DNA of 64,000 nucleotides from Phenylobacterium sp. (GCF_016124325.1 NZ_WGNY01000026.1:4204-68203), one strand, 5' to 3'. Counted from the stretch's first letter, positions 1-64,000 are shown. Translations and numbers: made by a program. Notes: generated by a model from the sequence alone, not told the origin.

Positions 1-28
1 CCTCCACGTCGCCGCCGAAGTCCGCCAT
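1..28 (-). CDS. 5' end of a gene running off the left edge (MADFGGDVE...), possibly a second acyl-CoA dehydrogenase paralog
   Basis: ATG at 28..26 on the minus strand, with GAGGAGG (complement of 38..44) 9 nt upstream. The first residues MADFG equal the N-terminus of the adjacent ACAD. Only 9 codons are visible. Confidence 0.3.
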
Positions 29-89
29 CAGAAAATTCCTCCTCTAGATCCCGGATCGGCCTCGCAGGCGTCCGGGATGACGCTCCGCG

Positions 90-1307
90 TCACTTCGGGT
101 CCGGCAGGCCGAGCACGCGCTTGGCCACCACGTTGAGGTTCACTTCGCTGGTCCCGCCCTCGATCGAGTTGGCCTTGGTGCGCAGCCAGCCGCGCACGGC
201 CATGATCTCCGAGCCCTCGTAGCCCGCGCCGTCCCAGCCCAGGCCCTGGTGGCCCATGGCCTCGACCATCAGCTCGGACCGTTCCTTGGCGAACTCGGCC
301 GCGGCGTATTTGATGATCGAGGTCGTGGCCGAGGGCCCGTTGCCGGCGCGGCTCTCGGCGGCCGAGCGGGCGATGGTCTGGCGCAGCGCCTGGAAGTTCA
401 TCTTGTTCTCGGTGATGCGCCGGCGCAGGTCGGTGTCGGAGAGCCCGTCCGCATCGCCCGCGTAGCGCTTGGCGATCTCGCCAAGGTCGCCCGAGGCGCC
501 GCCCGCCGAGCCGCCGTCGCCGAAGCCGGCCGAGATGTTCTGGCGCTCGTATTGCAGGAGGCGCTTGGCGATCTCCCAGCCGCCGTTCAGCCGGCCCACC
601 AGGTTGCCCTTGGGGATCTTCACGTCGGTGAAGAAGGTCTCGCAGAACGGGCTCTCGCCGCTGATCAGCTGGATGGGCCGGGTCTCGACGCCAGGGCTCT
701 TCATGTCGATCAGCACGAACGAGATGCCCTCGTGCTTCTTGGTGGTGTCGGTGCGCACCAGGCAGAAGCACCAGTCGGCCTTGTCGGCGTAGCTCGTCCA
801 GATCTTGCTTCCGTTTATGAGCCAGTGGTCGCCCTTGTCCTCGCAGCGGGTGGCGAGACCGGCGAGGTCGGAGCCGGCGCCCGGCTCGGAATAGCCCTGG
901 CACCAGCGGATCTGGCCCTGGATGATCCTGGGCAGGTGCTCGCGCTTCTGCTCCTCGTTGGCGTATTCGAGCAGGACGGGGCCCAGCATCCAGACACCGA
1001 ACGAGGCGAGCGGCGCGCGATAGCGGCCGGCGGCCAGTTCCCGGTCCAGCACGCGGGCCTGGGCGGGCGAGAGGCCGCCGCCGCCGTATTCCCTGGGCCA
1101 GGTCGGCGCGGTCCAGCCCTTCTCGGCCATGCGCTTCATCCAGACGATCTGCGGATCGTCGGAGCCGGCGAAGGCGCGGCCGCCCCACACGGCCTCGGGA
1201 TCGGTCGCGGCCTTGGGGTCGCGCAGCTCGGCCGGATAGAGGGCCGCGAGCGCCTCGCGCACCTCCGTGGCGAAGGCGTCGAGTTCGGCGGCGCCGAAGT
1301 CGGCCAT
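90..1307 (-). CDS. acyl-CoA dehydrogenase family protein
   Basis: 405-aa ORF with ACAD-like blocks (WTAPTWPREYGGGG, CQGYSEPGAGSDLA, GSKIWTSYA, C-terminal GGTSEVNLNVVAKRVLGLP). Overlapping ORFs 28..1374(-) and 249..1439(+) are low-complexity shadows. Confidence 0.9.
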   Translation of the reverse strand: MADFGAAELDAFATEVREALAALYPAELRDPKAATDPEAVWGGRAFAGSDDPQIVWMKRMAEKGWTAPTWPREYGGGGLSPAQARVLDRELAAGRYRAPLASFGVWMLGPVLLEYANEEQKREHLPRIIQGQIRWCQGYSEPGAGSDLAGLATRCEDKGDHWLINGSKIWTSYADKADWCFCLVRTDTTKKHEGISFVLIDMKSPGVETRPIQLISGESPFCETFFTDVKIPKGNLVGRLNGGWEIAKRLLQYERQNISAGFGDGGSAGGASGDLGEIAKRYAGDADGLSDTDLRRRITENKMNFQALRQTIARSAAESRAGNGPSATTSIIKYAAAEFAKERSELMVEAMGHQGLGWDGAGYEGSEIMAVRGWLRTKANSIEGGTSEVNLNVVAKRVLGLPDPK

Positions 1308-1383
1308 GACGTTCTCCTTGTCGGGACCTTTTTCCCAAGCTTAGCGCCGGGCGGACGCAGGGCAAGCGCAACAAAACAGTTGT

Positions 1384-3090
1384 TTGAGCGCGGCGCGGCG
1401 AACCCGGCTAATAGACGCCCCGATGCGTGTCTTCCGTGACCTCCATCCCGCGGCCCTGGCCGCCGCGCCGCTGGCTGGAGCGGTGCTGACCCTGGCGGCG
1501 GGCGTGATGCTGCTGGCCTCGGCCGCCACGCCGTCGGCGCCGGAGCGCTTCGTCGAGCTCCTGAAGTTCGAGCCGGTGCTGCTGATCGAGATCGGCCACT
1601 TCCTCTCCAGCGTCCTGGGGCTGGTGCTGGTGATGCTGGCGTTCGGCCTGCGCGCGCGGCTGGACGCGGCCTGGGCGGCGACGCTGATCGTCCTGCTGGT
1701 CGCCGCCCCGCTCAGCCTGGTGAAGGGCTTCATCTGGGAGGAGACGACGGTGCTCGTCGGGCTGGCCGTGCTGCTGGCCCCGTTCCGCGCCGCCTTTCCC
1801 CGCACCGCCCGGCTGAGCCGGATGGAGGTGACGCCCGGCTGGCTGGTGTCGGCCGTGTGCCTGGTGGCCGGCGTCGGCCTTCTGGGCCTGTGGTCGTTCG
1901 AACACGCCGACTACGGCGAGCTGCCCTGGTGGCGGGTGATGGCCGACGCCGACGCCGAGCGGTCGCTGCGAGCCTGGGCCGGATCGGCGCTGGTCCTGAT
2001 CGCCTTCGGGGTCTGGCGGCTGTTCGCCTCCGCCGCGACGCCGCCGATCGTCGGCGACGAGGACCCCGACTTCGAGCGCGTCCGGACCATCCTGGCCAAT
2101 GCGGAGGTCTCGCGGCCGGGCTCGAACCTGGCGTTGCTCGGCGACAAGCGGTTCCTGTTCTCGGCGTCGGGGGAAAGTTTCCTGATGTTCGGCGTCCGGG
2201 GGCGCAGCTGGGTGGCGCTGGGCCCGCCCGTGGGCCGGCGCGACGAGCGGCTGGAGCTGCTCTGGCGGTTCCGCGAACTCGCCGATGCGCATGCCGCGCG
2301 GCCCGGCCTCTACGGCCTGGAGGCCGAGGACCTGCCCGACGTGGTCGAGCTGGGGTTCTCGATCCAGAAGCTGGGGGAGTCGGCGCTGACCCCGCTGGAG
2401 ACCTTCAGCCTCGAGGGCCGCCGCCGGGGCAACCTGCGCCGGGCGTGGCGCAAGGCCGCCGAGGAAGGCGCGACCTTCGAAGTCGTCCCCCGCGAGCGCG
2501 TGGCGCCGCTCATCTCCGAGCTGAGGGCCGTTTCGGACGACTGGCTGGCCGACCACGCCGGCGGCGAGAAGGGCTTTTCGCTGGGCGGCTTCCTGCCGCG
2601 ATATGTCCAGGAATTCCCGGTGGCGGTGGTGCGCTGGGGCGGGCGCGTGATCGCCTTCGCGACGCTATGGACCACGCCGTCGAAGGCCTCGTTCTCGATC
2701 GACCTGATGCGCTATCGCGACGAGGGCCCGCGCAACGTCATGGACTATCTCTTCGTCGAGCTGATGGAGTGGGGCCGCGCCCAGGGGTACGTCGCCTTCG
2801 ACTTCGGCATGGCCCCGCTGGCGGGCCTCGACGATCGCCCGCTGGCCCCGATCATGTCGCGCGTGGGCCGGCTGATCTTCGACCGCGGCGAGGAAATCTA
2901 CAACTTCCAGGGCGTGCGGCGGTACAAGGACAAGTACGACCCGCTCTGGCAGCCGCGCTACGTCGCCGCGCCGCACAAGTGGGCCATCCCGCGGCTGGTG
3001 GCCGATGTGGGCCTGCTGTCGTCCGGGGGCATGGCGGGCCTGGCCAAGCGCCCGAAGAAGGCCGAGGAGCCGCTGCCGCAGGCGGCCTAG
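1384..3090 (+). CDS. MprF-like aminoacyl-phosphatidylglycerol synthase domain protein (DUF2156-type), membrane-anchored
   Basis: 568 aa (alternative ATG at 1423). About 6 N-terminal hydrophobic helices, then a cytoplasmic domain with blocks I associate with lysyl-PG synthases (FLMFGVRGRSWVALGPP, KGFSLGGF, NFQGVRRYKDKYDPLWQPRY). Shorter than full-length MprF. Confidence 0.7.
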   Translation: MSAARRTRLIDAPMRVFRDLHPAALAAAPLAGAVLTLAAGVMLLASAATPSAPERFVELLKFEPVLLIEIGHFLSSVLGLVLVMLAFGLRARLDAAWAATLIVLLVAAPLSLVKGFIWEETTVLVGLAVLLAPFRAAFPRTARLSRMEVTPGWLVSAVCLVAGVGLLGLWSFEHADYGELPWWRVMADADAERSLRAWAGSALVLIAFGVWRLFASAATPPIVGDEDPDFERVRTILANAEVSRPGSNLALLGDKRFLFSASGESFLMFGVRGRSWVALGPPVGRRDERLELLWRFRELADAHAARPGLYGLEAEDLPDVVELGFSIQKLGESALTPLETFSLEGRRRGNLRRAWRKAAEEGATFEVVPRERVAPLISELRAVSDDWLADHAGGEKGFSLGGFLPRYVQEFPVAVVRWGGRVIAFATLWTTPSKASFSIDLMRYRDEGPRNVMDYLFVELMEWGRAQGYVAFDFGMAPLAGLDDRPLAPIMSRVGRLIFDRGEEIYNFQGVRRYKDKYDPLWQPRYVAAPHKWAIPRLVADVGLLSSGGMAGLAKRPKKAEEPLPQAA

Positions 3091-3290
3091 CGGTGGGGCA
3101 GCCAGCCCGACAGCCGCAGCGCCTGGAAGATCAGCAGGATCGCCACGGCCGCGCTGAGCAGCATGATGAAGCGCCAGGGGACGAGCCGCGGCCCCCGCTG
3201 GAGGTTGGGCGGACGCGCGCCCCGCCACCCGGCGACGAGCGCCAGCGCGGCCAGGCCGCCGCCCACGGCGAATAGGGTGCGGAAGTCCAT
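3087..3290 (-). CDS. small two-helix membrane protein, hypothetical
   Basis: 67 aa with two hydrophobic helices and nearly all codons ending in G/C. Its stop overlaps the MprF-like stop (CTAG at 3087..3090). Confidence 0.5.
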   Translation of the reverse strand: MDFRTLFAVGGGLAALALVAGWRGARPPNLQRGPRLVPWRFIMLLSAAVAILLIFQALRLSGWLPHR

Positions 3291-3458
3291 CCACCCGCTC
3301 TAGTCGTGGCCACCGGTTTGGCAAGCGGCATCGTCGCCGCGGCCCGGCGAAGCCGTCCACAGGAACGGCCCCCGCGACACCATATCTGGTGGTGCGGCTT
3401 CGTTTACACCCCAGGAATCGGCCGATACCGTTTCGTCTCAGGCGGAGAAGCGATTCGG

Positions 3459-5957
3459 ATGAGCGCGGGGGCGCCTTGGAGCGTTAAGGGGATCGATCCC
3501 AAGGCCCGCGAGGTCGCGAAGGATCTTGCCCGGCGCTCGGGCATGACCCTCGGCGAATGGCTGAACCGGATGATCCTCGAGGACGACCTGCCCGAGGAGG
3601 TCACCGCCGAGTCGCAACTGGGCGCGCGCCTCTACCGGCCGGCCCCCGACGCCTGGCGGCCGCGCACCGAATCCGACACCTCGCAGGACTTCGCCCGGAT
3701 CGCCGCCTCGCTCGACCGGCTGACCGACCGGATCGAATCCGCCGAGACCCGCGCCGGCCTGGCGATCAATGGCGTCGAGCATTCGGTGCGCCAGGCGCTG
3801 GCCCGGATCGACGCCACGGAGCGCGAACAGCACAGCCAGACCGCGCGGCTCGAAGGCCTGCTGTCGGAAGGATCGGCCCAGCAGAGCTATCTGGGCGAGC
3901 GGCTTCGGCGGCTGGAGGCGCAGCCGGCGGGCCCCCGATCGACCGAGGTGCTCAAGGCGCTGGAACAGCGGCTCACCCGGATCGAGCCCGAAGTGGTCGT
4001 CGAGACGGTGCTGCTGCGGCTGGGCGACCGGCTCGCCGACGCCGAGGCTCGGACCACCGCGGCGCTCAACGACCTGAAATCGGCCATGAGCGCGCTCGAC
4101 AAGCGCCTGAGCCTGGCCGAACAGGGCAGCTCGGCCGAGGCCGAGGTCAAGTTCGAGGCCCTGGCGCAGGTGCTGGGCCATCGGGTCGAGGCCCTGCGCG
4201 CGGAGGTGGCCGACAAGCTGGCGGCCTCGGCGGGACCGCAGGTGGAGAAGCGCCTGGCCGAGATGGGCGCGCACATCCGCGAGGCCGAGGAGCGGACCGC
4301 CCACGCCGTCGAGGAGATGGGCCGCAAGGTGCTCGGCATGGCCGAGGCTGTCGGCCGCAAGCTGGAGGAAGTGGACCAGCGCGGCGCCGAGGCCATCGAC
4401 CAGGTGGGCTCGGAGGTGGCGCGGATCGCCAGCGCCGTGGAGCAGCGGCTCGGCCGCGCCGAGCAGACCCAGGCCGAGGCGTTCGAACGGCTCGGGGCGG
4501 AGCTGACCCGGGTGAGCGACTCCCTCGACGGGCGCCTCACCACCTCCGAGCAGCGGGCCGCCCAGGCGCTGGAGGACCTGGGCGCGCAGGTCGAGCGGAT
4601 CCGCATGCGCGCGGCGGAGGCGCCGGCTGCGGAACCGGTCTGGCGTGCGGCGACGCCCGAGGCCGCCGCGCAGGCCGCCGAGGCCCAGCCGTTCGCGATG
4701 CCGCCGGGCGCGTCCTTCGGTCCCGACCTGGCCGCGCGCAGCGAGCCCGAGCCGCGCACCTTCGCCGAGGCGGAGGACCCGGACGCGGTCTACCCGCCCT
4801 GGCGTCGCCTGGACCTGGACGTGCCGGAGACCAAGGTCCCGGAGGGCTTCGCTCCGATCCAGGATCCCGACGAGGAGCTGTTCGCCGACAACGAGGGCGA
4901 GGGCGAGGGTGTTCGGTGGCCCGGCCCCCAGCTTTCCACCCGCGAGGTGATCGAACGCGCCCAGGCCGCCGCGCGCGCGAACGAGATCGCGCAGGGCGCG
5001 AAGGCCATGAAGAAGATGCGGGCCAAGAGCGGCAAGGGCGGCCTGTTCCGAAGCCTCACCTCGCGTCCGCGGCGGGGCAGTTCGGCGATGCAGACCGCGC
5101 TGATGGTGGCCGGCGGCGCCGCGTTCCTGAGCGTCGGCGCGGCGGGTCTGGTGCTGATGCAGGGCCCCCAGGATCAGGACCGCACCGCGGAGGTCGCCCC
5201 GATCGGCGACAACCCGCGGGCGTCGGTGGCGCTGGCGCCCGGACTGGCTTCCCCGGGCGCCGCCGCGATCCAGCCCAGCCCCGTGTTCGCCCAGGTGCGG
5301 GCCGGCGTGGAAGCCGGCGAGCCCGGCGCGCTGGGCAAGCTGAAGGCCCTGGCCGAAGCCGGCCACGCCCAGGCCCAGCTCTATCTCGCCCAGCTCTACG
5401 ACGCCGGCGAGGCTGGGCTGCCGCAGGACCCGGTGGAGGCCCGCCGCCTCACGACGCTGGCGGCCGAGAACGGCGATGTGCGCGCGATGCACAACCTGGG
5501 CGTCTACTACTTCCGCGGCGAGGGCGGCGGACAGGACCTGCCGACGGCGGTGAAGTGGTTCGAGAAGGCCGCCGCGGCCGGGGTGGTGGAGAGCCAGTAC
5601 AATCTGGGCCTCATCTACGAGTCGGGCAGCGGAGCCCCGAAGGACCTCGAAACAGCGCGGATGTGGTTCCAGCGCGCGGCCGACCGCGGCGACGCCGATG
5701 CGCGCCAGGCGCTGGCGAAGCTGTCGCCCAAGGCTCCGGCGGCGGCTCCGGCGACGCCATCGCCCGCCCCCGCAGCGACGGCGACCGCCGCGATGGGGCC
5801 CTCGATCAACGTGCGGCAGACCCAGAAGGTGCTGGCCCGGCTGGGCTATTACGACGGCCCGGCCGACGGCTATTCGAACCCGGCCTACCGGATGGCGCTC
5901 GCCGCCTACCAGCGCGACCTTGCGCCGGGCCCGCGGCCCCACGTTTCCGAGCGTTGA
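3459..5957 (+). CDS. podJ: polar organelle development / localisation factor PodJ-like protein
   Basis: ATG at 3459 preceded by GGAGAAG. N-terminus MSAGAPWSVKGIDPKAREVAKDLARRSGMTLGEWLN matches my recollection of Caulobacter PodJ. Long coiled-coil region, one TM helix (ALMVAGGAAFLSVGAAGLVLM), Sel1/TPR-like repeats (AQLYLAQLYD..., MHNLGVYYFRGEGG..., SQYNLGLIYESGSG...) and a C-terminal peptidoglycan-binding-like motif (VRQTQKVLARLGYYDGPADGY). Confidence 0.85.
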   Translation: MSAGAPWSVKGIDPKAREVAKDLARRSGMTLGEWLNRMILEDDLPEEVTAESQLGARLYRPAPDAWRPRTESDTSQDFARIAASLDRLTDRIESAETRAGLAINGVEHSVRQALARIDATEREQHSQTARLEGLLSEGSAQQSYLGERLRRLEAQPAGPRSTEVLKALEQRLTRIEPEVVVETVLLRLGDRLADAEARTTAALNDLKSAMSALDKRLSLAEQGSSAEAEVKFEALAQVLGHRVEALRAEVADKLAASAGPQVEKRLAEMGAHIREAEERTAHAVEEMGRKVLGMAEAVGRKLEEVDQRGAEAIDQVGSEVARIASAVEQRLGRAEQTQAEAFERLGAELTRVSDSLDGRLTTSEQRAAQALEDLGAQVERIRMRAAEAPAAEPVWRAATPEAAAQAAEAQPFAMPPGASFGPDLAARSEPEPRTFAEAEDPDAVYPPWRRLDLDVPETKVPEGFAPIQDPDEELFADNEGEGEGVRWPGPQLSTREVIERAQAAARANEIAQGAKAMKKMRAKSGKGGLFRSLTSRPRRGSSAMQTALMVAGGAAFLSVGAAGLVLMQGPQDQDRTAEVAPIGDNPRASVALAPGLASPGAAAIQPSPVFAQVRAGVEAGEPGALGKLKALAEAGHAQAQLYLAQLYDAGEAGLPQDPVEARRLTTLAAENGDVRAMHNLGVYYFRGEGGGQDLPTAVKWFEKAAAAGVVESQYNLGLIYESGSGAPKDLETARMWFQRAADRGDADARQALAKLSPKAPAAAPATPSPAPAATATAAMGPSINVRQTQKVLARLGYYDGPADGYSNPAYRMALAAYQRDLAPGPRPHVSER

Positions 5958-5996
5958 GGCCAGGTCCGACAGGCCTTCTCACGCCCGCGACCACCG

Positions 5997-6022
5997 CCCA
6001 TGCCCGCGGGGCATGGGATTTC
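5997..6022 (+). terminator. intrinsic terminator-like hairpin after podJ
   Basis: Perfect 9-bp stem CCCATGCCC (5997..6005) / GGGCATGGG (6009..6017) with loop GCG, followed by ATTTCGG. Confidence 0.55.
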
Positions 6023-6061
6023 GGTCTGGACCCGGCCGGACGGGGGTCGTAGGCGCGGACC

Positions 6062-6985
6062 GTGGACATCTACCTGCCCATCGCCGAGGTCGCCGTGAAC
6101 GCCCCGCTCATCGTGGCGCTGGGCGCCCTGGTGGGCTTCATCTCGGGCATGTTCGGCATCGGTGGCGGCTTCCTGATGACGCCGCTCCTGGTGTTCTTCG
6201 GTGTGCCGGCGCCGGTGGCCGTCGGGTCGATGGCCAACCACGTGGCGGCCTCGTCCATGTCGAGCGTGATCGCCTACAGCCGCCGGCGCGCCGTCGACCT
6301 GCGGATGGGCGCGGTGCTGGCGACCGGCGGGGTGATCGGGGCCTACGCCGGCGTGGAGATCTTCCGCCTGCTGCGCCTGCTGGGTCAGGCCGACCTGGTG
6401 GTGTCGGTCTCGTACCTGGTGTTCCTGAGCGTCATCGGCGGGCTGATGCTGACCGAGAGCCTGGGCGCCATCCTGCGCCGCCGCCGGGGCGAGCCGCAGC
6501 CGCCGCACCGCGACCGCCGGCCGGTGTGGCTGTACGGCCTGCCGCTGAAGATGCGGTTCCCGCGCTCTCGGCTCTACATCAGCGTGATCCCGCCGCTGTT
6601 GCTGGGCGCGTTCGTGGGCATGCTCTCGGCGATCATGGGCGTGGGCGGCGGCTTCATCCTGGTGCCGGCGATGGTCTATCTGCTTCGCATGCCGGCCGGC
6701 ATGGTGGTGGGCACCAGCCTGCTGCAGATCATCATCACCACGGCGCTCACCGGCGTGCTGCAGGCCGGGCGAAACCAGACCGTCGATATCGTGCTGGCGA
6801 CGCTGCTGCTGGTGGGCGGGGTGATGGGCGCCCAGCTCGGCGCGCGGGCCTCGGCGCGCTTCCGGGCCGAGGAGCTGCGGGCGATCCTGGCGCTGATCGT
6901 GCTGCTGGTCGGGCTGCGCATGGGCCTGGGCCTGTTCTTCCGGCCCGAGGAGCCCTTCATCCTGATGTCGGGGATGGGAGGGTGA
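6062..6985 (+). CDS. TauE/SafE (DUF81) family anion exporter-like membrane protein
   Basis: 307 aa, polytopic, with duplicated glycine-rich motifs FISGMFGIGGGFLMTPLL and LSAIMGVGGGFILVPAM. Confidence 0.85.
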   Translation: MDIYLPIAEVAVNAPLIVALGALVGFISGMFGIGGGFLMTPLLVFFGVPAPVAVGSMANHVAASSMSSVIAYSRRRAVDLRMGAVLATGGVIGAYAGVEIFRLLRLLGQADLVVSVSYLVFLSVIGGLMLTESLGAILRRRRGEPQPPHRDRRPVWLYGLPLKMRFPRSRLYISVIPPLLLGAFVGMLSAIMGVGGGFILVPAMVYLLRMPAGMVVGTSLLQIIITTALTGVLQAGRNQTVDIVLATLLLVGGVMGAQLGARASARFRAEELRAILALIVLLVGLRMGLGLFFRPEEPFILMSGMGG

Positions 6986-7803
6986 TGGCCGACCTCCCCC
7001 TGCCGCCGCACGTGGCCGAAGCGCCGCCCGCCGCCGAGGCGCCGCAGGTGCGCGCGCCCGAGGCGCCCAAGCCGATCATCTCGGCGGCGCTGACCGACGC
7101 CAATATCCAGGTGAAGTCGAACTTCCGCGGCGCGCGGATCGTGCTCTACGGCGCGGTGTTCGACGCCGCCGCCCGGCCCAGCGACGTGGTGGTGCTGGTG
7201 CGCGGCCCCGAGCAGCCGGTGCGGATCACCCGCAAGATCCAGGTGGCGGGCCTGTGGATCAACAGCCGGCCGGTGGTGTTCCGCGGCGCGCCGGGCTTCT
7301 ACCGCGCCGCCTCCAACCGCCCGCTGGCCGACATCGCCAACTTCGGAACCCTGCGCCGGCTGGGCGCCGGCATCGACCACCTGACCTTCGCCGCCCCGGC
7401 CGAGCAGCGGGTGGAGACGCGCTACGGCGTGCGCGACGTGGTCGTGAACCAGCTGGGCGCCGACTACTACGACTGGAAGAGCGCGGTGGTGCGCCTGAAG
7501 GAAGCGGCGGGTCTCTATCGCGAGGACGAGCACGGCGTCCGGTTCGTGGACCGGGGCCTGTTCCGCGCCGAGATCGCCCTGCCGGCGGGCGCGCCCACGG
7601 GCGTCTACCGGGCCGACATCATCCTCTTCCAGAACGGCAAGCCGGTGGCCCAGCGAACCCGCACCCTGACCGTGCAGAAGGTGGGCGCCGAACGGGCCCT
7701 TTACGTGTTGGCCCATGACAGGCCATGGTCCTACGGTCTGGCCTCCATGGCGTTCGCCCTGGCGGTCGGTTGGGCGGCCTCGGCGGCATTCCGGAGAGAT
7801 TGA
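6985..7803 (+). CDS. TIGR02186-like conserved alphaproteobacterial membrane-anchored protein
   Basis: The ATG at 6985 overlaps the TauE stop (TGATG, 6983..6987). 272 aa with a C-terminal TM helix (WSYGLASMAFALAVGWAASAAF). Only the last 272 codons of track ORF 5698..7803 look coding. The family name is from memory of the TauE-adjacent gene in alphaproteobacteria. Confidence 0.65.
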   Translation: MADLPLPPHVAEAPPAAEAPQVRAPEAPKPIISAALTDANIQVKSNFRGARIVLYGAVFDAAARPSDVVVLVRGPEQPVRITRKIQVAGLWINSRPVVFRGAPGFYRAASNRPLADIANFGTLRRLGAGIDHLTFAAPAEQRVETRYGVRDVVVNQLGADYYDWKSAVVRLKEAAGLYREDEHGVRFVDRGLFRAEIALPAGAPTGVYRADIILFQNGKPVAQRTRTLTVQKVGAERALYVLAHDRPWSYGLASMAFALAVGWAASAAFRRD

Positions 7804-8277
7804 TTGCTCATGGATGACGTGCGGCCTGCCCGACGGGCGGAGTCCATTCCGATCGCCCTATGGGTCATCGCGCTGACGGCGGTGGCCCCCTTCCCCGGCG
7901 CCGCCATCGTCTACTGCTACGGCCCCGCCAAGTTCGCCGCCCCTGCGCTGGGCGTATTGCTCACCTGGTCGGCGGTGGTGCTGTCGTTCCTGGGCGGCGT
8001 CCGCTGGGGCCTGGAGACGCGCGAGCCCCGGCCCCGCTGGCAGCGGCAGACCTTCTCGGCGCTCTGCGCGATGGCGGCGATGGTGGTGCTGCTGGCCCGC
8101 GACCGGGCGCCCGACACCTGGATCCTCGGCGGCTTCATCGTGGCCTTCCTGATCCAGTGGCTGTTCGACCACCAGACGCCCGACAGCCCTTCCCGCTATC
8201 CGCTGCTCTCGACGACGCTCACCGCCGCCGCCTGCATCTCGCTGTCGCTGGCCCTCGAAAGCGCCATGCACGCCTGA
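7804..8277 (+). CDS. DUF3429-like small polytopic membrane protein
   Basis: 157 aa with 4-5 hydrophobic helices. TTG at 7804 (or ATG at 7810) lies immediately after the preceding stop. Confidence 0.5.
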   Translation: MLMDDVRPARRAESIPIALWVIALTAVAPFPGAAIVYCYGPAKFAAPALGVLLTWSAVVLSFLGGVRWGLETREPRPRWQRQTFSALCAMAAMVVLLARDRAPDTWILGGFIVAFLIQWLFDHQTPDSPSRYPLLSTTLTAAACISLSLALESAMHA

Positions 8278-8340
8278 CGCCCCTTCCCCCGGCGCGCCAA
8301 GCCCCTATGTCTTAGCATCGTTAACATCGGGAGGCGGGGC

Positions 8341-9363
8341 ATGGCGGGCAAGGGAACGGTGCTGGTCACCGGCGGGTCGGGCTACATCGGCGGCTGGTGC
8401 GTGATCGGGCTCCTGAAGGAAGGCTACGCCGTGCGCACGACGGTGCGCGACCTCGCCAAGGAGCCGGCCGTCCGCGCCGCCCTGGGCAAGGCGGCCGACA
8501 CCACGAACCTCAGCTTCCACGCCGCCGACCTGATGTCGGACGCCGGATGGGACGCCGCGACCGAGGGCTGCGACTACGTCCTGCACGTGGCCTCGCCGCT
8601 GGGGGTGACCGACCCGAAGGACCCCGACGTGCTGATCCGGCCGGCCCGCGAGGGCGCCCGGCGGGCGGTGAGCGCGGCCATCAAGGCCGGGGTGAAGCGG
8701 GTGGTGCAGACCTCGTCGGTGGCCGCGACCAGCCCGATCGAAGGCGCCAGCGACTTCCTCGCCGACGAGACCGTCTGGACAGACCCCAACGCGCAAGGCG
8801 TGAGCGTCTACGCTCAGTCCAAGACCCTGGCCGAGCGGGCGGCCTGGGAGCTGATCGGCGAGGCCGGCGGCAGGACGACGCTGGCCACGGTGAACCCGAC
8901 GCTGGTGCTAGGCCCGGTGCTGAGCGGCGACTTCTCGGACTCGGTGCAGGTGGTCGAGCGCCTGCTGACCGGCCGCATGCCGGGCATGCCGCGGATGGGC
9001 TTCAACGTGGTCGACGTGCGCGACGTGGCCGACCTGCACATCCGCGCCATGACCGCACCCGAGGCGGCGGGCCAGCGCCTGATCGCGGCGAGCGGCTTCG
9101 CGTGGATGGCGGAGATGGCCGACATGCTGAAGGCCGAACTGGGCCCGGCGGCCGCCAAGGTCCCGACCCGAAAGGTCCCCGACCTGATGGTGCGCCTGGC
9201 CAGCCTGTTCGACACCGACCTGCGCTTCGTCGTTCCGCGGCTGGGCCGGCGCTACGACTTCACCTCGAAGAAGGCGCAGGAGCTGCTTGGCTGGCGGCCT
9301 CGGCCCGTGCGCGAGACGGTGATGGACTGCGCCCGCAGCCTGATCGAGGCGGGCGCCGTCTAG
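8341..9363 (+). CDS. NAD-dependent epimerase/dehydratase (extended SDR, aldehyde/cinnamoyl-CoA reductase-like)
   Basis: 340 aa with a Rossmann motif TGGSGYIGGW at the N-terminus, the YAQSK (YxxxK) catalytic motif, and GGGAGG 6 nt upstream of the ATG. Confidence 0.85.
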   Translation: MAGKGTVLVTGGSGYIGGWCVIGLLKEGYAVRTTVRDLAKEPAVRAALGKAADTTNLSFHAADLMSDAGWDAATEGCDYVLHVASPLGVTDPKDPDVLIRPAREGARRAVSAAIKAGVKRVVQTSSVAATSPIEGASDFLADETVWTDPNAQGVSVYAQSKTLAERAAWELIGEAGGRTTLATVNPTLVLGPVLSGDFSDSVQVVERLLTGRMPGMPRMGFNVVDVRDVADLHIRAMTAPEAAGQRLIAASGFAWMAEMADMLKAELGPAAAKVPTRKVPDLMVRLASLFDTDLRFVVPRLGRRYDFTSKKAQELLGWRPRPVRETVMDCARSLIEAGAV

Positions 9364-9842
9364 GGCGACGGCGTCACCGTCGCGCACTGGCGCGCGCCGA
9401 AGTCCTTCGGCGGTGCGGGATCGTCCTCGGTCACCTGGCGGTTGAAGGTGAAGCTGGCCAGCAGGGGCGGCTCCTCCTCGGAGAAGACGTCGGCCGGGGT
9501 GGCGTGGATCTCGACGACGACGTCGATCTCGCCGGGCGGCGTGAGGTTGGTCCCGAAGCTCCAGGGCTTGTCGGGCTCGCCCGCGCTCAGGACGAACGTG
9601 CCCTTGCTGGGCGAATGGGCGCGGGAGCCGTCGCCGACGATGCCCTTGCCCTTGATCATGTAATAGAAGTCGAAGTCGGTGTTGGCTTCGAACCACAGGG
9701 CCAGCCCGTGATAGTCGTCGTCGTCCAGCGTCTCGACCAGCCAGGCGCAGACGCGGACCGGCGCGGCGGCGGCCGGCTGGCCCAGCCCGGCCAGCGAGAG
9801 CCCGGCGGCAAGCGCCAGGCCCCAATGGAATCCTCGGTTCAT
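9360..9842 (-). CDS. secreted hypothetical protein
   Basis: ATG at 9842 with a GGGGAGG RBS. Signal peptide MNRGFHWGLALAAGLSLAGLGQPAAAAP. 160 aa. It is the C-terminal part of track ORF 9360..11099, whose upstream part is a shadow. Confidence 0.6.
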   Translation of the reverse strand: MNRGFHWGLALAAGLSLAGLGQPAAAAPVRVCAWLVETLDDDDYHGLALWFEANTDFDFYYMIKGKGIVGDGSRAHSPSKGTFVLSAGEPDKPWSFGTNLTPPGEIDVVVEIHATPADVFSEEEPPLLASFTFNRQVTEDDPAPPKDFGARQCATVTPSP

Positions 9843-9950
9843 CTGCGCCTCCCCCGGCCGGATCGAGCGAACCCTATCCTCGCGCGGCCGCGTTGCGGAA
9901 GCGGCGACGGAATGGGTTCGTCGGACATACGTTTTTGCTAGCTTGGTCGG

Positions 9951-10904
9951 ATGTTGCTTCGCCTCGCGTTCGCCGCCGCCACAGCCTTCATGGCGGCCCT
10001 GCCGGCCTTCGCCGCCGAGCCGCCCACCCAGACCGCCGGAGGCCTGACGCTGGTGGACCTGACCCCGATGTTCGCCGAGACCTTCGACCGGACGGCCGGG
10101 CTGGACGAGGCGGCGCGGGCAGCCGCCTTCAAGGCGCAATTCGCCCAGGCCCTGCCCGGCTTCTACGACGAGGTGCGGTTCAAGGGCTCGGCCGAGCGCT
10201 TCCAGAAGCAGATGTCCCGGGGGCTGGCGGCGTTTCCCGACCAGCGCGCCGGGATCGCCCAGGTGAGCGCCCGCTTCGGCGAGATGTTCCGCCCGGCGCT
10301 CGCCAGCTTCGAGAGCGAGTTCGGGCCGATGGAGGGCTATCCGCCGATCTTCCTCGTGGACAGCCTGGGCGAGTTCGACGGCGGCACCCGCGACCTGGCC
10401 GACGGCAACCACCTGATGTTCGGCGCCGACGTCATCGCCCGCCTGCACCTTGGCCACCGCATCCAGCCGTTCTTCCATCACGAGCTGTTCCACATCTATC
10501 ACGGCCGCCGCTTCCCGGAGTGCGACCAGGTCTGGTGCGGGCTCTGGGCCGAGGGTCTCGCGGTCTATGTGGCCCAGAGCCTCAACCCGGACGCCACGGA
10601 CGACGAGCTTCTGCTGACCTTCCCCGAGCCGATCCGCCCCGCCGTGGAGAAGGATCGCAAGGCCGCGGTCTGCGCCGTAGCCGCGCGGCTCGACTCGCGG
10701 TCGGAGGACGACCTGAACGCGCTCTTCAGCATGGGGCGGCTGAGCGCGGGACTGCCGCCGCGCTTCGGCTACTATGTCGGCTATCTGGTCGCCCGCGAGC
10801 AGGGCCGGACCCACACATTGAAGGCGCTGGCGGCGATGCCCGCGGAAGAGGTTCGTCCCATGCTGCAGGCCACGCTCGCGACGCTCGCGGGCGGATGCGA
10901 CTGA
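9951..10904 (+). CDS. putative secreted zinc metallopeptidase (HExxH; DUF2268-like)
   Basis: 317 aa with signal peptide (...ALPAFAAEP). HHELFHIYH contains HExxH. Confidence 0.55.
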   Translation: MLLRLAFAAATAFMAALPAFAAEPPTQTAGGLTLVDLTPMFAETFDRTAGLDEAARAAAFKAQFAQALPGFYDEVRFKGSAERFQKQMSRGLAAFPDQRAGIAQVSARFGEMFRPALASFESEFGPMEGYPPIFLVDSLGEFDGGTRDLADGNHLMFGADVIARLHLGHRIQPFFHHELFHIYHGRRFPECDQVWCGLWAEGLAVYVAQSLNPDATDDELLLTFPEPIRPAVEKDRKAAVCAVAARLDSRSEDDLNALFSMGRLSAGLPPRFGYYVGYLVAREQGRTHTLKALAAMPAEEVRPMLQATLATLAGGCD

Positions 10905-10911
10905 ACAGTCC

Positions 10912-12123
10912 ATGCTGATCCTCGCAGCGGCGCTGGCCGTGGCCGTCGCCGTGATCGCCGCCCTCAACGTGGGGCCCATCCAGCGCTCGAAGTCGTGGGA
11001 GGCGACGGTCACGCCGCTGGCCTCGATCATCGGCAGCGGCTTCCTGATCTGCGGCCCCCTTCTCGCGCGAGAGTTCGGCGGGGCCGCGGCGCCGGCCATG
11101 GGCGTGCTGCTGCTGCTGGCCTACGGCCTGGGCGCGGTGGTGCGGTTCAACATCCGTCGACTGGAGCCCCTGCTCGCGGACCTGCCGCCGCGCGACCCGA
11201 TCGCCTGGACGGCGCGGTTCACCCAGGCGGTGCTGGCGGCCGCCTACGCCGTGTCGGTGGCCTATTACCTGAAGCTCCTCGCCGAGTTCGCCCTGCGGCC
11301 CTTCGCCCTGGGACCGGACCTCCAGGCCCTGGCCTCGCGCGGGCTGGTGACCGCGCTGGTGGGGATGTTCGTGGTCCTGGCGCTGAGCGGCGGGCTTCAC
11401 CGCATGGAGCGGCTGGCGCACATGACGGTGTCGCTGAAGCTGGGCGTGATCGCGGGCATGTTCGTGGCCCTGGCGCTCAGCTGGATCACCGCCGCGGCGC
11501 CGCCGGGCCTGCCGCCGCTGAAGGTGTCCGTCCAGAGCCTCCCGATGCTGCTCGGGCTGTTGATCACCGTCCAGGGGTTCGAGACATCACGCTACATGGG
11601 CGAGGCGTACGGCCCGGAAGTGCGCCGCCGCGCCATGCGCCACGCCCAATGGATCTCGTCGGCGATCTACATGGTGTTCCTGGTCCTGCTGACGCCGTTC
11701 CTCGGCCGCGCAGCCCAGACCGAGGGCGTGGCCGGCATCCTCGACATCATGGCGCTGACCGCCCCGCTGATGGGCGGCGTGGTGATGACCGGCGCGCTCG
11801 CCAGCCAGCTCAGCGCCGCCACCGCCGACTCGATCGGCTCGGCGGGCCTGGCGAGCGAACTCAGCGAGAAGCGCCTGTCGCTGAAGATGGGGTTCGTCGC
11901 CTCGGCGGCCCTGACCGTCGCCGTCGTCTGGCTCACCGATCCGTTCGAGGTGGTGGCCGCCGCCTCGCGCGCGTTCGGCGCGTTCTACATGCTGCAGTGC
12001 GTGCTGGCGGTGATGGCCGCCCGCCGAACCGGCGCGGCCGGCTGGCCCGCCCAGGTCGGCATGGCCGCCCTGGGCGCGGCGGCGCTGGCGGCCGCCCTCG
12101 CAGGCGCGCCGGCCGGAGGCTAG
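10912..12123 (+). CDS. polytopic membrane protein, transporter-like (about 11 TM)
   Basis: 403 aa and hydrophobic throughout. It starts 8 nt after the preceding gene. No family is recognised with confidence. Confidence 0.55.
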   Translation: MLILAAALAVAVAVIAALNVGPIQRSKSWEATVTPLASIIGSGFLICGPLLAREFGGAAAPAMGVLLLLAYGLGAVVRFNIRRLEPLLADLPPRDPIAWTARFTQAVLAAAYAVSVAYYLKLLAEFALRPFALGPDLQALASRGLVTALVGMFVVLALSGGLHRMERLAHMTVSLKLGVIAGMFVALALSWITAAAPPGLPPLKVSVQSLPMLLGLLITVQGFETSRYMGEAYGPEVRRRAMRHAQWISSAIYMVFLVLLTPFLGRAAQTEGVAGILDIMALTAPLMGGVVMTGALASQLSAATADSIGSAGLASELSEKRLSLKMGFVASAALTVAVVWLTDPFEVVAAASRAFGAFYMLQCVLAVMAARRTGAAGWPAQVGMAALGAAALAAALAGAPAGG

Positions 12124-12147
12124 GCCGCCTCCGGCGCCGGCCTTCCG

Positions 12148-12372
12148 TCAGTGCGACGGGGCCGAGGACAGGTCCTTCAGCGACATCGCCGCCGGGCCCT
12201 CGGGCTCTGCCTTGGCGATCGGCTCGGCTCCCATGGCCTTCATGCCGTCCGGCGTGGACTCCGAGACCTGGGTCTCGGGATCGGCGGCGGCGTCGACCAC
12301 TGGGGCGTTGCGCGGCTGGCATGCGCCGAGCGCGAGCGCGGCGAGGGCGGGAGCGAGAAGAAGGGTTCGCAT
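12148..12372 (-). CDS. small lipoprotein
   Basis: MRTLLLAPALAALALGAC carries the lipobox LGAC. ATG at 12372 (a TTG at 12390 is also in frame). Confidence 0.55.
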   Translation of the reverse strand: MRTLLLAPALAALALGACQPRNAPVVDAAADPETQVSESTPDGMKAMGAEPIAKAEPEGPAAMSLKDLSSAPSH

Positions 12373-12386
12373 GCGGGTCTTGGTCC

Positions 12387-12932
12387 TCAAGCCGCGTGGG
12401 TCTGGGGGCTTACGCCGGAGACGGCGCGCAGAGCATCGCGCACCTCGTCGACGGTTTCCAGCATTCGCACGCCCTTGTGGATCAGGGCGGCGGGCGACGG
12501 GTTGGCCGGCGCATCATAGCCGGCCGCCTGAAGCGCGCGCGACACGCTCTCGCCGAACGCCAGCACCGGCACGTCGGCCGCGTGCGCCGTGTTGACCAGC
12601 TTGTCGAAACCGCTGACCGATTCCGGCGAGCGCACCTCGCCGTTGCCGGGCGCCACGATGGCGGCCAGGCCGCCGGCCGCGATGTCCTGGACCCCGGCGG
12701 TCGGAAGCACCGTCACCGACGAATGCTGCGGCCCCGGGCGCTCGACCGGCTTGCCGTCGGCGGTCATGGGCGCGAGCGTGAGGCCCTCGTCCGTCATGAG
12801 CGTCTCGACGTCGCCCAGGCCGCCGAAGTCCATCTGGCGCGACATCAGGAGGCCGGCGCGGACGCGCGGGCCGCGCGAAAAGCGGTCGCCGGGGGCCTGA
12901 CGGTTGTTGGAGCGTTGCGGGCGGGGTCTCAT
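12387..12932 (-). CDS. DJ-1/PfpI-like (class I glutamine amidotransferase-like fold) protein lacking the nucleophile Cys
   Basis: The block AAIVAPGNG...FDKLVNTAHAADVPVLAFGESVSRALQAAGYD resembles the DJ-1/PfpI core, but the elbow reads AFGES instead of AIC. The start is uncertain (internal MSRQMDF is possible). Confidence 0.35.
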   Translation of the reverse strand: MRPRPQRSNNRQAPGDRFSRGPRVRAGLLMSRQMDFGGLGDVETLMTDEGLTLAPMTADGKPVERPGPQHSSVTVLPTAGVQDIAAGGLAAIVAPGNGEVRSPESVSGFDKLVNTAHAADVPVLAFGESVSRALQAAGYDAPANPSPAALIHKGVRMLETVDEVRDALRAVSGVSPQTHAA

Positions 12933-13075
12933 GGGCGGTCATCCTTTCGCTTCGATACAGACAAGTCTTGCAGCCGGGCCGCGATCGTAAGAGCGCAAGG
13001 AAGACAGTATTCGGAGGTAGCTCCTTCTGATGTCCGATCGTAGGGATTGGATATCAACTGCAATACGCCCGTAAT

Positions 13076-13118
13076 TGCAAAACGAAGCGGCCGCCGCTCG
13101 CGGCGCGAGCGCGGGGCC
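13076..13118 (-). terminator. intrinsic terminator downstream of the crp-dsbA operon
   Basis: On the minus strand, a GC-rich imperfect hairpin GGCCCCGCGCTCGC-GCC-GCGAGCGGCGGCC (13087..13118) is followed by TTCGTTTTGCAATT. The plus strand also shows CATTCATTTTCT after the hairpin, so it may act in both directions. Confidence 0.5.
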
Positions 13119-13196
13119 GACATTCATTTTCTGCTGCAACGGGTCTTATGTCACAGGGCGGCGGAGCTGTCCACACTGCATCGCATCACGAGCCTG

Positions 13197-13919
13197 TCAG
13201 GTCGGTGATCTTGGCGGGCCGGCGCGGCGGGCCTTTTCCACGGCATGGCGGAGGCGCCGATCGTCGAGGCCGCCTTCCAGGCGGTAGGGGCCGACGAGAT
13301 AGGAGGGCGTCCCCCGAAGGCCGAGGCCGAAGGCCTGCAGGGCGTGGCCCGACAGCTGGGCGTCGATGTCGCGCGCGTGGGCCGTCCGGTCCGCGGCGAG
13401 GCGGGCCGGGTCGGCGCCGGCCGAGGCCGCGATCGCGTCGATGCGCGCGGGATCGAGGGCGCCGCGGGCCGCCATCAGGGCGGCGTGGACCTCGCGGTAC
13501 CGGCCCTGCCAGGCGGCGGCCAGGGCCGTGCGGGCGGCGTAGTCCGACATCGGCCCCCGGATCGGCCAGTCCTTCCAGATCACCCGCACGGTCGGATCGG
13601 CGCCGAGCAGCCGGCCCAGCGCGGGATCGGTGCTCTTGCAGATCGGGCACTGGTAGTCGGTGAAGACCACCACCGTGACCTCCGGCGCGGCGGCGCCCGA
13701 GGCCGGCGAGCCGGGGTCGCGCAAGACCTTGGCCACCACCGGGGTCAGCTCGAGCCGCTTGCCGTCCTGCGGCAGCCATCGGAGGCCCACGGAAACGGCC
13801 AGTCCCGCCGCCACGGCGACGGCCAGCAGCGCCCGCGGATGTCGCGCGAAAAAGCCCACGGCGATCCGATGCCGCCGAAATCGGCCCGGAGCAAGGCGGC
13901 GCGGCGCAAGGCCGCTCAC
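13197..13919 (-). CDS. DsbA-family thiol:disulfide oxidoreductase, membrane-anchored
   Basis: 240 aa with an N-terminal TM anchor and the thioredoxin-fold active site FTDYQCPICK (CxxC). The GTG start overlaps the upstream Crp stop (GTGA at 13916..13919). Confidence 0.85.
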   Translation of the reverse strand: MSGLAPRRLAPGRFRRHRIAVGFFARHPRALLAVAVAAGLAVSVGLRWLPQDGKRLELTPVVAKVLRDPGSPASGAAAPEVTVVVFTDYQCPICKSTDPALGRLLGADPTVRVIWKDWPIRGPMSDYAARTALAAAWQGRYREVHAALMAARGALDPARIDAIAASAGADPARLAADRTAHARDIDAQLSGHALQAFGLGLRGTPSYLVGPYRLEGGLDDRRLRHAVEKARRAGPPRSPT

Positions 13920-14599
13920 GCCTCGGCGATGCGCCTCAGGCCGCGGGGATCGATGACGGCGAGGCCGCCGTAGGCGCGGCGGATCAGGCCGCGACGTTCG
14001 AAGTCGGCCAGGTGGGCGTTGGCCGCCTTGCGCGAGAGCCCCACCATCTCGCCGAGCGCCTGCTGGGTGAGCCGCAGGGTCTGGGGCGGCGGCGCGCCCC
14101 GGGCCAGGAGCTCGATGCGGGCCGCCAGCCGCTGGCGCGGCGACAGGGCCGCGGCCTCGGCCACGAGCTGCAGCAGGTTGCGCAGCTGGAGGTAGAGCAG
14201 CGCCGCCACCGCCTCCCAGATGCGCGGCGCGGCCTGGGCGATGCGACCGAGCGCGCGGTCCGACACCTGGAGCAGGCGGCTATCCTCCTGGCAGATCACG
14301 GTGACGAGACGCGGCCCGCCGCCGAAGCGGGTGGTCTGGCCGATGGCGACGCCGGGGCCCGCCTGGCCGATCAGCACCTCGCGGTCTCCGGGCGCCTTGC
14401 AAAGCATCTGGACCGAGCCGGAAAGGACCACCAGCACGCCGGCCTCGTCGTCGCCCTCGGCCTGCGCCCACTGGCCGACCGACAGGCGCAGGATGCGCGC
14501 GTTGGCCAGGATCGGCCCAATGAGGTCTTCGCGGCCCTGCCCGAGCCAGGCGGCGCCGCAGAGCGCGGCCAGCGTCAGGGCGCGATCTTCGGAATCCAT
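13916..14599 (-). CDS. Crp/Fnr family transcriptional regulator
   Basis: 227 aa with a cNMP-binding-like N-terminal beta-barrel region and a C-terminal HTH (LTQQALGEMVGLSRKAANAHLADFERRGLI). Confidence 0.85.
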   Translation of the reverse strand: MDSEDRALTLAALCGAAWLGQGREDLIGPILANARILRLSVGQWAQAEGDDEAGVLVVLSGSVQMLCKAPGDREVLIGQAGPGVAIGQTTRFGGGPRLVTVICQEDSRLLQVSDRALGRIAQAAPRIWEAVAALLYLQLRNLLQLVAEAAALSPRQRLAARIELLARGAPPPQTLRLTQQALGEMVGLSRKAANAHLADFERRGLIRRAYGGLAVIDPRGLRRIAEA

Positions 14600-14673
14600 C
14601 CCGGAAATGTAACGACTGGGACAATCGGGGCCAAGACGGCGCGTAGGATCGCCGCAAACAACGGGAGGAGCCG

Positions 14674-15507
14674 ATGCTGGCGTCGGTGCTGGATATCGAA
14701 CGGCTGGACGGCTGCGGCGTCCGCATCCGCGGGCTGGACGCCAAGGCGGCGTCGGACGCCGAGATCGACGCGCTGCGGACGGCGATCTTCGACCGCGGGG
14801 TCGTGTTCCTGGAGGATCAGGCCCTGGCGCCCGAGGACCAGATCGCCTTCGCCCGGCGGATCGCGCCCATCGTGGTCAACCGCTATTTCCCCAAGACCGA
14901 GCGCTATCCCGAGATCGCCAAGGTGGAGAAGTCGGAAGCCCAGACCACCAACATCGGCGGCGGCTGGCACACCGACCACAGCTATGACGCGGCCCCGGCC
15001 ATGGGTTCGGTGCTGCTGGCGGTGGAGACCCCGCCCAGCGGCGGCGACACCCAGTTCGCCGACATGTACGCCGCCTACGAGGCGCTGTCGGACGGCTTCA
15101 AGGCGATGCTGTCGACGCTGAAGGCGCATCACGCCTCGGCCCATGTGTTCGGCGCCGGAAGCGGCTATGCGAACACCGATCGCAAGGAGCTGTCGGGCCA
15201 CGCCGACACGCCCGAGGCCATCCATCCGGTGGTGATCACCCACCCCGGCAGCGGACGGAAGGCGCTGTACGTCAATCCGGCCTTCACCACCGGGATCATC
15301 GGCTGGAGCCCGGCCGAGAGCGAGGCGCTGCTGAGCTTCCTCTACCAGCACGCAGTGCAGCCGCAGTTTGTTCACCGCTTCTCGTGGCGCCCCGGTTCGA
15401 TGGCGATCTGGGACAACCGCTGCACCTGGCACTACGCGATGAACGACTATCACGGCCATCGGCGGCTGATGCACCGGATCACCCTGGACGGGGTTCCGCT
15501 CGCCTAG
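14674..15507 (+). CDS. TauD/TfdA family Fe(II)/2-oxoglutarate dioxygenase
   Basis: 277 aa with WHTDHSYD (HxD facial triad), a distal His region and WDNRCTWHYA. Confidence 0.9.
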   Translation: MLASVLDIERLDGCGVRIRGLDAKAASDAEIDALRTAIFDRGVVFLEDQALAPEDQIAFARRIAPIVVNRYFPKTERYPEIAKVEKSEAQTTNIGGGWHTDHSYDAAPAMGSVLLAVETPPSGGDTQFADMYAAYEALSDGFKAMLSTLKAHHASAHVFGAGSGYANTDRKELSGHADTPEAIHPVVITHPGSGRKALYVNPAFTTGIIGWSPAESEALLSFLYQHAVQPQFVHRFSWRPGSMAIWDNRCTWHYAMNDYHGHRRLMHRITLDGVPLA

Positions 15508-15827
15508 GAGGCGGTCTGCCGCGGCAGACGCCGGCCTGGCGCATCGCGACGCACCGGCGTGCACGCCGACGCGCCTTCCCCCATGGCGGCCCGCCGCGCA
15601 GGATCATCGGGCGACGACGGACAGGCCGTTCGACCCGACGAAGCGTTCCCCCGAGCGCAGGGTCGCGCGGCGCCGCGCCTTGCCCAGTCGGTCCTCGCCT
15701 GGCGCAAGGCCGGAAACCAGCCCCTCCGGTCGCGCGCCGGAGGGGCCATCTTCGCGCCGAAACGCATCGCATGCCTGAGGAGCGGCCCTCGCCGCGGCGT
15801 CATCCCAGCGAACCAGGGAGCGCAGCG

Positions 15828-16295
15828 ATGGTCAGGACGGGAGCGGCCGGCGCGGCCGCGGTGATGGCGATGCTGGCGGCGGGCGGCCCCGCCCGGGCCG
15901 GCGCCTACGACGGCAGCGTGATCGCCGAGGTCGGGGGAGCCGGACTCGTCGCCGACGCGGCCAAGGCGGCGCGAACGGACGTCCCGCTTCCGTGGCGGAT
16001 CGACAGCGCCACGGCCTACGGCCTCGGATACGCCATCCCCCCAGCTCCGCGCGCATCGTTCGTCCTCGCCGCGCCGGGACGAAAGCGCGACCGCTACGGC
16101 GCGGGATTCGGCCGATCGGCGGCGGTGGGCGCGCCCGCACTGCCCGACGAGCGGGCCTGGTACAGCGGCCAGCCCGGCGCCGCGACGCTCGACGGCCTGT
16201 CGCTGAAGTTCACCCACCCCGACAACGCGATCGTGCGCGAGCTGCCCTGGGCGCACCGACGCGGCCTGCGCCTGTCGCTCACGGCGCAGTTCTGA
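15828..16295 (+). CDS. secreted hypothetical protein (possible small outer-membrane protein, C-terminal Phe)
   Basis: ATG at 15828 with an AGGGAG RBS (15815..15820). Signal peptide MVRTGAAGAAAVMAMLAAGGPARAGA. The protein ends ...LSLTAQF. Confidence 0.5.
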   Translation: MVRTGAAGAAAVMAMLAAGGPARAGAYDGSVIAEVGGAGLVADAAKAARTDVPLPWRIDSATAYGLGYAIPPAPRASFVLAAPGRKRDRYGAGFGRSAAVGAPALPDERAWYSGQPGAATLDGLSLKFTHPDNAIVRELPWAHRRGLRLSLTAQF

Positions 16296-16298
16296 GCC

Positions 16299-17948
16299 TC
16301 AGGGCGCGCTGTAGACGACCTGGCCGTCGACGATCGTCAGCACGGCGTGGGTCTTGAGGATCTCGGCTTCCGGAATGGTCATCAGGTCGGCCGAGAAGGC
16401 CGAGAGGTCGGCGCGCTTGCCCACCTCCAGCGTGCCCAGGTCGTCCTCGGCGAAGCGGGCCCAGGCGGACTTCGAGGTGAAGAGGGCGAGCGCCTCGTCG
16501 CGGCTCAGCCGCTGTTCCGGATGCCAGCCGGGGCCGGAGAAGCCCTTCAGGTCCTTGCGCGCGACGGCCGCGTAGAACTCGATCCGCGGGTCGCCCCGCT
16601 CGACCGGGGCGTCGGAGCCGCCGACCACCACCGCGCCGGAATCGATCAGGCTCTTCCACGCATAGGCGCCGGCCAGGCGCGCCATGCCCAGGCGGGCGGG
16701 GGCGAAGTGCAGGTCGCCGATGGCGTGGCTGGGCTGCATGGAGGCGACCACGCCCAGTTCGGCGAAACGCGGGATGTCGGCCAGGCGCAGGGTCTGGGAA
16801 TGCTCGATGCGCCAGCGCAGACCCTGGGGCTTCTGCTCGGCGTAGAGGTCCAGCACATTGGCGTTGCCCCGGTCGCCGATGGCGTGGGTGGCCACCTGGA
16901 TCCCGGCGGCCTTGGCCTGGGCCATGGTCTTGCGCATCACCTCGGGCGGCGTGCGGACCAGGCCGGTCGTGCCGGGGGCGTCGTCGTAGGGCGCGAACAG
17001 GGCCGCGCCGCGCGAGCCCAGCGCGCCGTCCTCGTAGAGCTTGATGGCCCGGGTGGTGATCCGGCCGTCCGGCGTGGCGCGCGGGCCGCCCGCGAACAGC
17101 GGCCCGGCCTGGTCGGCGTCGACGGCGTTGTAGACCCGCAGCGGGGTCTTGCCCTCGGCGTCGAGGGCTTCCAGCAGCAGCACGTCGTCCCAGGAGACGC
17201 TCATGGCGTGAACGCCGGTCCAGCCGTAGGCGGTCTCGACCCGGAAGGCGGCGTCGAAGGCGGCCCGACGGTCGGCCTCGGTCGGCTTCTCGCGCAGGCT
17301 GGCGACAAGGCGCTGGGCGTTGTCGACCAGCATGCCGGTGAGCCGGCCCTGCGGGTCCTTCAGGATGGCTCCGCCGGCCGGCGCGAGGGTGGATTCGTCG
17401 ATGTGCGCGGCCTTCAGCGCGGCGGTGTTGGCCACCAGCGCGTGGCCGTCGGCGCGGACCAGCAGCACGGGGATGTCGGGGCTGAAGGCGTCGACGTCGG
17501 AACGGTCGAGGAAGCGGCCCTCGGGCCAGCCGGTCTCGATCCAGCCACGGCCCCAGACCGGCCCCTGCGGCTTGCGCGCTTCGATGTAGGCCTTCACCCG
17601 CGCCGCGGCCTCGGCGGCCGAACTGGAGCCTTCGAGATTCAGGCTGAGCTCCCGCTCGCCGATCCCGCGCAGGTGGGCGTGGCTGTCGGTGAAGCCGGGG
17701 AAGAGGGCCGCGCCCTTCAGGTCGATCACCTGCGTCTTCGGGCCGACGCGGGCCTGGGCTCCTGCCTTGGCGCCCACATAGGCGATGCGGCCGTCCTTGA
17801 CGGCGACGGCCTCGACCTTGGCCGGCGTGGCGGCGGTGTAGACGGGCCCGCCCCAGATCACGAGGTCGGCGGGCGGTTCGGCCGCGGCGGCGGATCCGGC
17901 GAGGACGAAGGCGGCGGCGAACGCGAGGGCGGCTTTCATGGCGGCCAA
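16299..17948 (-). CDS. amidohydrolase family protein (amidohydrolase_3 / YtcJ-like), exported
   Basis: 549 aa with a signal peptide. Motifs: GFTDSHAHL (HxH), ATHAIGD, GGSDAPVE. Confidence 0.85.
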   Translation of the reverse strand: MAAMKAALAFAAAFVLAGSAAAAEPPADLVIWGGPVYTAATPAKVEAVAVKDGRIAYVGAKAGAQARVGPKTQVIDLKGAALFPGFTDSHAHLRGIGERELSLNLEGSSSAAEAAARVKAYIEARKPQGPVWGRGWIETGWPEGRFLDRSDVDAFSPDIPVLLVRADGHALVANTAALKAAHIDESTLAPAGGAILKDPQGRLTGMLVDNAQRLVASLREKPTEADRRAAFDAAFRVETAYGWTGVHAMSVSWDDVLLLEALDAEGKTPLRVYNAVDADQAGPLFAGGPRATPDGRITTRAIKLYEDGALGSRGAALFAPYDDAPGTTGLVRTPPEVMRKTMAQAKAAGIQVATHAIGDRGNANVLDLYAEQKPQGLRWRIEHSQTLRLADIPRFAELGVVASMQPSHAIGDLHFAPARLGMARLAGAYAWKSLIDSGAVVVGGSDAPVERGDPRIEFYAAVARKDLKGFSGPGWHPEQRLSRDEALALFTSKSAWARFAEDDLGTLEVGKRADLSAFSADLMTIPEAEILKTHAVLTIVDGQVVYSAP

Positions 17949-17995
17949 GCTAGCGGTCGAACCCCATCGCAGCCAGTCTTCCGGGCGCGATCAGC

Positions 17996-18172
17996 TCAGT
18001 GGCCGCCCTCGCCGCCCAAGGCATGCTCATAGACGGCCTTGGCGGTGCCCGCGATGGTGCTGGCGGCGGTGCGCAGGGCGGCCTCGCCCACCAGCGTGTC
18101 GGCCGTCTCGGACAGGGCCATCAGCTCCTCGGCCACGGCCGCCAGCTTCAGATAGACATCCCGATCGGTCAT
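17996..18172 (-). CDS. small hypothetical protein (58 aa), absent from the ORF track
   Basis: MTDRDVYLKLAAVAEELMALSETADTLVGEAALRTAASTIAGTAKAVYEHALGGEGGH. GGGAG lies 8 nt upstream of the ATG (18172). 53 of 58 codons end in G/C. Confidence 0.45.
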   Translation of the reverse strand: MTDRDVYLKLAAVAEELMALSETADTLVGEAALRTAASTIAGTAKAVYEHALGGEGGH

Positions 18173-18264
18173 GGACGACGCTCCCGCAGCGCGCGCCGCG
18201 GAGGCGCCGTCCCTGGTTGGGGCAGACCGGGCCCGGGTTCAAGCCGCGATCGGCAGGCCCACGA

Positions 18265-18792
18265 TCAGTAGGCGTCGAGGATGACGCTGACGATCAGGCC
18301 CGTCGCCACCGCCATCAGCACGAAGTTGCCGTCGGCGTAGATCCAGCGATGGCCGGGGGGCGGCGGCCGCAGGCCGTAGTAGGCGTAGTCCTGAACGTAG
18401 AAGTGGCGATAGGTGCGCGGCACATAGGCCCCGCGGCGCCAGGCGTGGCCCGGCGGCAGCCGGTAGTAGCCGTAGCCCGGCGCGTACCAGTAGCCCGAGC
18501 GCGGGCCGGCGTAGCCGCGCCATTCGGGCCGCGCGCGCCAGGTGTCGGGATGACGGCGGTCGTAGCGCAGCTCGCGCTGGTCGCGGCGGATCTCGGCCCG
18601 GTCGCGGCTGAGTTCGCGGGCCTCGCGCGGGCTGACGTACTTGCCGGCGTCGCGACGATCCTCGTGCAGTTCGCGCCGGTCCTCGTGGAGTTCCCGGCGA
18701 TCCTGAGCGCGCTCGGAACGCGGCTGGGCGGCGGCGGTGATGGGGGCGGCGGCGGTCGCCAGAGCGGCGACGGCGTAGAGCAGGCGTTTCAT
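18265..18792 (-). CDS. RcnB-like periplasmic protein
   Basis: 175 aa with a signal peptide. The C-terminal block [45 protein letters not shown] resembles RcnB/YohN. The N-terminal half is charged, with a tandem DRRELHE repeat. Confidence 0.65.
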
Positions 18793-19019
18793 GGCGAATC
18801 CTTCTTAGAGGGCTTCCCGTCGTCGCCCATGACAACCGTCAACGACTGAACCCGGCCTGAACTCTTTCGATCAGCTTCGGTTCATCGGGCGCGGCGCGGG
18901 GCGTCGGAAGCGCCGCCGCGCGGCGAACAGGGTCGCCGAACCGTGGCGCGCCGATTGCAGGGACCGCGACCGGCGCTTGCAACCTGCGCCAAGGCAGAGC
19001 CGTAATTCGTTCGGGTCAC

Positions 19020-20840
19020 ATGAACGCAACGCCCATCCGCCTGTTCGACCTGCTGCGCGAGACGGCGCCGGATGGCGCGCCCGTGGAGCTGCTGCTCGAC
19101 TCCTGGCCCGAGGTCGAGGACGCGGTGCTGGCCGACAGCTCCCAGGCGCGCGAGGCCCTGACCGCCGCGGCCCATGCCCTGCCGCCGATCGCCGGCGCCA
19201 TCGCCGACCGGCGGGCCCTGGCCACGGCCGTGATGAGCGCCCGCGGGACCATCTGTTTCGCCGACCCGGCCTACCTCGCCCTGTTCGCCGACTCCTCGGA
19301 CATGCGTCCCCTTCTGAAACGCGCGCTGCGCGAGGGGTCCGTCGTGAGCCTCGTCGAGGGCGGCGCCGGCGCGGCCTTCACCGCCTGGGTCGGCGACGCC
19401 CAGGCCGCGCGGCGCTGGCCCCTGGACCGGGACGCGACGGTCGCGCTGAGCGAGGCGCCCGACCGCCTGGCGGTCGTGGTGAGCGCGCCCTCACGATCGT
19501 CCGAGCTGGCTCGCGGAGCCGCGCGCGCCCTGGACCTCACCGCGCTGGAGGCGCGCCTCGCCGAGGCGCTGCTGTTCGCGCCGAACCTGGAGGCCGCGGC
19601 CGCCGACGTGGGCGTCGGCCGCGAGACCGCCCGCGACGCGCTGCGCCGGCTCAACGCCAAGCTGGGCGTGCGGCGCACGCCGGAACTGGTCGCCCACCTG
19701 ATCGGGGTGATGTGCGCCGCCCAGCGCCCCCACGACGGCGATGCGGCGATCGCGGAGAACGCTTTCGGCCTGACGCCCGCGGAGGCCCGCGCCGCCGCGC
19801 TGGTGGCCGGCGGAGCGACGGCTCCCGAGGCCGCCGGCACGCTGGGCGTCAGCGCCGAGACCGTCCGCACCCACGTGAAGGCCGTCCTGGCCAAGACCGG
19901 CGCCAAGGGGGTTAAGGACCTCGCCCGGCTGCTCGCCGAGGCGCGCGAGCTGATCGCCCTGGCCGACGCGGCCGAGCCGATGTTCGGCGAGGAGGAAGGC
20001 GGCGGGCGCCTGCGGATCGTTCCGTCGCTGGATCGCGCGCGCCGGGTCGCCCTGATCGACTATGGCCCCTATGACGGCGAACCGGTGTTCGTCTTCCACG
20101 GCGGCGCGGCCGGACGCCGCCTGCCCGACCGCCTCCGCGCGGGCCTGATCTCGCGGGGCCTGCGCCCGATCGTCATCCAGAGGCCGGGGTTCGGGCTGAG
20201 CGATCCGGCGGTCTCCGACTATCTGGCCGCCGGGGCCGACGACATGGCCGCGGTGGTGGAGCGGCTGCGCCTGAAACGGGTGCGGCTGCTGGCCCGCGAC
20301 ACCGGCGCGCCGACCGCCCTGGCGTTCGCCCAGGCCTATCCCGGACTGATCGGCCGTTCGGTGCTGTTGAATCCGCACCCGCCGACGACCAAGGGCGGGG
20401 AGCGGCGCTCGTTCATGGCCAGCGTCCAGAAGCACCTGCTGCGCAATCCCGACCTCGTGGTCGCCTTCGCCGAACTCCTGCGGCGGCAGGCCACCACCGC
20501 GCTCCTGGAGCGCATCTTCGACAGATCGATGCGCGACACCCCGGCGGACCACGCGGCGCTGCAGGATCCCAAGGTGCGCGAGTTCCTGGCGCGCGACGTC
20601 CAGGCGATGTGCGCCCGCTCGGTCCGCGGATTCGTCTCGGAGCAGGCGATCTACGCCAACGGCTGGGAGCCGCCCGCGGACCTGCCCGCGGACATCTGGT
20701 CGCTGGCGATGTCGGGCGCGGTCGCGGCGCACGCGGACTTCGGCTGGTCCCCCGTTCCCGGCCCGCCGACGGTGATCGACGGCGCCGGCCTGCTCGTGCA
20801 GTTCACGCACCCCGAAGCGCTGGTCGACCTGATCGCATGA
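19020..20840 (+). CDS. multidomain regulator: unknown N-terminal domain + two LuxR-type HTH motifs + C-terminal alpha/beta-hydrolase fold
   Basis: 606 aa. HTH-like segments are LTALEARLAEALLFAPNLEAAAADVGVGRETARDALRRLNAKLGV and LTPAEARAAALVAGGATAPEAAGTLGVSAETVRTHVKAVLAKTGAKG. The hydrolase fold starts at VFVFHGGAAG, and the elbow reads LLARDTGAP (Asp where Ser is expected). Confidence 0.75.
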   Translation: MNATPIRLFDLLRETAPDGAPVELLLDSWPEVEDAVLADSSQAREALTAAAHALPPIAGAIADRRALATAVMSARGTICFADPAYLALFADSSDMRPLLKRALREGSVVSLVEGGAGAAFTAWVGDAQAARRWPLDRDATVALSEAPDRLAVVVSAPSRSSELARGAARALDLTALEARLAEALLFAPNLEAAAADVGVGRETARDALRRLNAKLGVRRTPELVAHLIGVMCAAQRPHDGDAAIAENAFGLTPAEARAAALVAGGATAPEAAGTLGVSAETVRTHVKAVLAKTGAKGVKDLARLLAEARELIALADAAEPMFGEEEGGGRLRIVPSLDRARRVALIDYGPYDGEPVFVFHGGAAGRRLPDRLRAGLISRGLRPIVIQRPGFGLSDPAVSDYLAAGADDMAAVVERLRLKRVRLLARDTGAPTALAFAQAYPGLIGRSVLLNPHPPTTKGGERRSFMASVQKHLLRNPDLVVAFAELLRRQATTALLERIFDRSMRDTPADHAALQDPKVREFLARDVQAMCARSVRGFVSEQAIYANGWEPPADLPADIWSLAMSGAVAAHADFGWSPVPGPPTVIDGAGLLVQFTHPEALVDLIA

Positions 20841-20918
20841 GGCGCCCCCAATTGGGGGAAGTCCAGGCCCGCTCCGACGCCTAACGATGCGGCATCGGGG
20901 ACCAGAGAGGGGCTTCCA

Positions 20919-21440
20919 ATGTTCAAGCAGTTCGGGGCCGGCGCCGCCTTGGCGCTGTTCGCCGCGTCGGCCGTGGCGGCCGACGCGCCGCTGCAGGTCA
21001 GCTATCCCGGCGACGCCATGATGGACTGCGCCGCCATCGCCGGCGAGAGCGCGCGGATGGACCAGGTGATCTATGCGTCCAACCAGGAGATCGCCAAGGC
21101 CGACGGCGGCGCGCGCGGCGCCAATATGGCCTCGTCGGTGGCCGTCGAGGGGATGCTGCGCACCGGCCTGCTGGGCCGCGCGCCGGGCCTGGGCATGTTC
21201 GCCAACAACGCGGCCTCCATGGCCAAGCAGCGCGCCGAGGCCGTGAAGGCCCAGGCGGGGGAGCGAATCCAGACCGCCAACACCCGCAAGGCGCTGCTGG
21301 CCGGGCTATACGCCGGCAAGAGCTGCGACGCGCCGCCTCCGCCGGAGCCCGCCGCGGTCGAGGCGCCGCCGCCGCCCGAGGCCATGCCCGCCGCCGCGGC
21401 GCCCGCCGATGAGGCCGCGCCCGCGCCGGCCGCGGGCTGA
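20919..21440 (+). CDS. secreted hypothetical protein with Pro/Ala-rich tail
   Basis: 173 aa with signal peptide MFKQFGAGAALALFAASAVAADA, two Cys, and a C-terminal PPPPEPAAVEAPPPPEAMPAAAAP tail. Confidence 0.6.
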   Translation: MFKQFGAGAALALFAASAVAADAPLQVSYPGDAMMDCAAIAGESARMDQVIYASNQEIAKADGGARGANMASSVAVEGMLRTGLLGRAPGLGMFANNAASMAKQRAEAVKAQAGERIQTANTRKALLAGLYAGKSCDAPPPPEPAAVEAPPPPEAMPAAAAPADEAAPAPAAG

Positions 21441-21518
21441 AGCGGCGTCGCGCGTTCAAGCCTCGCCCCAAGGGGGAAGCTGATTGCGGTGGACGGCCAG
21501 GTTCGGCAAGGGTGGGGC

Positions 21519-21926
21519 ATGACCGGCCGACAGAACGGACTTGCGAACCTGGCGCTGCAGGCGCTGCTTTCGGCGGTCGTCGCGGCGGTGCTGGTCACCC
21601 TGGCCACGCTGGGCCGCGCCGCCCTGACGCCGATGCTCGGCGGCGCCTCGCCGTTCATGCTCTATGTCGCCGCCGTCCTGGCCGCCGGCCTGATCCGCGG
21701 ACCGCTGTGCGGGGGATTGGTGATGTTGGCCGGCGGGGCGGTAGGCCTGCGGCTGTTCCTCAGCCCGCACGGCGTGGCCGCCAACGGCTCGATACCGGCC
21801 CTGATGCTGTTCTGGGGCGTCTCCGCCCCGGTGCTGGTGACGGCGAACGAGTTGCGCGTCCAGCTCGGGCGCGCCATGGCCAAGCTGAGCGCCGCCCTGC
21901 AGCGGCGCGAGAGCACGGCCCTGTGA
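21519..21926 (+). CDS. stand-alone DUF4118-like membrane protein
   Basis: ATG at 21519 (GTG at 21489 is also in frame). Three or four helices resemble the KdpD-type DUF4118 membrane module (PFMLYVAAVLAAGLIRGPLCGG...). Confidence 0.45.
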   Translation: MTGRQNGLANLALQALLSAVVAAVLVTLATLGRAALTPMLGGASPFMLYVAAVLAAGLIRGPLCGGLVMLAGGAVGLRLFLSPHGVAANGSIPALMLFWGVSAPVLVTANELRVQLGRAMAKLSAALQRRESTAL

Positions 21927-22049
21927 AATTCGCCCCACAGGCGACTTCACAACCATTAGATGCAGTTCTATAGTCAAGGTCGGGCCGGGGCGGACGCGCG
22001 AGACGTGCGGGCACATGTCTGCCGCCGGCGGATCGGAGAGGCGGTCGCG

Positions 22050-22241
22050 ATGGCGCTCTTCACCTTCTATCCGCGCAGGCGCGACGGGTCGGCGACGACC
22101 TTCGAGACGATCGAACTGCCCGACGACGTGAGCGCGCTGGTGCGGGCGCGCCAGGTGCTGGCCGAACACCCGAGCTCGGTGGAGGTCACGGTCTGGCGCG
22201 GCGAGAGCCGGATCGGGGCCGTGGCGCGCCCCGAGCGCTGA
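22050..22241 (+). CDS. small hypothetical protein (63 aa)
   Basis: ATG at 22050 with GGAGAG at 22035..22040. GC3-rich codons. Sequence begins MALFTFYPRRRDGSATTFETIELPDDVSALVRARQVLAEHP... Confidence 0.5.
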   Translation: MALFTFYPRRRDGSATTFETIELPDDVSALVRARQVLAEHPSSVEVTVWRGESRIGAVARPER

Positions 22242-22292
22242 TCCGACCGGGAAGCCTTGCCCTCGCCCGACGCATCGGCCAAAGCCTGACTC

Positions 22293-22478
22293 ATGCCCCC
22301 CGCTCGCAAACCCGAACGGTCGCTCTGGGCCGTGCGCGTCATGGCGCTGGTCTGCGTGGCCCTGGCCTTGATGTGCGCCAGCCTCGCCTTCGCCTGGCAG
22401 AGCGAGCGGGAGAAGGCCGCCTGCTGGCGCGCCGCCGCCGAGTTCCAACTCCGGCCGAACGGCGACTGCCGCGGCTGA
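22293..22478 (+). CDS. small single-TM hypothetical protein (61 aa)
   Basis: Hydrophobic helix VMALVCVALALMCASLAFAW. GC3-rich codons. No clear RBS. Confidence 0.4.
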   Translation: MPPARKPERSLWAVRVMALVCVALALMCASLAFAWQSEREKAACWRAAAEFQLRPNGDCRG

Positions 22479-22556
22479 GCCGGCGCGGCGCGCCCTTGCG
22501 AGGAGGGCGACCACACCCTAACCACGACCCACGCCGGGGGCGGCGAAGTCTGGGGC

Positions 22557-23921
22557 TTGAGTGCGATGGGTCCGATTCGGGGACGTATGGGTCTGGCGGC
22601 GATGGCGGTCGCGGCGGCGCTGGCCGGGGCGAGCGGGGCGCAGGCCGCCGCGACGCTCTACCGGCACGCGACGGTGATCGACGGGACGGGCGCGCCAGCC
22701 CGGCGCGACATGGCCGTGCTGGTCGACGGCGAGCGGATCGCCGCGGTGGGGCCCGACGGCGACGTGGCGGCGTCCGCGCCCGCCGGCGCGCATGTGGTCG
22801 ACCTGACCGGCAAGTTCCTGCTGCCCGGCCTGATCGACAGCCACGAACACCTGGCCACGCCGCCCAATCGCATCCAGGCCGAGGCCAGCCTGCGCCGCGA
22901 CCTCTACGGCGGGGTCACCGCCATCCGCGACATGGCCGACGACCTGCGCGCCGTGGGCGAACTGAAACGCGCCGCGCAGAAGGGCGAGATTCCGGCGCCC
23001 GACATCTACGACGCGGCTTTGATGGCCGGCCCCAGCTTCTTCGTCGATCCGCGCACGCACGCGGCGACCTACGGCGTGACGCCCGGCAAGGCGCCCTGGA
23101 TGCAGGCGATCGACGAGACCACCGACCTGCGCGAGGCCGTCACCCTGGCGCGGGGGACCTCGGCCACGGCGATCAAGATCTATGCGAACCTGCCCGGCGA
23201 CCTGGTGGCGAAGATCGCCGCCGAAGCGCACCGCCAGGGCCTGAAGGTGTGGGCCCACACGGCGGTCTATCCGGCCACGCCCAGCGAGGTGCTGGCGGCC
23301 AAGGCCGACGTGGTTTCGCACGCCTGCGGCCTGGCCCACGAAGCCGCGGGCACGCCCGACACCTACCAGTCGCGCACGCCGATGGAGGCCGGGCCGTTCC
23401 TGGCCGGCGACAACCCGGTGATGGCGGGGCTCTTCCGCACGATGAAGGCGCAGGGGACGATCCTGGACGCCACCATCAGCATCTACGCCCAGTCGGACGC
23501 CCGGGTCGCGGAGAACCCCAAGGCCAAGCCCGGCCTCTGCTCGGGGCCGATGGCCGCGGCGCTGACGCGGCAGGCGTTCAAGGCGGGGGTCGATATCTCG
23601 ACCGGCACCGACTGGGTCGCCCCCTACGACGACCCCTGGCCGACGCTGCACCACGAACTCGCCGCCCTCGTGCAGGCGGGCCTGCCGGCCTCGCAGGTGA
23701 TCCGCTCGGCGACGCTGGTGGGAGCGATGGCCGCCGGCCAGGAGGGCGACATGGGCACGGTGGCGGCGGGCAAGCTGGCCGACCTGATCGTCACCACGCG
23801 CGATCCCACCGCCGACATCGAAAACCTGAAGAGCCTGGAGCTCGTCATCAAGCGCGGACGCGAATACCGCCGCGCCGACTTCCGCCCGATCGCGAAAGCC
23901 GAATTCGAGGACGCCGAATGA
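22557..23921 (+). CDS. amidohydrolase family protein, exported
   Basis: 454 aa with a signal peptide (GLAAMAVAAALAGASGAQA). PGLIDSHEHL (HxH) plus distal His/Asp blocks. Confidence 0.85.
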   Translation: MSAMGPIRGRMGLAAMAVAAALAGASGAQAAATLYRHATVIDGTGAPARRDMAVLVDGERIAAVGPDGDVAASAPAGAHVVDLTGKFLLPGLIDSHEHLATPPNRIQAEASLRRDLYGGVTAIRDMADDLRAVGELKRAAQKGEIPAPDIYDAALMAGPSFFVDPRTHAATYGVTPGKAPWMQAIDETTDLREAVTLARGTSATAIKIYANLPGDLVAKIAAEAHRQGLKVWAHTAVYPATPSEVLAAKADVVSHACGLAHEAAGTPDTYQSRTPMEAGPFLAGDNPVMAGLFRTMKAQGTILDATISIYAQSDARVAENPKAKPGLCSGPMAAALTRQAFKAGVDISTGTDWVAPYDDPWPTLHHELAALVQAGLPASQVIRSATLVGAMAAGQEGDMGTVAAGKLADLIVTTRDPTADIENLKSLELVIKRGREYRRADFRPIAKAEFEDAE

Positions 23922-25030
23922 CCCCCACCCGCCGCACCGTGCTGGCCCTCTCCGCCGCAGCCCTGGCCGCGCCCGCGGTCGCCGCGGGCCCCGATCCCCT
24001 GGCCGGACTGACCGTGATCAACGCGCTGGGCGGACTGGGCGACCCCAACCACCCGGAGGCGTCCGAGACGGTCATGACGCCGCGCATCCTGGCCGACGCT
24101 CACGCCTCGGGGACCACGGCGGTCAACTGCACGGTGGGCTACGTCTTCGGACCGGGCGAGCCGTTCCAGCAATCGGTGGCCGACGTCGCGAAATGGCAGG
24201 CGCTGGTGCGGGCCAACGCCGCCGACCTGATGATGGTGCGCACCACGGCCGACATCGCCCGCGCCAAGGCCGAGAAGAAGGTGGGCGTGATCCTGGGCTT
24301 CCAGAACGCGGCGATGATGGAGGGCGACGCCAGCCGCGCCGACATCTTCGCCAACCTGGGCGTGCGGGTGATCCAGCTGACCTACAACAACGCCAATGCG
24401 CTCGGCGACGGCTCCATGGCCCCCGAGGGCCGGGGCCTCACGCCGTTCGGCCACGAGGTGGTGGAACGGCTGAACGCCAACCGGGTGATGGTCGACCTCT
24501 CGCACTCGGGGACGCAGATCTGCCTGGACGCGGCGCGGGCCTCGAAGCAGCCGATCTCGATCAACCACACCGGCTGCCGGGCCCTGACCGACCTGCCCCG
24601 CAACAAGACCGACGAGGAACTGAGGCTGGTGGCCGACAAGGGCGGGTTCGTCGGCATCTACTTCATGCCGTTCCTGAACCTCTCGGGGCACGCCACGCCC
24701 GAGGACGTCGTGGCCCATATCGAGCATGCGGTGAACCTCTGCGGCGAGGATCACGTGGGCATCGGCACCGACGGCGGCACGACCCAGATCGACGACCTCG
24801 ACGCCTATGCCGCGGCCCTGCGCAAGGAGCACGAAGAGCGGGTCGCCGCCGGCATCGCGGCCCCGGGCGAGCGGGCCGACACCCACCCCTTCGTCGACGA
24901 CCTGCGCGGGCCCGACCAGTTCCGCAAGCTCTACCGCCTTCTGGCGGCGCGCGGCCACAAGCCGGCGCGGATCGAGAAGATCCTGGGGCTGAACTTCATG
25001 CGCTACGCCCGCGACATCTGGGGCGCCTGA
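23918..25030 (+). CDS. membrane dipeptidase (peptidase M19), Tat-type signal
   Basis: The ATG at 23918 overlaps the upstream stop (ATGA). N-terminus MTPTRRTVLALSAAALAAPAVAAG. Blocks VIQLTYNNANALGDG, MVDLSHSG and VGIGTDGG. Confidence 0.85.
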   Translation: MTPTRRTVLALSAAALAAPAVAAGPDPLAGLTVINALGGLGDPNHPEASETVMTPRILADAHASGTTAVNCTVGYVFGPGEPFQQSVADVAKWQALVRANAADLMMVRTTADIARAKAEKKVGVILGFQNAAMMEGDASRADIFANLGVRVIQLTYNNANALGDGSMAPEGRGLTPFGHEVVERLNANRVMVDLSHSGTQICLDAARASKQPISINHTGCRALTDLPRNKTDEELRLVADKGGFVGIYFMPFLNLSGHATPEDVVAHIEHAVNLCGEDHVGIGTDGGTTQIDDLDAYAAALRKEHEERVAAGIAAPGERADTHPFVDDLRGPDQFRKLYRLLAARGHKPARIEKILGLNFMRYARDIWGA

Positions 25031-25038
25031 GGGGGCGC

Positions 25039-26013
25039 CTAGAAGTCGACCCGGGTCCCGAACCCTCCGCCCAACGCCTGCTCGTAGAGCGTCCAGGCGC
25101 TGGCGAGGTCCTGCACGATCGAGCCGAGGGACTTGTAGACGGTGACGTCGGACGCGGAGACCCGACCGGGAAGCCTGCCGTCGAACACCTCGCCGATCTC
25201 GCCCAGCAGGTGATCCGGGCCGACCGCGCCCCGTTCGAGCGCCTTGATGAACTCGGCCCCCTGGGCGCGCACGCCGGCGGCGTGGTCGGCGAAGAAGCGC
25301 GAGCGCGCGACCAGGGCTTCGTCGCACTCCACGGGCCCGGCCCGGCTGGAGCCCACGAGGTTCACGTGGGTCCCTTCCGACAGCCACTCGCCCAGCAGGA
25401 TCGGCTCGGCGGCGGCGGTGGTCGTGCAGACGATGTCGGCGCCGGATACGGCGTCGCGGGCCGTCGGCGCGGCATGGGTCGGGAGGTCTAGGGCCGCGCC
25501 GGCCTCGGCGGCGAAGGCGGCGGCGCGTTCGGCCGAGCGGCCCCAGACGCGGATCTCGGCCAGCGGCCGCACCCGGGCCAACGCATGGGCGTGCTCGCGG
25601 GCCTGCTCGCCGTAGCCAAGGATCGCCAGGACGCCGGCGTCGGCGCGGGCCAGGGCGTCGGTGGCGGCGGCCGAGGCGGCGGCGGTGCGGATGGCGGTGA
25701 TCTCGCCGGCGTGGACGATGGCGGCGACCTCGCCGGACTCCGGGTCAAACAGGGCGACGAAGCCCTGGTGCGACTGGCGGCCCTTGGCGAAGTTCTCGGG
25801 ATAGACGCTGATCAGCTTGGCGCCGAACACCCGGCCCGGCCCCATCGCCCCCGGCATCACGCCGAAGGCGCGGCCGGCGTCCAGGTCGATGATGCTGCGC
25901 AGGGTCTGGCGGGTCTCGCCCCGCGACAGGGCGATCATGGCCTCGCGGACCAGCGGGATCGCGACGTCCCAGGTCAGGCGCGCGCGAACATCCTCACGGC
26001 CGATGACGATCAT
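25039..26013 (-). CDS. ornithine cyclodeaminase / mu-crystallin family protein
   Basis: 324 aa with family-typical blocks (GVMPG...FGAKLISVYPEN, ITAIRTAAASAAATDALAR, ILGYGEQAREHA). Confidence 0.85.
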   Translation of the reverse strand: MIVIGREDVRARLTWDVAIPLVREAMIALSRGETRQTLRSIIDLDAGRAFGVMPGAMGPGRVFGAKLISVYPENFAKGRQSHQGFVALFDPESGEVAAIVHAGEITAIRTAAASAAATDALARADAGVLAILGYGEQAREHAHALARVRPLAEIRVWGRSAERAAAFAAEAGAALDLPTHAAPTARDAVSGADIVCTTTAAAEPILLGEWLSEGTHVNLVGSSRAGPVECDEALVARSRFFADHAAGVRAQGAEFIKALERGAVGPDHLLGEIGEVFDGRLPGRVSASDVTVYKSLGSIVQDLASAWTLYEQALGGGFGTRVDF

Positions 26014-26026
26014 CGGCCGGCCCGGC

Positions 26027-26536
26027 TCAACGGGTCCACTGGGCCAGCCAGTCGGCCAGGGCCTGAGGGGTCATGTGGCGGGCGTCGGCGAGGTCGGCGA
26101 CCTGCTGGCGGCTCACCAGTTGCTTGCCGGTCTTCGGATCCACGACCAGCAGGGCGGGCACCCCTTCGAGCCGGGTGGTGATGCCGTAGCGCGCCGGGAT
26201 CTGCAGGTTCTTATCGAAGCGGCCGACGTCGACGCTGACCAGCTCGAAATGACGATCGATGAAGCGCTTCATCTCGGGCAGCTCCATCGTCGCCGCCAGG
26301 ATGCGGCAGTCGCCGCACCAATTGCCGCCGAGATCGATGATCAGCAGCTTGCCGCCGGCCTTGGCCCGCGCCAGCGCCCCGTCGACGGCGGCGTTCGCGT
26401 CGGCCTTCTCGTCATACGGGTAGGGCAGCGGCGTCTTGAGCTGGCCGTAGTCGGAGATGCTGACCTTCGGCGCCGGGGCGGCCGCGGCGGGCGCCGCGAG
26501 CGCGAGGACAACGGCGGCGGCGAGGTATCGGATCAT
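26027..26536 (-). CDS. thioredoxin-fold protein, exported
   Basis: ATG at 26536. Signal peptide MIRYLAAAVVLALAAPAAAA. Active-site-like GGNWCGDC (CxxC). Confidence 0.75.
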   Translation of the reverse strand: MIRYLAAAVVLALAAPAAAAPAPKVSISDYGQLKTPLPYPYDEKADANAAVDGALARAKAGGKLLIIDLGGNWCGDCRILAATMELPEMKRFIDRHFELVSVDVGRFDKNLQIPARYGITTRLEGVPALLVVDPKTGKQLVSRQQVADLADARHMTPQALADWLAQWTR

Positions 26537-26808
26537 AGGGCGCTCCAGAAGCGGATCGCTGAATTTGGTGTTCGAGGTCCCGGCGTCAAGCCTCGCGGGG
26601 ACAGGCGCCGATGGCCGGAAGGACAAATTCGCACTTAGGATCAATAAGTTAATTTCAATTTCCAGTTGATACGATCTGACGCAGCGCCCTTGATTTCATT
26701 CAGGTGTAGTTGACTCGACTATCCGACGCGCGGTCGGGGGGCTTGTTCCATGTTGCGCCGCAAGTGCGCGGGAAATTCGCGTGTATTTTTCCGTCTTACA
26801 CCTGAGAG

Positions 26809-26824
26809 TGTCGAGTACTCGACA
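26809..26824. promoter_or_regulatory. 16-bp perfect palindrome TGTCGAGTACTCGACA, candidate Crp-family operator
   Basis: Read directly from the sequence. It lies 40-64 bp upstream of the Crp/Fnr gene start candidates (26864/26888), in a 327-bp AT-enriched divergent intergenic region. Confidence 0.4.
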
Positions 26825-26863
26825 GTCTTTGCGCGCGGGCGCCGATAGCCTGAAACCAGTGCC

Positions 26864-27613
26864 GTGGAGCGGCGTTCTCAATCCCCGATGCAAAGGCGCA
26901 GCCCCGACTTGCCGAACAGCCTGCTCGAAGCCCTGCCTCCGGAAGATCATGCTCTGATCGCGCCCCACCTGCTTCAGGTGGATATGGAAAGGGGCCGTCT
27001 TCTCTACGACCCAGGCGATCCAGTCGACTACGTCTACTTCCCCCACGATGGGGTCATCTCGCTGCTGACCCTGATGGAGAGCGGCGCGGCCATCGAATCG
27101 ATCACGATCGGGCCCGAGGGGGCCCTGGGGCTGGCGGCGGCCGTCGCCCCGCGCCAGTCGCTCGGGCGCGCGCTCGTCCAGACGCCGCTGCATGCCTCGC
27201 GGATCAGCGCCGAACGCCTCCACGAGGCCTGGCTCCGCAGCCCCGCGCTGCGACTCCTGGTCGATCGGCACGGCGAGGCGCTGCTGGGGCACGCCATGCA
27301 GTCGGCCGCCTGCAACGCCCTCCACTCCGTCGAGGCGCGGTTCTGCCGCTGGCTGCTCACCTGCCACGACCGCGTCAACGCCGACCGGGTGGCGCTGACC
27401 CAGGAGTTCTTCGCCGACATGCTGGGCGTGCAGCGCACGACCGTCACGGCCGTCGCCCGCTCGCTGCAGGCCCGGGGCGCGATCCGCTACCGCCGGGGCG
27501 TCGTCGACATCGTCGACCGGGCGGGGCTCGAGGCGCTGAGCTGCGAGTGCTACGGCGCGATCCGCGAGACCTACGCGCGTCTGCTGGACCCGGCGACCGG
27601 CGCGAGGCGCTGA
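26864..27613 (+). CDS. Crp/Fnr family transcriptional regulator
   Basis: 249 aa (GTG at 26864, ATG at 26888). cNMP-binding-like region (LLYDPGDPVDYVYFPHDGVISL) and a C-terminal HTH (LTQEFFADMLGVQRTTVTAVARSLQARGAI). Confidence 0.8.
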   Translation: MERRSQSPMQRRSPDLPNSLLEALPPEDHALIAPHLLQVDMERGRLLYDPGDPVDYVYFPHDGVISLLTLMESGAAIESITIGPEGALGLAAAVAPRQSLGRALVQTPLHASRISAERLHEAWLRSPALRLLVDRHGEALLGHAMQSAACNALHSVEARFCRWLLTCHDRVNADRVALTQEFFADMLGVQRTTVTAVARSLQARGAIRYRRGVVDIVDRAGLEALSCECYGAIRETYARLLDPATGARR

Positions 27614-27753
27614 CCGACGGCCGGGTTCGCGGACATCGACCCGGCGGGTCCGCTCGTCGCGGCGACGTTGCATCGACCGGCTTTTCCCCGTCTTTTGACG
27701 GCCGAGGGCGATTCCGCGTGCGGAGCCCACCCCAGCCGAACGAGACGAGGCTC

Positions 27754-29847
27754 ATGGTTTCGAAAACGCGCAAGATCCTGCTGACGGCCGCGGCGAGCGC
27801 GGCGCTCATCCTTGGCGGGGGGCTCGCCCAGGCCCAGCCGGCGGCGACCCTGGCCGCCGCCACGGCGGGCGACGCCGAGGCCGTCTCGCTGGCCTCGCCC
27901 CACTACGGGACCTGGGGCTTCGACATGAGCGGCATGGACCGCAGCGTCAGGCCGGGCGACGACTTCTTCAAGTTCGCCAACGGCAAATGGGCCGAGCGCA
28001 CCGAGATTCCCGCCGACCGGACGCGATATGGCAACTTCGACAAGTTGCGGGCGCTCTCGGACGACCGCCAGCACGCGATCCTGGAGGACGCCGCCGCCGG
28101 CAAGCTGGACGATCCCGACGCCGCCAAGATCGCCGCGGGCTACAAGGCCTATATGGACGAGGCGCTGGCCGAGACGCTGGACGCCAAGCCGATCGCGCCG
28201 GAACTGGCCCAGATCCGCAAGGTCCGGACCAAGGACGACTTCACGGCCCTCATGGGCAAGGCCAACGTCAGCGGCTTCGCGACCATCGTGCCGGTCTATG
28301 TGACCATCGATTTCAAGGCGCCGACCCGCTACGCGGTGGGCGCGACGCAGGGCGGCCTGGGCCTGCCCGACCGCGACTACTACCTGCAGCCGTCGTTCGC
28401 GGAGAAGAAGGCGAAGTATCAGGCCTACGTCGCGCAGATCCTCACCATGATCGGCTGGGACAAGCCCGCCGAGCACGCCAAGGCGATCGTCGATTTCGAG
28501 ACCAGGCTCGCCGAGGTCAGCTGGTCGCGGGTCGACCGCCGCGACCGCGACAAGACCTACAACCCGATGTCCCCGGCCGAGCTGAACGCGGCCATGCCCG
28601 GCTTCGACTGGAACCGCTACCTGGCCGGAACCGAGCTGCCCAAGGTCGACCGCATCGTGGTGACCACCAACACGGCGCTGCCGAAATTCGCCGCCGTCTA
28701 TCGCGACACGCCGCTCGACACGCTGAAGGCCTGGCAGGCGTTCCATCTGGCTGACGGAGCCGCGCCGTTGCTGTCGAAGCGGTTCGTGGACGCCAACTTC
28801 GAGTTCCGCGCCAAGGACCTCGCGGGCCAGCCGGAACAGAAGGCGCGCTGGAAGCGGGCCGTGGAGTTCATGGACAACTCGATCGGCGAGTCGGTCGGCC
28901 GCGTCTATGTGGCCCGCTACTTCCCGCCGGAATCCAAGGCCAAGATGGACGCCCTGGTGGGCGACATCCGCACAGCGCTGAAGGCGCGCATCGAGAAGCT
29001 GGACTGGATGGGGCCGGAGACCAAGGCCAAGGCGCTCGAGAAGCTATCGAAGTTCACCGTCAAGATCGGCTATCCGGACAAGTGGCGCGACTATTCCGCC
29101 CTGACGTTCAAGGCCGACGACCTCTACGGCAACGCGATGCGCTCGACGGCCTACGAATGGCGGCGCGACGTGTCGCGGCTGAACGAGCCGGTGGACAAGA
29201 GCGAGTGGGGTATGACCCCGCAGACCGTGAACGCCTATTACAACCCGCCCAACAACGAGATCGTGTTCCCGGCCGCGATCCTGCAGCCGCCGTTCTTCGA
29301 TCCCGACGCGGACCCGGCCATCAACTACGGCGGCATCGGGGGCGTGATCGGCCACGAGATCAGCCACGGCTTCGACGATCAGGGCCGCAAGTCCGACGGC
29401 GACGGGGTCCTGCGCGACTGGTGGACCGCCGAGGACGCGGCCAAGTTCAAGACCCAGGCCGACCGGCTGGGCGCCCAGTACTCGGCCTTCGAGCCCCTGC
29501 CCGGCGCGCACGTGCAGGGCGCGCTGACCATGGGCGAGAACATCGGGGACATGGGCGGACTGTCGCTGGGGCTCGACGCCTATCACGCGTCGCTGAAGGG
29601 CGCGCCGGCGCCGGTCATCGACGGCCTGACCGGCGACCAGCGGGTGTTCCTCGGCTGGGCCCAGGTTTGGCGCGAGAAGATCCGCGACGAGCAGCTCCGG
29701 CAACGGCTGTCCACCGATCCGCACTCGCCGGCGATCTATCGGGTGAACGGCACGATCCGCAACATCCCGGGCTGGTACGAGGCGTTCGGCGTGCAGCCGG
29801 GCGACAAGCTCTACGTCGCGCCGGACCAGCGGGTGAAGATCTGGTAG
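27754..29847 (+). CDS. M13 family metallopeptidase (PepO / endothelin-converting enzyme-like)
   Basis: ATG at 27754. Signal peptide. HEISHGFDD (HExxH) and GENIGDMGG (ExxxD). 697 aa. Confidence 0.9.
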   Translation: MVSKTRKILLTAAASAALILGGGLAQAQPAATLAAATAGDAEAVSLASPHYGTWGFDMSGMDRSVRPGDDFFKFANGKWAERTEIPADRTRYGNFDKLRALSDDRQHAILEDAAAGKLDDPDAAKIAAGYKAYMDEALAETLDAKPIAPELAQIRKVRTKDDFTALMGKANVSGFATIVPVYVTIDFKAPTRYAVGATQGGLGLPDRDYYLQPSFAEKKAKYQAYVAQILTMIGWDKPAEHAKAIVDFETRLAEVSWSRVDRRDRDKTYNPMSPAELNAAMPGFDWNRYLAGTELPKVDRIVVTTNTALPKFAAVYRDTPLDTLKAWQAFHLADGAAPLLSKRFVDANFEFRAKDLAGQPEQKARWKRAVEFMDNSIGESVGRVYVARYFPPESKAKMDALVGDIRTALKARIEKLDWMGPETKAKALEKLSKFTVKIGYPDKWRDYSALTFKADDLYGNAMRSTAYEWRRDVSRLNEPVDKSEWGMTPQTVNAYYNPPNNEIVFPAAILQPPFFDPDADPAINYGGIGGVIGHEISHGFDDQGRKSDGDGVLRDWWTAEDAAKFKTQADRLGAQYSAFEPLPGAHVQGALTMGENIGDMGGLSLGLDAYHASLKGAPAPVIDGLTGDQRVFLGWAQVWREKIRDEQLRQRLSTDPHSPAIYRVNGTIRNIPGWYEAFGVQPGDKLYVAPDQRVKIW

Positions 29848-29854
29848 CGCCGGC

Positions 29855-30100
29855 TCAGATGTAGGCGCCGGCCTCGTCGCGCGACGGGGCCTTGCCCTTC
29901 GTGCGGTGGGTGACCATCCGCCGGTGCAGTTCGCGCACGCGGCGGCTGCCCGAGGTTTGGAACGCGAACGGGAACAGGCCATGCAGGGCGCAGGCGGCGG
30001 CGGCCACGACCATGGTGGCGGCGAAGCCCCAGGCCGAGACCAGGTGCTCCAGATAGTTCTCACCCACGGTCTGCGGGTGGCGGGTGAAGACCTTCAGCAT
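29855..30100 (-). CDS. DUF6356-like small membrane protein
   Basis: MLKVFTRHPQTVGENYLEHLVSAWGFAATMVVAAAACALHGLFPFAF... The ATG at 30100 is preferred over 30133, which has no RBS. Confidence 0.5.
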   Translation of the reverse strand: MLKVFTRHPQTVGENYLEHLVSAWGFAATMVVAAAACALHGLFPFAFQTSGSRRVRELHRRMVTHRTKGKAPSRDEAGAYI

Positions 30101-30241
30101 ATGCGCCCCATTCGCCAGGATCGCCCCCAGCATGACGGAGCCGGCGGAAAGATCATCGCCCGATTTTCCGGACCTCCCGACCAGACGTAGGATGACTTTC
30201 TTCGATCACGCCAATCTGGAGATGACGAATCTCCGTTGGGG

Positions 30242-31819
30242 TCACGCGACGCTGAACGCCTGCTCCGGCTCGGCCGCCGACGCCAGCACATCGTCGATCG
30301 CGCGCAGCAGTTCCTCCGGATTGATCGGCTTGGCGACCACCCCGTTCATGCCGGCGCGGCGATAGAAGGTCGCGTCGGCGGTGCCGGCGTTGGCGGTGAG
30401 CGCGATGATGGGCGTGAGCGCGACGGCCGTGCGCATCGAGCGGATGGCGTGGGTCGCATCGACGCCGTTCATGCCCGGCATCTGAATGTCCATGAGGATC
30501 AGGTCGAACCGCCCGGACCGCGCCGCCTCGACGGCCTCCGCGCCGTCGTCGACGCATTCGGCGCTGAGCCCGAAGATCTCGCAGAGCTGGCGGGCCACCA
30601 TGCGGTTGGTCGGATTGTCGTCGGCGATCAGCACATGGGCCGCGCGCGCGGCGTCCTCGACGGCATGGCCGACCGGCGCAGGCTCCGCGCCGCCGGGCGC
30701 GTGGGCGCGGGGCAGTTCGATCTCGAAGGCCAGGCGCGCGCCGCCATAGTCGCTCTCGCCGGCGGCGATGACCCCGCCCATGACCTCGACGAGTTGCCGG
30801 CAGACGGCCAGCCCGAGCCCGGCGCCGCCGAGGCGCGCGCCCTCCTCGGTCTGCTGGAACGGCGCGAAGATGTTGTCCCGGCGGTCCGGCGGCACGCCGG
30901 GACCGTCGTCGGCGATGCTGGCCTCGACGCGCACCGCACCGGACGCCGACTCGGTGGCGAGGATCCGCACGTCGATCCGGCTGGCGGCGAACTTGAGCGC
31001 GTTGCTGATCAGGTTGTTGAGGATCTGGCGCAGCCGGATCGCATCGCCCGCGAGCCAGAGGCCGGCCGGCCCCGCGAAGCGGGTGTCCAGCCGCACGCCC
31101 TTGATCTCGGCCTGCGGCGACCAGAGGTTGGCGATCTCGTCCAGCAGGCCGGCGACATCGAACGGCTGGACGTCGAGTTCGAGCCCCGAGGCCTCCGCCC
31201 GCGAGAGGTCGAGGGCGTCGTTGAGCAGCCGCAGCAGGACCCCGCCCGACTCGACGATGGTGTCGACGAGGGGGCGAAGCGACGGATCGGCCGACTTGCG
31301 CCGGATGATCTCGGCCACGGAAAGCACGCCGTTGAGGGGGGTGCGGATCTCGTGGCTCATGACGGCGAGGAAGCGGGCGCGGGCGGCCAGGGCGTCGCGG
31401 GCCTGGCTGGCGTGCAGGGTGGCGGCCGCGGCCGACGCCTGCAGCAGGGCCAGCATGGCGCCGACGCCGGCGTAGCGGCCATTGCGGGTGACGATGAAGC
31501 CGTGGAGCAGCTCGGACGGCCGCTCCTCCAGCACCTCGCCGCAGAACTGCTCGACCGTGAGGTCGCCTTCGGCCACCAGCGGGTCGGTCTGCATGACCGC
31601 CGAGATCGGCCGCCGCGACCAGAGCGCGTGGCCGTGCTGGGCCGCCATGCGGACGAGGAAGGAGTTGCGTTCGACGAGCCCCAGGGGCCGGCCGTCGTCG
31701 TCCACAATCGCGATGGCCATGGTGTCCGGCTCGATTTCGAACCGTCGGAAGATCGTCTCGCCGCGGTCGTCCGGCGACGCCGGAGGAATGAACGGCGCGA
31801 TTTCGCGAAGAAAGGTCAT
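30242..31819 (-). CDS. cytoplasmic hybrid sensor histidine kinase/response regulator with CBS-like N-terminal sensor
   Basis: 525 aa with no TM segment. H-box AVMSHEIRTPLNGV, an HATPase region (DDGPGV..., GGAGLGLAV) and a receiver (VLIADDNPTNR...DLILMDIQMPGMNG). Confidence 0.9.
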   Translation of the reverse strand: MTFLREIAPFIPPASPDDRGETIFRRFEIEPDTMAIAIVDDDGRPLGLVERNSFLVRMAAQHGHALWSRRPISAVMQTDPLVAEGDLTVEQFCGEVLEERPSELLHGFIVTRNGRYAGVGAMLALLQASAAAATLHASQARDALAARARFLAVMSHEIRTPLNGVLSVAEIIRRKSADPSLRPLVDTIVESGGVLLRLLNDALDLSRAEASGLELDVQPFDVAGLLDEIANLWSPQAEIKGVRLDTRFAGPAGLWLAGDAIRLRQILNNLISNALKFAASRIDVRILATESASGAVRVEASIADDGPGVPPDRRDNIFAPFQQTEEGARLGGAGLGLAVCRQLVEVMGGVIAAGESDYGGARLAFEIELPRAHAPGGAEPAPVGHAVEDAARAAHVLIADDNPTNRMVARQLCEIFGLSAECVDDGAEAVEAARSGRFDLILMDIQMPGMNGVDATHAIRSMRTAVALTPIIALTANAGTADATFYRRAGMNGVVAKPINPEELLRAIDDVLASAAEPEQAFSVA

Positions 31820-32041
31820 GAGACGCCCCGAGCCCGCGGAAGGTCTCGCACCGCAACGCCTAACTCTTGGTTGATCGCGCGCCCGAAGCCTTTGAATCTT
31901 TTATGACAATTTGGCGACAACGCCTGTGGAGGCGGCGACGCCCCGGGGCGCTGGCGTATTGTCACCAAAGCTTCACCGCGATGTCGCATCGCCAGGGCAA
32001 GTTCAGGCCCCGCAGTTCGTCGACCGGGAGCTTCCCCGCAC

Positions 32042-32569
32042 ATGCGCTACGGCCTGATCCGCCGCTCGCCGGGCCTGCCGCCGCCGAACCAGCAGCGGCG
32101 GCTCATCGAGGCCACCGGCTGCGATGTGTGGCTGGAGGAAGGGCCGCCGTCGCCCGGCAGCCAACGCGCGCTGTTCCGGCTGCTCAACGGCCTCGAACTC
32201 GGCGACGAGGTGGTCGCCTACAGCCTCGACGCGTTCGAGGCGACGACCGGCGAACTCACCCGGATGATCCGCCGGTTCTTCGAAACGGGCGTGAAGCTGC
32301 GGTTCGTCGGCGGCTCGCAGCTGGAGACCCTGGCGCCGAACGGTGGGGTGCCGCGCGTGCTCGCGCTGCTGGCGGACCACGAGACGCGCCGCCCGTCGCG
32401 GGCGCCTACGCGGCGGCGCGCACGGCCCGAGCCGGACGGCCTCTCGCGCCACCAGGTGTCGTTCGCGCGCGAGATGCGGCGTCGCGGCCATTCGCTGCGC
32501 GAGATCGGCCTGGTCTTCCGGCTCTCGCCCAACGAGATCTCGGACATCCTGGGCGAGGGCCGGCCCTGA
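32042..32569 (+). CDS. serine-recombinase (resolvase/invertase)-like protein, probably catalytically degenerate
   Basis: 175 aa. By-eye alignment to resolvases gives MRYGLIRRSPG...NQQ vs M..GYARVST..Q, with the Ser kept. The conserved D-R-L-x-R-S block reads DAFEAT. C-terminal HTH is GHSLREIGLVFRLSPNEISDIL. Confidence 0.5.
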   Translation: MRYGLIRRSPGLPPPNQQRRLIEATGCDVWLEEGPPSPGSQRALFRLLNGLELGDEVVAYSLDAFEATTGELTRMIRRFFETGVKLRFVGGSQLETLAPNGGVPRVLALLADHETRRPSRAPTRRRARPEPDGLSRHQVSFAREMRRRGHSLREIGLVFRLSPNEISDILGEGRP

Positions 32570-32614
32570 GGCCGGGCGCATCGCCCCGGCCCCGGCCGAT
32601 CCCCGAGCCGCCGA

Positions 32615-35278
32615 TCAGAAGGTGACGCTGGCGGACGCGGTGAAGACCCGGCCCAGGTCGTAGGTGTTGAGATCGACCCGCTTGCCGCCGGCGCTCTGGT
32701 ATTCCTTGTACTTCCGGCCGGTGAGGTTGCGGGCTTCCAGCTTCAGCTCGACCTCGTGTCCGGCCACTTCCACGCCCTGGCGCGCGACGAAGTCGAGCCG
32801 GATGCCGGGGTATTCGTAGATGTCGGGCTGGCCGGTGTTGGCCAGGCCGCGGCTGGTGACGCGCTTGCTGGCGAAGTTCACCAGCAGGGTCTGCTGCGAC
32901 AGGTGGCCCCGCTCCTCGAAGCCGAGCTCGAGGTTGGCCACGTGCTTCGACTGGCCGGTCAGCGGCGCGCCGTCGCGGAAGAAATCGGTCGCCAGGGTCG
33001 AGCTCGAGGCGAAGACCGCCACGGGATCGTTGGCGGAGACCTTCAGCTCCGACTTCGAGTAGGTGTAGTTGCCGCCCACCCGGAAGCGCCGGCTGGCCCA
33101 GAAGTCGCCTCCCCAGAAATCGAGATCGAAGGTCTTCTGGGCCTCCAGCTCGACGCCGTAGAGGTTGGCCTTGGGCGCGTTGGCGAAGCTGGTGGTGAAG
33201 GACTCGCCCGAGACGAAGGATTCGATCGGGTTGTCGATCTTCTTGTAGAAGCCGGCGGCCGAGACGCGCTGGTCGCCGCCGAAGTACCACTCGTAGCGGA
33301 CCTCGGCGTTGGTCAGTTCGCTGTCCACCAGCAGCGGGTTGCCGCGGTAGGTGCGGTTGTTGTCCGGGTCGAAATAGAACTGGTAGATCAGCTCGCGGAA
33401 CTGGGGCCGCGCCAGGGTCTTGGACAGGTTCCCGCGCAGCTGCATCCCGGGCTGGATCTCCCAGGTCAGGGTGGCGGCGGGCAGCCAGTAGTCCTTGTCG
33501 AGGCTCGTGGCCGCGGTCGAGGCGCCCGGCGTGTTGAACACCTCGATCGGGGCGACCTGTTCCTTGGCCGTCTCGTAGCGGACGCCCACGTCGAACTTCA
33601 GCGAGTCGAACAGCCGGCCGTTCACCTTGGCGTAGCCGGCGTGGTTCTTCAGGGTCGCCAGGAAGGCCGGGCTGCCTTCGTTGATGTCGATCAGGGTGAC
33701 GCCGAAGTTGCTGATGATCGACGGCTGCAGGAGCAGATCCGGCCGGAACATGTCGACGCCGCCCGGGAAGTCGCTGGGCGCCTGGAACTGGAAGTCGCGG
33801 CGCGAGCTGGTGCGCCGGGTGTCGGCGTAGGCGTAGCCGACCGTGAACGAAAGGTCGGGCGAGACCTTGTAGGACACGTCCGCGCCGCCGGACCACAGAC
33901 GCTCGTTGAGGTCGGAGAAGCTGACCTGCGCGTCGCCGTTGTTGCCGTTGTTCAGCCGATTGATGAAGTACTGGCCAAACGGGTCGGACGCCACGTTCGT
34001 GCGCACATACTCGAACGACAGCTCGAAGGGCGCCTCGCGCTTGGTCTTTGCGTAGCTGCCGCGCAGGTCGACGGACAGGTTCTCGGTCGGCTTGAACTCA
34101 GCCACGACCTGGGTGTCGAACAGCTGCCGCTCGTACCAGGCGGTGTCCTGCTGCATGTAGTCGACGGTGGTGCCGTGGCGGTTACCCAGGCCCAGCCGCG
34201 AGTGCTTGATGGTGTCGTGGACGTAGACGTTCGTGAAGCGGATCTTGTTCTCGTTGGACTCACCGAATTCGACCGCCGCGCCCAGCAGGGCGTTGACGAT
34301 GACCCGCTGGTCGGTGGTCACCCGGTGGAAGTCGGACTCCAGGTCCTCGAGATCGCCCTGCAGCGACGTCTGGTTGATGGCGTCGCGGGTCTGATACTTG
34401 TTGCTGTAGCCGGCCGCGGCGATCAGGCCGAGGTTGTACGAACCCATCTCGAACGACTTGGCGCCGGCGAGGTTGACCGAGGAGTTGGCCGGCAGGTGGT
34501 TCCAGCCCTGCAGGACGGCGTTGCGGCTGTTGACCAGCTGGCTGGCGATCGGGACCGTGTCGACCTTGCCCGAGCTGATGCGTTCGCCGCTCGCGAGGAA
34601 GGCCCCGAGCGCGGAGGGGATGTCGCGCTGGCCGTTGTCGTAGCCGGTCCAGTCGGTCTTGCTGCCGTAGTAGGTGTAGCCGAACCGGTTGGTCGTGGCG
34701 GTGTCGGCCGACACGGAGCCGCCGATGGTGACGAAGCCCTCGGCCGGGATCGAACGGGTGGTCAGGTTGATCACGCCGCCGCCGAACTCGCCCGGGAAGT
34801 TGGGCGAGTAGCTCTTCTGCACCAGGGCCGACGAAATGATGCTGCTCGGGAACAGGTCGAGCGGCACGACGCGCTTGAGGGGTTCGGGGCTCGGAAGCGG
34901 AGAGCCGTTGAGCAGGGCCAGCGAGTAGCGGTCGCCAAGACCACGCACATAGACGTAGCCGCTGCCGACCAGGCTGAGGCCGCTGAGGTGGGTCAGCGCG
35001 CCGGCGATATTGCCCTCGCCGCTCCGCTTGATCTCTTCCGTCGACAGGACCGAGAGCACCTGGGAGGTGGACTGGACGACGTTGGCGCGCGCGCCGGTGA
35101 CCACGACTTCGGCGACGCCGGGGATCGAAACCTCGGGCTGTTCCTGCGCGGCGGCGGACGCCGGCTGGGCGGCTGAGGCCGCGGCCGGAGACGTGGGCTG
35201 GTCGGCGCCGTAGGCCAACGTCGGCAGGCTGAGTGCGGTGGAAAGCAGCAGTAACGAAGTGAGCCGCCGCGTGATCAT
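32615..35278 (-). CDS. TonB-dependent receptor
   Basis: 887 aa with a signal peptide, a plug start (EVVVTGAR), beta-barrel repeats and a C-terminal ...ASASVTF. Track ORF 32756..35176(+) is its antisense shadow. Confidence 0.9.
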   Translation of the reverse strand: MITRRLTSLLLLSTALSLPTLAYGADQPTSPAAASAAQPASAAAQEQPEVSIPGVAEVVVTGARANVVQSTSQVLSVLSTEEIKRSGEGNIAGALTHLSGLSLVGSGYVYVRGLGDRYSLALLNGSPLPSPEPLKRVVPLDLFPSSIISSALVQKSYSPNFPGEFGGGVINLTTRSIPAEGFVTIGGSVSADTATTNRFGYTYYGSKTDWTGYDNGQRDIPSALGAFLASGERISSGKVDTVPIASQLVNSRNAVLQGWNHLPANSSVNLAGAKSFEMGSYNLGLIAAAGYSNKYQTRDAINQTSLQGDLEDLESDFHRVTTDQRVIVNALLGAAVEFGESNENKIRFTNVYVHDTIKHSRLGLGNRHGTTVDYMQQDTAWYERQLFDTQVVAEFKPTENLSVDLRGSYAKTKREAPFELSFEYVRTNVASDPFGQYFINRLNNGNNGDAQVSFSDLNERLWSGGADVSYKVSPDLSFTVGYAYADTRRTSSRRDFQFQAPSDFPGGVDMFRPDLLLQPSIISNFGVTLIDINEGSPAFLATLKNHAGYAKVNGRLFDSLKFDVGVRYETAKEQVAPIEVFNTPGASTAATSLDKDYWLPAATLTWEIQPGMQLRGNLSKTLARPQFRELIYQFYFDPDNNRTYRGNPLLVDSELTNAEVRYEWYFGGDQRVSAAGFYKKIDNPIESFVSGESFTTSFANAPKANLYGVELEAQKTFDLDFWGGDFWASRRFRVGGNYTYSKSELKVSANDPVAVFASSSTLATDFFRDGAPLTGQSKHVANLELGFEERGHLSQQTLLVNFASKRVTSRGLANTGQPDIYEYPGIRLDFVARQGVEVAGHEVELKLEARNLTGRKYKEYQSAGGKRVDLNTYDLGRVFTASASVTF

Positions 35279-35308
35279 TTCCGACCCCCTTGGAGTGGCA
35301 AGCTGGTG

Positions 35309-35340
35309 AAAAGGGGGGCCGCCGTCGCCGGCCGCCCCCC
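35309..35340 (-). terminator. intrinsic terminator/attenuator between the lipoprotein gene and the TBDR gene
   Basis: Minus-strand sequence GGGGGGCGGCCG-GCGA-CGGCGGCCCCCC. 11 of 12 stem pairs form, with one G-G mismatch and a GNRA loop. TTTT follows, about 20 nt after the lipoprotein stop. Confidence 0.6.
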
Positions 35341-35361
35341 TCCGACAAAGTCAGCGGCTGG

Positions 35362-36918
35362 TTAGGTGGTCGGCAGCGAGGAGCAGGCGCCGGAGTTGCC
35401 GGAGCCGAAGTTCGCGGCGTCGCTGTTGCAGGTCCAGCCCTGCCACCAGGTGTCGTTCGCGTCCTTCACGGCGCCGACGTAGGTCGTCTTGGCGAAGAAG
35501 GAGCCGAGCGTGGACTGGTCGAACGCCACGACGCCCGTCTCGTTGGAGCCGTTCACGAACAGGCTCGAGAGCGTGGAGGTGAAGTCGTCCTTGTTGTTGT
35601 TCGAGCCCGCGCCGAACATCGTCTGCACCTGGGCGGCCGTGTAGCTGCCGGTGCCGATGTACTTGGTCGAGTTGCAGGTCATCACCACCGAGCGCGCCGT
35701 CAGCGTGGCCGGCGTCGTGCCCGAGCCGTTCATGCGGATGCACTCGTTGTTCGGGGTGTAGATGATGCTGTTGACCAGCGTGACGTCGGCGTTGCCGCGG
35801 TAGAGCACCGCCGCCTGGTCGGCCGCCTCGTTGTTGCTGCTGACCTGGCTCTGGATCATCGTGAAGTTCGACATCTGAAGCTTCGTCCGCGGCGTGTCGG
35901 TTTCGAAGCCGTTCGAGTCGATCTCGTTCAGGGCGTCGCCCTTGCCCGGACGCTGGAGCAGCAGGGCGTACTGGACGTTCATCTGGGCGCCCGTGTCGAC
36001 GTCCAGGCTGTCGTCGTCGGCGCCGACCGCGATGTAGTAGGTCATCTGCGGCGAGCCGCCGAAGTGCTCCGAACCGTCGTCCGAGCTGTTGTAGCTCATG
36101 ATGTGGTCGAGCTTGGTGCCCGAGCCGACGCCCTCGGTGGTCAGCGACTGCAGTTCGATGTTGCCGCTCAGGACGTAGCCCGAGTAGCGGATCTGGACGT
36201 ACGACATCGTCCCGCTGCTGTCGGCGCTGTCGGCGCCGCCGAACACCGCGGGATCAACCGCGCCTTCGGTCTGGCGTTCGCAGGTGCCGGCGGCGGTCGA
36301 GCCGGTGGTGCAGTCAGTGACCTTGCCGCGGCCCATGAGCACGACGCCGCCCCACTGGCCCTGCGAGGTCTCGGTGTTGAGGCCGAGGATGTTGTCGCGG
36401 CTGGTGAAGATGATCGGCTTGGTCGCGGTGCCGACGGCGTTGATCTTGTTGCCGCGGTTGACCGCCAGCCAGGACACGCCCGTGCCGCCGTAGACGATGA
36501 CGCCCGGCTCGATCGTCAGGGTGACGTTGGTGTCCGACGAGCCCTTGGTGAAGCCGCCGTCCGTGCCGACGTCGACGCGGCCCGGCAGCTGGTAGAGCAG
36601 GCCGGCGATCTTGGTCAGGGTGATCGACTTGTTGATGCGCGAGGGCAGGCTGCAGACGCGCCACGTGCCCGTCGGGCCGGTGATCGTGCCGTCGTCCTTC
36701 AGGCCCTGAGGATCGGCGATGGTCGGGCAGCCCGACGCCGGCGTGACCGTGCCGCTCGGGGTCGTCGGCGTGGTCGGCGTCGAGGGCGTGGACGGGTTGT
36801 TGATGGTGACGTTGCCGCCGGTCCCGGGCGACGAAATGTCGGACGCTCCGTCACAACCGGCCAGCGCCACAGCCGCGGCGGCGGACAGGAGGAATGTCTT
36901 CAGCGTATGGCCGGTCAT
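35362..36918 (-). CDS. lipoprotein of unknown function, first gene of the lipoprotein-TBDR operon
   Basis: ATG at 36918 with a GGAGAG RBS. Lipobox AVALAGC. 518 aa, rich in Thr/Ser/Gly/Asn, with several Cys pairs and a beta-rich appearance. Confidence 0.7.
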   Translation of the reverse strand: MTGHTLKTFLLSAAAAVALAGCDGASDISSPGTGGNVTINNPSTPSTPTTPTTPSGTVTPASGCPTIADPQGLKDDGTITGPTGTWRVCSLPSRINKSITLTKIAGLLYQLPGRVDVGTDGGFTKGSSDTNVTLTIEPGVIVYGGTGVSWLAVNRGNKINAVGTATKPIIFTSRDNILGLNTETSQGQWGGVVLMGRGKVTDCTTGSTAAGTCERQTEGAVDPAVFGGADSADSSGTMSYVQIRYSGYVLSGNIELQSLTTEGVGSGTKLDHIMSYNSSDDGSEHFGGSPQMTYYIAVGADDDSLDVDTGAQMNVQYALLLQRPGKGDALNEIDSNGFETDTPRTKLQMSNFTMIQSQVSSNNEAADQAAVLYRGNADVTLVNSIIYTPNNECIRMNGSGTTPATLTARSVVMTCNSTKYIGTGSYTAAQVQTMFGAGSNNNKDDFTSTLSSLFVNGSNETGVVAFDQSTLGSFFAKTTYVGAVKDANDTWWQGWTCNSDAANFGSGNSGACSSLPTT

Positions 36919-37031
36919 CTTGGGTCTCTCCAACGGCTTCGAACCAGGCGCGCGATGTCGCGCGGACGAACGGCTTCGCCGGAGAATTTCAGCTCCCAGC
37001 CCCGCCCTGGGCTCGGACACTTAGGGGTCCT

Positions 37032-37062
37032 TTGTGACGCCTCCCCCGCAGAATTGTGACGC
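37032..37062. promoter_or_regulatory. direct repeat TTGTGACGC x2, 22 bp centre-to-centre
   Basis: Copies at 37032..37040 and 37054..37062, in the 335-bp divergent region between the lipoprotein operon and the K+ channel gene. Confidence 0.3.
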
Positions 37063-37253
37063 TTCTGATTCCGTTGTCGGAAAGCCACGCCATGTAGGAA
37101 AAATAGTTCGCGACGCGATGCTTCGGCCGCACTCGGCGCAAGGGGATGCGAACGTCGGAAAAGCGCGCGCGGCGGCGAGCCATGGATTTTCGCGGAGCGG
37201 CCCCTGAGTATGGGCGTCGACACGCGAGCAGACTCAGCGGGGGGCCCCTTTCG

Positions 37254-37634
37254 ATGAAGCTCCGGATTCCGAATCTCCTCGACACCATCCCCGAGGTGGG
37301 GGGCCTCTACCTGGCGGCCTTCCTCGGCGGCTCGCTGGGCGTCGGCCGCTTCGAACATTGGGACCTGGCCGACTCGCTGTGGTGGGGCGTGGCGACGGTG
37401 ACGACCACCGGCTATGGCGACCTCTCGCCCGAGACGCTGCCCGCGCGCGTCATCGCCGGCTTGCTGATGGTGGCCGCCTGGGTGTTCAACATCCTGCTGG
37501 CGGGCCTGGTGGCGGCCCGGCTGATCGTCGATTCCGACGCCTGGACGCACGAGGAGCAGGAAGAAGTGAAGAGCAATCTGCGCACGATCCTGCGGGAGAT
37601 GCGCGAAGCGCGCCGGGCGGAGCGGTCGGAATGA
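37254..37634 (+). CDS. minimal two-TM potassium channel (KcsA-type pore)
   Basis: Selectivity filter TVTTTGYGD, flanked by TM1 (GGLYLAAFLGGSLGVG) and TM2 (VIAGLLMVAAWVFNILLAGLVAA). Start at ATG 37254; in-frame upstream ATGs at 37146 and 37182 are possible. Confidence 0.8.
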   Translation: MKLRIPNLLDTIPEVGGLYLAAFLGGSLGVGRFEHWDLADSLWWGVATVTTTGYGDLSPETLPARVIAGLLMVAAWVFNILLAGLVAARLIVDSDAWTHEEQEEVKSNLRTILREMREARRAERSE

Positions 37635-38002
37635 TCCGGCTGCTGCTCAACATCCTGTGGTTCATCCTCGGCGGCTGGATCTCGGGCACGGCCTGGCTGA
37701 TCGCCGGCGTGATCCTGGCGATCACCGTCATCGGCATGCCGTGGACGCCCGCGGCCTTCCGCATCGCGGGTTTCAGCTACTGGCCGTTCGGCAAGGTGGT
37801 GGTCGACCGCGATCCCGGCGTCAGCAGCGGGTGCCTCAACATCCTGTGGCTGGTGCTGGCCGGCTGGTGGCTGGCGCTGCATCACATCCTGATCGCCGCG
37901 GCGCTGGCGGTGACGATCATCGGCATCCCCTTCGCCTGGCAGCACGTGAAGCTGGCCGGCCTGGCGCTGATGCCCGTGGGCAAGGCGGTGGTGGAGGTCT
38001 GA
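37631..38002 (+). CDS. YccF-domain inner membrane protein
   Basis: 123 aa with duplicated YccF-like repeats (LNILWFILGGW...VIGMPWT and LNILWLVLAGWW...IIGIPFA). The ATG overlaps the channel stop (ATGA at 37631..37634). Confidence 0.8.
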   Translation: MIRLLLNILWFILGGWISGTAWLIAGVILAITVIGMPWTPAAFRIAGFSYWPFGKVVVDRDPGVSSGCLNILWLVLAGWWLALHHILIAAALAVTIIGIPFAWQHVKLAGLALMPVGKAVVEV

Positions 38003-38014
38003 CGGGCGGCCCCC

Positions 38015-38872
38015 TCAGCGCGGCTTCCGCCCGCCTGCCGTGTGATCGACCGGGCAGACCCGCCGCGAGCCGGTCTGGCGGAACGGCGACAGGCGCAGCT
38101 TGGTCTCGTGATCGGGCGCGCCGCGCTGGCCCTGCGGGTGCAGGCCCCGGTAGTAGAGCTTCTGCCACTGGTCGGAGGGCGCCTTGGGGTTGGTGCGGTG
38201 GACCCATTCCTGGAAGGCGGCGCGGGCGGCGCTCCAGCCGTCGTAGGATTGCAGCAGCTCGGGATTGTCCTCCATCGGCCGCAGTTCGGGCTTCAGCCCG
38301 TCGACCACCCCGCGCGGGGTGGGGAAGAAGAAGCAGAACGGCTCGTTCTCCTCGAACCGGATCCAAACGTCCGGCCGGGTGAAGCGCCAGTTCATCGTGA
38401 AGGTGTAGGGCGACCAGTCGGTCTCGATGACGCCGGCCAGCGGCGCGATGCCGTCCTTGATCCCGTTCGGCGGCCCGCCGACCCACAGGTTCCAGCCCTC
38501 GGACGTGCGGATCACCCCGTCGACGTGGAAGGTGATGACGCCGTTGCCGAACAGGGATTCCGGCAGCTTGCGCGGGTCGGCGCCCTTGTCGGGCACGATC
38601 TCGACCGAACCCGTGCCGATGTCGCCGCGCCAGCACGCCGAGAAGCCGCAGGGGCTGAGCACCTCCCAGCCGTGCGAATTGGCGATCGACAGCGGCAGGC
38701 AGCGGTAGGCGTAGCTCTCCGGCGTGGCGTCCATCCAGCCGCGCCGGGACGAGGCCGGGACGATCCGCGGCGCCCAGCCCTCGTGCACGTAGCAGGTCAG
38801 CTCGGTCTCGGCCTTCCGCGCCGGCGCGCTCCGCGGACGCTCGGGCGCGGACCCCTTCAAACGCTTCGCCAT
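38015..38872 (-). CDS. DUF6065-like protein
   Basis: 285 aa from ATG 38872. Blocks YRCLPLSIANSHGWEVL and ETDWSPYTFTMNWRF. The family name is from memory. Confidence 0.55.
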   Translation of the reverse strand: MAKRLKGSAPERPRSAPARKAETELTCYVHEGWAPRIVPASSRRGWMDATPESYAYRCLPLSIANSHGWEVLSPCGFSACWRGDIGTGSVEIVPDKGADPRKLPESLFGNGVITFHVDGVIRTSEGWNLWVGGPPNGIKDGIAPLAGVIETDWSPYTFTMNWRFTRPDVWIRFEENEPFCFFFPTPRGVVDGLKPELRPMEDNPELLQSYDGWSAARAAFQEWVHRTNPKAPSDQWQKLYYRGLHPQGQRGAPDHETKLRLSPFRQTGSRRVCPVDHTAGGRKPR

Positions 38873-38968
38873 CTCTACCCTCGCCGCCCGCAACAAGACT
38901 CAAAACTGCAACAGAACTGCGACACGGCTGCGGAAAAGCCGGGACGTGCGGGGCGGCGATGGGGGACC

Positions 38969-39043
38969 TGGAGCGGGTGAGGGGAATCGAACCCCTGACA
39001 TTCAGCTTGGGAAGCTGACGTTCTACCTCTGAACTACACCCGC
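38969..39043 (-). tRNA. tRNA-Gly (anticodon CCC), CCA encoded
   Basis: Minus-strand sequence GCGGGTG-TA-GTTC-AGAGGTA-GAAC-G-TCAGC-TTCCCAA-GCTGA-ATGTC-AGGGG-TTCGATT-CCCCT-CACCCGC-T-CCA folds as a canonical cloverleaf. Confidence 0.95.
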
Positions 39044-39138
39044 GCCGTCGGGGCGACGGCGGGCGCCGCCCCGGGGGCGATCCCTTTAGCTCGTCCCGGG
39101 CCGCCCCTCAAGGCGCGGGACGCCGGAGGCGTCGGGCC

Positions 39139-39525
39139 TCAGAACAGCTGGGCGAGGATCAGCACCACGCCCGCCAGGGCCACGGCCCAGGCCGCCGTAC
39201 GCACCCACGGAAGCCCGACCACATAGATCACCGCATAGGCGGCCCGGCCCCAGATGAAGAGCTGGGCGCCCAGCGCCGTCATGGCGTTCTCGCGGCCCGC
39301 CGCATGGGCGACCAGCACGAGCGCGGCGAACAGGACGAGGCTCTCCAGCATGTTGCGGTGGGCGCGGTGCGCGCGTCCGGCCCAGCCGGGATACTCGGCC
39401 ATGCCGTCGCGGTTGCCCACGAGCACCGGCAGGCTGGACTGGCTGAACGAGCCGGCCACGGCGACCAGCATCTGGATGAGCGTGAGCGCCACGGCGCACA
39501 CCAGGATCTGAAGCTCGACCGACAT
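39139..39525 (-). CDS. MAPEG family membrane protein
   Basis: 128 aa from ATG 39525 (RBS GGGGAAGG). Four helices. The motif RAHRNMLESLVLF is typical of MAPEG. Confidence 0.7.
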   Translation of the reverse strand: MSVELQILVCAVALTLIQMLVAVAGSFSQSSLPVLVGNRDGMAEYPGWAGRAHRAHRNMLESLVLFAALVLVAHAAGRENAMTALGAQLFIWGRAAYAVIYVVGLPWVRTAAWAVALAGVVLILAQLF

Positions 39526-39683
39526 GTTGCCTTCCCCGAATCGTCCTTGTTGCGGACGTGCCCGGATATCAGCGGTCGGCGTGCGGCCCGTCAAACCTGG
39601 CGAGATTCAACCTCGGGCGCGTTGACCCGGACGCCGGCGGGGGCGCACCATTCGTCGAACACGATAGGCGAGGACACGGGGCG

Positions 39684-40292
39684 ATGGCCGACGGCGAGAT
39701 GCTGAGCAAGGACGCGCAGGACCGGGCGAGGTTCTGCGCGATGACCGAGGGCACGGCGGAGGACTGGGCCGCGATCGGCCGCGCGGCCGCCGCCCACCGC
39801 GGCGAGCATGTGGACCGCATCCTGGCCCACCTGATGCTGCTGAAGGGCGATCACGGCGGGTTCAATGTGGACCGGCTGGAGCATTCGCTGCAGACCGCCA
39901 CCCGGGCCCACCGCGACGGGCGCGACGAGGAATATGTGGTCTGCGCCCTGCTGCACGACATCGGCGACATCCTGCTGCCGGCCAGCCACGCCGAGCTGGG
40001 CGCGGCGATCCTGAAGCCCTACGTCTCGGAGCAGAACCACTGGATGCTCGAGCACCACGGGATCTTCCAGGGCTATTACTTCTTCCACTATATCGGCCTG
40101 GATCGCGACATGCGCGAACAGTTCCGCGGCCATCCGTGGTTCGAATACACGGCCCAGTTCTGCCACCTGTACGACCAGAACTCGTTCGATCCCGCCTACG
40201 ACACCATGCCGCTCGAGGCCTTCGTCCCGATGATGCGGCGGGTGATGGAGGCGCCGAAGCGGTCGATCTACAAGAAGCCGCAGGCGGCCTGA
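39684..40292 (+). CDS. HD-domain protein (possibly MIOX/PhnZ-like HD oxygenase superfamily)
   Basis: 202 aa from ATG 39684. His/Asp ligand pattern: LEHSLQTATRAH, LLHDIGD, SHAELGA, EHHGIFQGYYFFHY. Confidence 0.65.
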   Translation: MADGEMLSKDAQDRARFCAMTEGTAEDWAAIGRAAAAHRGEHVDRILAHLMLLKGDHGGFNVDRLEHSLQTATRAHRDGRDEEYVVCALLHDIGDILLPASHAELGAAILKPYVSEQNHWMLEHHGIFQGYYFFHYIGLDRDMREQFRGHPWFEYTAQFCHLYDQNSFDPAYDTMPLEAFVPMMRRVMEAPKRSIYKKPQAA

Positions 40293-40300
40293 CGCCGGCC

Positions 40301-41221
40301 ATGCGCGGTTGGCGTTTCAGCGTAGCGGCGGGGCTGGCGGCTCTGGCCGCGGCCGGCGCGGCGGCGGCCCAGGGCCGCATCTCGCCCCAGGAAGCCATGC
40401 AGCTCGCCGGGGCGGCGGGCTTCACCATGCGCGGGACCCAGGCGGTCAACAGCTGCGGCCGGCCCGCCCAGCCGCGCTTCGCCTTCGTCGACCTGAACGG
40501 CGACCGCCGGCCCGAGGCCGTGGCCGCCGAGATCGATCCCGTCTGCTATGGCGGCACGGGCGAATCCTTCTCGATCCTCGAGCGCGACGCCACGGGGCGC
40601 TGGCGGGCGGTCGCCAGGGGACGCGGGCGGCTGATGCTGCTGAAGACCCAGACCAACGGCTGGCGCGACCTGAGCCTGGAGGGCGGCGGCTGCCAGCCGA
40701 CCTGGACCTGGAACGGGCGCGAATACCTGATGAGCAAGGGATGCGGGACGACGACCGCCGCCGCGCCGCCGCCCCCCGCCGCGCCGCCTTCCGCCGGCCC
40801 GCCCAAGCCGATGGCCGTCAGCGCGGCCGACAAGGAAGCGGCGTTCAAGGCGGCCGGCTTCCCCGCCGTGCGCGGCAGGCACCCGGCCTGCGACAAGTCG
40901 ACGGAGGCCACCATCGAGTTCAACGACCTGAACGGCGACGGACGGCCGGACGCCGTGGTCACCGACGCCGGGACCTTCTGCTACGGCAACACCGGCACGG
41001 GATATGTGGTGGTCGCCAAGCAAGCCAACGGAACCTGGCGCAAGGTGTTCGACAGCCCCGGCATTCCGGAGTTCCAGTCGACCCGCGGGGCCGACGGCTG
41101 GCCGGACGTCATCAACGGCGGGCCCGGCTTCTGCTTCGCGCTCCTCCGGTGGAACGGGTCGGAGCTGCGACGGATCGCCTGGAAGCCGCAGGCCCCTAAC
41201 GCCTGCGCCGGCCGGGACTAA
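40301..41221 (+). CDS. secreted protein with two tandem homologous domains (FG-GAP/VCBS-like DxNxDGxxD motif)
   Basis: ATG at 40301. Signal peptide. Domain 1 carries FVDLNGDRRPEAV...CYGGTGESF...GRW; domain 2 carries FNDLNGDGRPDAV...CYGNTGTGY...GTW. A Pro/Ala linker separates them. Confidence 0.65.
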   Translation: MRGWRFSVAAGLAALAAAGAAAAQGRISPQEAMQLAGAAGFTMRGTQAVNSCGRPAQPRFAFVDLNGDRRPEAVAAEIDPVCYGGTGESFSILERDATGRWRAVARGRGRLMLLKTQTNGWRDLSLEGGGCQPTWTWNGREYLMSKGCGTTTAAAPPPPAAPPSAGPPKPMAVSAADKEAAFKAAGFPAVRGRHPACDKSTEATIEFNDLNGDGRPDAVVTDAGTFCYGNTGTGYVVVAKQANGTWRKVFDSPGIPEFQSTRGADGWPDVINGGPGFCFALLRWNGSELRRIAWKPQAPNACAGRD

Positions 41222-41421
41222 GGGCCCGCGTTCCCGTCCTCGAAGATCTGCTCGATCGGCAGCGCGAACAGCCGGGCGATACGGAAGGCCAGCGGCAGGC
41301 TGGGATCGTACTTGCCCGTCTCGATGGCGTTGACGCTCTGGCGCGAGACGCCCAGCCGGTCGGCCAGGTCGCCCTGGCTCCAGTCGCGCTCGGCGCGAAG
41401 CACCTTCAGGCGGTTCTTCAT
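41218..41421 (-). CDS. XRE-family HTH transcriptional regulator (67 aa)
   Basis: MKNRLKVLRAERDWSQGDLADRLGVSRQSVNAIETGKYDPSLPLAFRIARLF is a classic Cro/C1 HTH. Confidence 0.85.
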   Translation of the reverse strand: MKNRLKVLRAERDWSQGDLADRLGVSRQSVNAIETGKYDPSLPLAFRIARLFALPIEQIFEDGNAGP

Positions 41422-41861
41422 CGCCGGGCAAGCCGCGTCCAGAGGCCGTAGATCACGGCGCCCGCCGTCGGCATGAACAGCGCCAGCATGTAGCCGCTGG
41501 AGAAGGCCCGCGCGGCGGCCGGGCCCGCATCCGTCGCGGGGAACAGCCAGTGCAGGCCGCCCAGGCCCACGAAAGCATACGCCGGCACCGACAGCAGGAG
41601 CCCGGCCAGGCCGCCCACATACCAGGCGCGTTGCTCGCGCCAGCGCTGGTATTCGTCCATCGACCGGTTGAGCCGGATGGCGAAGAGCCCCCACAGGAGG
41701 ACGAGCGCCGCGGCGCCGGCCGTGCCGGCGATGATGCGCGCGGGCTGGCTCCAGCCCATGGCGACGCCGATGCGCAGCGTCAGCACCATCGCCACGGCGA
41801 GGCCCGCGAAACACACGACGCCGATCAAGAGGTTGCGGTGAAGTCGAGATGGACCGCTCAT
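41418..41861 (-). CDS. four-helix membrane protein co-transcribed with the XRE regulator
   Basis: ATG at 41861 with an AAGGAG RBS. 147 aa. Its stop overlaps the XRE start (ATGA at 41418..41421). Confidence 0.6.
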   Translation of the reverse strand: MSGPSRLHRNLLIGVVCFAGLAVAMVLTLRIGVAMGWSQPARIIAGTAGAAALVLLWGLFAIRLNRSMDEYQRWREQRAWYVGGLAGLLLSVPAYAFVGLGGLHWLFPATDAGPAAARAFSSGYMLALFMPTAGAVIYGLWTRLARR

Positions 41862-41949
41862 GTCGCGTCTCCTTGTCTTGATGACAAGGAAACATGACAT
41901 ATCAGGCCTGTCAAGGACGCTGGACAAATGTCGGGCTTCGTTGATCGGC

Positions 41950-42972
41950 CTACTCGCCCCAGACCTTGAAGTGCTTGGAGAGTTTCAGGCCCTGGCGCTG
42001 GTAGTGGGAGCCGAGGTCGCCGTAGAGGCGGGTCGGCCGCTCGGTCAGCGGCTCGTAGACCAGCCGGGCCACCGTCTGGCCGTCCTCCAGGATGAACGGC
42101 GTCTCGTGGCTGCGCACCTCGAGCACGCCCTTGGAGCCCTTGCCGTGCGCCTCGTCGGTGCCGAAGCCGGGATCGAAGAAGCCGGCGTAGTGGACGCGGA
42201 ACTCGCCCACCGACGGGTCGATGGGCGTCATCTCGGCCGCCTCCAGCACCGGGATCTCCACCGGCTGCTTCGAGGCCAGGATGTAGAATTCGCCGGGATC
42301 GAGCAGGAGCTGGCCGCCCCGCGGGATCAACGGCTCCCAGAAGTCGCGCGGATCGTGGCCGTCCTCGTGGTCGAGATCGACGACGCCGGCGTGGCGGCGG
42401 CCGCGGAAGCCGGCGACCTCGCCCGTCAGGTCGACGCCGACGCTCTCGATCCGCAGGCGCTCGGGCACGCCGGCCTTGAGGCGCAGCTGATTGAGGCGTG
42501 TGCCCGACCGCACCAGCACCGAGAAGGTCTGGGGCGCGATCTCCATGTAGAGCGGCCCCTCGTAGCCCTCGTCCACGTCGTCGAAGGCGTCGCCGTAGTC
42601 GGTGATGACGCGCACGAACACGTCGACCCGGCCCGTGGAGCTCTTGGGATTGGCCCGCGCCGAGACGCCCTTGGGCAGCTTCACCCGCTCCTGCAGCTCG
42701 GCGATGTAGACGCAGCCGCGCTCCAGCACCGCGCCGCCGCCCGTGAGATCGAGCTCGTGCATGGCCACCTCGGCGATCCGCTGGCGCACGGTCCCGTGCC
42801 TGGGCAGGAACGAGGCGCGCACGCGCCAGGCCTTGCCGGCGAGGCGCAGGTCGAGGCTGGCGGGCTGGACCTGGTCGTCCTCCCACGGCGTGGCGGAGGT
42901 GATCGCGCCGGCCGCGATCAGGGCTTCGATGGACTGGCAGGGCAGGATGCCCGGAACGGGGAAATCGCTCAT
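41950..42972 (-). CDS. dcd: 2'-deoxycytidine 5'-triphosphate deaminase (long form)
   Basis: 340 aa. Blocks QPASLDLRLG-like (QPASLDLRLAG) and ANPKSSTGRVDVFVRV. Confidence 0.8.
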   Translation of the reverse strand: MSDFPVPGILPCQSIEALIAAGAITSATPWEDDQVQPASLDLRLAGKAWRVRASFLPRHGTVRQRIAEVAMHELDLTGGGAVLERGCVYIAELQERVKLPKGVSARANPKSSTGRVDVFVRVITDYGDAFDDVDEGYEGPLYMEIAPQTFSVLVRSGTRLNQLRLKAGVPERLRIESVGVDLTGEVAGFRGRRHAGVVDLDHEDGHDPRDFWEPLIPRGGQLLLDPGEFYILASKQPVEIPVLEAAEMTPIDPSVGEFRVHYAGFFDPGFGTDEAHGKGSKGVLEVRSHETPFILEDGQTVARLVYEPLTERPTRLYGDLGSHYQRQGLKLSKHFKVWGE

Positions 42973-43100
42973 GGGCGGCGAAGCCTTAGCGCAGAACGCG
43001 GGTGTTGCAAGGCCTCAGGCGCCGCTCGCGGCCAAGCGGACCTTGACGGGGCGGCGCCCCTGCCGTTCAAGCGGCGTCCTGTTTGCCGAAGGAGGCCGTC

Positions 43101-44285
43101 ATGGCGGAAGATCCGCGCGATTGGGAGATCGAGACCCGGGCGGTGCGCGGCGGCATGATGCGCACGGGGTATGGCGAGATCTCCGAGGCGCTGTTCCTCA
43201 CCCAGAGCTTCGCCTACGACGACGCGGCCAGCGCCGACGCCCGTTTCGCGGGCGACGCGCCGGGCTTCATCTACCAGCGCTTCGGCAACCCCACGACCCA
43301 GATGTTCGAGGACCGGCTGGCGCTGCTGGAAGGCGCCGAGCAGTGCCGCGCCACGGCGTCGGGCATGGCGGCGGTGCACCTGGCGCTGATGGGCCTGCTG
43401 AAGGCCGGCGACCACCTAGTGGCGGGCCGCGCGCTGTTCGGCTCGTGCCGCTGGATCGTCTCGAACTGGCTGCCCCGGTACGGGATCGAGACCACCTACG
43501 TCGACGCCACCGACCTCGACGCCTGGAAGGCGGCCGTCCGGCCCAACACGCGGGCCTTCCTGGTGGAGAGCCCGGCCAACCCGCTGCTGGAGGTGACGGC
43601 CATCGGCGCGGTGGCCGAGATCGCCCACGCCGCCGGCGCGAAGCTGGTGGTGGACAACGTCTTCGCCACGCCGATCTTCCAGAAGCCCCTGGCCCTGGGC
43701 GCGGACGTGGTCGTCTATTCGGCCACCAAGCACATCGACGGCCAGGGCCGGGTGCTGGGCGGGGCCATCCTGGGCGGCGCGGAGCTGATGACCGAGGCCT
43801 ACAAGGACATGGCCCGCCACCTGGGGCCGGCGCTGTCGCCGTTCAACGCCTGGGTGCTGCTGAAGGGGCTGGAGACGCTGGAGCTGCGGGTCCGGCGCCA
43901 GACCGAGACGGCGGGCAAGCTGGCCGACCTGATCGCCGCCCACGCCAAGGTGAGGAAGACGATCTATCCGGGCCGTCCCGACCACCCGCAGGCCGCGATC
44001 ATCGCCAACCAGATGAGCGGCGGCGGCAACGTCGTCGCCTTCGACCTGGGCGACCGGGCCGCGGCCTGGCGGTTCCTCGACAAGCTGGAGATCGTCGACA
44101 TCTCCAACAACCTGGGCGACGCCAAGTCGATGGCCACGCACCCCTGCACCACCACCCACCGCTCGATGCCCGAGGCCGAGCGGCTGGAGATCGGCCTGAC
44201 CGAGGGCTGGGTGCGGATGAGCGTGGGCCTGGAAGGCGCCGGCGACCTGGGCCGCGACGTGAGCCGGGCGTTGGACGCGGCCTGA
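43101..44285 (+). CDS. metZ: O-succinylhomoserine sulfhydrylase
   Basis: ATG at 43101 with AAGGAGG 5 nt upstream (TTG at 43083 is in frame). Blocks TRAVRGG, ALFLTQSFAYDDA, YQRFGNPT and the PLP-Lys region YSATKHIDGQG. Confidence 0.9.
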   Translation: MAEDPRDWEIETRAVRGGMMRTGYGEISEALFLTQSFAYDDAASADARFAGDAPGFIYQRFGNPTTQMFEDRLALLEGAEQCRATASGMAAVHLALMGLLKAGDHLVAGRALFGSCRWIVSNWLPRYGIETTYVDATDLDAWKAAVRPNTRAFLVESPANPLLEVTAIGAVAEIAHAAGAKLVVDNVFATPIFQKPLALGADVVVYSATKHIDGQGRVLGGAILGGAELMTEAYKDMARHLGPALSPFNAWVLLKGLETLELRVRRQTETAGKLADLIAAHAKVRKTIYPGRPDHPQAAIIANQMSGGGNVVAFDLGDRAAAWRFLDKLEIVDISNNLGDAKSMATHPCTTTHRSMPEAERLEIGLTEGWVRMSVGLEGAGDLGRDVSRALDAA

Positions 44286-44343
44286 GCGCGTCGAGGAGAG
44301 GTGCGGAGCGGTTTTCCGCCCGCGGCGCGCGCCCAACCCGGGT

Positions 44344-45090
44344 TCAGGCCACCTCGTCCACGGCCGCCAGCAGGCGGGCGATGTCCTGCGGGCGCGAGAG
44401 GCGGTGGTCGCCGTCGCGGACCAGGGTGAAGACCACGTCGTCGCCCTTCAGGGTCATCGCCAACTCCAGGGCATGGCGCCAGGGCACGTCGGGATCGTCG
44501 CCGCCCTGGAGCACGCGCACGGGAACCTCGATCGGGATCGGCTCGCCGCCGAGGATCGACCAGCGCGCGCCGTCGTCGAGCAGGGCCTGGGTGATCGGAT
44601 AGGGATCGCCGTATTCGGACGGCCGCAGCCACACGCCGTCGGCGGCGAGGGCGGCACGGCCCTCGGGCGGGATCTCGGGGCCCATGAGCTTCTCGGTGAA
44701 GTCGGGGGCCGGGGCGATCAGCACCATCGCCTTCATCCGTTCGCGCCGCGCCAGGGCGGCGAGGCAGGCGATCCAGCCGCCCATGGACGAGCCCACCAGG
44801 ATCACCTCGCCCGGCGCCAGTTCGTCGAGGGCGGCGAGCGCGTCGTCGCGCCAGCGGCTGATCGTGCCCCTGGCGAAGTCGCCCGAGGACTCGCCGTGGC
44901 CGAAGTAGTCGAAGCGCAGGAAGGCGCGGCCCGAGGTCAGCGCCCAGTCGGCCAGGGCCTGGGCCTTGGTCCCGGTCATGTCGGATTTGAAGCCCCCCAG
45001 CCAGACCACCGTGGGGCCCGCGCCGTCGACGCGCCGCCACGCCATCCTTTCGCCGTCGGGGCGGTCCAGGAATCCGTTCGTTTCGCTCAT
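44344..45090 (-). CDS. alpha/beta hydrolase
   Basis: 248 aa with nucleophile elbow GSSMGG, and a distal Asp/His (VRDGDHRL). Confidence 0.8.
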   Translation of the reverse strand: MSETNGFLDRPDGERMAWRRVDGAGPTVVWLGGFKSDMTGTKAQALADWALTSGRAFLRFDYFGHGESSGDFARGTISRWRDDALAALDELAPGEVILVGSSMGGWIACLAALARRERMKAMVLIAPAPDFTEKLMGPEIPPEGRAALAADGVWLRPSEYGDPYPITQALLDDGARWSILGGEPIPIEVPVRVLQGGDDPDVPWRHALELAMTLKGDDVVFTLVRDGDHRLSRPQDIARLLAAVDEVA

Positions 45091-45135
45091 GCGCGCCTCT
45101 TAGCAGTTCGGGACGAACCAGTTTAGAGAAGCCCC

Positions 45136-46296
45136 GTGTCGCTGCCTCCCGACTTCACCCTGCTGCAGGTGGTCCCGGAACTGGAAACCGGCGGGGCCGA
45201 GCAAAGCACCATCGACGTGGCCCAGGCCGTGGTCCGCGCCGGCGGCACGGCGCTGGTCGCCACGCGCGGCGGGCGCATGACCGCCCGGCTCGAGGCCGAC
45301 GGCGGGCGCATGGCCCAGATGCCCGTCCAGACCAAGAACCCGCTGGTGATGCTGGGCAACGCCGCGCGGCTGGTGGCGCTGATCCGCCAGGAGAAGGTTT
45401 CGATCGTCCATGCGCGGAGCCGCGCGCCGGCCTTCTCGGCCCTGTGGGCGGCGCACGCGACGGGCACGCCGTTCGTGGCCACCTATCACGGCGTCTACAA
45501 GGCCAGGTCGGGCCTGAAGCGCTGGTACAACGCGGTGATGACGCGGGGCGATCTGGTGATCGCCAATTCCGAGTACACGCGCGACCACGTGCTGGCCGAG
45601 CACCATGTCGATCCCGCCAAGGTGGTGACCATTCCGCGCGGCGTGGACCTCGACCGCTTCGACCCCGGGTTCGTGACCGCCAACCGGATCGACGACCTGC
45701 GCCACGCCTGGGGCGTCGGGGCGGACGGCCGGACCCGCATCCTGCTGGCGGGCCGCCTGACCCGCATCAAGGGCCACCTGATGATCGTCGAGGCCGCGCG
45801 CCGCCTGGTCGCGCAAGGCCGCCGCGACTTCCAGATCCTGTTCGCCGGCGACGACCAGGGCCGCACGGGCTATGCGGCCGAGGTGCAGGCCGCGATCGAC
45901 GCGGCGGGCCTGGACGACGTGGTGAAGATCGTCGGCCACTGCGACGACATGCCGGCCGCCTATCTGCTGGCCGATTTCGCGATCCTGCCCACGAGCGTGC
46001 CGGAGAGCTTCGGGCGCGCGGCGGTCGAGCCGCAGGCGATGGGCCGCCCGGTGATCGCCTCGGACCACGGCGGCGTCACCGAGACCGTGGTCAACGAGGT
46101 CACGGGCTGGCTGGCGCCGGTCGACGACGCCGAGGCCTGGGCCGCGGCGCTGGCGCGCGCCATCGACCTGGGCCCCGGCAAGCGGGCGGACATGGGCGAG
46201 ATCGGCCGCAACCGGGCCCGCCAGCTCTATTCCGCCGACGCCATGTGCGCGGCCACCCTGGCGGCCTACGAACACATCCTGGAGGCGCGCGCCTGA
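45136..46296 (+). CDS. glycosyltransferase family 4 (GT-B, group 1)
   Basis: 386 aa. C-terminal ESFGRAAVEPQAMGRPVIASDHGG (E-x7-E-like) motif. Confidence 0.85.
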   Translation: MSLPPDFTLLQVVPELETGGAEQSTIDVAQAVVRAGGTALVATRGGRMTARLEADGGRMAQMPVQTKNPLVMLGNAARLVALIRQEKVSIVHARSRAPAFSALWAAHATGTPFVATYHGVYKARSGLKRWYNAVMTRGDLVIANSEYTRDHVLAEHHVDPAKVVTIPRGVDLDRFDPGFVTANRIDDLRHAWGVGADGRTRILLAGRLTRIKGHLMIVEAARRLVAQGRRDFQILFAGDDQGRTGYAAEVQAAIDAAGLDDVVKIVGHCDDMPAAYLLADFAILPTSVPESFGRAAVEPQAMGRPVIASDHGGVTETVVNEVTGWLAPVDDAEAWAAALARAIDLGPGKRADMGEIGRNRARQLYSADAMCAATLAAYEHILEARA

Positions 46297-47279
46297 TGCC
46301 GCGGCAGATGGAGCGCATCCTGGTGATCAAGCTGTCGGCGCTGGGCGACTTCGTCCTGGCGCTGGCGGCGATGAAGCGGATTCGCCAGGCCCACCCGAAG
46401 GCGCACATCACGCTGCTGACCACGCCGCCCTTCGAGGCGCTGGCCAGGATCTGCCCCTACTTCAACGCGGTCGACACCGGGGGCCGGCCCGAGAGCTTCC
46501 GCGACTGGATGGCCCTGCGCAAGCGGCTCAAGGCCGCCGGCTACGACCGGGTCTACGACCTCCAGACCTCCTCGCAGTCGAACCGCATCTTCCAGATCCT
46601 GCGGCCGAACCCGCCGGCCTGGTCGGGGATCGCGCTGGGCTGCTCCCTGCCCCATGGCAACACGCTGCGGAACGGCATGCACACCCTCGAGCGGCAGGCC
46701 GACCAGCTGATGTACGCCGGCATCTGGCCCGACGCGCCCACCGAGCCCGGCGCCGCGCCGCCGCCCGACCTGTCGTGGGTGCTGAAGGCGGCGCCGCCCG
46801 AGCGCCCGGTGCCGGGCTCGAACAAGCCCAGGCCCTATGTGATGTTCGTCCCCGGCGGTTCGGCGCACCGCCCTGAGAAGCGCTGGCCGGTCGAGAAGTA
46901 TTCCGAGCTGGCCCGCATCCTCTACGCGCGCGGGTTCGACATCGTGGTCATCGGCGGCCCGCAGGAGACCGACCTGGCGCACGCGATACAGCGCGCCGCG
47001 CCGCGAGCCCGCGACCTGACCGGCCGCACCGACTTCGCCTCCGTCGCCATGCTGGGCGCCAAGGCGGCGCTGGCGGTCGGCAACGACACCGGCCCGCTCC
47101 ACCTGGCGGCCGCGGCCGGCGCGCCCACGATCGTGCTGTTCTCCAAGGCCTCCGACCCGGCGCTGTCGGCGCCGCGGGGCCGCGTGGCCATCCTGCGGTC
47201 GGACAACCTAGCCGACCTGCCTGTGGCGCAGGTGGCGCAGGCGGTCAATTCTTTGGTCCCGGCCACCGCTGCGGGTTGA
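46296..47279 (+). CDS. glycosyltransferase family 9 (LPS heptosyltransferase-like)
   Basis: The ATG at 46296 overlaps the upstream stop (TGATG-type). N-terminal ILVIKLSALGDFVLA is a GT9 hallmark. 327 aa. Confidence 0.85.
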   Translation: MPRQMERILVIKLSALGDFVLALAAMKRIRQAHPKAHITLLTTPPFEALARICPYFNAVDTGGRPESFRDWMALRKRLKAAGYDRVYDLQTSSQSNRIFQILRPNPPAWSGIALGCSLPHGNTLRNGMHTLERQADQLMYAGIWPDAPTEPGAAPPPDLSWVLKAAPPERPVPGSNKPRPYVMFVPGGSAHRPEKRWPVEKYSELARILYARGFDIVVIGGPQETDLAHAIQRAAPRARDLTGRTDFASVAMLGAKAALAVGNDTGPLHLAAAAGAPTIVLFSKASDPALSAPRGRVAILRSDNLADLPVAQVAQAVNSLVPATAAG

Positions 47280-47318
47280 TACGAAGGGGCCCGTTGGTCA
47301 TATACTGATCAGACGATC

Positions 47319-47347
47319 GGAGCGCTTCTCGCGTCCCGGCGTTTTTT
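47319..47347 (+). terminator. weak terminator-like hairpin + T6 after the GT9 gene
   Basis: GGAGCGC-ttctc-GCGTCC forms a 6-bp stem with one bulge. The T-run TTTTTT at 47342..47347 follows. Confidence 0.35.
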
Positions 47348-47374
47348 GCGTTTCAACAGCCCGGAGCACTGCCT

Positions 47375-47908
47375 ATTCGCCGCCCCATGCAAGCGCCGCC
47401 CGTCAAGGAAGGGCCGCGCATGAACGAAGATATCCGCGTCCCTCGCGTCCTGCTGATCGACCAGCACGGCGAGAAACAGGGCGTGATGCCGACTTCGGCC
47501 GCCATCGAGGCCGCCGAAGAAGCCGGACTCGACCTTGTCGAGATCGTCCCCAACGCGGATCCGCCCGTCTGCAAGATCCTGGACTATGGCAAGTTCAAGT
47601 TCCAGGAGCAGAAGAAGAAGAACGAGGCGCGCAAGCGGCAGAAGGTGGTGGAGATCAAAGAGATCAAGCTCCGCCCCAACATCGACAGCCATGACTACGA
47701 GGTGAAGGCGCGGTCGATGAACCGCTTCTTCGAGGAAGGCGACAAGGTGAAGATCACCCTGCGCTTCCGCGGCCGCGAGCTGGCCCACCCGGAACTGGGG
47801 ATGAAGCTGCTCCAGAAGGTGAAGGCCGACTTCGAGCCGGTCGCCAAGGTCGAGTACGAGCCGCGGATGGAAGGTCGTCAGATGATCATGATCCTGGCGC
47901 CGCGGTGA
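47375..47908 (+). CDS. infC: translation initiation factor IF-3, probably initiating at AUU
   Basis: Clear IF-3 sequence ([21 protein letters not shown]..., [24 protein letters not shown]...). An in-frame ATT at 47375 with GGAG (47363..47366) 8 nt upstream would give (M)[14 protein letters not shown]. This resembles the MRRPF...KDGPR N-termini I recall for alphaproteobacterial IF-3. The track ORF starts at ATG 47387, which has no RBS. Confidence 0.85.
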
Positions 47909-48768
47909 GCCTGACGCATTTTCGGATTTTCGGAGCGGTCGCCCTCTCGGCGGCCGTTTTCGCGTCGGGGGCCCTCGCCGCCGATCCGGGCGACGCCCCC
48001 TACCCGCCGTTCAAGATCGGCGAAGGCCTCTATTACGTCGGCTCGGCCGACTACGCCGCCTACCTGATCGTCACCAAGGCGGGCCTGATCCAGCTGGACG
48101 GCGGCGACGCCGAGACCGGCAAGCAGATCGTCGCCAACATCCGCACGCTGGGCTTCGACCCGTCGCAGGTGAAGATCCTGCTCAACACCCACCAGCACTT
48201 CGACCACGCCGCGGGCCTGGCGGCGATCGCGAAGGCCGCGCCGGGCGCCAAGCTCTACGCCAGCGCCGCGGACGGGGCGGTGATCGCCGCTGGCGGACGT
48301 GGGGATCCGCTGCTCAAGGCCGAGCGGTTCTACTACGAGCCGGTCCCGGTGGCCGTGACGCTGAAGGACGGCCAGCAGGTCAAGCTGGGCGGCTGGACCC
48401 TGACCGCCCACATCACCGGCGGGCACACGGCGGGCTGCACCACCTGGACCTTCCCCGTGACGGTGGCCGGCAAGACGCGCCAGGCCCTGGTCCACTGCTC
48501 GTCGACGGTCCTGCCCGGCTACAGGATCGGCAAGGTCGAGACCTGGCCCGGCCAGACCGCCCAGTTCGAGAAGAGCTTCGCCACCTGGAAGGCCCTGCCC
48601 TGCGAGGTGTTCCTCGGCTCGCACGCCTCGTTCTACGGCATGCAGGCCAAGAAGAAGGCGCTGGACGCCGGCAAGGCCGACGCCTTCGTCGACCCCCAGG
48701 GCTGCAAGGCGTTCTACGCCAAGACCGAAGCCGCGTTCCGAACCGAGCTGAAGAAGCAGAACCCCTAG
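47905..48768 (+). CDS. subclass B3 metallo-beta-lactamase
   Basis: 287 aa. Signal peptide [24 protein letters not shown]. Motifs HQHFDH (HxHxDH), GGHTAGC and GSHASF. The GTG start overlaps the infC stop (GTGA at 47905..47908). Confidence 0.85.
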
Positions 48769-48879
48769 GCCAGGCGCGGCCCGGAAGGTGTGGCCGCACG
48801 CCAACGGTGAACAGCGATCTGTGTGGCGCCGGCGCCGCAAGGCTTGCCGCGAGCGGCCAGCGCGCCTAATTCGCCGTCC

Positions 48880-50118
48880 ATGTCAGAAACGCCGCCCAGG
48901 CAGGCGACCCCGCCGCCGTGGGCGGCGCTGTCGCTCATCGGCCTGATCTTCCTGAACATGCTCGGCTTCGGGATCATCGTCCCGTTGCTGCCCTTCTACG
49001 CCAAGTCGTTCGATGCGCCGGCGTGGCAGATCGCGCTGATCTTCTCGGCCTTCTCGGTGGGCACCTTCTTCGGCGAGCCGTTCTGGGGGCGGCTGTCGGA
49101 CAAATACGGCCGCAAGCCGCTGCTCATCTCCACGATCTGCGCCAACGGGCTCTGCTACCTGGCGCTGGCGTTCGCGCCCAACGCCTGGGCGGCGTTCTTC
49201 ATCCGCCTGTGCGGCGGCCTGTTCTCGGGCAACGGCTCGATCATCCAGGGCTACATCGCCGACGTGACGCCGGCCGAGCGCCGCACCCGTTCCATGAGCT
49301 GGATGAGCGCGGCCTGGAACGTGGGCCTGATCGTCGGCCCCTGGCTGGGCGGCGTCTTCGCCAAGCCGTCGCTCGGCCATGTGGGCTTCCAGCTGCCCCT
49401 GTTCATCTCGGCGAGCCTGTTCGGCAGTTCGGCGCTGGCGATCGCGCTGTTCATCAAGGAGAGCCGCCAGCGGGACAAGGGCGCGACCTACCGCCCGAGC
49501 CGGTGGGTGGCGACCGGCGAGGCCGCACGGCACCCGGTGATCGGGCGCCTGATGCTGGTCACCTTCCTGGTCGGCTTCGCTTTCACGGGCATCGAGTCGA
49601 TCTTCGGGCTGTGGGCGCAGGACCGCTATGGATGGGGCCCGCGCGAGATCGGCTGGGCGTTCATGTTCGTGGGCGTCGCCTCGGCGTGCACCCAGCTCCT
49701 GCTGACGGGGCCCCTGTCCGAACGGTTCGGCCAGGCGACCATGCTGGCGGTCGGCATGGCGATCACGGTGGTCTGCATCGGCCTGCAGCCATTCTCGACC
49801 GGCGGACCGATGACGATCGCCCTGATGAGCCTGTCGGCCATGGGGCAGTCGGTGGCCTGGCCCAACGTCAGTGCGCTGATCTCGGAGACCGCGGACCCCT
49901 ATCGGCAGGGCCAGATCCTCGGGCTCAACAACGCCATGGGCGCCCTGGCGCGCGTGGTGGGGCCCTTCTGCGCGGGTCTCAGCTTCGCCAGCATCTCGAT
50001 CAACGGCCCGTTCTTCCAGGGCGCGGCGTTCGTCATCCCCGCCATCTTCCTGTCGATCAGCGCCGGTCGGCGGGCGAAGGTCTGGCGCGCGGCCCAGCCG
50101 GCAGGCGGACAGCCATGA
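48880..50118 (+). CDS. MFS transporter (drug:H+ antiporter / Tet-like)
   Basis: ATG at 48880. 12 TM. Motif A is GRLSDKYGRKP. Confidence 0.85.
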   Translation: MSETPPRQATPPPWAALSLIGLIFLNMLGFGIIVPLLPFYAKSFDAPAWQIALIFSAFSVGTFFGEPFWGRLSDKYGRKPLLISTICANGLCYLALAFAPNAWAAFFIRLCGGLFSGNGSIIQGYIADVTPAERRTRSMSWMSAAWNVGLIVGPWLGGVFAKPSLGHVGFQLPLFISASLFGSSALAIALFIKESRQRDKGATYRPSRWVATGEAARHPVIGRLMLVTFLVGFAFTGIESIFGLWAQDRYGWGPREIGWAFMFVGVASACTQLLLTGPLSERFGQATMLAVGMAITVVCIGLQPFSTGGPMTIALMSLSAMGQSVAWPNVSALISETADPYRQGQILGLNNAMGALARVVGPFCAGLSFASISINGPFFQGAAFVIPAIFLSISAGRRAKVWRAAQPAGGQP

Positions 50119-51308
50119 CCCTGGCGGAAGAGCGCCGCGCGCTGATCGTCCTGCTGACGGTGATCTACCTGATGATCGCCGGCTTCGGCCTGGTGATCCC
50201 GCTGCTGCCCTTCTTCGCGCAGGCGTTCGACGCGCCGGCGTGGCAGGTGACGCTGCTGTTCTCCGCCTTCTCGGTCGGCCAGTTCCTGGGCGAGCCGTTC
50301 TGGGGGAAGCTGTCGGACCGCATCGGCCGCAAGCCCGTGCTGATCGTGACCATCACCATGGTCGGCGTCAGCTACGCCGCCCTGGCCTTCGCGCCGAACA
50401 TCGCCGCGGCCTTCGCGATCCGGTTCCTGAATGGCCTCTTCGCCGGCAACATCTCGACGCTCCAGGGGGCGTTGGCCGACATCACGCCGCCCGAGCGGCG
50501 GGCGGGCCGCATGGGGATCATGGGCGCGGCGTTCAGCGCCGGCTTCTCCACCGGTCCGGCGATCGGCGGCCTGCTGGCCCAGCCCAGCCGCGGCGCCCTG
50601 GGATTCCAGCTGCCGCTGCTGGTGGCGGCGGGCTTCGCGCTCGCCTCGGCCCTGGCGGTGGTGCTGCTGGTGCGCGAGCACCGCCCCGACCGACCGAAGG
50701 CCGTGCGCCGGGTGCGCTCGGCCCGCCTGCGCGAAGGCTTCGCGCACCCGATCATCAGCCGCGTGGTGATGATCAGCTTCATCGTGGTGATCGGCTTCGC
50801 CGGCATCGAGGCCACCTACGGGCTATGGACCGAGCAGCGGTTCGGGTGGGGCCCGCGCGAGATCGGCCTGGCCTTCATGCTGGTGGGCGTGGCCGGGGCG
50901 GTGTTCCAGGGCTGGCTCTGCGGCCGCCTGGCGCGCGCCTTCGGCGAGGCCCGCACCCTGACGGGCGGCCTGGCGTTCATGGGCCTCGGCCTCGTCGTGC
51001 AGGGCCTGTCGCCAAGCTGGCCGGTGGCCATGATCGGGTTCCTGCTGGTGTGCCTGGGCCAGTCGATCTGCTTCCCGAACGTTTCGGCGCTGATCTCGCG
51101 CTCGGCGCCGGCCGACCGGCAGGGCGAGATGCTGGGCCTGAACATGAGCGGCATGGCGCTGGCCCGTATCGTGGGCCCCGTCGCGGCCGGACAGGCCTTC
51201 TCGCTGATCCAGCCGGGCGCCCCGTTCGCGATCTCGGCGCTGCTGATCCTGCCCGCCCTCTGGTTCGCCTCGCGGATCATCGCCGCCGCCCCGCTCCGGC
51301 CGGCCTGA
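50115..51308 (+). CDS. MFS transporter, tandem paralog of the preceding gene
   Basis: The ATG at 50115 overlaps the upstream stop (ATGA). Motif A is GKLSDRIGRKP. Long stretches align residue-for-residue with the upstream MFS (FDAPAWQ..LFSAFSVG.F.GEPFWG.LSD..GRKP). Confidence 0.85.
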   Translation: MTLAEERRALIVLLTVIYLMIAGFGLVIPLLPFFAQAFDAPAWQVTLLFSAFSVGQFLGEPFWGKLSDRIGRKPVLIVTITMVGVSYAALAFAPNIAAAFAIRFLNGLFAGNISTLQGALADITPPERRAGRMGIMGAAFSAGFSTGPAIGGLLAQPSRGALGFQLPLLVAAGFALASALAVVLLVREHRPDRPKAVRRVRSARLREGFAHPIISRVVMISFIVVIGFAGIEATYGLWTEQRFGWGPREIGLAFMLVGVAGAVFQGWLCGRLARAFGEARTLTGGLAFMGLGLVVQGLSPSWPVAMIGFLLVCLGQSICFPNVSALISRSAPADRQGEMLGLNMSGMALARIVGPVAAGQAFSLIQPGAPFAISALLILPALWFASRIIAAAPLRPA

Positions 51309-51387
51309 GGGCGTCCAGACCGTCCGACCCCCTGCGGCCTTCCGACGCCTGTTCGTCGTCAAGGCGCAGCTTTACCTTCCGCTTACC

Positions 51388-52977
51388 ATGTCTTCGACGG
51401 ACGAGAATTTCGATCGGGAGGAACTGGAGCGGCTTCGCCAGAGCGAGGCGCGCTACCGCCTGCTCGCGGAAAGCGCCAGCGACCTGATCATCCAGTACGA
51501 CGCCGAGGGCGTGATCCAGTACGCCTCGCCGTCGGCCGTGGTATTCGGCTACCGGCCGGAGGAACTCGTCGGCCGCAAGATCTTCGACTTCGGGCACCCG
51601 GACGACAACGAAGCGCGCCGCAACCGGCTGCGGGCCACGCGGGACGGGGTGGAGCCACGCGGGGGTATCGAGAACGAGCGCCGCCTGCGGCACGGCGACG
51701 GATCCTGGGTCTGGACCCAGGGCAACCCGACGGTCCTGCGCGACGCCGACGGGCGGGTCACCGGCGTCGTGACGATCCTGCGCAACGTCACCGAACGGCG
51801 AGCCCTGGAGGAGGAGGTCACCGCGCGACGCGCCGAAGCCGCCGAAGCCGTCGCCGCCCGGGCCGAACTCCTGGCCAACGTCAGCCACGAAATCCGCACG
51901 CCGCTTACGGCGGTGGTGGGCTTTGCCGGCCTGCTGGCCAAGATGGCGGACCTCCCCGATCGGGCGCGGACCTACGCCGATCGCATCGGCCGGAGCGGCG
52001 AGGCCCTGGCCGCGATCGTCACCAACGTGCTCGATCACTCGCGCGTCGAGGCCGGTCAGGTCCAACTGAGACCCGCGATCATCGACGTGACGGACCTCAT
52101 CGAGGACGCCGTCGCGGTCGTGCAGGACAAGGCGCGCGGAAAGGGGCTCGCGCTCGACATCAGGATCGCGCCCGGGACGCCGCGCCGGCTCCTGGTCGAC
52201 GACGGCCGGCTGCGGCAGGTCATCCTCAACCTGCTCACCAACGCCGTGAAGTTCACGCCCGCGGGGGGCGTCACGGCGGAGGTCGGCTACGACGCCGGCG
52301 AGGCGCGCCTGCTGGTGCGCGTGCGCGACACCGGGATCGGCATCGCCCCCGAAGCGGTCGGCCAGCTCTTCAAGCGGTTCTCCCAGGTGGGGAGGCGCGA
52401 CGACAGGGGCCTGGGCGGCGTCGGACTGGGCCTGGCGATCTCCAAGGGGCTGGTGGAGCTGATGGGGGGCGAGATCGGCGTGGAGAGCGTCGAGGGCCAG
52501 GGGTCGACGTTCTGGTTCGCCGTGCCCGCACCGGCCGCGACCGGCGAGAACACGCCCAGGCCGGAGGAGGACGCGGCACCGGCGCTGACGCCGTTGCGCC
52601 TGCTGCTGGTGGACGACGCCCGGCCCAACCGAGAGCTCATCATGGCGCTGCTGGGGCCGTTCAACATCCGCATCACGGAAGCCGCGGACGGCGCGGCGGC
52701 GGTGGACGCGGCCCTCCGCGAGCCGTTCGACGTGGTCCTCATGGACCTGCAGATGCCCGGGATGGACGGCATGGCCGCGGCCCGAGAGATCCGCAAGGCC
52801 GCGGCGCCCAATCAGCGCACGCCGATCCTGGCGGTCAGCGCAAGCGTGCTGCCGAGCGACGTCGAAGCCTGCCACGCGGCGGGGATGAACGACCACATCG
52901 CCAAGCCGATCGACGCCCGCGAGCTGGTGGGCAAGATCGCCCGGTGGACGACGGCCGAGGCGCACCAACCGGCCTGA
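51388..52977 (+). CDS. PAS-domain hybrid sensor histidine kinase/response regulator (cytoplasmic)
   Basis: 529 aa with a PAS region, H-box NVSHEIRTPLTAV, an HATPase (DTGIGI..., GLGLAISKG) and a receiver (LLLVDDARPNR...DVVLMDLQMPGMDG). Confidence 0.9.
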   Translation: MSSTDENFDREELERLRQSEARYRLLAESASDLIIQYDAEGVIQYASPSAVVFGYRPEELVGRKIFDFGHPDDNEARRNRLRATRDGVEPRGGIENERRLRHGDGSWVWTQGNPTVLRDADGRVTGVVTILRNVTERRALEEEVTARRAEAAEAVAARAELLANVSHEIRTPLTAVVGFAGLLAKMADLPDRARTYADRIGRSGEALAAIVTNVLDHSRVEAGQVQLRPAIIDVTDLIEDAVAVVQDKARGKGLALDIRIAPGTPRRLLVDDGRLRQVILNLLTNAVKFTPAGGVTAEVGYDAGEARLLVRVRDTGIGIAPEAVGQLFKRFSQVGRRDDRGLGGVGLGLAISKGLVELMGGEIGVESVEGQGSTFWFAVPAPAATGENTPRPEEDAAPALTPLRLLLVDDARPNRELIMALLGPFNIRITEAADGAAAVDAALREPFDVVLMDLQMPGMDGMAAAREIRKAAAPNQRTPILAVSASVLPSDVEACHAAGMNDHIAKPIDARELVGKIARWTTAEAHQPA

Positions 52978-53032
52978 GCCGCGCCGGCGACCATGATAGT
53001 CTGCCGCGCGACAGACATCCGGAGCCGACGCC

Positions 53033-54025
53033 TTGCTCGCCATGGTTCTCAAGGCCCCGCGCACGCCGCTCGTCGCCGAGGTGTGTGACGACCCCGAGCC
53101 GGGGCCGGGCGAGGTGCGCCTGAAGGTGCGGGCCTGCGGCGTCTGCCGCACCGACCTACACGTGGCCGACGGCGACCTGCCCCAGGTGCGGGCCAGAATC
53201 GTCCCGGGCCACGAGATCGTCGGCGTCGTCGAGGCGATCGGCCCGGGCGTGAGCGGCGTGGTGATCGGCGAGCGGCGCGGCGCGCCCTGGCTCGGCGGAA
53301 CCTGCGGCGTCTGCCGCTACTGCCTGGAGGGCGAGGAGAACCTCTGCGACAACCCCGCCTTCAACGGCTGGACCCGTGACGGCGGCTATGCCGAGAAGGT
53401 GATCGTCCGGGCCGACTTCAGCTTTCCGTTGCCCGAGGGCCTGTCCGATCTGGAGGCGGCGCCGCTGCTGTGCGCCGGCCTGATCGGCTACCGCTCGTGG
53501 CGCAAGGCGTGCGAGGGCCGGCCCGTTCGGCGGCTGGGCCTCTACGGCTTCGGGGCCGCCGCCCACCTGCTGGCCCAGCTCGCCATCCACGAGGGTCAGG
53601 AGGTGCTGGCCTTCACCCGGGATGGCGACGCGCCGGCCCAGGCGCTGGCGCGCGAACTGGGCTGCGCCTGGGCCGGAGGCTCGTCGGAGACGCCGCCGGA
53701 CCTGTTGGACGCCGCCATCATCTTCGCGCCGGTCGGCGCGCTCGTCCCCGCGGCGCTGAAGGCGGTGCGCAAGGGCGGGATCGTGGTCTGCGGCGGCATC
53801 CACATGAGCGACATCCCCGCCTTCCCCTACGACCTGCTGTGGGGCGAGCGCCGCCTCGTCTCGGTGGCGAACCTGACGCGCGGGGACGGGCTGGAGTACC
53901 TGCCGCTCGCCGCCAGGGCCGGCGTGCGGCCGCGCGTCGCCGCCTATCCGCTCGCCCAGGCCAACAGGGCGCTGGACGACCTGCGCGAAGGCCGCTTCGC
54001 CGGCGCGGCCGTGCTGACGCCCTGA
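53033..54025 (+). CDS. zinc-dependent alcohol dehydrogenase family protein
   Basis: TTG at 53033 with GGAG 8 nt upstream (ATG at 53042 is in frame). CGVCRTDLH, GHEIVG and the structural-Zn cysteines CGVCRYCLEGEENLC. Confidence 0.85.
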   Translation: MLAMVLKAPRTPLVAEVCDDPEPGPGEVRLKVRACGVCRTDLHVADGDLPQVRARIVPGHEIVGVVEAIGPGVSGVVIGERRGAPWLGGTCGVCRYCLEGEENLCDNPAFNGWTRDGGYAEKVIVRADFSFPLPEGLSDLEAAPLLCAGLIGYRSWRKACEGRPVRRLGLYGFGAAAHLLAQLAIHEGQEVLAFTRDGDAPAQALARELGCAWAGGSSETPPDLLDAAIIFAPVGALVPAALKAVRKGGIVVCGGIHMSDIPAFPYDLLWGERRLVSVANLTRGDGLEYLPLAARAGVRPRVAAYPLAQANRALDDLREGRFAGAAVLTP

Positions 54026-54032
54026 GGCGCGA

Positions 54033-54293
54033 TCAGCCGTCGCTCAGCAGCGGGGCGCGCAGTCCACCATGGGAGAGCATGAGCCCGGCGGCCCGCCCAT
54101 AGATGTCCCAGGTGTCGGCGGCGAGCTTGGTGTTCGCCTCCATCACCGAAGCCGGCGTCGGGGAAGCGCTCACGGCCGACAGATAGTCGGTCCAGGCGCC
54201 GCAGGCGCACTCCCAGATGCAGAGCGCTTCGCGGGCCTGCATCTCCATCAGGTTGTGCGCCGGAGCGGGCGGTTGCTCTGAGACTGCGTTCAT
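54033..54293 (-). CDS. small Cys-containing hypothetical protein (86 aa)
   Basis: ATG at 54293 with a strong AGGAGGAGG RBS. Contains the CIWECACGAW motif. GC3-rich codons. Confidence 0.5.
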   Translation of the reverse strand: MNAVSEQPPAPAHNLMEMQAREALCIWECACGAWTDYLSAVSASPTPASVMEANTKLAADTWDIYGRAAGLMLSHGGLRAPLLSDG

Positions 54294-54330
54294 GGCGATC
54301 CTCCTCCTGCCAATGCCGGCCCTTTCGCGG

Positions 54331-54942
54331 TCAACGGGCGCGCGCCGCGACAGGTTGCGACACAAGACGGGTCGCGGCGTCGCGGACCCGGGATACGACG
54401 TCCTCGTAGGCCTCGCGGCCGATATCCGAGACCATGCCGCCGAAATGGACGTGGTCGGCCACCTCCAGCCCGCACACCCCCGCGAGGTGCGCGTCGAACA
54501 GGCGCGAAAGCGTCTCCAGGGCCCCGGTCTCCTTCACCCAGAAGTCGGGCGCGCCCGACGTGGTGAAGCTGATCAGGCGCCGGCCACGCAGCGCCGGTTC
54601 GGTGCCGCCGAAGCCGGGCTTGAAGCCGAACCCCATGCTGAACACCCGATCGACGTAGCCCTTCAGGATCGCCGGCGGCGCGTTGAACCAGAGCGGATAG
54701 ACGAAGGCGAAGACGTCGACGTCGGCCAGCAGGGCCCGCTCGTCGACGACGTCGGCGCCGAAGTGCGGCTCGCCAGGCCCGGGTATCTCCTCGGCCTTGA
54801 GGCAGGGGTCGAAGCCCATCGCGTAGAGGTCGCGGAGGATCACCTCGTCACCGCCCTGGCGCACCGCCGCGGCATAGGCCTTGGCGACGGCCGCGTTCAG
54901 GCTGTCGGAAGCCGGATGCGCCAGGATGACCGCGTGCTTCAT
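54331..54942 (-). CDS. NAD(P)H dehydrogenase (quinone)-like flavodoxin-fold oxidoreductase
   Basis: 203 aa from ATG 54942. Blocks MKHAVILAHP...S.N and VFVYPLWFNAPPAILKGYVDRV, typical of Flavodoxin_2/NQO-like proteins. Confidence 0.8.
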   Translation of the reverse strand: MKHAVILAHPASDSLNAAVAKAYAAAVRQGGDEVILRDLYAMGFDPCLKAEEIPGPGEPHFGADVVDERALLADVDVFAFVYPLWFNAPPAILKGYVDRVFSMGFGFKPGFGGTEPALRGRRLISFTTSGAPDFWVKETGALETLSRLFDAHLAGVCGLEVADHVHFGGMVSDIGREAYEDVVSRVRDAATRLVSQPVAARAR

Positions 54943-54959
54943 CGGGACCCTCGGGAGGT

Positions 54960-55727
54960 TCAGCGCGCCGTATAGCCGCCGTCGACCACCAGCTCGGCGC
55001 CGGTGACGAACTTGGCCTCGTCGGAAGCAAGATACACGCACGCCCAGGCGATGTCGTCGGGTTCGCCGAGGTGGCCGAGCGGATGCAGCGTGGCGATCTG
55101 TTCCCGGGCGACCTCGGGGTCATCCTGCCCGCCCAGGAAGCCTTCCACCATCGGCGTCCAGATGTACCCCGGATGGATCGAGTTCACGCGAATCCTGTCG
55201 GGCGCGTAGATCAGGGCGTCGGTCTTGCTCATCAGGCGAACCGCGCCCTTGGACGCGTGATAGGGCGGCACATCTGGCCCGCCGACCAGGCCGTAGATCG
55301 ACGACAGGTTGATGATGCTCCCGCCGCCGGCCCGCCGCATGTGGCCGACCGCGTGCTTCACGCCGAAGAAGACGCCCTTGACGTTGACCGCCTGGACCCA
55401 GTCCCACTCCGCCTCGGTGAGCTGGTCTGTCGGCTTGTTGGCGCCCGCCACGCCGGCGTTGTTGACCAGGATGTCGAGCTGGCCGAAGTGCGCGGCGGCC
55501 TCGTCCAGCACGCGGGCCACGTCGGCCTCACGGGTGACGTCCAGAGCCCAGAACCGGGCCTTGAAACCGCGGCCGCTCAGCTCGGCGGCGAGCGCAGTCC
55601 CCTCCTCCACCTTGGTGTCGAACAGGGCGACGGCGGCGCCTTCCCCGGCCATCCGGATCGCCGTGGCCCGGCCGATCCCGAGCGCGGCGCCGGTGATGGC
55701 GGCGACCTTTCCGCGAAGACGGTCCAT
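54960..55727 (-). CDS. SDR family oxidoreductase
   Basis: 255 aa with TGAALGIGRA (cofactor binding), NNAG and YHASKGAV (YxxxK). Confidence 0.9.
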   Translation of the reverse strand: MDRLRGKVAAITGAALGIGRATAIRMAGEGAAVALFDTKVEEGTALAAELSGRGFKARFWALDVTREADVARVLDEAAAHFGQLDILVNNAGVAGANKPTDQLTEAEWDWVQAVNVKGVFFGVKHAVGHMRRAGGGSIINLSSIYGLVGGPDVPPYHASKGAVRLMSKTDALIYAPDRIRVNSIHPGYIWTPMVEGFLGGQDDPEVAREQIATLHPLGHLGEPDDIAWACVYLASDEAKFVTGAELVVDGGYTAR

Positions 55728-55782
55728 GAGCAGGCTCCTGGCGGTTCGGAAGCAATCCTGCGCCCGACGCCGCCGAAGCGAC

Positions 55783-55796
55783 TTGCGGTTGATCAA
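55783..55796. promoter_or_regulatory. FixK/FNR-type box TTGCGGTTGATCAA
   Basis: Matches TTG(A/C)-N6-(T/G)CAA. Lies 56-69 nt upstream of the SDR ATG (55727) and overlaps the HdeD stop codon. Confidence 0.4.
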
Positions 55797-56368
55797 TCCG
55801 CCAGCGGATTTTCCGAGCGCCGTGTGAACCCCAGGGCCACGAGCGCCGCGCCGGTGGTGGCCAGGGCGGCGCAGAGCAGCAGGGACACCGCCTCGGACGT
55901 CCGCTCGGGCAGGCCGGCGGCGAGCAGGCCGGCCGCCGCCAGGCTGGTGAGGGCCGAAGCCAGCATCCAGCGCCAGACCGCCAGGGGCCGCAGGTGCAGG
56001 GCCGCGGCGAGCTGGAAGGCCCCGTCCACCACGAACGCGGCGGCCAGCAGCAGGGCCGCGGCGAGCGCGCCCGCCGTCGGATGGAAGGTCAGCCACGCGC
56101 CGAGCCCCGCCGCGGCGAGCGCCGCCGCCGCTCCGGCCGCCCGGAGCGGGCCGGTGAACATCAGGAGCGCGAACCCCAGCATCAGCGCGCCCGCCAGCCA
56201 GAGCGCCCAGCCGCTGGCCGCGCCGATCAGCATCGACGCCTTGCCCGGAGAGAACGCCACCGCGAGCGCCAGGCCCAGAAGCGCCAGCCCCACGATCCCC
56301 GCGGGCCGCCTGCGCGAAGCATGCAGGTTGGCGGGTCGTGGCGCCGCCGCTGCGCTGACCGCGCTCAC
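55793..56368 (-). CDS. HdeD/DUF308 family membrane protein
   Basis: About 191 aa from GTG 56368, which overlaps the AI-2E stop (GTGA). Six Gly/Ala-rich helices typical of DUF308 repeats. Confidence 0.65.
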   Translation of the reverse strand: MSAVSAAAAPRPANLHASRRRPAGIVGLALLGLALAVAFSPGKASMLIGAASGWALWLAGALMLGFALLMFTGPLRAAGAAAALAAAGLGAWLTFHPTAGALAAALLLAAAFVVDGAFQLAAALHLRPLAVWRWMLASALTSLAAAGLLAAGLPERTSEAVSLLLCAALATTGAALVALGFTRRSENPLAD

Positions 56369-57423
56369 GGCGCAGGCTCCTGCGTATCGCCCAGCACGTC
56401 CTCGACATACAGCATCCGGACGACGACGTAGGCCACCACGGCCAGCGGCGTGGCGAAGAGCACGCCGAGAGGCCCGAGAAGCACGCCCATGGCCAGCACG
56501 GCGAACAGGGTCACGGCCATCGGCAGCTCGACCATCTGGCGCAGCACCAGCGGGGTGACGACGTTGGCCTCGAACTGGGAAGCCCCGAGGTAGACGACGC
56601 CCGTCCAGGCCAGGGTCTGGAAATCCTGTCCGGCGGCGACGATGAGGCCCGGCACGGTCGCGGCCATCGGGCCGACCACGGGCACGAACTGGCCGAGCCC
56701 CGCCACCACGCCGAGGGCGAAGGGCGATGGAACGCCCGCCAGCCACAGCCCGAGGCCCACCGTGACGCCGACTAGGACCATCGAGATGAGCTGGCCGACC
56801 AGCCAGCGGTTCAGCGCCTTGCCGCAGGCGTCGAAGACCTGGGCCATGCGCGGTCGCCGCCCCACCGGGACCAGCCGGAGCAGGCCGCCGACATAGGTCT
56901 GCGGGTGGAAGGCCAGATAGAGCCCGGCGAACAGCACGATCACCGCCGCCGTCGCCGCGCTGGCCCACTGGCCGATCAGTTGCGAGCCCAGGGTGACGAT
57001 CATGCCGTCGGGCTGGCGGAGACGCTGAAGGTCGTCGAGCACGTAGGCGCCGACGCGCGAGGCCGAAAGCCGCTCCTGCAGGGCCGCCCAGGTGCGTGGC
57101 AGGAGCTCGCCGAGCGCCGCCATCTGCTGGCCGATCTGCTGGCCGAACAGCCACAGCGTTCCGGCGATCGCGACGCCCATGACCACGACCGCCACCGCGA
57201 GCGCCGGCTGCCGGCCCATGCGGGCGCGCTGGACGAGCGGTTCGGCCAGGGCGTGCAGCAGGATGGCCACGAGCACCGCGCCAAACGCCAGCAGGATGAC
57301 GTCGGCGAGACGCCAGATCAGGAAGCCCAGGGTCGCGGCCACGATCAGGGCCATGGCCGCGGGCAGGCGCGCCCGCCGCGCCTGCGGCGGTCCCGGCGTC
57401 AGTGGGACATCAGGACGGGGCAA
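56365..57423 (-). CDS. AI-2E family transporter (PerM/YhhT-like)
   Basis: 352 aa (TTG at 57423; alternative ATG at 57354). Polytopic, with family-like blocks (FVPVVGP, GVLLGPLGVLFATPLAVV). Confidence 0.8.
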   Translation of the reverse strand: MPRPDVPLTPGPPQARRARLPAAMALIVAATLGFLIWRLADVILLAFGAVLVAILLHALAEPLVQRARMGRQPALAVAVVVMGVAIAGTLWLFGQQIGQQMAALGELLPRTWAALQERLSASRVGAYVLDDLQRLRQPDGMIVTLGSQLIGQWASAATAAVIVLFAGLYLAFHPQTYVGGLLRLVPVGRRPRMAQVFDACGKALNRWLVGQLISMVLVGVTVGLGLWLAGVPSPFALGVVAGLGQFVPVVGPMAATVPGLIVAAGQDFQTLAWTGVVYLGASQFEANVVTPLVLRQMVELPMAVTLFAVLAMGVLLGPLGVLFATPLAVVAYVVVRMLYVEDVLGDTQEPAP

Positions 57424-58247
57424 GGCGGAGCCTCCAGGACCCCGGCGGTCGCGCCGCCGAGAACGAACTCCCGCAGGCGCGCGTGGCCGAAGCCGCCCAT
57501 GACCAGGAGCCCGACACCGGCCTCCACGACGTAGTTGCGGATCGTGCGCGAGATCGGCCGGCCGTCGGCCGAGCGCGCGTCGACCGTCGCGCTGACGCCG
57601 TGCGCGGCGAGGTGGCGGAGCAGATCGTCGGCGACGGCCGGTCCCACCTCCGGCTTCTCGTCGGTCACGACCAGGATGCGGACGCTCCCGGCGCGGACCA
57701 GCAGCGGCAGGGCGTCGGCCACGGCGCGCGCGGCGCGCGCCCCGCCGTCCCAGGCGATCGCGATGACGTCGAAACCGTCACCCGGCGTGATCTCCACCTC
57801 CTCCGGATAGACCATCACCGGACGGCCCGAGCCGAACAGCACGGCCTCAGCCAGCTCGCGATCGTCGAGCACGGCCGGCCCCAGCGGGAGGAGACAGAGG
57901 TCGCGCGTATGGGCCGCGGCGCACAGCGCCGAGCCTTCCTCGTACATGCGCGCCGTGAGCGTGCGGACCTCGATCGGAACGCCGGCCTCGTCGGCGGCGA
58001 CGCGCGCGCACCCCTCGATGTGCCGCGCCGCGGCGACGCTGCGCCCTTCCTCTTCCTCCACCAGGCGCTCGATGTGGATCAAGGCGTCGGCGAGGCGGCT
58101 GCGCAGCGAGGGTATGTCGACGCGAACCGGCGCCATACAGACGCCGCCGCCCAACCGGCGCGCCAAGGCGACGCCGCTCCGCACCGCCTTGTCCGGCGTG
58201 GCGTCGGGGTAGGTGAGCGCCCCCAGCAGCAAGTCGCGATAGGTCAT
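57399..58247 (-). CDS. tandem-domain universal stress protein
   Basis: 282 aa from ATG 58247. Two USP halves. C-terminal VMGGFGHARLREFVLGGATAGVLEAPPCPVLMSH. Confidence 0.8.
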   Translation of the reverse strand: MTYRDLLLGALTYPDATPDKAVRSGVALARRLGGGVCMAPVRVDIPSLRSRLADALIHIERLVEEEEGRSVAAARHIEGCARVAADEAGVPIEVRTLTARMYEEGSALCAAAHTRDLCLLPLGPAVLDDRELAEAVLFGSGRPVMVYPEEVEITPGDGFDVIAIAWDGGARAARAVADALPLLVRAGSVRILVVTDEKPEVGPAVADDLLRHLAAHGVSATVDARSADGRPISRTIRNYVVEAGVGLLVMGGFGHARLREFVLGGATAGVLEAPPCPVLMSH

Positions 58248-58285
58248 GCGCCGCTTATGTCCGGGCTCGCCGACACGCTCAACCG

Positions 58286-59161
58286 TCAATGGCTCAGCAG
58301 CACGCAGCAGGGCGGGCGATGAATGAGCTCGTCCGTCACCCCGCCGAACGCCCACTCGGCGACACGGTTGTGGCCGTAGGCGCCGCAGGCGATCAGGTCC
58401 GCGCCGTTGGCGCCGGCGATCTTGGCCAGCTCCTGGGCGACGCCTTCCGGCGCGCTCGTCGAGACGTGAGCTCGCGCCGCGACGCCGTGGCGCTGCAGGC
58501 TGGCGGCGACGTCCTCGGCCTGGAAGCGGGCTTCCTCGATGGCGTCGTCGTCGCAGACCGCGGCGACGATCACGTCCTTGGCGCGCGCCAGGAACGGCAT
58601 GGCGTCGGCCACGGCCCGCCGGGCTTCACGCGTGTCCTTCCAGGCGACGACCACCGCGCGGCCCTTCGGGGCGGCGCCGCCTTCGGGCACGATGAGCACC
58701 GGGCGGCCGGCGTGCATGACGAGCTCCGCCGGATCCGCGCAGAGCGACGGGCCCAGCCGGCTGCGCGGGCTGGCGACGATGAGATCGGCCGCGCGCGCGA
58801 CGCTCGCCATGGCCCGGGCCGGAAAGGCCTGCACCGAACGCCACTCGACGTCGGCGCCGGCGGCGTCGCGCCGGAAGGCGGCCTCGGCCGCCTTGAGGTC
58901 GGCGTTGATCTGCTCCTGAACGAGCGAGACCCACTCGCCGGCCGCGTAGCCAAAGAACGGATCGACCGTCGGCGTCGGATCGAAGGTCTCGGCGCCCAGG
59001 CCGATCAGCCGCGCGCCAAGGTCACGTGCCAGCACGGCGGCGGCGTGGACGCGGGTCGTCGCGCGGGCGGCGGGCTCGGCATGGACCAGCAGACTGGCGA
59101 TGGCGGGGCCGGACGCGGCGGCCTTGGTCTGGAGCGCAACCTGATCTTTCGTCGAGGTCAT
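58286..59161 (-). CDS. tandem-domain universal stress protein (paralog)
   Basis: 291 aa from ATG 59161 with an AAGGAGG RBS. C-terminal ACGAYGHNRVAEWAFGGVTDELIHRPPCCVLLSH. Confidence 0.8.
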   Translation of the reverse strand: MTSTKDQVALQTKAAASGPAIASLLVHAEPAARATTRVHAAAVLARDLGARLIGLGAETFDPTPTVDPFFGYAAGEWVSLVQEQINADLKAAEAAFRRDAAGADVEWRSVQAFPARAMASVARAADLIVASPRSRLGPSLCADPAELVMHAGRPVLIVPEGGAAPKGRAVVVAWKDTREARRAVADAMPFLARAKDVIVAAVCDDDAIEEARFQAEDVAASLQRHGVAARAHVSTSAPEGVAQELAKIAGANGADLIACGAYGHNRVAEWAFGGVTDELIHRPPCCVLLSH

Positions 59162-59386
59162 CTCAGCCTCCTTGCGACATGTCGGATATTGTAAGCGCAA
59201 TGTGGGCGGCCGGCGCGCGTTCGCAGCCGGAAACCTGAGCAGAGGGGTACGCTCGACCGCGGCGACCGGGAACTTGGGGCGGCGCCCTAAGTAGCTATAC
59301 GGAGGTTTTGCAGCCGGCGCGTTTCTGGTCTGGATCGCGGTCTGCGGGGCCCCGCACGCATGGCGCCTCGGCATAGGAGAATCGGC

Positions 59387-59836
59387 ATGGAACTGACGGG
59401 AACCACCTGGATCGTGGCGGCGGACGGCGCCGAGGCGCGGTTCTTCGCCGAGCCCATGCGCGCCGGCCCGGTCCACGAGCTGACCGACTCCCGCATGCGG
59501 GCCGGGCATGAAGACCACGCCCCATCCCACCAGCACGGCACGGTCCACGAGCGCGGAGGCGTCGGACGGCACGGCGCCGGCGACGAGACCTCGCCCAAGC
59601 AGGAGACCGAGGACCGGTTCCTCAGGCGGGTGGCCGATCGCCTGGCCAAGGCGGCCCAGCATGGCGACTACGAACGCCTGGTGGTGATGGCGCCGCCGCA
59701 CGCCCTCGGCGTCCTGCGCCAGGCCCTGCCCCCGGCCGTCGCCGCGAAACTCGAGGGATCCGATCCGCACGAGCGGGTGAAGGAGACCGCCGACGACATC
59801 CGCCGCCACCTGCACGACGTCCGCGCGCGAGCCTGA
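59387..59836 (+). CDS. host-attachment family protein (Host_attach / COG5622-like)
   Basis: ATG at 59387 with an AGGAGA RBS. 149 aa. TWIVAADGAEARFF near the N-terminus, a central His/Gly-rich loop and LVVMAPPHALGVLRQAL match my recollection of this family. Confidence 0.7.
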   Translation: MELTGTTWIVAADGAEARFFAEPMRAGPVHELTDSRMRAGHEDHAPSHQHGTVHERGGVGRHGAGDETSPKQETEDRFLRRVADRLAKAAQHGDYERLVVMAPPHALGVLRQALPPAVAAKLEGSDPHERVKETADDIRRHLHDVRARA

Positions 59837-59840
59837 CGGG

Positions 59841-61418
59841 GTGACATTCGACCTGACGTTCCACGGCGCGGCCGGCTGCGTAACGGGATCATGCGCCCAG
59901 CTGCGGACCGACCGGGGCAACGTGCTCGTGGACTGCGGCATGTTCCAGGGCTCCAAGACCCTGAAGGCCCTCAACTACGAGCGGTTCCCCTTCGATCCGG
60001 TCGAAATAGACGCCGTCCTTCTGACCCACGCCCACATCGACCATTCCGGGCTGCTGCCCAAGCTGATGCGCGCGGGATTCAAGGGGCCGATCCACGCCAC
60101 CGCCGGCACGGCCGACCTCTGCGCCGTCATGCTGCCCGACGCGGGCGACATCCAGGAAAGCGAGGTCCGCCAGCTCAACCGCCGCAACGAGCGCCGCGGC
60201 CGCCCGCCGGTGGAGCCGATCTACACCGCGCGCGACGCCGAGCGCACGATCGAGCTCTTCAAGACCGCCAAGCTGGGCCGGGAAGTCCGCGTGGCGCCGG
60301 GCGTCACGGCGGTCTACTGGGAGGCTGGCCACATCCTCGGATCGGCCTCGATCGAGGTGCGCGTCGAGGCCGGAGATAAGCCGGTGAGCCTGCTGTTCTC
60401 GGGCGACCTCGGCCCGGGGGGACGCGAGTTCCAGCCCGATCCCGAGGGGCCGTCGGGCGTCGACCACCTGATCATGGAGTCGACCTACGGCGCCCGCGCG
60501 CGGACGCTGATCGACCCGGCGACGCGGCGGCGGATGCTGGCGCAGGAGTTGCGCGACGCCCACCGCGCCGGCGGCCCTCTGCTGATCCCGGCCTTCGCGG
60601 TGGAGCGCTCGCAGGAGCTGCTGGCCGACATCCAGATCCTGATGGACGAGGGCGAGGTCCCGCAGACCGACATCTTCCTCGACTCGCCGCTGGCCATCGA
60701 GGCCACCGAGGTGTTCCGCCGGCGGGGCTGGAGCAAGGCGCGCGGGGCCAATCCGTTCGAGCGGCTGCGCTCGGCCGGCCGCCTCCAGTTCCTGCGCGAG
60801 CCCTGGGAAAGCGACCGCCTGGAGCGGCTCTCGGGCTGGCACATCATCATGGCGGCCAGCGGCATGTGCGACGCGGGCCGGGTGCGGAAGCACCTCAAGC
60901 GGCTGCTCTGGCGGCGCGACGCGACCGTGCTGCTGACCGGCTTCCAGGCCGCCGGCACGCTGGGCCGCCTGCTGTCGGACGGCGCCAGCATGGTGCGAAT
61001 CCAGGGCGACCACATCTCGGTCCGCGCGCGCATCCGCTCGCTCGACGTCTATTCCGCCCACGCCGACGCCGCCGGCCTCGAGGCCTGGGCGAAGGCGCGC
61101 GCGCCTGTGTCGGGCAAGCTGTTCCTGGTGCATGGAGAGCCCGAGGGGCAGGAGGCGATGCGCGCCCGGCTGGCGGGCGACGGCTTCGCCGCCGAGCAGA
61201 TCATCATCCCGTCCCTGGACGACCGCTTCGCGCTCGATCACGACACGGTGGTGGCGCAGGCCGGCGCGAGCCGCCTCAAGCCCGGCGCCGCGGCCCGGAC
61301 CGACTGGCACAACGCCCGCGCCCAACTGCTGCTCGACCTCGAAGCCAGGCTCGACGCCCTGCCGAGCGACGCCGAGCGGGAAGCCCTGCTCGCGCGCCTG
61401 TCGAAGTCGCTGGCCTAG
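59841..61418 (+). CDS. beta-CASP MBL-fold metallo-hydrolase (RNA-metabolising type)
   Basis: The GTG at 59841 lies 4 nt after the preceding stop. Blocks MTFDLTFHGAAGCVTGSC, LLTHAHIDHSG (HxHxDH), a beta-CASP region and YSAHAD near the C-terminal third. 525 aa. Confidence 0.85.
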   Translation: MTFDLTFHGAAGCVTGSCAQLRTDRGNVLVDCGMFQGSKTLKALNYERFPFDPVEIDAVLLTHAHIDHSGLLPKLMRAGFKGPIHATAGTADLCAVMLPDAGDIQESEVRQLNRRNERRGRPPVEPIYTARDAERTIELFKTAKLGREVRVAPGVTAVYWEAGHILGSASIEVRVEAGDKPVSLLFSGDLGPGGREFQPDPEGPSGVDHLIMESTYGARARTLIDPATRRRMLAQELRDAHRAGGPLLIPAFAVERSQELLADIQILMDEGEVPQTDIFLDSPLAIEATEVFRRRGWSKARGANPFERLRSAGRLQFLREPWESDRLERLSGWHIIMAASGMCDAGRVRKHLKRLLWRRDATVLLTGFQAAGTLGRLLSDGASMVRIQGDHISVRARIRSLDVYSAHADAAGLEAWAKARAPVSGKLFLVHGEPEGQEAMRARLAGDGFAAEQIIIPSLDDRFALDHDTVVAQAGASRLKPGAAARTDWHNARAQLLLDLEARLDALPSDAEREALLARLSKSLA

Positions 61419-61454
61419 GTTGAAGACCCGCTCGATAGCTTGAAGACATTTCAG

Positions 61455-61489
61455 GCCGTCATGGCCCGGCTTGCCCGGGCCATGACGGC
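61455..61489 (+). terminator. perfect 15-bp-stem hairpin downstream of the beta-CASP gene
   Basis: GCCGTCATGGCCCGG-CTTGC-CCGGGCCATGACGGC. No U-tract follows. Confidence 0.4.
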
Positions 61490-61549
61490 GAGGGTCGGTC
61501 GATCAAGCCATCAACCCGGACGCTGGCGCCCAGGTCCCGGACATGCGAC

Positions 61550-61575
61550 GGGGCGCGGACCTAAGTCCGCGCCCC
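61550..61575 (-). terminator. perfect 11-bp-stem hairpin downstream of ompW
   Basis: GGGGCGCGGAC-CTAA-GTCCGCGCCCC, 23 nt from the ompW stop. No U-tract follows. Confidence 0.4.
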
Positions 61576-61597
61576 GCGTAACGCCTCCCAGCGCGTT

Positions 61598-62245
61598 CTA
61601 GAAGCGGTAGCCGAAGCCCGCCGAGACCACCCACGGATCCAGGTGGACCTTGGACTTGATCCCGTTGGTCTTGTCGACGGCGTCGGTCTTGAAGGCGACC
61701 TTCTTCACGTCGAGGTTCAGGCTCCAGGGCCCGCCGGTGGCGATGTCGACGCCCGCCTGGGCGGCCAGGCCGAACCCGTCGTCGAGCTTCAGGTTGAACC
61801 CGTTCTTGTCCGAGCCGCTGTAGAACAGCATGTAGTTCACGCCGGCGCCCACGTAGGGGCTGATCCGCTGATCCGGCGCGAAGTGATACTGCAGCGAGAC
61901 GATCGGCGGCAGGACCCAGGTTTCCTTGACCTTGATGTCGGTCCCCGGACCCTTGGCCTTGACGGTGTGCTTGGTCGTCCCGGCGATCACCTCGACCGCC
62001 ACGTGATCAGTGAAGAAGTAGGTCAGGCCCAGGGTCGGCATGACGTCGTAGTTCACGTCGGCGCGCAGCCCGGTGGACGCGCCGGCCAGGGTGGTGATCG
62101 GGTCGGTGCCGCTCGGCGCGACCTGGGTGATGCGCAGGTCGACGACCTTGGTCCCGGCGGCCTTCGGCTTGAAATCCTGCGCCTGGGCGACCCCGGCGAC
62201 AGCCAGCGCGGCCATCAGCGGCAGCGCCATCATCTTGGTCTTCAT
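61598..62245 (-). CDS. ompW: OmpW family outer-membrane protein
   Basis: 215 aa from ATG 62245 (RBS AAGGGGA). Signal peptide MKTKMMALPLMAALAVAGVAQA. Blocks YFFTDHVAVE and PYVGAGVNY, with C-terminal GFGYRF. Confidence 0.9.
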   Translation of the reverse strand: MKTKMMALPLMAALAVAGVAQAQDFKPKAAGTKVVDLRITQVAPSGTDPITTLAGASTGLRADVNYDVMPTLGLTYFFTDHVAVEVIAGTTKHTVKAKGPGTDIKVKETWVLPPIVSLQYHFAPDQRISPYVGAGVNYMLFYSGSDKNGFNLKLDDGFGLAAQAGVDIATGGPWSLNLDVKKVAFKTDAVDKTNGIKSKVHLDPWVVSAGFGYRF

Positions 62246-62309
62246 TTCTATCCCCTTCTCGGCGGCGAACGCCGCGAAGGCACCCTGGTCCCACGCCCCA
62301 AGCGCGGCC

Positions 62310-62323
62310 TTGATCTGCCGCAA
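62310..62323. promoter_or_regulatory. FixK/FNR-type box TTGATCTGCCGCAA upstream of ompW
   Basis: Matches TTG(A/C)-N6-(T/G)CAA. Lies 65-78 nt upstream of the ompW ATG. Confidence 0.45.
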
Positions 62324-62349
62324 AACGAACGTTTAAATTTGTATGGCGT

Positions 62350-62745
62350 TCAACGAGCCGACAGGGCGCTCACGGCCCAGGGCGTCAGGCCCATGGCGAG
62401 CAGGCCGAGCGGCATGAGGCCGCCGCGGGCGAGGTTGTAGTCGGCGGCGATATCGCGCCAGCCCAGGCCCAGCATCCGGCCGAGCGCCACCTCGAAGACG
62501 ACGGTCATGGCGACCCACAGCGCCCCCACGCCGAGCGCCGCAGCGACGCTGGGCGGACGGAGCCAGCGCCGCAGCAGCCAGGTGATGGCGAAGATCACGA
62601 GGACGCCGGTCAGCACCGAGAACTGGCGCACGAAGCGCTCGACCTCGGGGCCGAGCAGCGCGCGGCGCAACGCACCCTGAGCGCTCTCGGCGAGCATGAG
62701 GAGCAGCCAGACCAAGACGGCGCGGGCGACGGCCGGCAGGGGCAC
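62350..62745 (-). CDS. four-helix membrane protein, hypothetical
   Basis: GTG at 62745 with AGGAG 6 nt upstream. 131 aa. The upstream part of track ORF 62350..62895 overlaps the preceding gene and looks non-coding. Confidence 0.5.
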   Translation of the reverse strand: MPLPAVARAVLVWLLLMLAESAQGALRRALLGPEVERFVRQFSVLTGVLVIFAITWLLRRWLRPPSVAAALGVGALWVAMTVVFEVALGRMLGLGWRDIAADYNLARGGLMPLGLLAMGLTPWAVSALSAR

Positions 62746-62771
62746 GGCGGTCTCCTGGCCGCGCGCGGCGG

Positions 62772-63029
62772 TCAGCGCGCGCGGAGCGGCGGCGGAGCCG
62801 GCCGCCACGCGACGGCGAAAGCGGCGAGCCCCGCCAGGACGAGGCTCGCCGCCGCGTAACACCAGCCACAATGGGGATGAGGACCGGCGCCGCAAATCGC
62901 GCCAAGGGCGGCCATGTGCTCGCGCGCGAGGTCGGCCGCGAGCGCTGCGGACAGCAGGAGAACCGCCCCCAACAGACTCGCTCCGATACGCAGGAATGCG
63001 TCTTCACCCGACGCAGCGCGCTCACGCAT
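62772..63029 (-). CDS. small two-helix membrane protein with HPHCGWC motif (85 aa)
   Basis: ATG at 63029 with an AAGGAGAAG RBS. Two hydrophobic helices flank GAGPHPHCGWCY. Confidence 0.55.
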   Translation of the reverse strand: MRERAASGEDAFLRIGASLLGAVLLLSAALAADLAREHMAALGAICGAGPHPHCGWCYAAASLVLAGLAAFAVAWRPAPPPLRAR

Positions 63030-63079
63030 GGACTTCTCCTTGAACGTGAAAGAGATGCGCCTTCTGGCCGCAATCGTCG

Positions 63080-63093
63080 TTGACGCATGTCAA
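63080..63093. promoter_or_regulatory. FNR/FixK box TTGACGCATGTCAA (perfect inverted repeat) in the ccoN divergent promoter
   Basis: TTGAC-N4-GTCAA, compared with the consensus TTGAT-N4-ATCAA. Lies 60-73 nt upstream of the ccoN ATG and 51-64 nt upstream of the divergent 85-aa gene. Confidence 0.6.
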
Positions 63094-63152
63094 GGTGACG
63101 CCTTTCGCGCTGCGGCATGACCTCGGCCGTCTCAAAAGCGAGCTGGGGATTC

Positions 63153-64000
63153 ATGTCACAGGCTGTCGCACCGTCGGACGACGCGCCGTTCGACGCCGTT
63201 CTACTCTACGTCTTCACCGGCGTCGCCGCATTGGCGTCGATGCTGGCTGCGGCGTTCACGCCGGACCCGCTGTTCCGGTTTCACAGCTATGTCCTGATGG
63301 CCGCCTTCACGGTCGCGTTCTTCGCGATCTCGGTGGGCATGGCGTCCGGAAAGCTCAAATCGGATCCCACCCGCTACGCCGACGGCGTGATCCGGGCGGG
63401 GGTCATCGCCACCATGTTCTGGGCGATCGCAGGCCTCGCCGCGGGCGCCCTGGCGGCCGCGCAGCTCAGCTGGCCCAACATCTTCTACAACGCCGACCTG
63501 CCGTTCCTGAATTTCGGCCGCCTGCGACCGCTGCACACCTCGGCGGTGATCTTTGCGTTCGGGGGCAACGCCCTGATCGCGACCTCCTTCTACGTCGTCC
63601 AGCGCACCTGCAAGGCGCGGCTGGCCGGCGGCGTCTGGCCGTGGTTCGTGTTCTGGGGCTACCAGCTCTTCATCGTCCTGGCCGCCACCGGCTATCTCGC
63701 GGGCATCACGCAGAGCCGCGAATACGCCGAACCCGAGTGGTACGTGGACGTGTGGCTGACCATCGTCTGGGTCGCCTACCTGCTCGTCTTCCTGGGCACG
63801 ATCTGGAAGCGCAAGGAACCCCACATCTACGTGGCCAACTGGTTCTACCTGGCCTTCATCGTCACCATCGCGATCCTGCACCTGGTGAACAACGCCGCCC
63901 TGCCGGTCGGCCTGCTCGAAACCAAGAGCTACTCGGCCTTCGCGGGCGTGCAGGACGCTCTGACCCAATGGTGGTACGGCCACAACGCGGTGGGTTTCTT
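63153..64000 (+). CDS. ccoN: cytochrome c oxidase cbb3-type subunit I, 5' part (runs off the window)
   Basis: An ORF open from ATG 63153 to the window edge, and not in the track because it has no stop. Sequence [10 protein letters not shown]...[22 protein letters not shown]...[32 protein letters not shown]...[11 protein letters not shown] is typical CcoN. Track ORF 63201..63983(-) is its antisense shadow. Confidence 0.9.

Follow-up and report, generated by a model that had tools for sequence, protein, structure and literature searches.

What might a stand-alone domain of the release-factor superfamily do beside an RNA nuclease in a bacterium? The question is raised by a locus of Phenylobacterium sp. 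in a stretch of 64,000 nucleotides (GCF_016124325.1 NZ_WGNY01000026.1:4204-68203; hereafter the window), where a gene for a 149-residue Host_attach protein and one for a 525-residue beta-CASP nuclease, with the sequence LLTHAHIDHSG, are only 4 nt apart in that order. A sequence-only reading of the window had described the pair in these terms, and the open reading frames, the junction, the Pfam assignments and the motif are as it described them. It had proposed, further, that the two proteins form an RNA or ribosome quality-control module, of a type for which it knew of no described function in bacteria. The latter point agrees with our literature search, in which no paper on a Host_attach and beta-CASP pair was found.

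The Host_attach protein

The first gene extends from 59387 to 59836 on the + strand and encodes 149 residues. A Shine-Dalgarno sequence, AGGAG, can be read at 59375–59379, 7 nt 5′ of the ATG, and its GGAG is kept in all three aligned relatives; a possible earlier start, the ATG at 59360, is not shared by the relative L063. The protein matches the Pfam models Host_attach (3.9e-33, 115.4 bits against a gathering score of 26.7) and baeRF_family12 (2.9e-28, 99.6 bits against 27.7), with residues 7–142 covering model positions 1–138, a full-length match. Host_attach (PF10116)/baeRF_family12 (PF18856) belongs, as a stand-alone RF-PH-domain family, to the baeRF-1 clade, whose stand-alone domains are predicted to bind the A site without catalytic activity (Burroughs & Aravind 2019, PMC6514570). 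The same paper links the families to HPF and says nothing of beta-CASP or MBL nucleases. Members of the family are uniform in size, about 145–150 residues with one domain, and form 6,357 clusters at 50% identity; a plasmid collection gave four matches at E ≤ 1e-6, too few for statistics. Comparison with the two nearest relatives gives dN/dS values of 0.14–0.34, so the gene is under purifying selection.

An AF2 model of the protein (pLDDT 76.7) finds Balon, aRF1, eRF1 and Pelota as its first matches in Foldseek: Balon chain 8v9j_z with an E-value of 8e-6 and a TMq of 0.58, aRF1 (4af1) with 3.5e-5, and eRF1 and Pelota chains with 3e-4 to 1e-2, at a probability of ~1.0. The protein thus has the RNase-H-like middle-domain fold of the aeRF1 superfamily. 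The eRF1/Pelota fold named in the sequence-only reading is therefore present as far as the middle domain goes, but the N and C domains of eRF1, Pelota and Balon are missing from the single-domain model, and neither a GGQ nor a conserved Gln is found, in the protein or in the family alignments, in the loop that leads into the long helix. The GGQ position is taken by a loop of low confidence (pLDDT <50), residues 43–66 (59513–59584, + strand), that carries the family motif D-x-P-G-R ... G-x-G-R-H, in the window TVHERGGVGRHGAG.

The best structural match, the aeRF1-family ribosome hibernation factor Balon (of Psychrobacter; Rv2629 and Msmeg1130 in mycobacteria), resembles Host_attach in lacking GGQ and in having a loop at the GGQ position, which in Balon is a lasso loop through which the middle domain contacts the peptidyl-transferase centre (PTC) (PMC10901736). 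The two differ in architecture. Balon has three domains and ~360 residues, and uses its N domain at the decoding centre and its C domain to bind EF-Tu; the window protein has neither, and corresponds to the middle domain alone. The NCBIfam Balon families Rv2629 and MSMEG_1130 match it weakly (24.2 bits against 320 and 16 against 480, respectively) and over the middle domain only. Identity as a Balon-type equivalog is ruled out by the lack of a three-domain architecture and by these scores, which fall short of the NCBIfam cut-offs. Pelota/Dom34 of eukaryotes and archaea likewise has the central-domain fold in common with Host_attach and, like it, no catalytic Gln. It depends, however, on an Sm-like N domain, on a C domain, on ABCE1 and on a GTPase of the Hbs1/aEF1alpha type. 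The window pair encodes none of them, and identity as Pelota/Dom34 was rejected, given that only the central domain is present and that the operon has no GTPase or ABCE1-like gene.

The beta-CASP nuclease

The second gene (59841–61418, + strand) encodes 525 residues; its GTG at 59841 is the earliest possible start downstream of an in-frame TGA at 59778–59780. Pfam recognises Beta-Casp (2.6e-27, 96 bits), Lactamase_B (8.5e-15) and RMMBL (1e-11, 45 bits against 21.6), and the N terminus opens directly with the MBL domain, with no KH domains. A PDB sequence search aligned the protein with TTHA0252 at an E-value of 1.3e-56 and 33% identity over 438 residues; in Foldseek, the AF2 model (pLDDT 81.9, pTM 0.83) matched TTHA0252 with an E-value of 2e-32 and a TMt of 0.86. 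Motif 2, HxHxDH (60027–60044, + strand), is formed by H63, H65, D67 and H68 within LLTHAHIDHSG, and further motif residues are H164, D189, E213 (motif A), H407 (motif B) and H431 (motif C, the RNA-type His). All nine are invariant among 30 orthologues. Residues of the window nuclease align with H59/H61/D63/H64, H380 and H400 of TTHA0252, and crystal-structure mutants of that enzyme at H61, H380 and H400 are among the Foldseek matches. Sequence and model together place the protein, as the sequence-only reading had supposed, in the RNA-specific beta-CASP branch (CPSF73/TTHA0252), with active-site motifs predicted to be intact. The gene is also under purifying selection (dN/dS 0.08–0.23 against the two nearest relatives).

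TTHA0252, a Thermus thermophilus enzyme, is a non-essential 5′–3′ exoRNase whose activity influences mRNA levels globally (PMC4229858). All its catalytic motifs are common to the window nuclease, which differs in an extra insert of 14 residues at ~108–121 and a conserved C-terminal extension of ~75 residues. This extension, residues ~450–525 (61188–61415, + strand), comprises two strands and a helical hairpin in the alignment and AF2 model, and contains the residues D488-W-H-N491 and R493, invariant among the 30 orthologues. It is found as well in plasmid homologues of Azospirillum, Sinorhizobium and Mesorhizobium (99% query coverage).

A catalytic core is also shared with RNase J, aCPSF1/FttA and Cas14. 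Identity as RNase J was rejected: the protein has no C-terminal RNase J domain, no RNase J chain occurs in its PDB sequence matches at E ≤ 1e-3, and no RNase J model is among the 25 NCBIfam matches listed for it; a short-form relative from locus L029 scores 19 bits, against 400, with the RNase J model TIGR00649. Cas14 (type VII CRISPR) and aCPSF1 were rejected on NCBIfam scores of 318.6 bits against 800 and 216.1 against 580.2. A role in anti-phage defence was dismissed as well, since PADLOC matched neither Host_attach nor the nuclease and the Cas14 score is far under its cut-off.

Unlike TTHA0252, which is not known as hypoxia-linked, homologues of the window nuclease are. BCAM0300, a ‘metal-dependent RNase/MBL superfamily’ gene of the Burkholderia cenocepacia lxa locus, is up 30-fold at low O2; we infer its homology to the window nuclease through the syntenic B. 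pyrrocinia homologue, which is 37% identical to the latter. A review places BCAM0300 under antibiotic resistance, as a beta-lactamase (PMC12071387), and the window protein has weak NCBIfam matches to B3 beta-lactamases and to a ligase-associated exonuclease. It is nevertheless very improbable that the MBL-fold protein acts in vivo as something other than an RNase, whether a beta-lactamase or an SNM1/Artemis-type DNA nuclease. The beta-lactamase matches span only the first ~90 residues and are far under the cut-offs, whereas Beta-CASP and RMMBL domains and the motif C histidine are present, and the closest solved relatives in the PDB sequence search and Foldseek (TTHA0252, aCPSF1, CPSF73, IntS11 and Cas14) are all RNA enzymes.

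Organization, regulation and distribution of the pair

The two genes meet at 59834–59843 on the + strand, where the TGA stop of Host_attach (59834–59836) is followed by CGGG and the GTG start of the nuclease (59841), a gap of 4 nt. The same junction is found in loci L059–L063, ATGA or GTGA overlaps occur in L007, L018 and L019, and gaps of 5–7 nt occur in L012 and L016. In all, a coupling-type junction recurs in 10 relatives, and it persists in lineages with Host_attach proteins just 41–57% identical. No promoter or terminator match was found between the two genes in the scan. Judged by its sequence, the pair is arranged for translational coupling, which agrees with the co-translation put forward earlier.

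Divergent from the pair is a stress operon on the − strand (55808–59164), assigned by Pfam and identical in content to that named in the sequence-only reading. It consists of two USP genes (58286–59164 and 57399–58247), an AI-2E transporter gene (56365–57423) and a DUF308/HdeD-like gene (55808–56365), and its gene order is unchanged in L059 and L063. The 222-bp region between Host_attach and USP contains a conserved block at 59272–59305, shared by the window, L059 and L063, with the near-palindrome ACTTGGGGCGGCGCCCTAAGT and AGCTATACGGAGG. The 21-bp near-palindrome was read directly from the sequence; a repeat search at seed 6 did not report it. The block stands where most relatives have an FNR-type box, and is a candidate promoter/operator common to the divergent USP and Host_attach operons. 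Over 58900–61800, scans for sigma-70 promoters and intrinsic terminators gave no match, and the sole Rfam match was at chance level (E 0.41), so that a riboswitch or sRNA explanation of the block is unsupported. Downstream of the nuclease gene lies a hairpin with a perfect 15-bp stem (61455–61489), with no T-run and negative in the terminator scan, which is a candidate terminator or REP-like element. Further on, before the convergent ompW (61598–62245, − strand, by Pfam), the hairpin search also found a perfect 12-bp stem (61549–61576).

The pair had been said to sit among FixK-type boxes. The window is indeed enriched in them (15 found against 3.9 expected), and boxes with ≤2 mismatches at 55783, 58069, 62310 and 63080 flank the pair: that at 55783 is upstream of an SDR gene, that at 58069 falls within USP coding sequence, and an FNR-type box with two mismatches (62310–62323) lies 65–78 nt 5′ of the ompW ATG. 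However, the 222-bp intergenic region has no FixK/FNR box (≤2–3 mismatches), and within 400 nt 5′ of the operon none with ≤2 mismatches is present in the window, L059 or L063. Nor was a gene for a Crp/FNR regulator found in the window by tblastn. Since promoter box and regulator gene are both lacking there, hypoxic induction of the Phenylobacterium sp. operon itself is a conjecture. Relatives have the box: in 21 of 26 loci TTGATC-N4-GTCA is located 63 to 70 nt 5′ of the Host_attach start, and one more locus has it at −89, making 22 of 26. Relatives in which the two genes are apart usually have an FNR/FixK-type box for each, and the genes are therefore co-regulated at minimum.

The literature points the same way. 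In Bradyrhizobium, microoxia induces two Host_attach genes, bll4645 and bll5315, the second of which is a direct FixK2 target (PMC6515984). Balon genes occur in stress or hypoxia operons with HdeD/USP-type genes (PMC10901736). The lxa locus has a comparable gene pool, with several USPs, an MBL-fold RNase, ADH, Crp/Anr regulators, BON and Hsp20, and it shows an FNR-like TGA-N6-TCA motif, whereas the window operon has no box. An lxa-like content (USPs, ADH, MBL RNase, flavodoxin-like, AI-2E, DUF308 and OmpW, with boxes on the flanking operons) is found here too, and this composition is common to the loci compared. A Host_attach–RNase operon is reported neither for the lxa locus nor for the Bradyrhizobium FixK2 regulon. 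The proposed stress or hypoxia setting thus holds for relatives and in the literature, but the promoter in the window is without a FixK box.

How widely is the pair conserved? Adjacent genes are found in 12 of 26 species loci, only within Phenylobacterium-like Caulobacteraceae; in the other 14 species of the genus, interleaved on the tree, adjacency is lost, and half of the related species hold both genes in separate transcription units. Of 28 genome loci beyond this group, two have the nuclease near Host_attach, each time on the opposite strand; the pair is absent from all 80 metagenome loci outside it, in a scan that used the Host_attach subgroup alignment A4. Gene neighbourhood is thus conserved within one genus, though broken several times, and the pairing is absent from the wider family. 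These counts reject a broad conservation of the pair, and because the pairing is limited to one genus, it is not a new widespread system. A gene for ~102 residues lies directly 3′ of Host_attach in loci without the nuclease and otherwise sits 3′ of the nuclease, for which reason the nuclease resembles an insertable cassette. This tail-anchored neighbour is absent from the window; ElaB/YqjD was considered for it and rejected on non-significant matches (E 0.16–0.5).

The nuclease keeps other company elsewhere. In a small sample of 16 contexts, its commonest partners are USPs and thymidine-phosphorylase-family, PRPP-synthetase-like and phosphoketolase genes, and not baeRF proteins. USPs are nearby in at least seven contexts; a thymidine-phosphorylase-family gene, with or without a PRPP-synthetase-like gene, adjoins it in five of the 16 (Alpha- and Betaproteobacteria); and phosphoketolase and acetate kinase genes follow immediately 3′ in Mesorhizobium. 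These partners and the cassette-like behaviour are what one would expect if the two genes were accidental neighbours in an island that is often shuffled, the nuclease serving anoxic RNA and nucleotide catabolism (RNase to NMPs, on to a thymidine-phosphorylase-family and a PRPP-synthetase-like enzyme, and finally to phosphoketolase and acetate kinase) and Host_attach having an unrelated stress role. We regard this as possible but doubtful. Coupling junctions survive considerable divergence, the same box type is kept on both genes when apart, and the role of the thymidine-phosphorylase-family and PRPP-synthetase-like enzymes in bacteria is taken over, by analogy, from the AMP phosphorylase pathway of archaea.

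Parallel action or a shared machine

The explanation that we favour, with some reserve, is a lineage-specific operon that joins two proteobacterial low-oxygen/dormancy genes, for a ‘mini-Balon’ and an RNase that act in parallel. The genes would be drawn from a pool of FNR/FixK/Anr-type regulons and ‘lxa-like’ islands (USPs, AI-2E, DUF308, ADH, flavodoxin-like reductase, OmpW). The first would provide a stand-alone version of the aeRF1/Pelota/Balon middle domain, the part that touches the peptidyl-transferase centre in those proteins, with a basic conserved loop in place of GGQ. Most likely it is a non-catalytic protein occupying the A-site/PTC region of the large subunit, and may silence or protect ribosomes once oxygen or energy is exhausted. 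By analogy with Balon, eRF1 and Pelota, this ribosome-binding role is putative, the protein lacking the domains that give those factors most of their ribosome contacts. The second gene would encode a 5′→3′ exo/endo-RNase of the TTHA0252 type with an intact active site, which most likely clears mRNA and surplus RNA under these same conditions. Co-transcription and translational coupling in this lineage would follow from the TGA-4 nt-GTG junction, and both proteins would act on the translation apparatus without forming an obligate complex. Tight coupling, as by ATGA overlaps, is common for subunits of complexes; since parallel action does not require such coupling, the ATGA-type junctions count against it.

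A Pelota-style ribosome quality-control machine is weakly supported. Host_attach would sense stalled or idle ribosomes and recruit or activate the beta-CASP RNase, for example through the C-terminal DWHN hairpin of the nuclease, so that mRNA or rRNA is cleaved, a bacterial analogue of Pelota-linked no-go decay. The likeness to Pelota/Dom34 with Hbs1 is conceptual, an A-site factor paired with RNA cleavage; the no-go-decay nucleases Cue2 and NONU-1 are not known to be beta-CASP enzymes. Junctions kept as overlaps or 4–7 nt gaps at 41–57% Host_attach identity, and the additional conserved C-terminal module of the nuclease, would fit such surveillance. In two unrelated MAGs, gammaproteobacterial L029 and Nannocystaceae L040, a TTHA0252-type nuclease is 0–2.5 kb from Host_attach; and in two other lineages a short-form nuclease lies directly behind a gene of the BCAM0308 family, which has a faint similarity, below the gathering score (Pfam NMD3, E 4e-5), to a large-subunit-binding protein. 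However, Host_attach has neither the N domain that senses an empty mRNA channel nor the C domain that binds a GTPase, the L029 genes are convergent and not co-transcribed, and the C-terminal extension is equally kept in orthologues away from Host_attach (P0248, P0315, P0317 and rhizobial plasmids). With adjacency gone from 14 of the 26 species and from the wider family, direct surveillance appears unlikely.

It is tempting to extend the same idea to ribosome triage under anoxia, although we consider this equally unlikely. Host_attach would dock on idle or stalled ribosomes, at the large subunit, and gate the RNase via the DWHN hairpin; some ribosomes would be protected, while others and their mRNAs would pass to nucleotide and pentose catabolism for ATP. 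Other proteobacteria would pair the nuclease with a different, possibly large-subunit-binding adaptor, of the BCAM0308 family. If true, this would be a domain-minimised bacterial counterpart of Pelota-coupled RNA decay.

Alternatively, the two proteins could be antagonists, the RNase degrading unprotected ribosomes and rRNA, Host_attach shielding a reserve pool, and coupling setting their ratio. [quoted passage not shown] This proposal, entirely inferential, is at odds with the separate transcription units in half of the related species; moreover, loss of TTHA0252 alters mRNA levels, and a role in rRNA decay is not reported (PMC4229858). We rate antagonism as quite improbable.

Under the favoured reading of parallel action, the pair is a modest experimental lead, confined to one genus. 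The family of single-domain Host_attach/baeRF12 proteins is very large and was explicitly left aside by the Balon work, where all homologues of <300 residues were excluded (PMC10901736). The MBL-fold ‘metal-dependent RNases’ of Burkholderia lxa-type loci respond strongly to hypoxia, by induction, yet are uncharacterised. Found in a Caulobacter-like organism, the operon gives convenient genetic access to the question of whether mini-Balon proteins bind ribosomes, and it may show how cells coordinate the turnover of RNA with the preservation of ribosomes when starved of oxygen or energy, a condition that matters for persistence.

The Host_attach–nuclease gene pair

The Host_attach gene of the window extends on the plus strand from an ATG at 59387 to a TGA at 59834-59836, encoding 149 residues, with an AGGAG sequence upstream at 59375-59379 on the same strand. 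An alternative ATG at 59360 falls inside a stretch deleted in L063, which, with L059, is one of the two relatives' loci nearest to the window. The nuclease gene, also on the plus strand, encodes 525 residues and runs from 59841 to 61418. Its frame has a TGA at 59778, and the earliest start available after that stop is the GTG at 59841, four bases past the Host_attach TGA. The positions of both reading frames and their 4-nt spacing are as the sequence-only reading placed them. Purifying selection acts on both genes, with dN/dS values against the two nearest relatives of 0.14-0.34 for Host_attach and 0.08-0.23 for the nuclease.

The divergent stress operon that had been read from the sequence (2 x USP, AI-2E, HdeD) is present on the minus strand as USP-USP-AI-2E-DUF308, by Pfam assignment. 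Beyond it come an SDR gene, a flavodoxin-like reductase gene and an ADH gene. On the other side, ompW is convergent with the nuclease gene, and between the two are a pair of perfect GC-rich hairpins, at 61455-61489 (15-bp stem) and 61549-61576 (12-bp stem), both without T-runs.

Structure of the two proteins

The 149-residue protein matches the Pfam models Host_attach (3.9e-33) and baeRF_family12 (2.9e-28). These two models overlap, the latter being the "bacterial archaeo-eukaryotic release factor family 12", so that the earlier description of Host_attach proteins as bacterial aeRF1-like was right. An AF2 model with 26 homologues as input (pLDDT 76.7) has, in order, two N-terminal strands, a low-confidence loop (residues 43-66), a long helix, and strand/helix repeats. 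A Foldseek search of the PDB places Balon, a three-domain ribosome hibernation factor, at the top (Msmeg1130, 8v9j_z, E 8e-6, TMq 0.58), followed by aRF1, eRF1, and Pelota, and Rv2629 is also matched; a sequence-only PDB search gave no match. The NCBIfam Rv2629 model, 357 positions long, aligns its positions 144-235 with residues 52-142 and scores 24 bits versus a cut-off of 320. The protein is the middle domain only of eRF1/Pelota/Balon-type proteins. The eRF1/Pelota-like fold proposed earlier stands for this domain; the N and C domains are missing, and so are those hallmarks of eRF1, Pelota, and Balon for which the two domains are needed. This absence is one of three points that most weaken the proposal, made by analogy with Pelota, that the Host_attach protein directly recruits the nuclease, which we consider improbable.

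Family alignments show no conserved glutamine in the loop at the position of the eRF1 GGQ; the loop carries a family-wide basic motif, D-x-P-G-R ... G-x-G-R-H. In Balon, a "lasso" loop occupies the GGQ position (PMC10901736). Burroughs and Aravind described three baeRF-1 families that retain just this core domain, predicted them to be non-catalytic A-site/large-subunit binders, and gave a linkage to HPF, with MBL nucleases unmentioned (PMC6514570). A search for relatives returned 6,357 representatives at 50% identity (E ≤1e-3), the best 150 of which are almost all about 145-150 residues long; judged by these matches, the family is large and uniform. The Balon study dropped every homologue shorter than 300 residues (PMC10901736). 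The fold claim holds, but the family is experimentally untouched.

The second protein contains the Pfam domains Lactamase_B, Beta-Casp, and RMMBL. A sequence search of the PDB places the Thermus RNase TTHA0252 closest (E 1.3e-56), followed by archaeal CPSF1, Cas14, CPSF73, and IntS11. In the alignment, H63/H65/D67/H68 correspond to H59/H61/D63/H64 of TTHA0252, S405/H407 to S378/H380, and H431 to H400; a series of TTHA0252 crystal structures in the PDB carries mutations at H61, S378, H380, and H400. Across 30 orthologues, none of these nuclease residues varies, nor do H164, D189, and E213. The AF2 model (pLDDT 81.9, pTM 0.83) superposes on TTHA0252 with a TMt of 0.86 (Foldseek). Domains, nearest relative, and intact motifs confirm the beta-CASP MBL-fold identity assigned earlier. 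Loss of TTHA0252, a 5'-3' exoribonuclease that is not essential and is probably an endonuclease as well, changes about 200 mRNAs (PMC4229858). A non-RNase activity of the window protein is very unlikely.

Compared with TTHA0252, the window nuclease has an extra feature, a C-terminal extension of roughly 75 residues that folds as two strands plus a helical hairpin and carries a DWHN motif that is invariant. The extension is also found in Azospirillum, Sinorhizobium, and Mesorhizobium plasmid homologues (99% of the query covered). This module is equally conserved without an adjacent Host_attach gene, which argues further against the Pelota analogy. A short form of about 462 residues has roughly 60% identity over Gamma-, Beta-, and Alphaproteobacteria and Nitrospira and, on this sampling of sequences, is very widespread and conserved.

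Conservation of the pairing and other partners

L059 and L063 keep the entire arrangement, including the 4-nt junction, with identities to the window of 89% (Host_attach) and 95% (nuclease) in L059, and 68% and 81% in L063. The comparison covered 26 Phenylobacterium-type loci, of which 24 came from contigs of one genome per species and two from individual protein look-ups. Twelve have an orthologous nuclease (68-77% identity) downstream of Host_attach on the same strand. In seven of the twelve, the genes are essentially contiguous, with ATGA overlaps in L007 and L019, a GTGA overlap in L018, gaps of 5-7 nt in L012 and L016, and gaps of 32-35 nt with GGAGA in L020 and L021. A small HTH_3 gene is inserted in three others, and the nuclease lies at a distance of 2.4 kb in the remaining two. 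The ORF that splits the genes in L004, L025, and L033, breaking the tight junction, is an Xre-type HTH_3 ORF of ~102 codons. The other 14 loci show no nuclease in the flanking sequence available (up to 6 kb; one ends 1.2 kb downstream), and in at least two of these genomes it is found farther off, at 6.5 kb or 18 kb, within an island of the same type. In a neighbour-joining tree of Host_attach proteins, loci with and without an adjacent nuclease are intermingled; therefore, the linkage has been broken, or made, several times. Repeated loss of adjacency also speaks against direct recruitment. The coupling is evidently selected for in part of one genus.

Several relatives have a further gene, absent from the window, for a ~102-residue helical protein (MSKSLT...RKKSA) with a C-terminal membrane anchor (L001 6553-6861, L018 8075-8383, L057 7645-7953, and L058 7677-7982). 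It directly follows Host_attach if the nuclease is absent and the nuclease if present. The architecture is reminiscent of the ribosome-associated, tail-anchored ElaB/YqjD, but the ElaB matches were all non-significant (E 0.16-0.5).

Outside the genus, two of 28 genome loci, L029 (a gammaproteobacterial MAG, with a USP gene also near) and L040 (a Nannocystaceae MAG), have a short-form nuclease (40-43% identity) within 0-2.5 kb on the opposite strand. A more distant Host_attach subgroup, sampled through 80 metagenomic loci (411 kb together, 31 of them 6 kb or longer), has the nuclease at none of them. The pairing is thus restricted to Phenylobacterium-like Caulobacteraceae. Conservation as neighbours in related genomes, which the sequence-only reading required, is half borne out: the genes are kept together in part of one genus and form no family-wide module. 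Host_attach neighbours outside the genus are heterogeneous, including CBS, alpha/beta hydrolase, and methyltransferase genes. In the distant subgroup (L064-L143), Host_attach lies in a housekeeping block with IMPDH (IMP dehydrogenase), the 16S rRNA methyltransferase RsmB, the 23S rRNA methyltransferase RlmE/FtsJ, and Ppx/GppA, each family making up 9-15 of the 123 ORFs nearby; one clade may be the source of many of these loci.

Among 16 sampled contexts of the nuclease, short or long form, the most recurrent operon partner, in Alpha- and Betaproteobacteria, is a thymidine-phosphorylase-family gene. It adjoins the nuclease in five: P. soli, Azospirillum, Variovorax, Sphingobium, and Agrobacterium (L058 3563-7596; L149, L156, L157, and L158). 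All but Azospirillum have a PRPP-synthetase-like gene in the same cluster. USP genes are near the nuclease in at least seven of the 16, and phosphoketolase and acetate kinase genes are directly downstream in Mesorhizobium. By analogy, these partners hint at a route under anoxia from RNA through NMP and pentose to ATP. The sampled contexts speak for low-oxygen RNA/nucleotide turnover no less strongly than for ribosome surveillance. A rival reading is that the two genes are neighbours by accident and that the nuclease serves the salvage of RNA to pentose and ATP; we judge it possible, if unlikely. On an Azospirillum plasmid (L149 6792-9548), HlyD and then a gene annotated "ribosome-associated ATPase/putative transporter RbbA" come after the long-form nuclease.

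In one betaproteobacterium and in Emcibacter, the short-form nuclease is preceded at about 50 nt by a BCAM0308-family gene (L147 4448-4951; L148 4445-4948), which scores 201-203 bits on NCBIfam lxa_BCAM0308 (cut-off 100). Its product is a Zn-ribbon protein matching Pfam NMD3 at E 4e-5, slightly below the gathering score. This may be a second small-partner-plus-nuclease arrangement.

The low-oxygen link and a proposed role

A box, TTGATC-N4-GTCA(C/G), precedes the Host_attach start by 63-70 nt in 21 of the 26 related loci (among L001-L033), and stands at -89 in one more. It is a strongly position-conserved element of FNR/FixK type, and in many boxed loci a Crp/FNR-family gene separates the USP gene from Host_attach. 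When Host_attach and the nuclease are in different transcription units (L055, L056, and L057), the nuclease has its own box, and in L058, where it is the last gene of an operon, that operon is boxed too; box positions upstream of stand-alone nuclease genes are L055 5904, L057 5953, and L058 3477/3508. Adjacent or apart, both genes are therefore in the same FNR-type regulon in the genus.

The FixK-type boxes noted earlier in this block do flank the locus, each with two mismatches, at 55783-55796 (53-66 nt upstream of the SDR start, 55730), 62310-62323 (65-78 nt upstream of the ompW ATG, 62245), and 63080; none is in the Host_attach/USP intergenic region of the window, L059, or L063. The whole 64-kb window has 15 such boxes with at most two mismatches versus 3.9 expected, and no Crp/FNR gene was found in it. 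The missing intergenic box suggests a promoter swap in this lineage. A block conserved among the window, L059, and L063 (59272-59305) consists of ACTTGGGGCGGCGCCCTAAGT (9/10 palindromic pairs by eye), then AGCTATACGGAGG, and matches no known motif.

The hypoxia association of both families is already visible in published transcriptomes. The Bradyrhizobium diazoefficiens "host attachment proteins" bll5315 and bll4645 are microoxia-induced at the transcript and protein levels; bll5315 is a direct FixK2 target, and bll4645 adjoins USP and CBS protein genes (PMC6515984). In the low-oxygen-activated (lxa) locus of Burkholderia cenocepacia, which uses an Anr/Fnr-like TGA-N6-TCA motif, BCAM0300, annotated as "metal-dependent RNase" and "metallo-beta-lactamase superfamily protein", is 30-fold up at low oxygen. 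In B. pyrrocinia, one replicon encodes a protein homologous to the window nuclease, and its neighbours are Zn-ADH, three USPs, a response regulator, Fnr, cytochrome c, and SulP, products equivalent to the lxa genes BCAM0281-0300 of the published tables. On conjugative plasmids and other islands (L153, P. zucineum HLK1 plasmid; L154, S. fredii plasmid; L002), Host_attach neighbours include Hsp20 (three copies), FtsH, pta-ack, BON-domain, and PolX genes. The Burkholderia lxa locus draws on the same gene pool, which appears to be mobile.

We tentatively favour a lineage-specific operon fusion of two low-oxygen/dormancy-pool genes, possibly induced by hypoxia in this organism, whose products act in parallel on the translation apparatus. 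The Host_attach product would be a domain-minimised Balon-like factor occupying the large-subunit A-site/PTC region, and the nuclease would be a 5'-3' exo/endo-RNase removing mRNA and surplus RNA. The analysis establishes which genes these are, the fold, the intact catalytic motifs, the recurring coupling junctions, the purifying selection and, in relatives, the regulatory boxes common to both; ribosome binding, RNase activity, induction in this organism, and the relation between the two activities are inferences. Antagonism between the two, as protector and nuclease, is distinctly improbable.

The sequence-only reading knew of no described function for such a pair, and the operonic, translationally coupled pairing is indeed absent from the literature searched. 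Each protein is an ordinary member of a known, functionally uncharacterised family. The pairing is thus new as a variant of the theme of a baeRF/Balon-type factor in a stress operon, and no surprising new system. It is a useful entry point to two large families whose functions are uncharacterised, and to the way ribosomes and RNA are managed in hypoxia.
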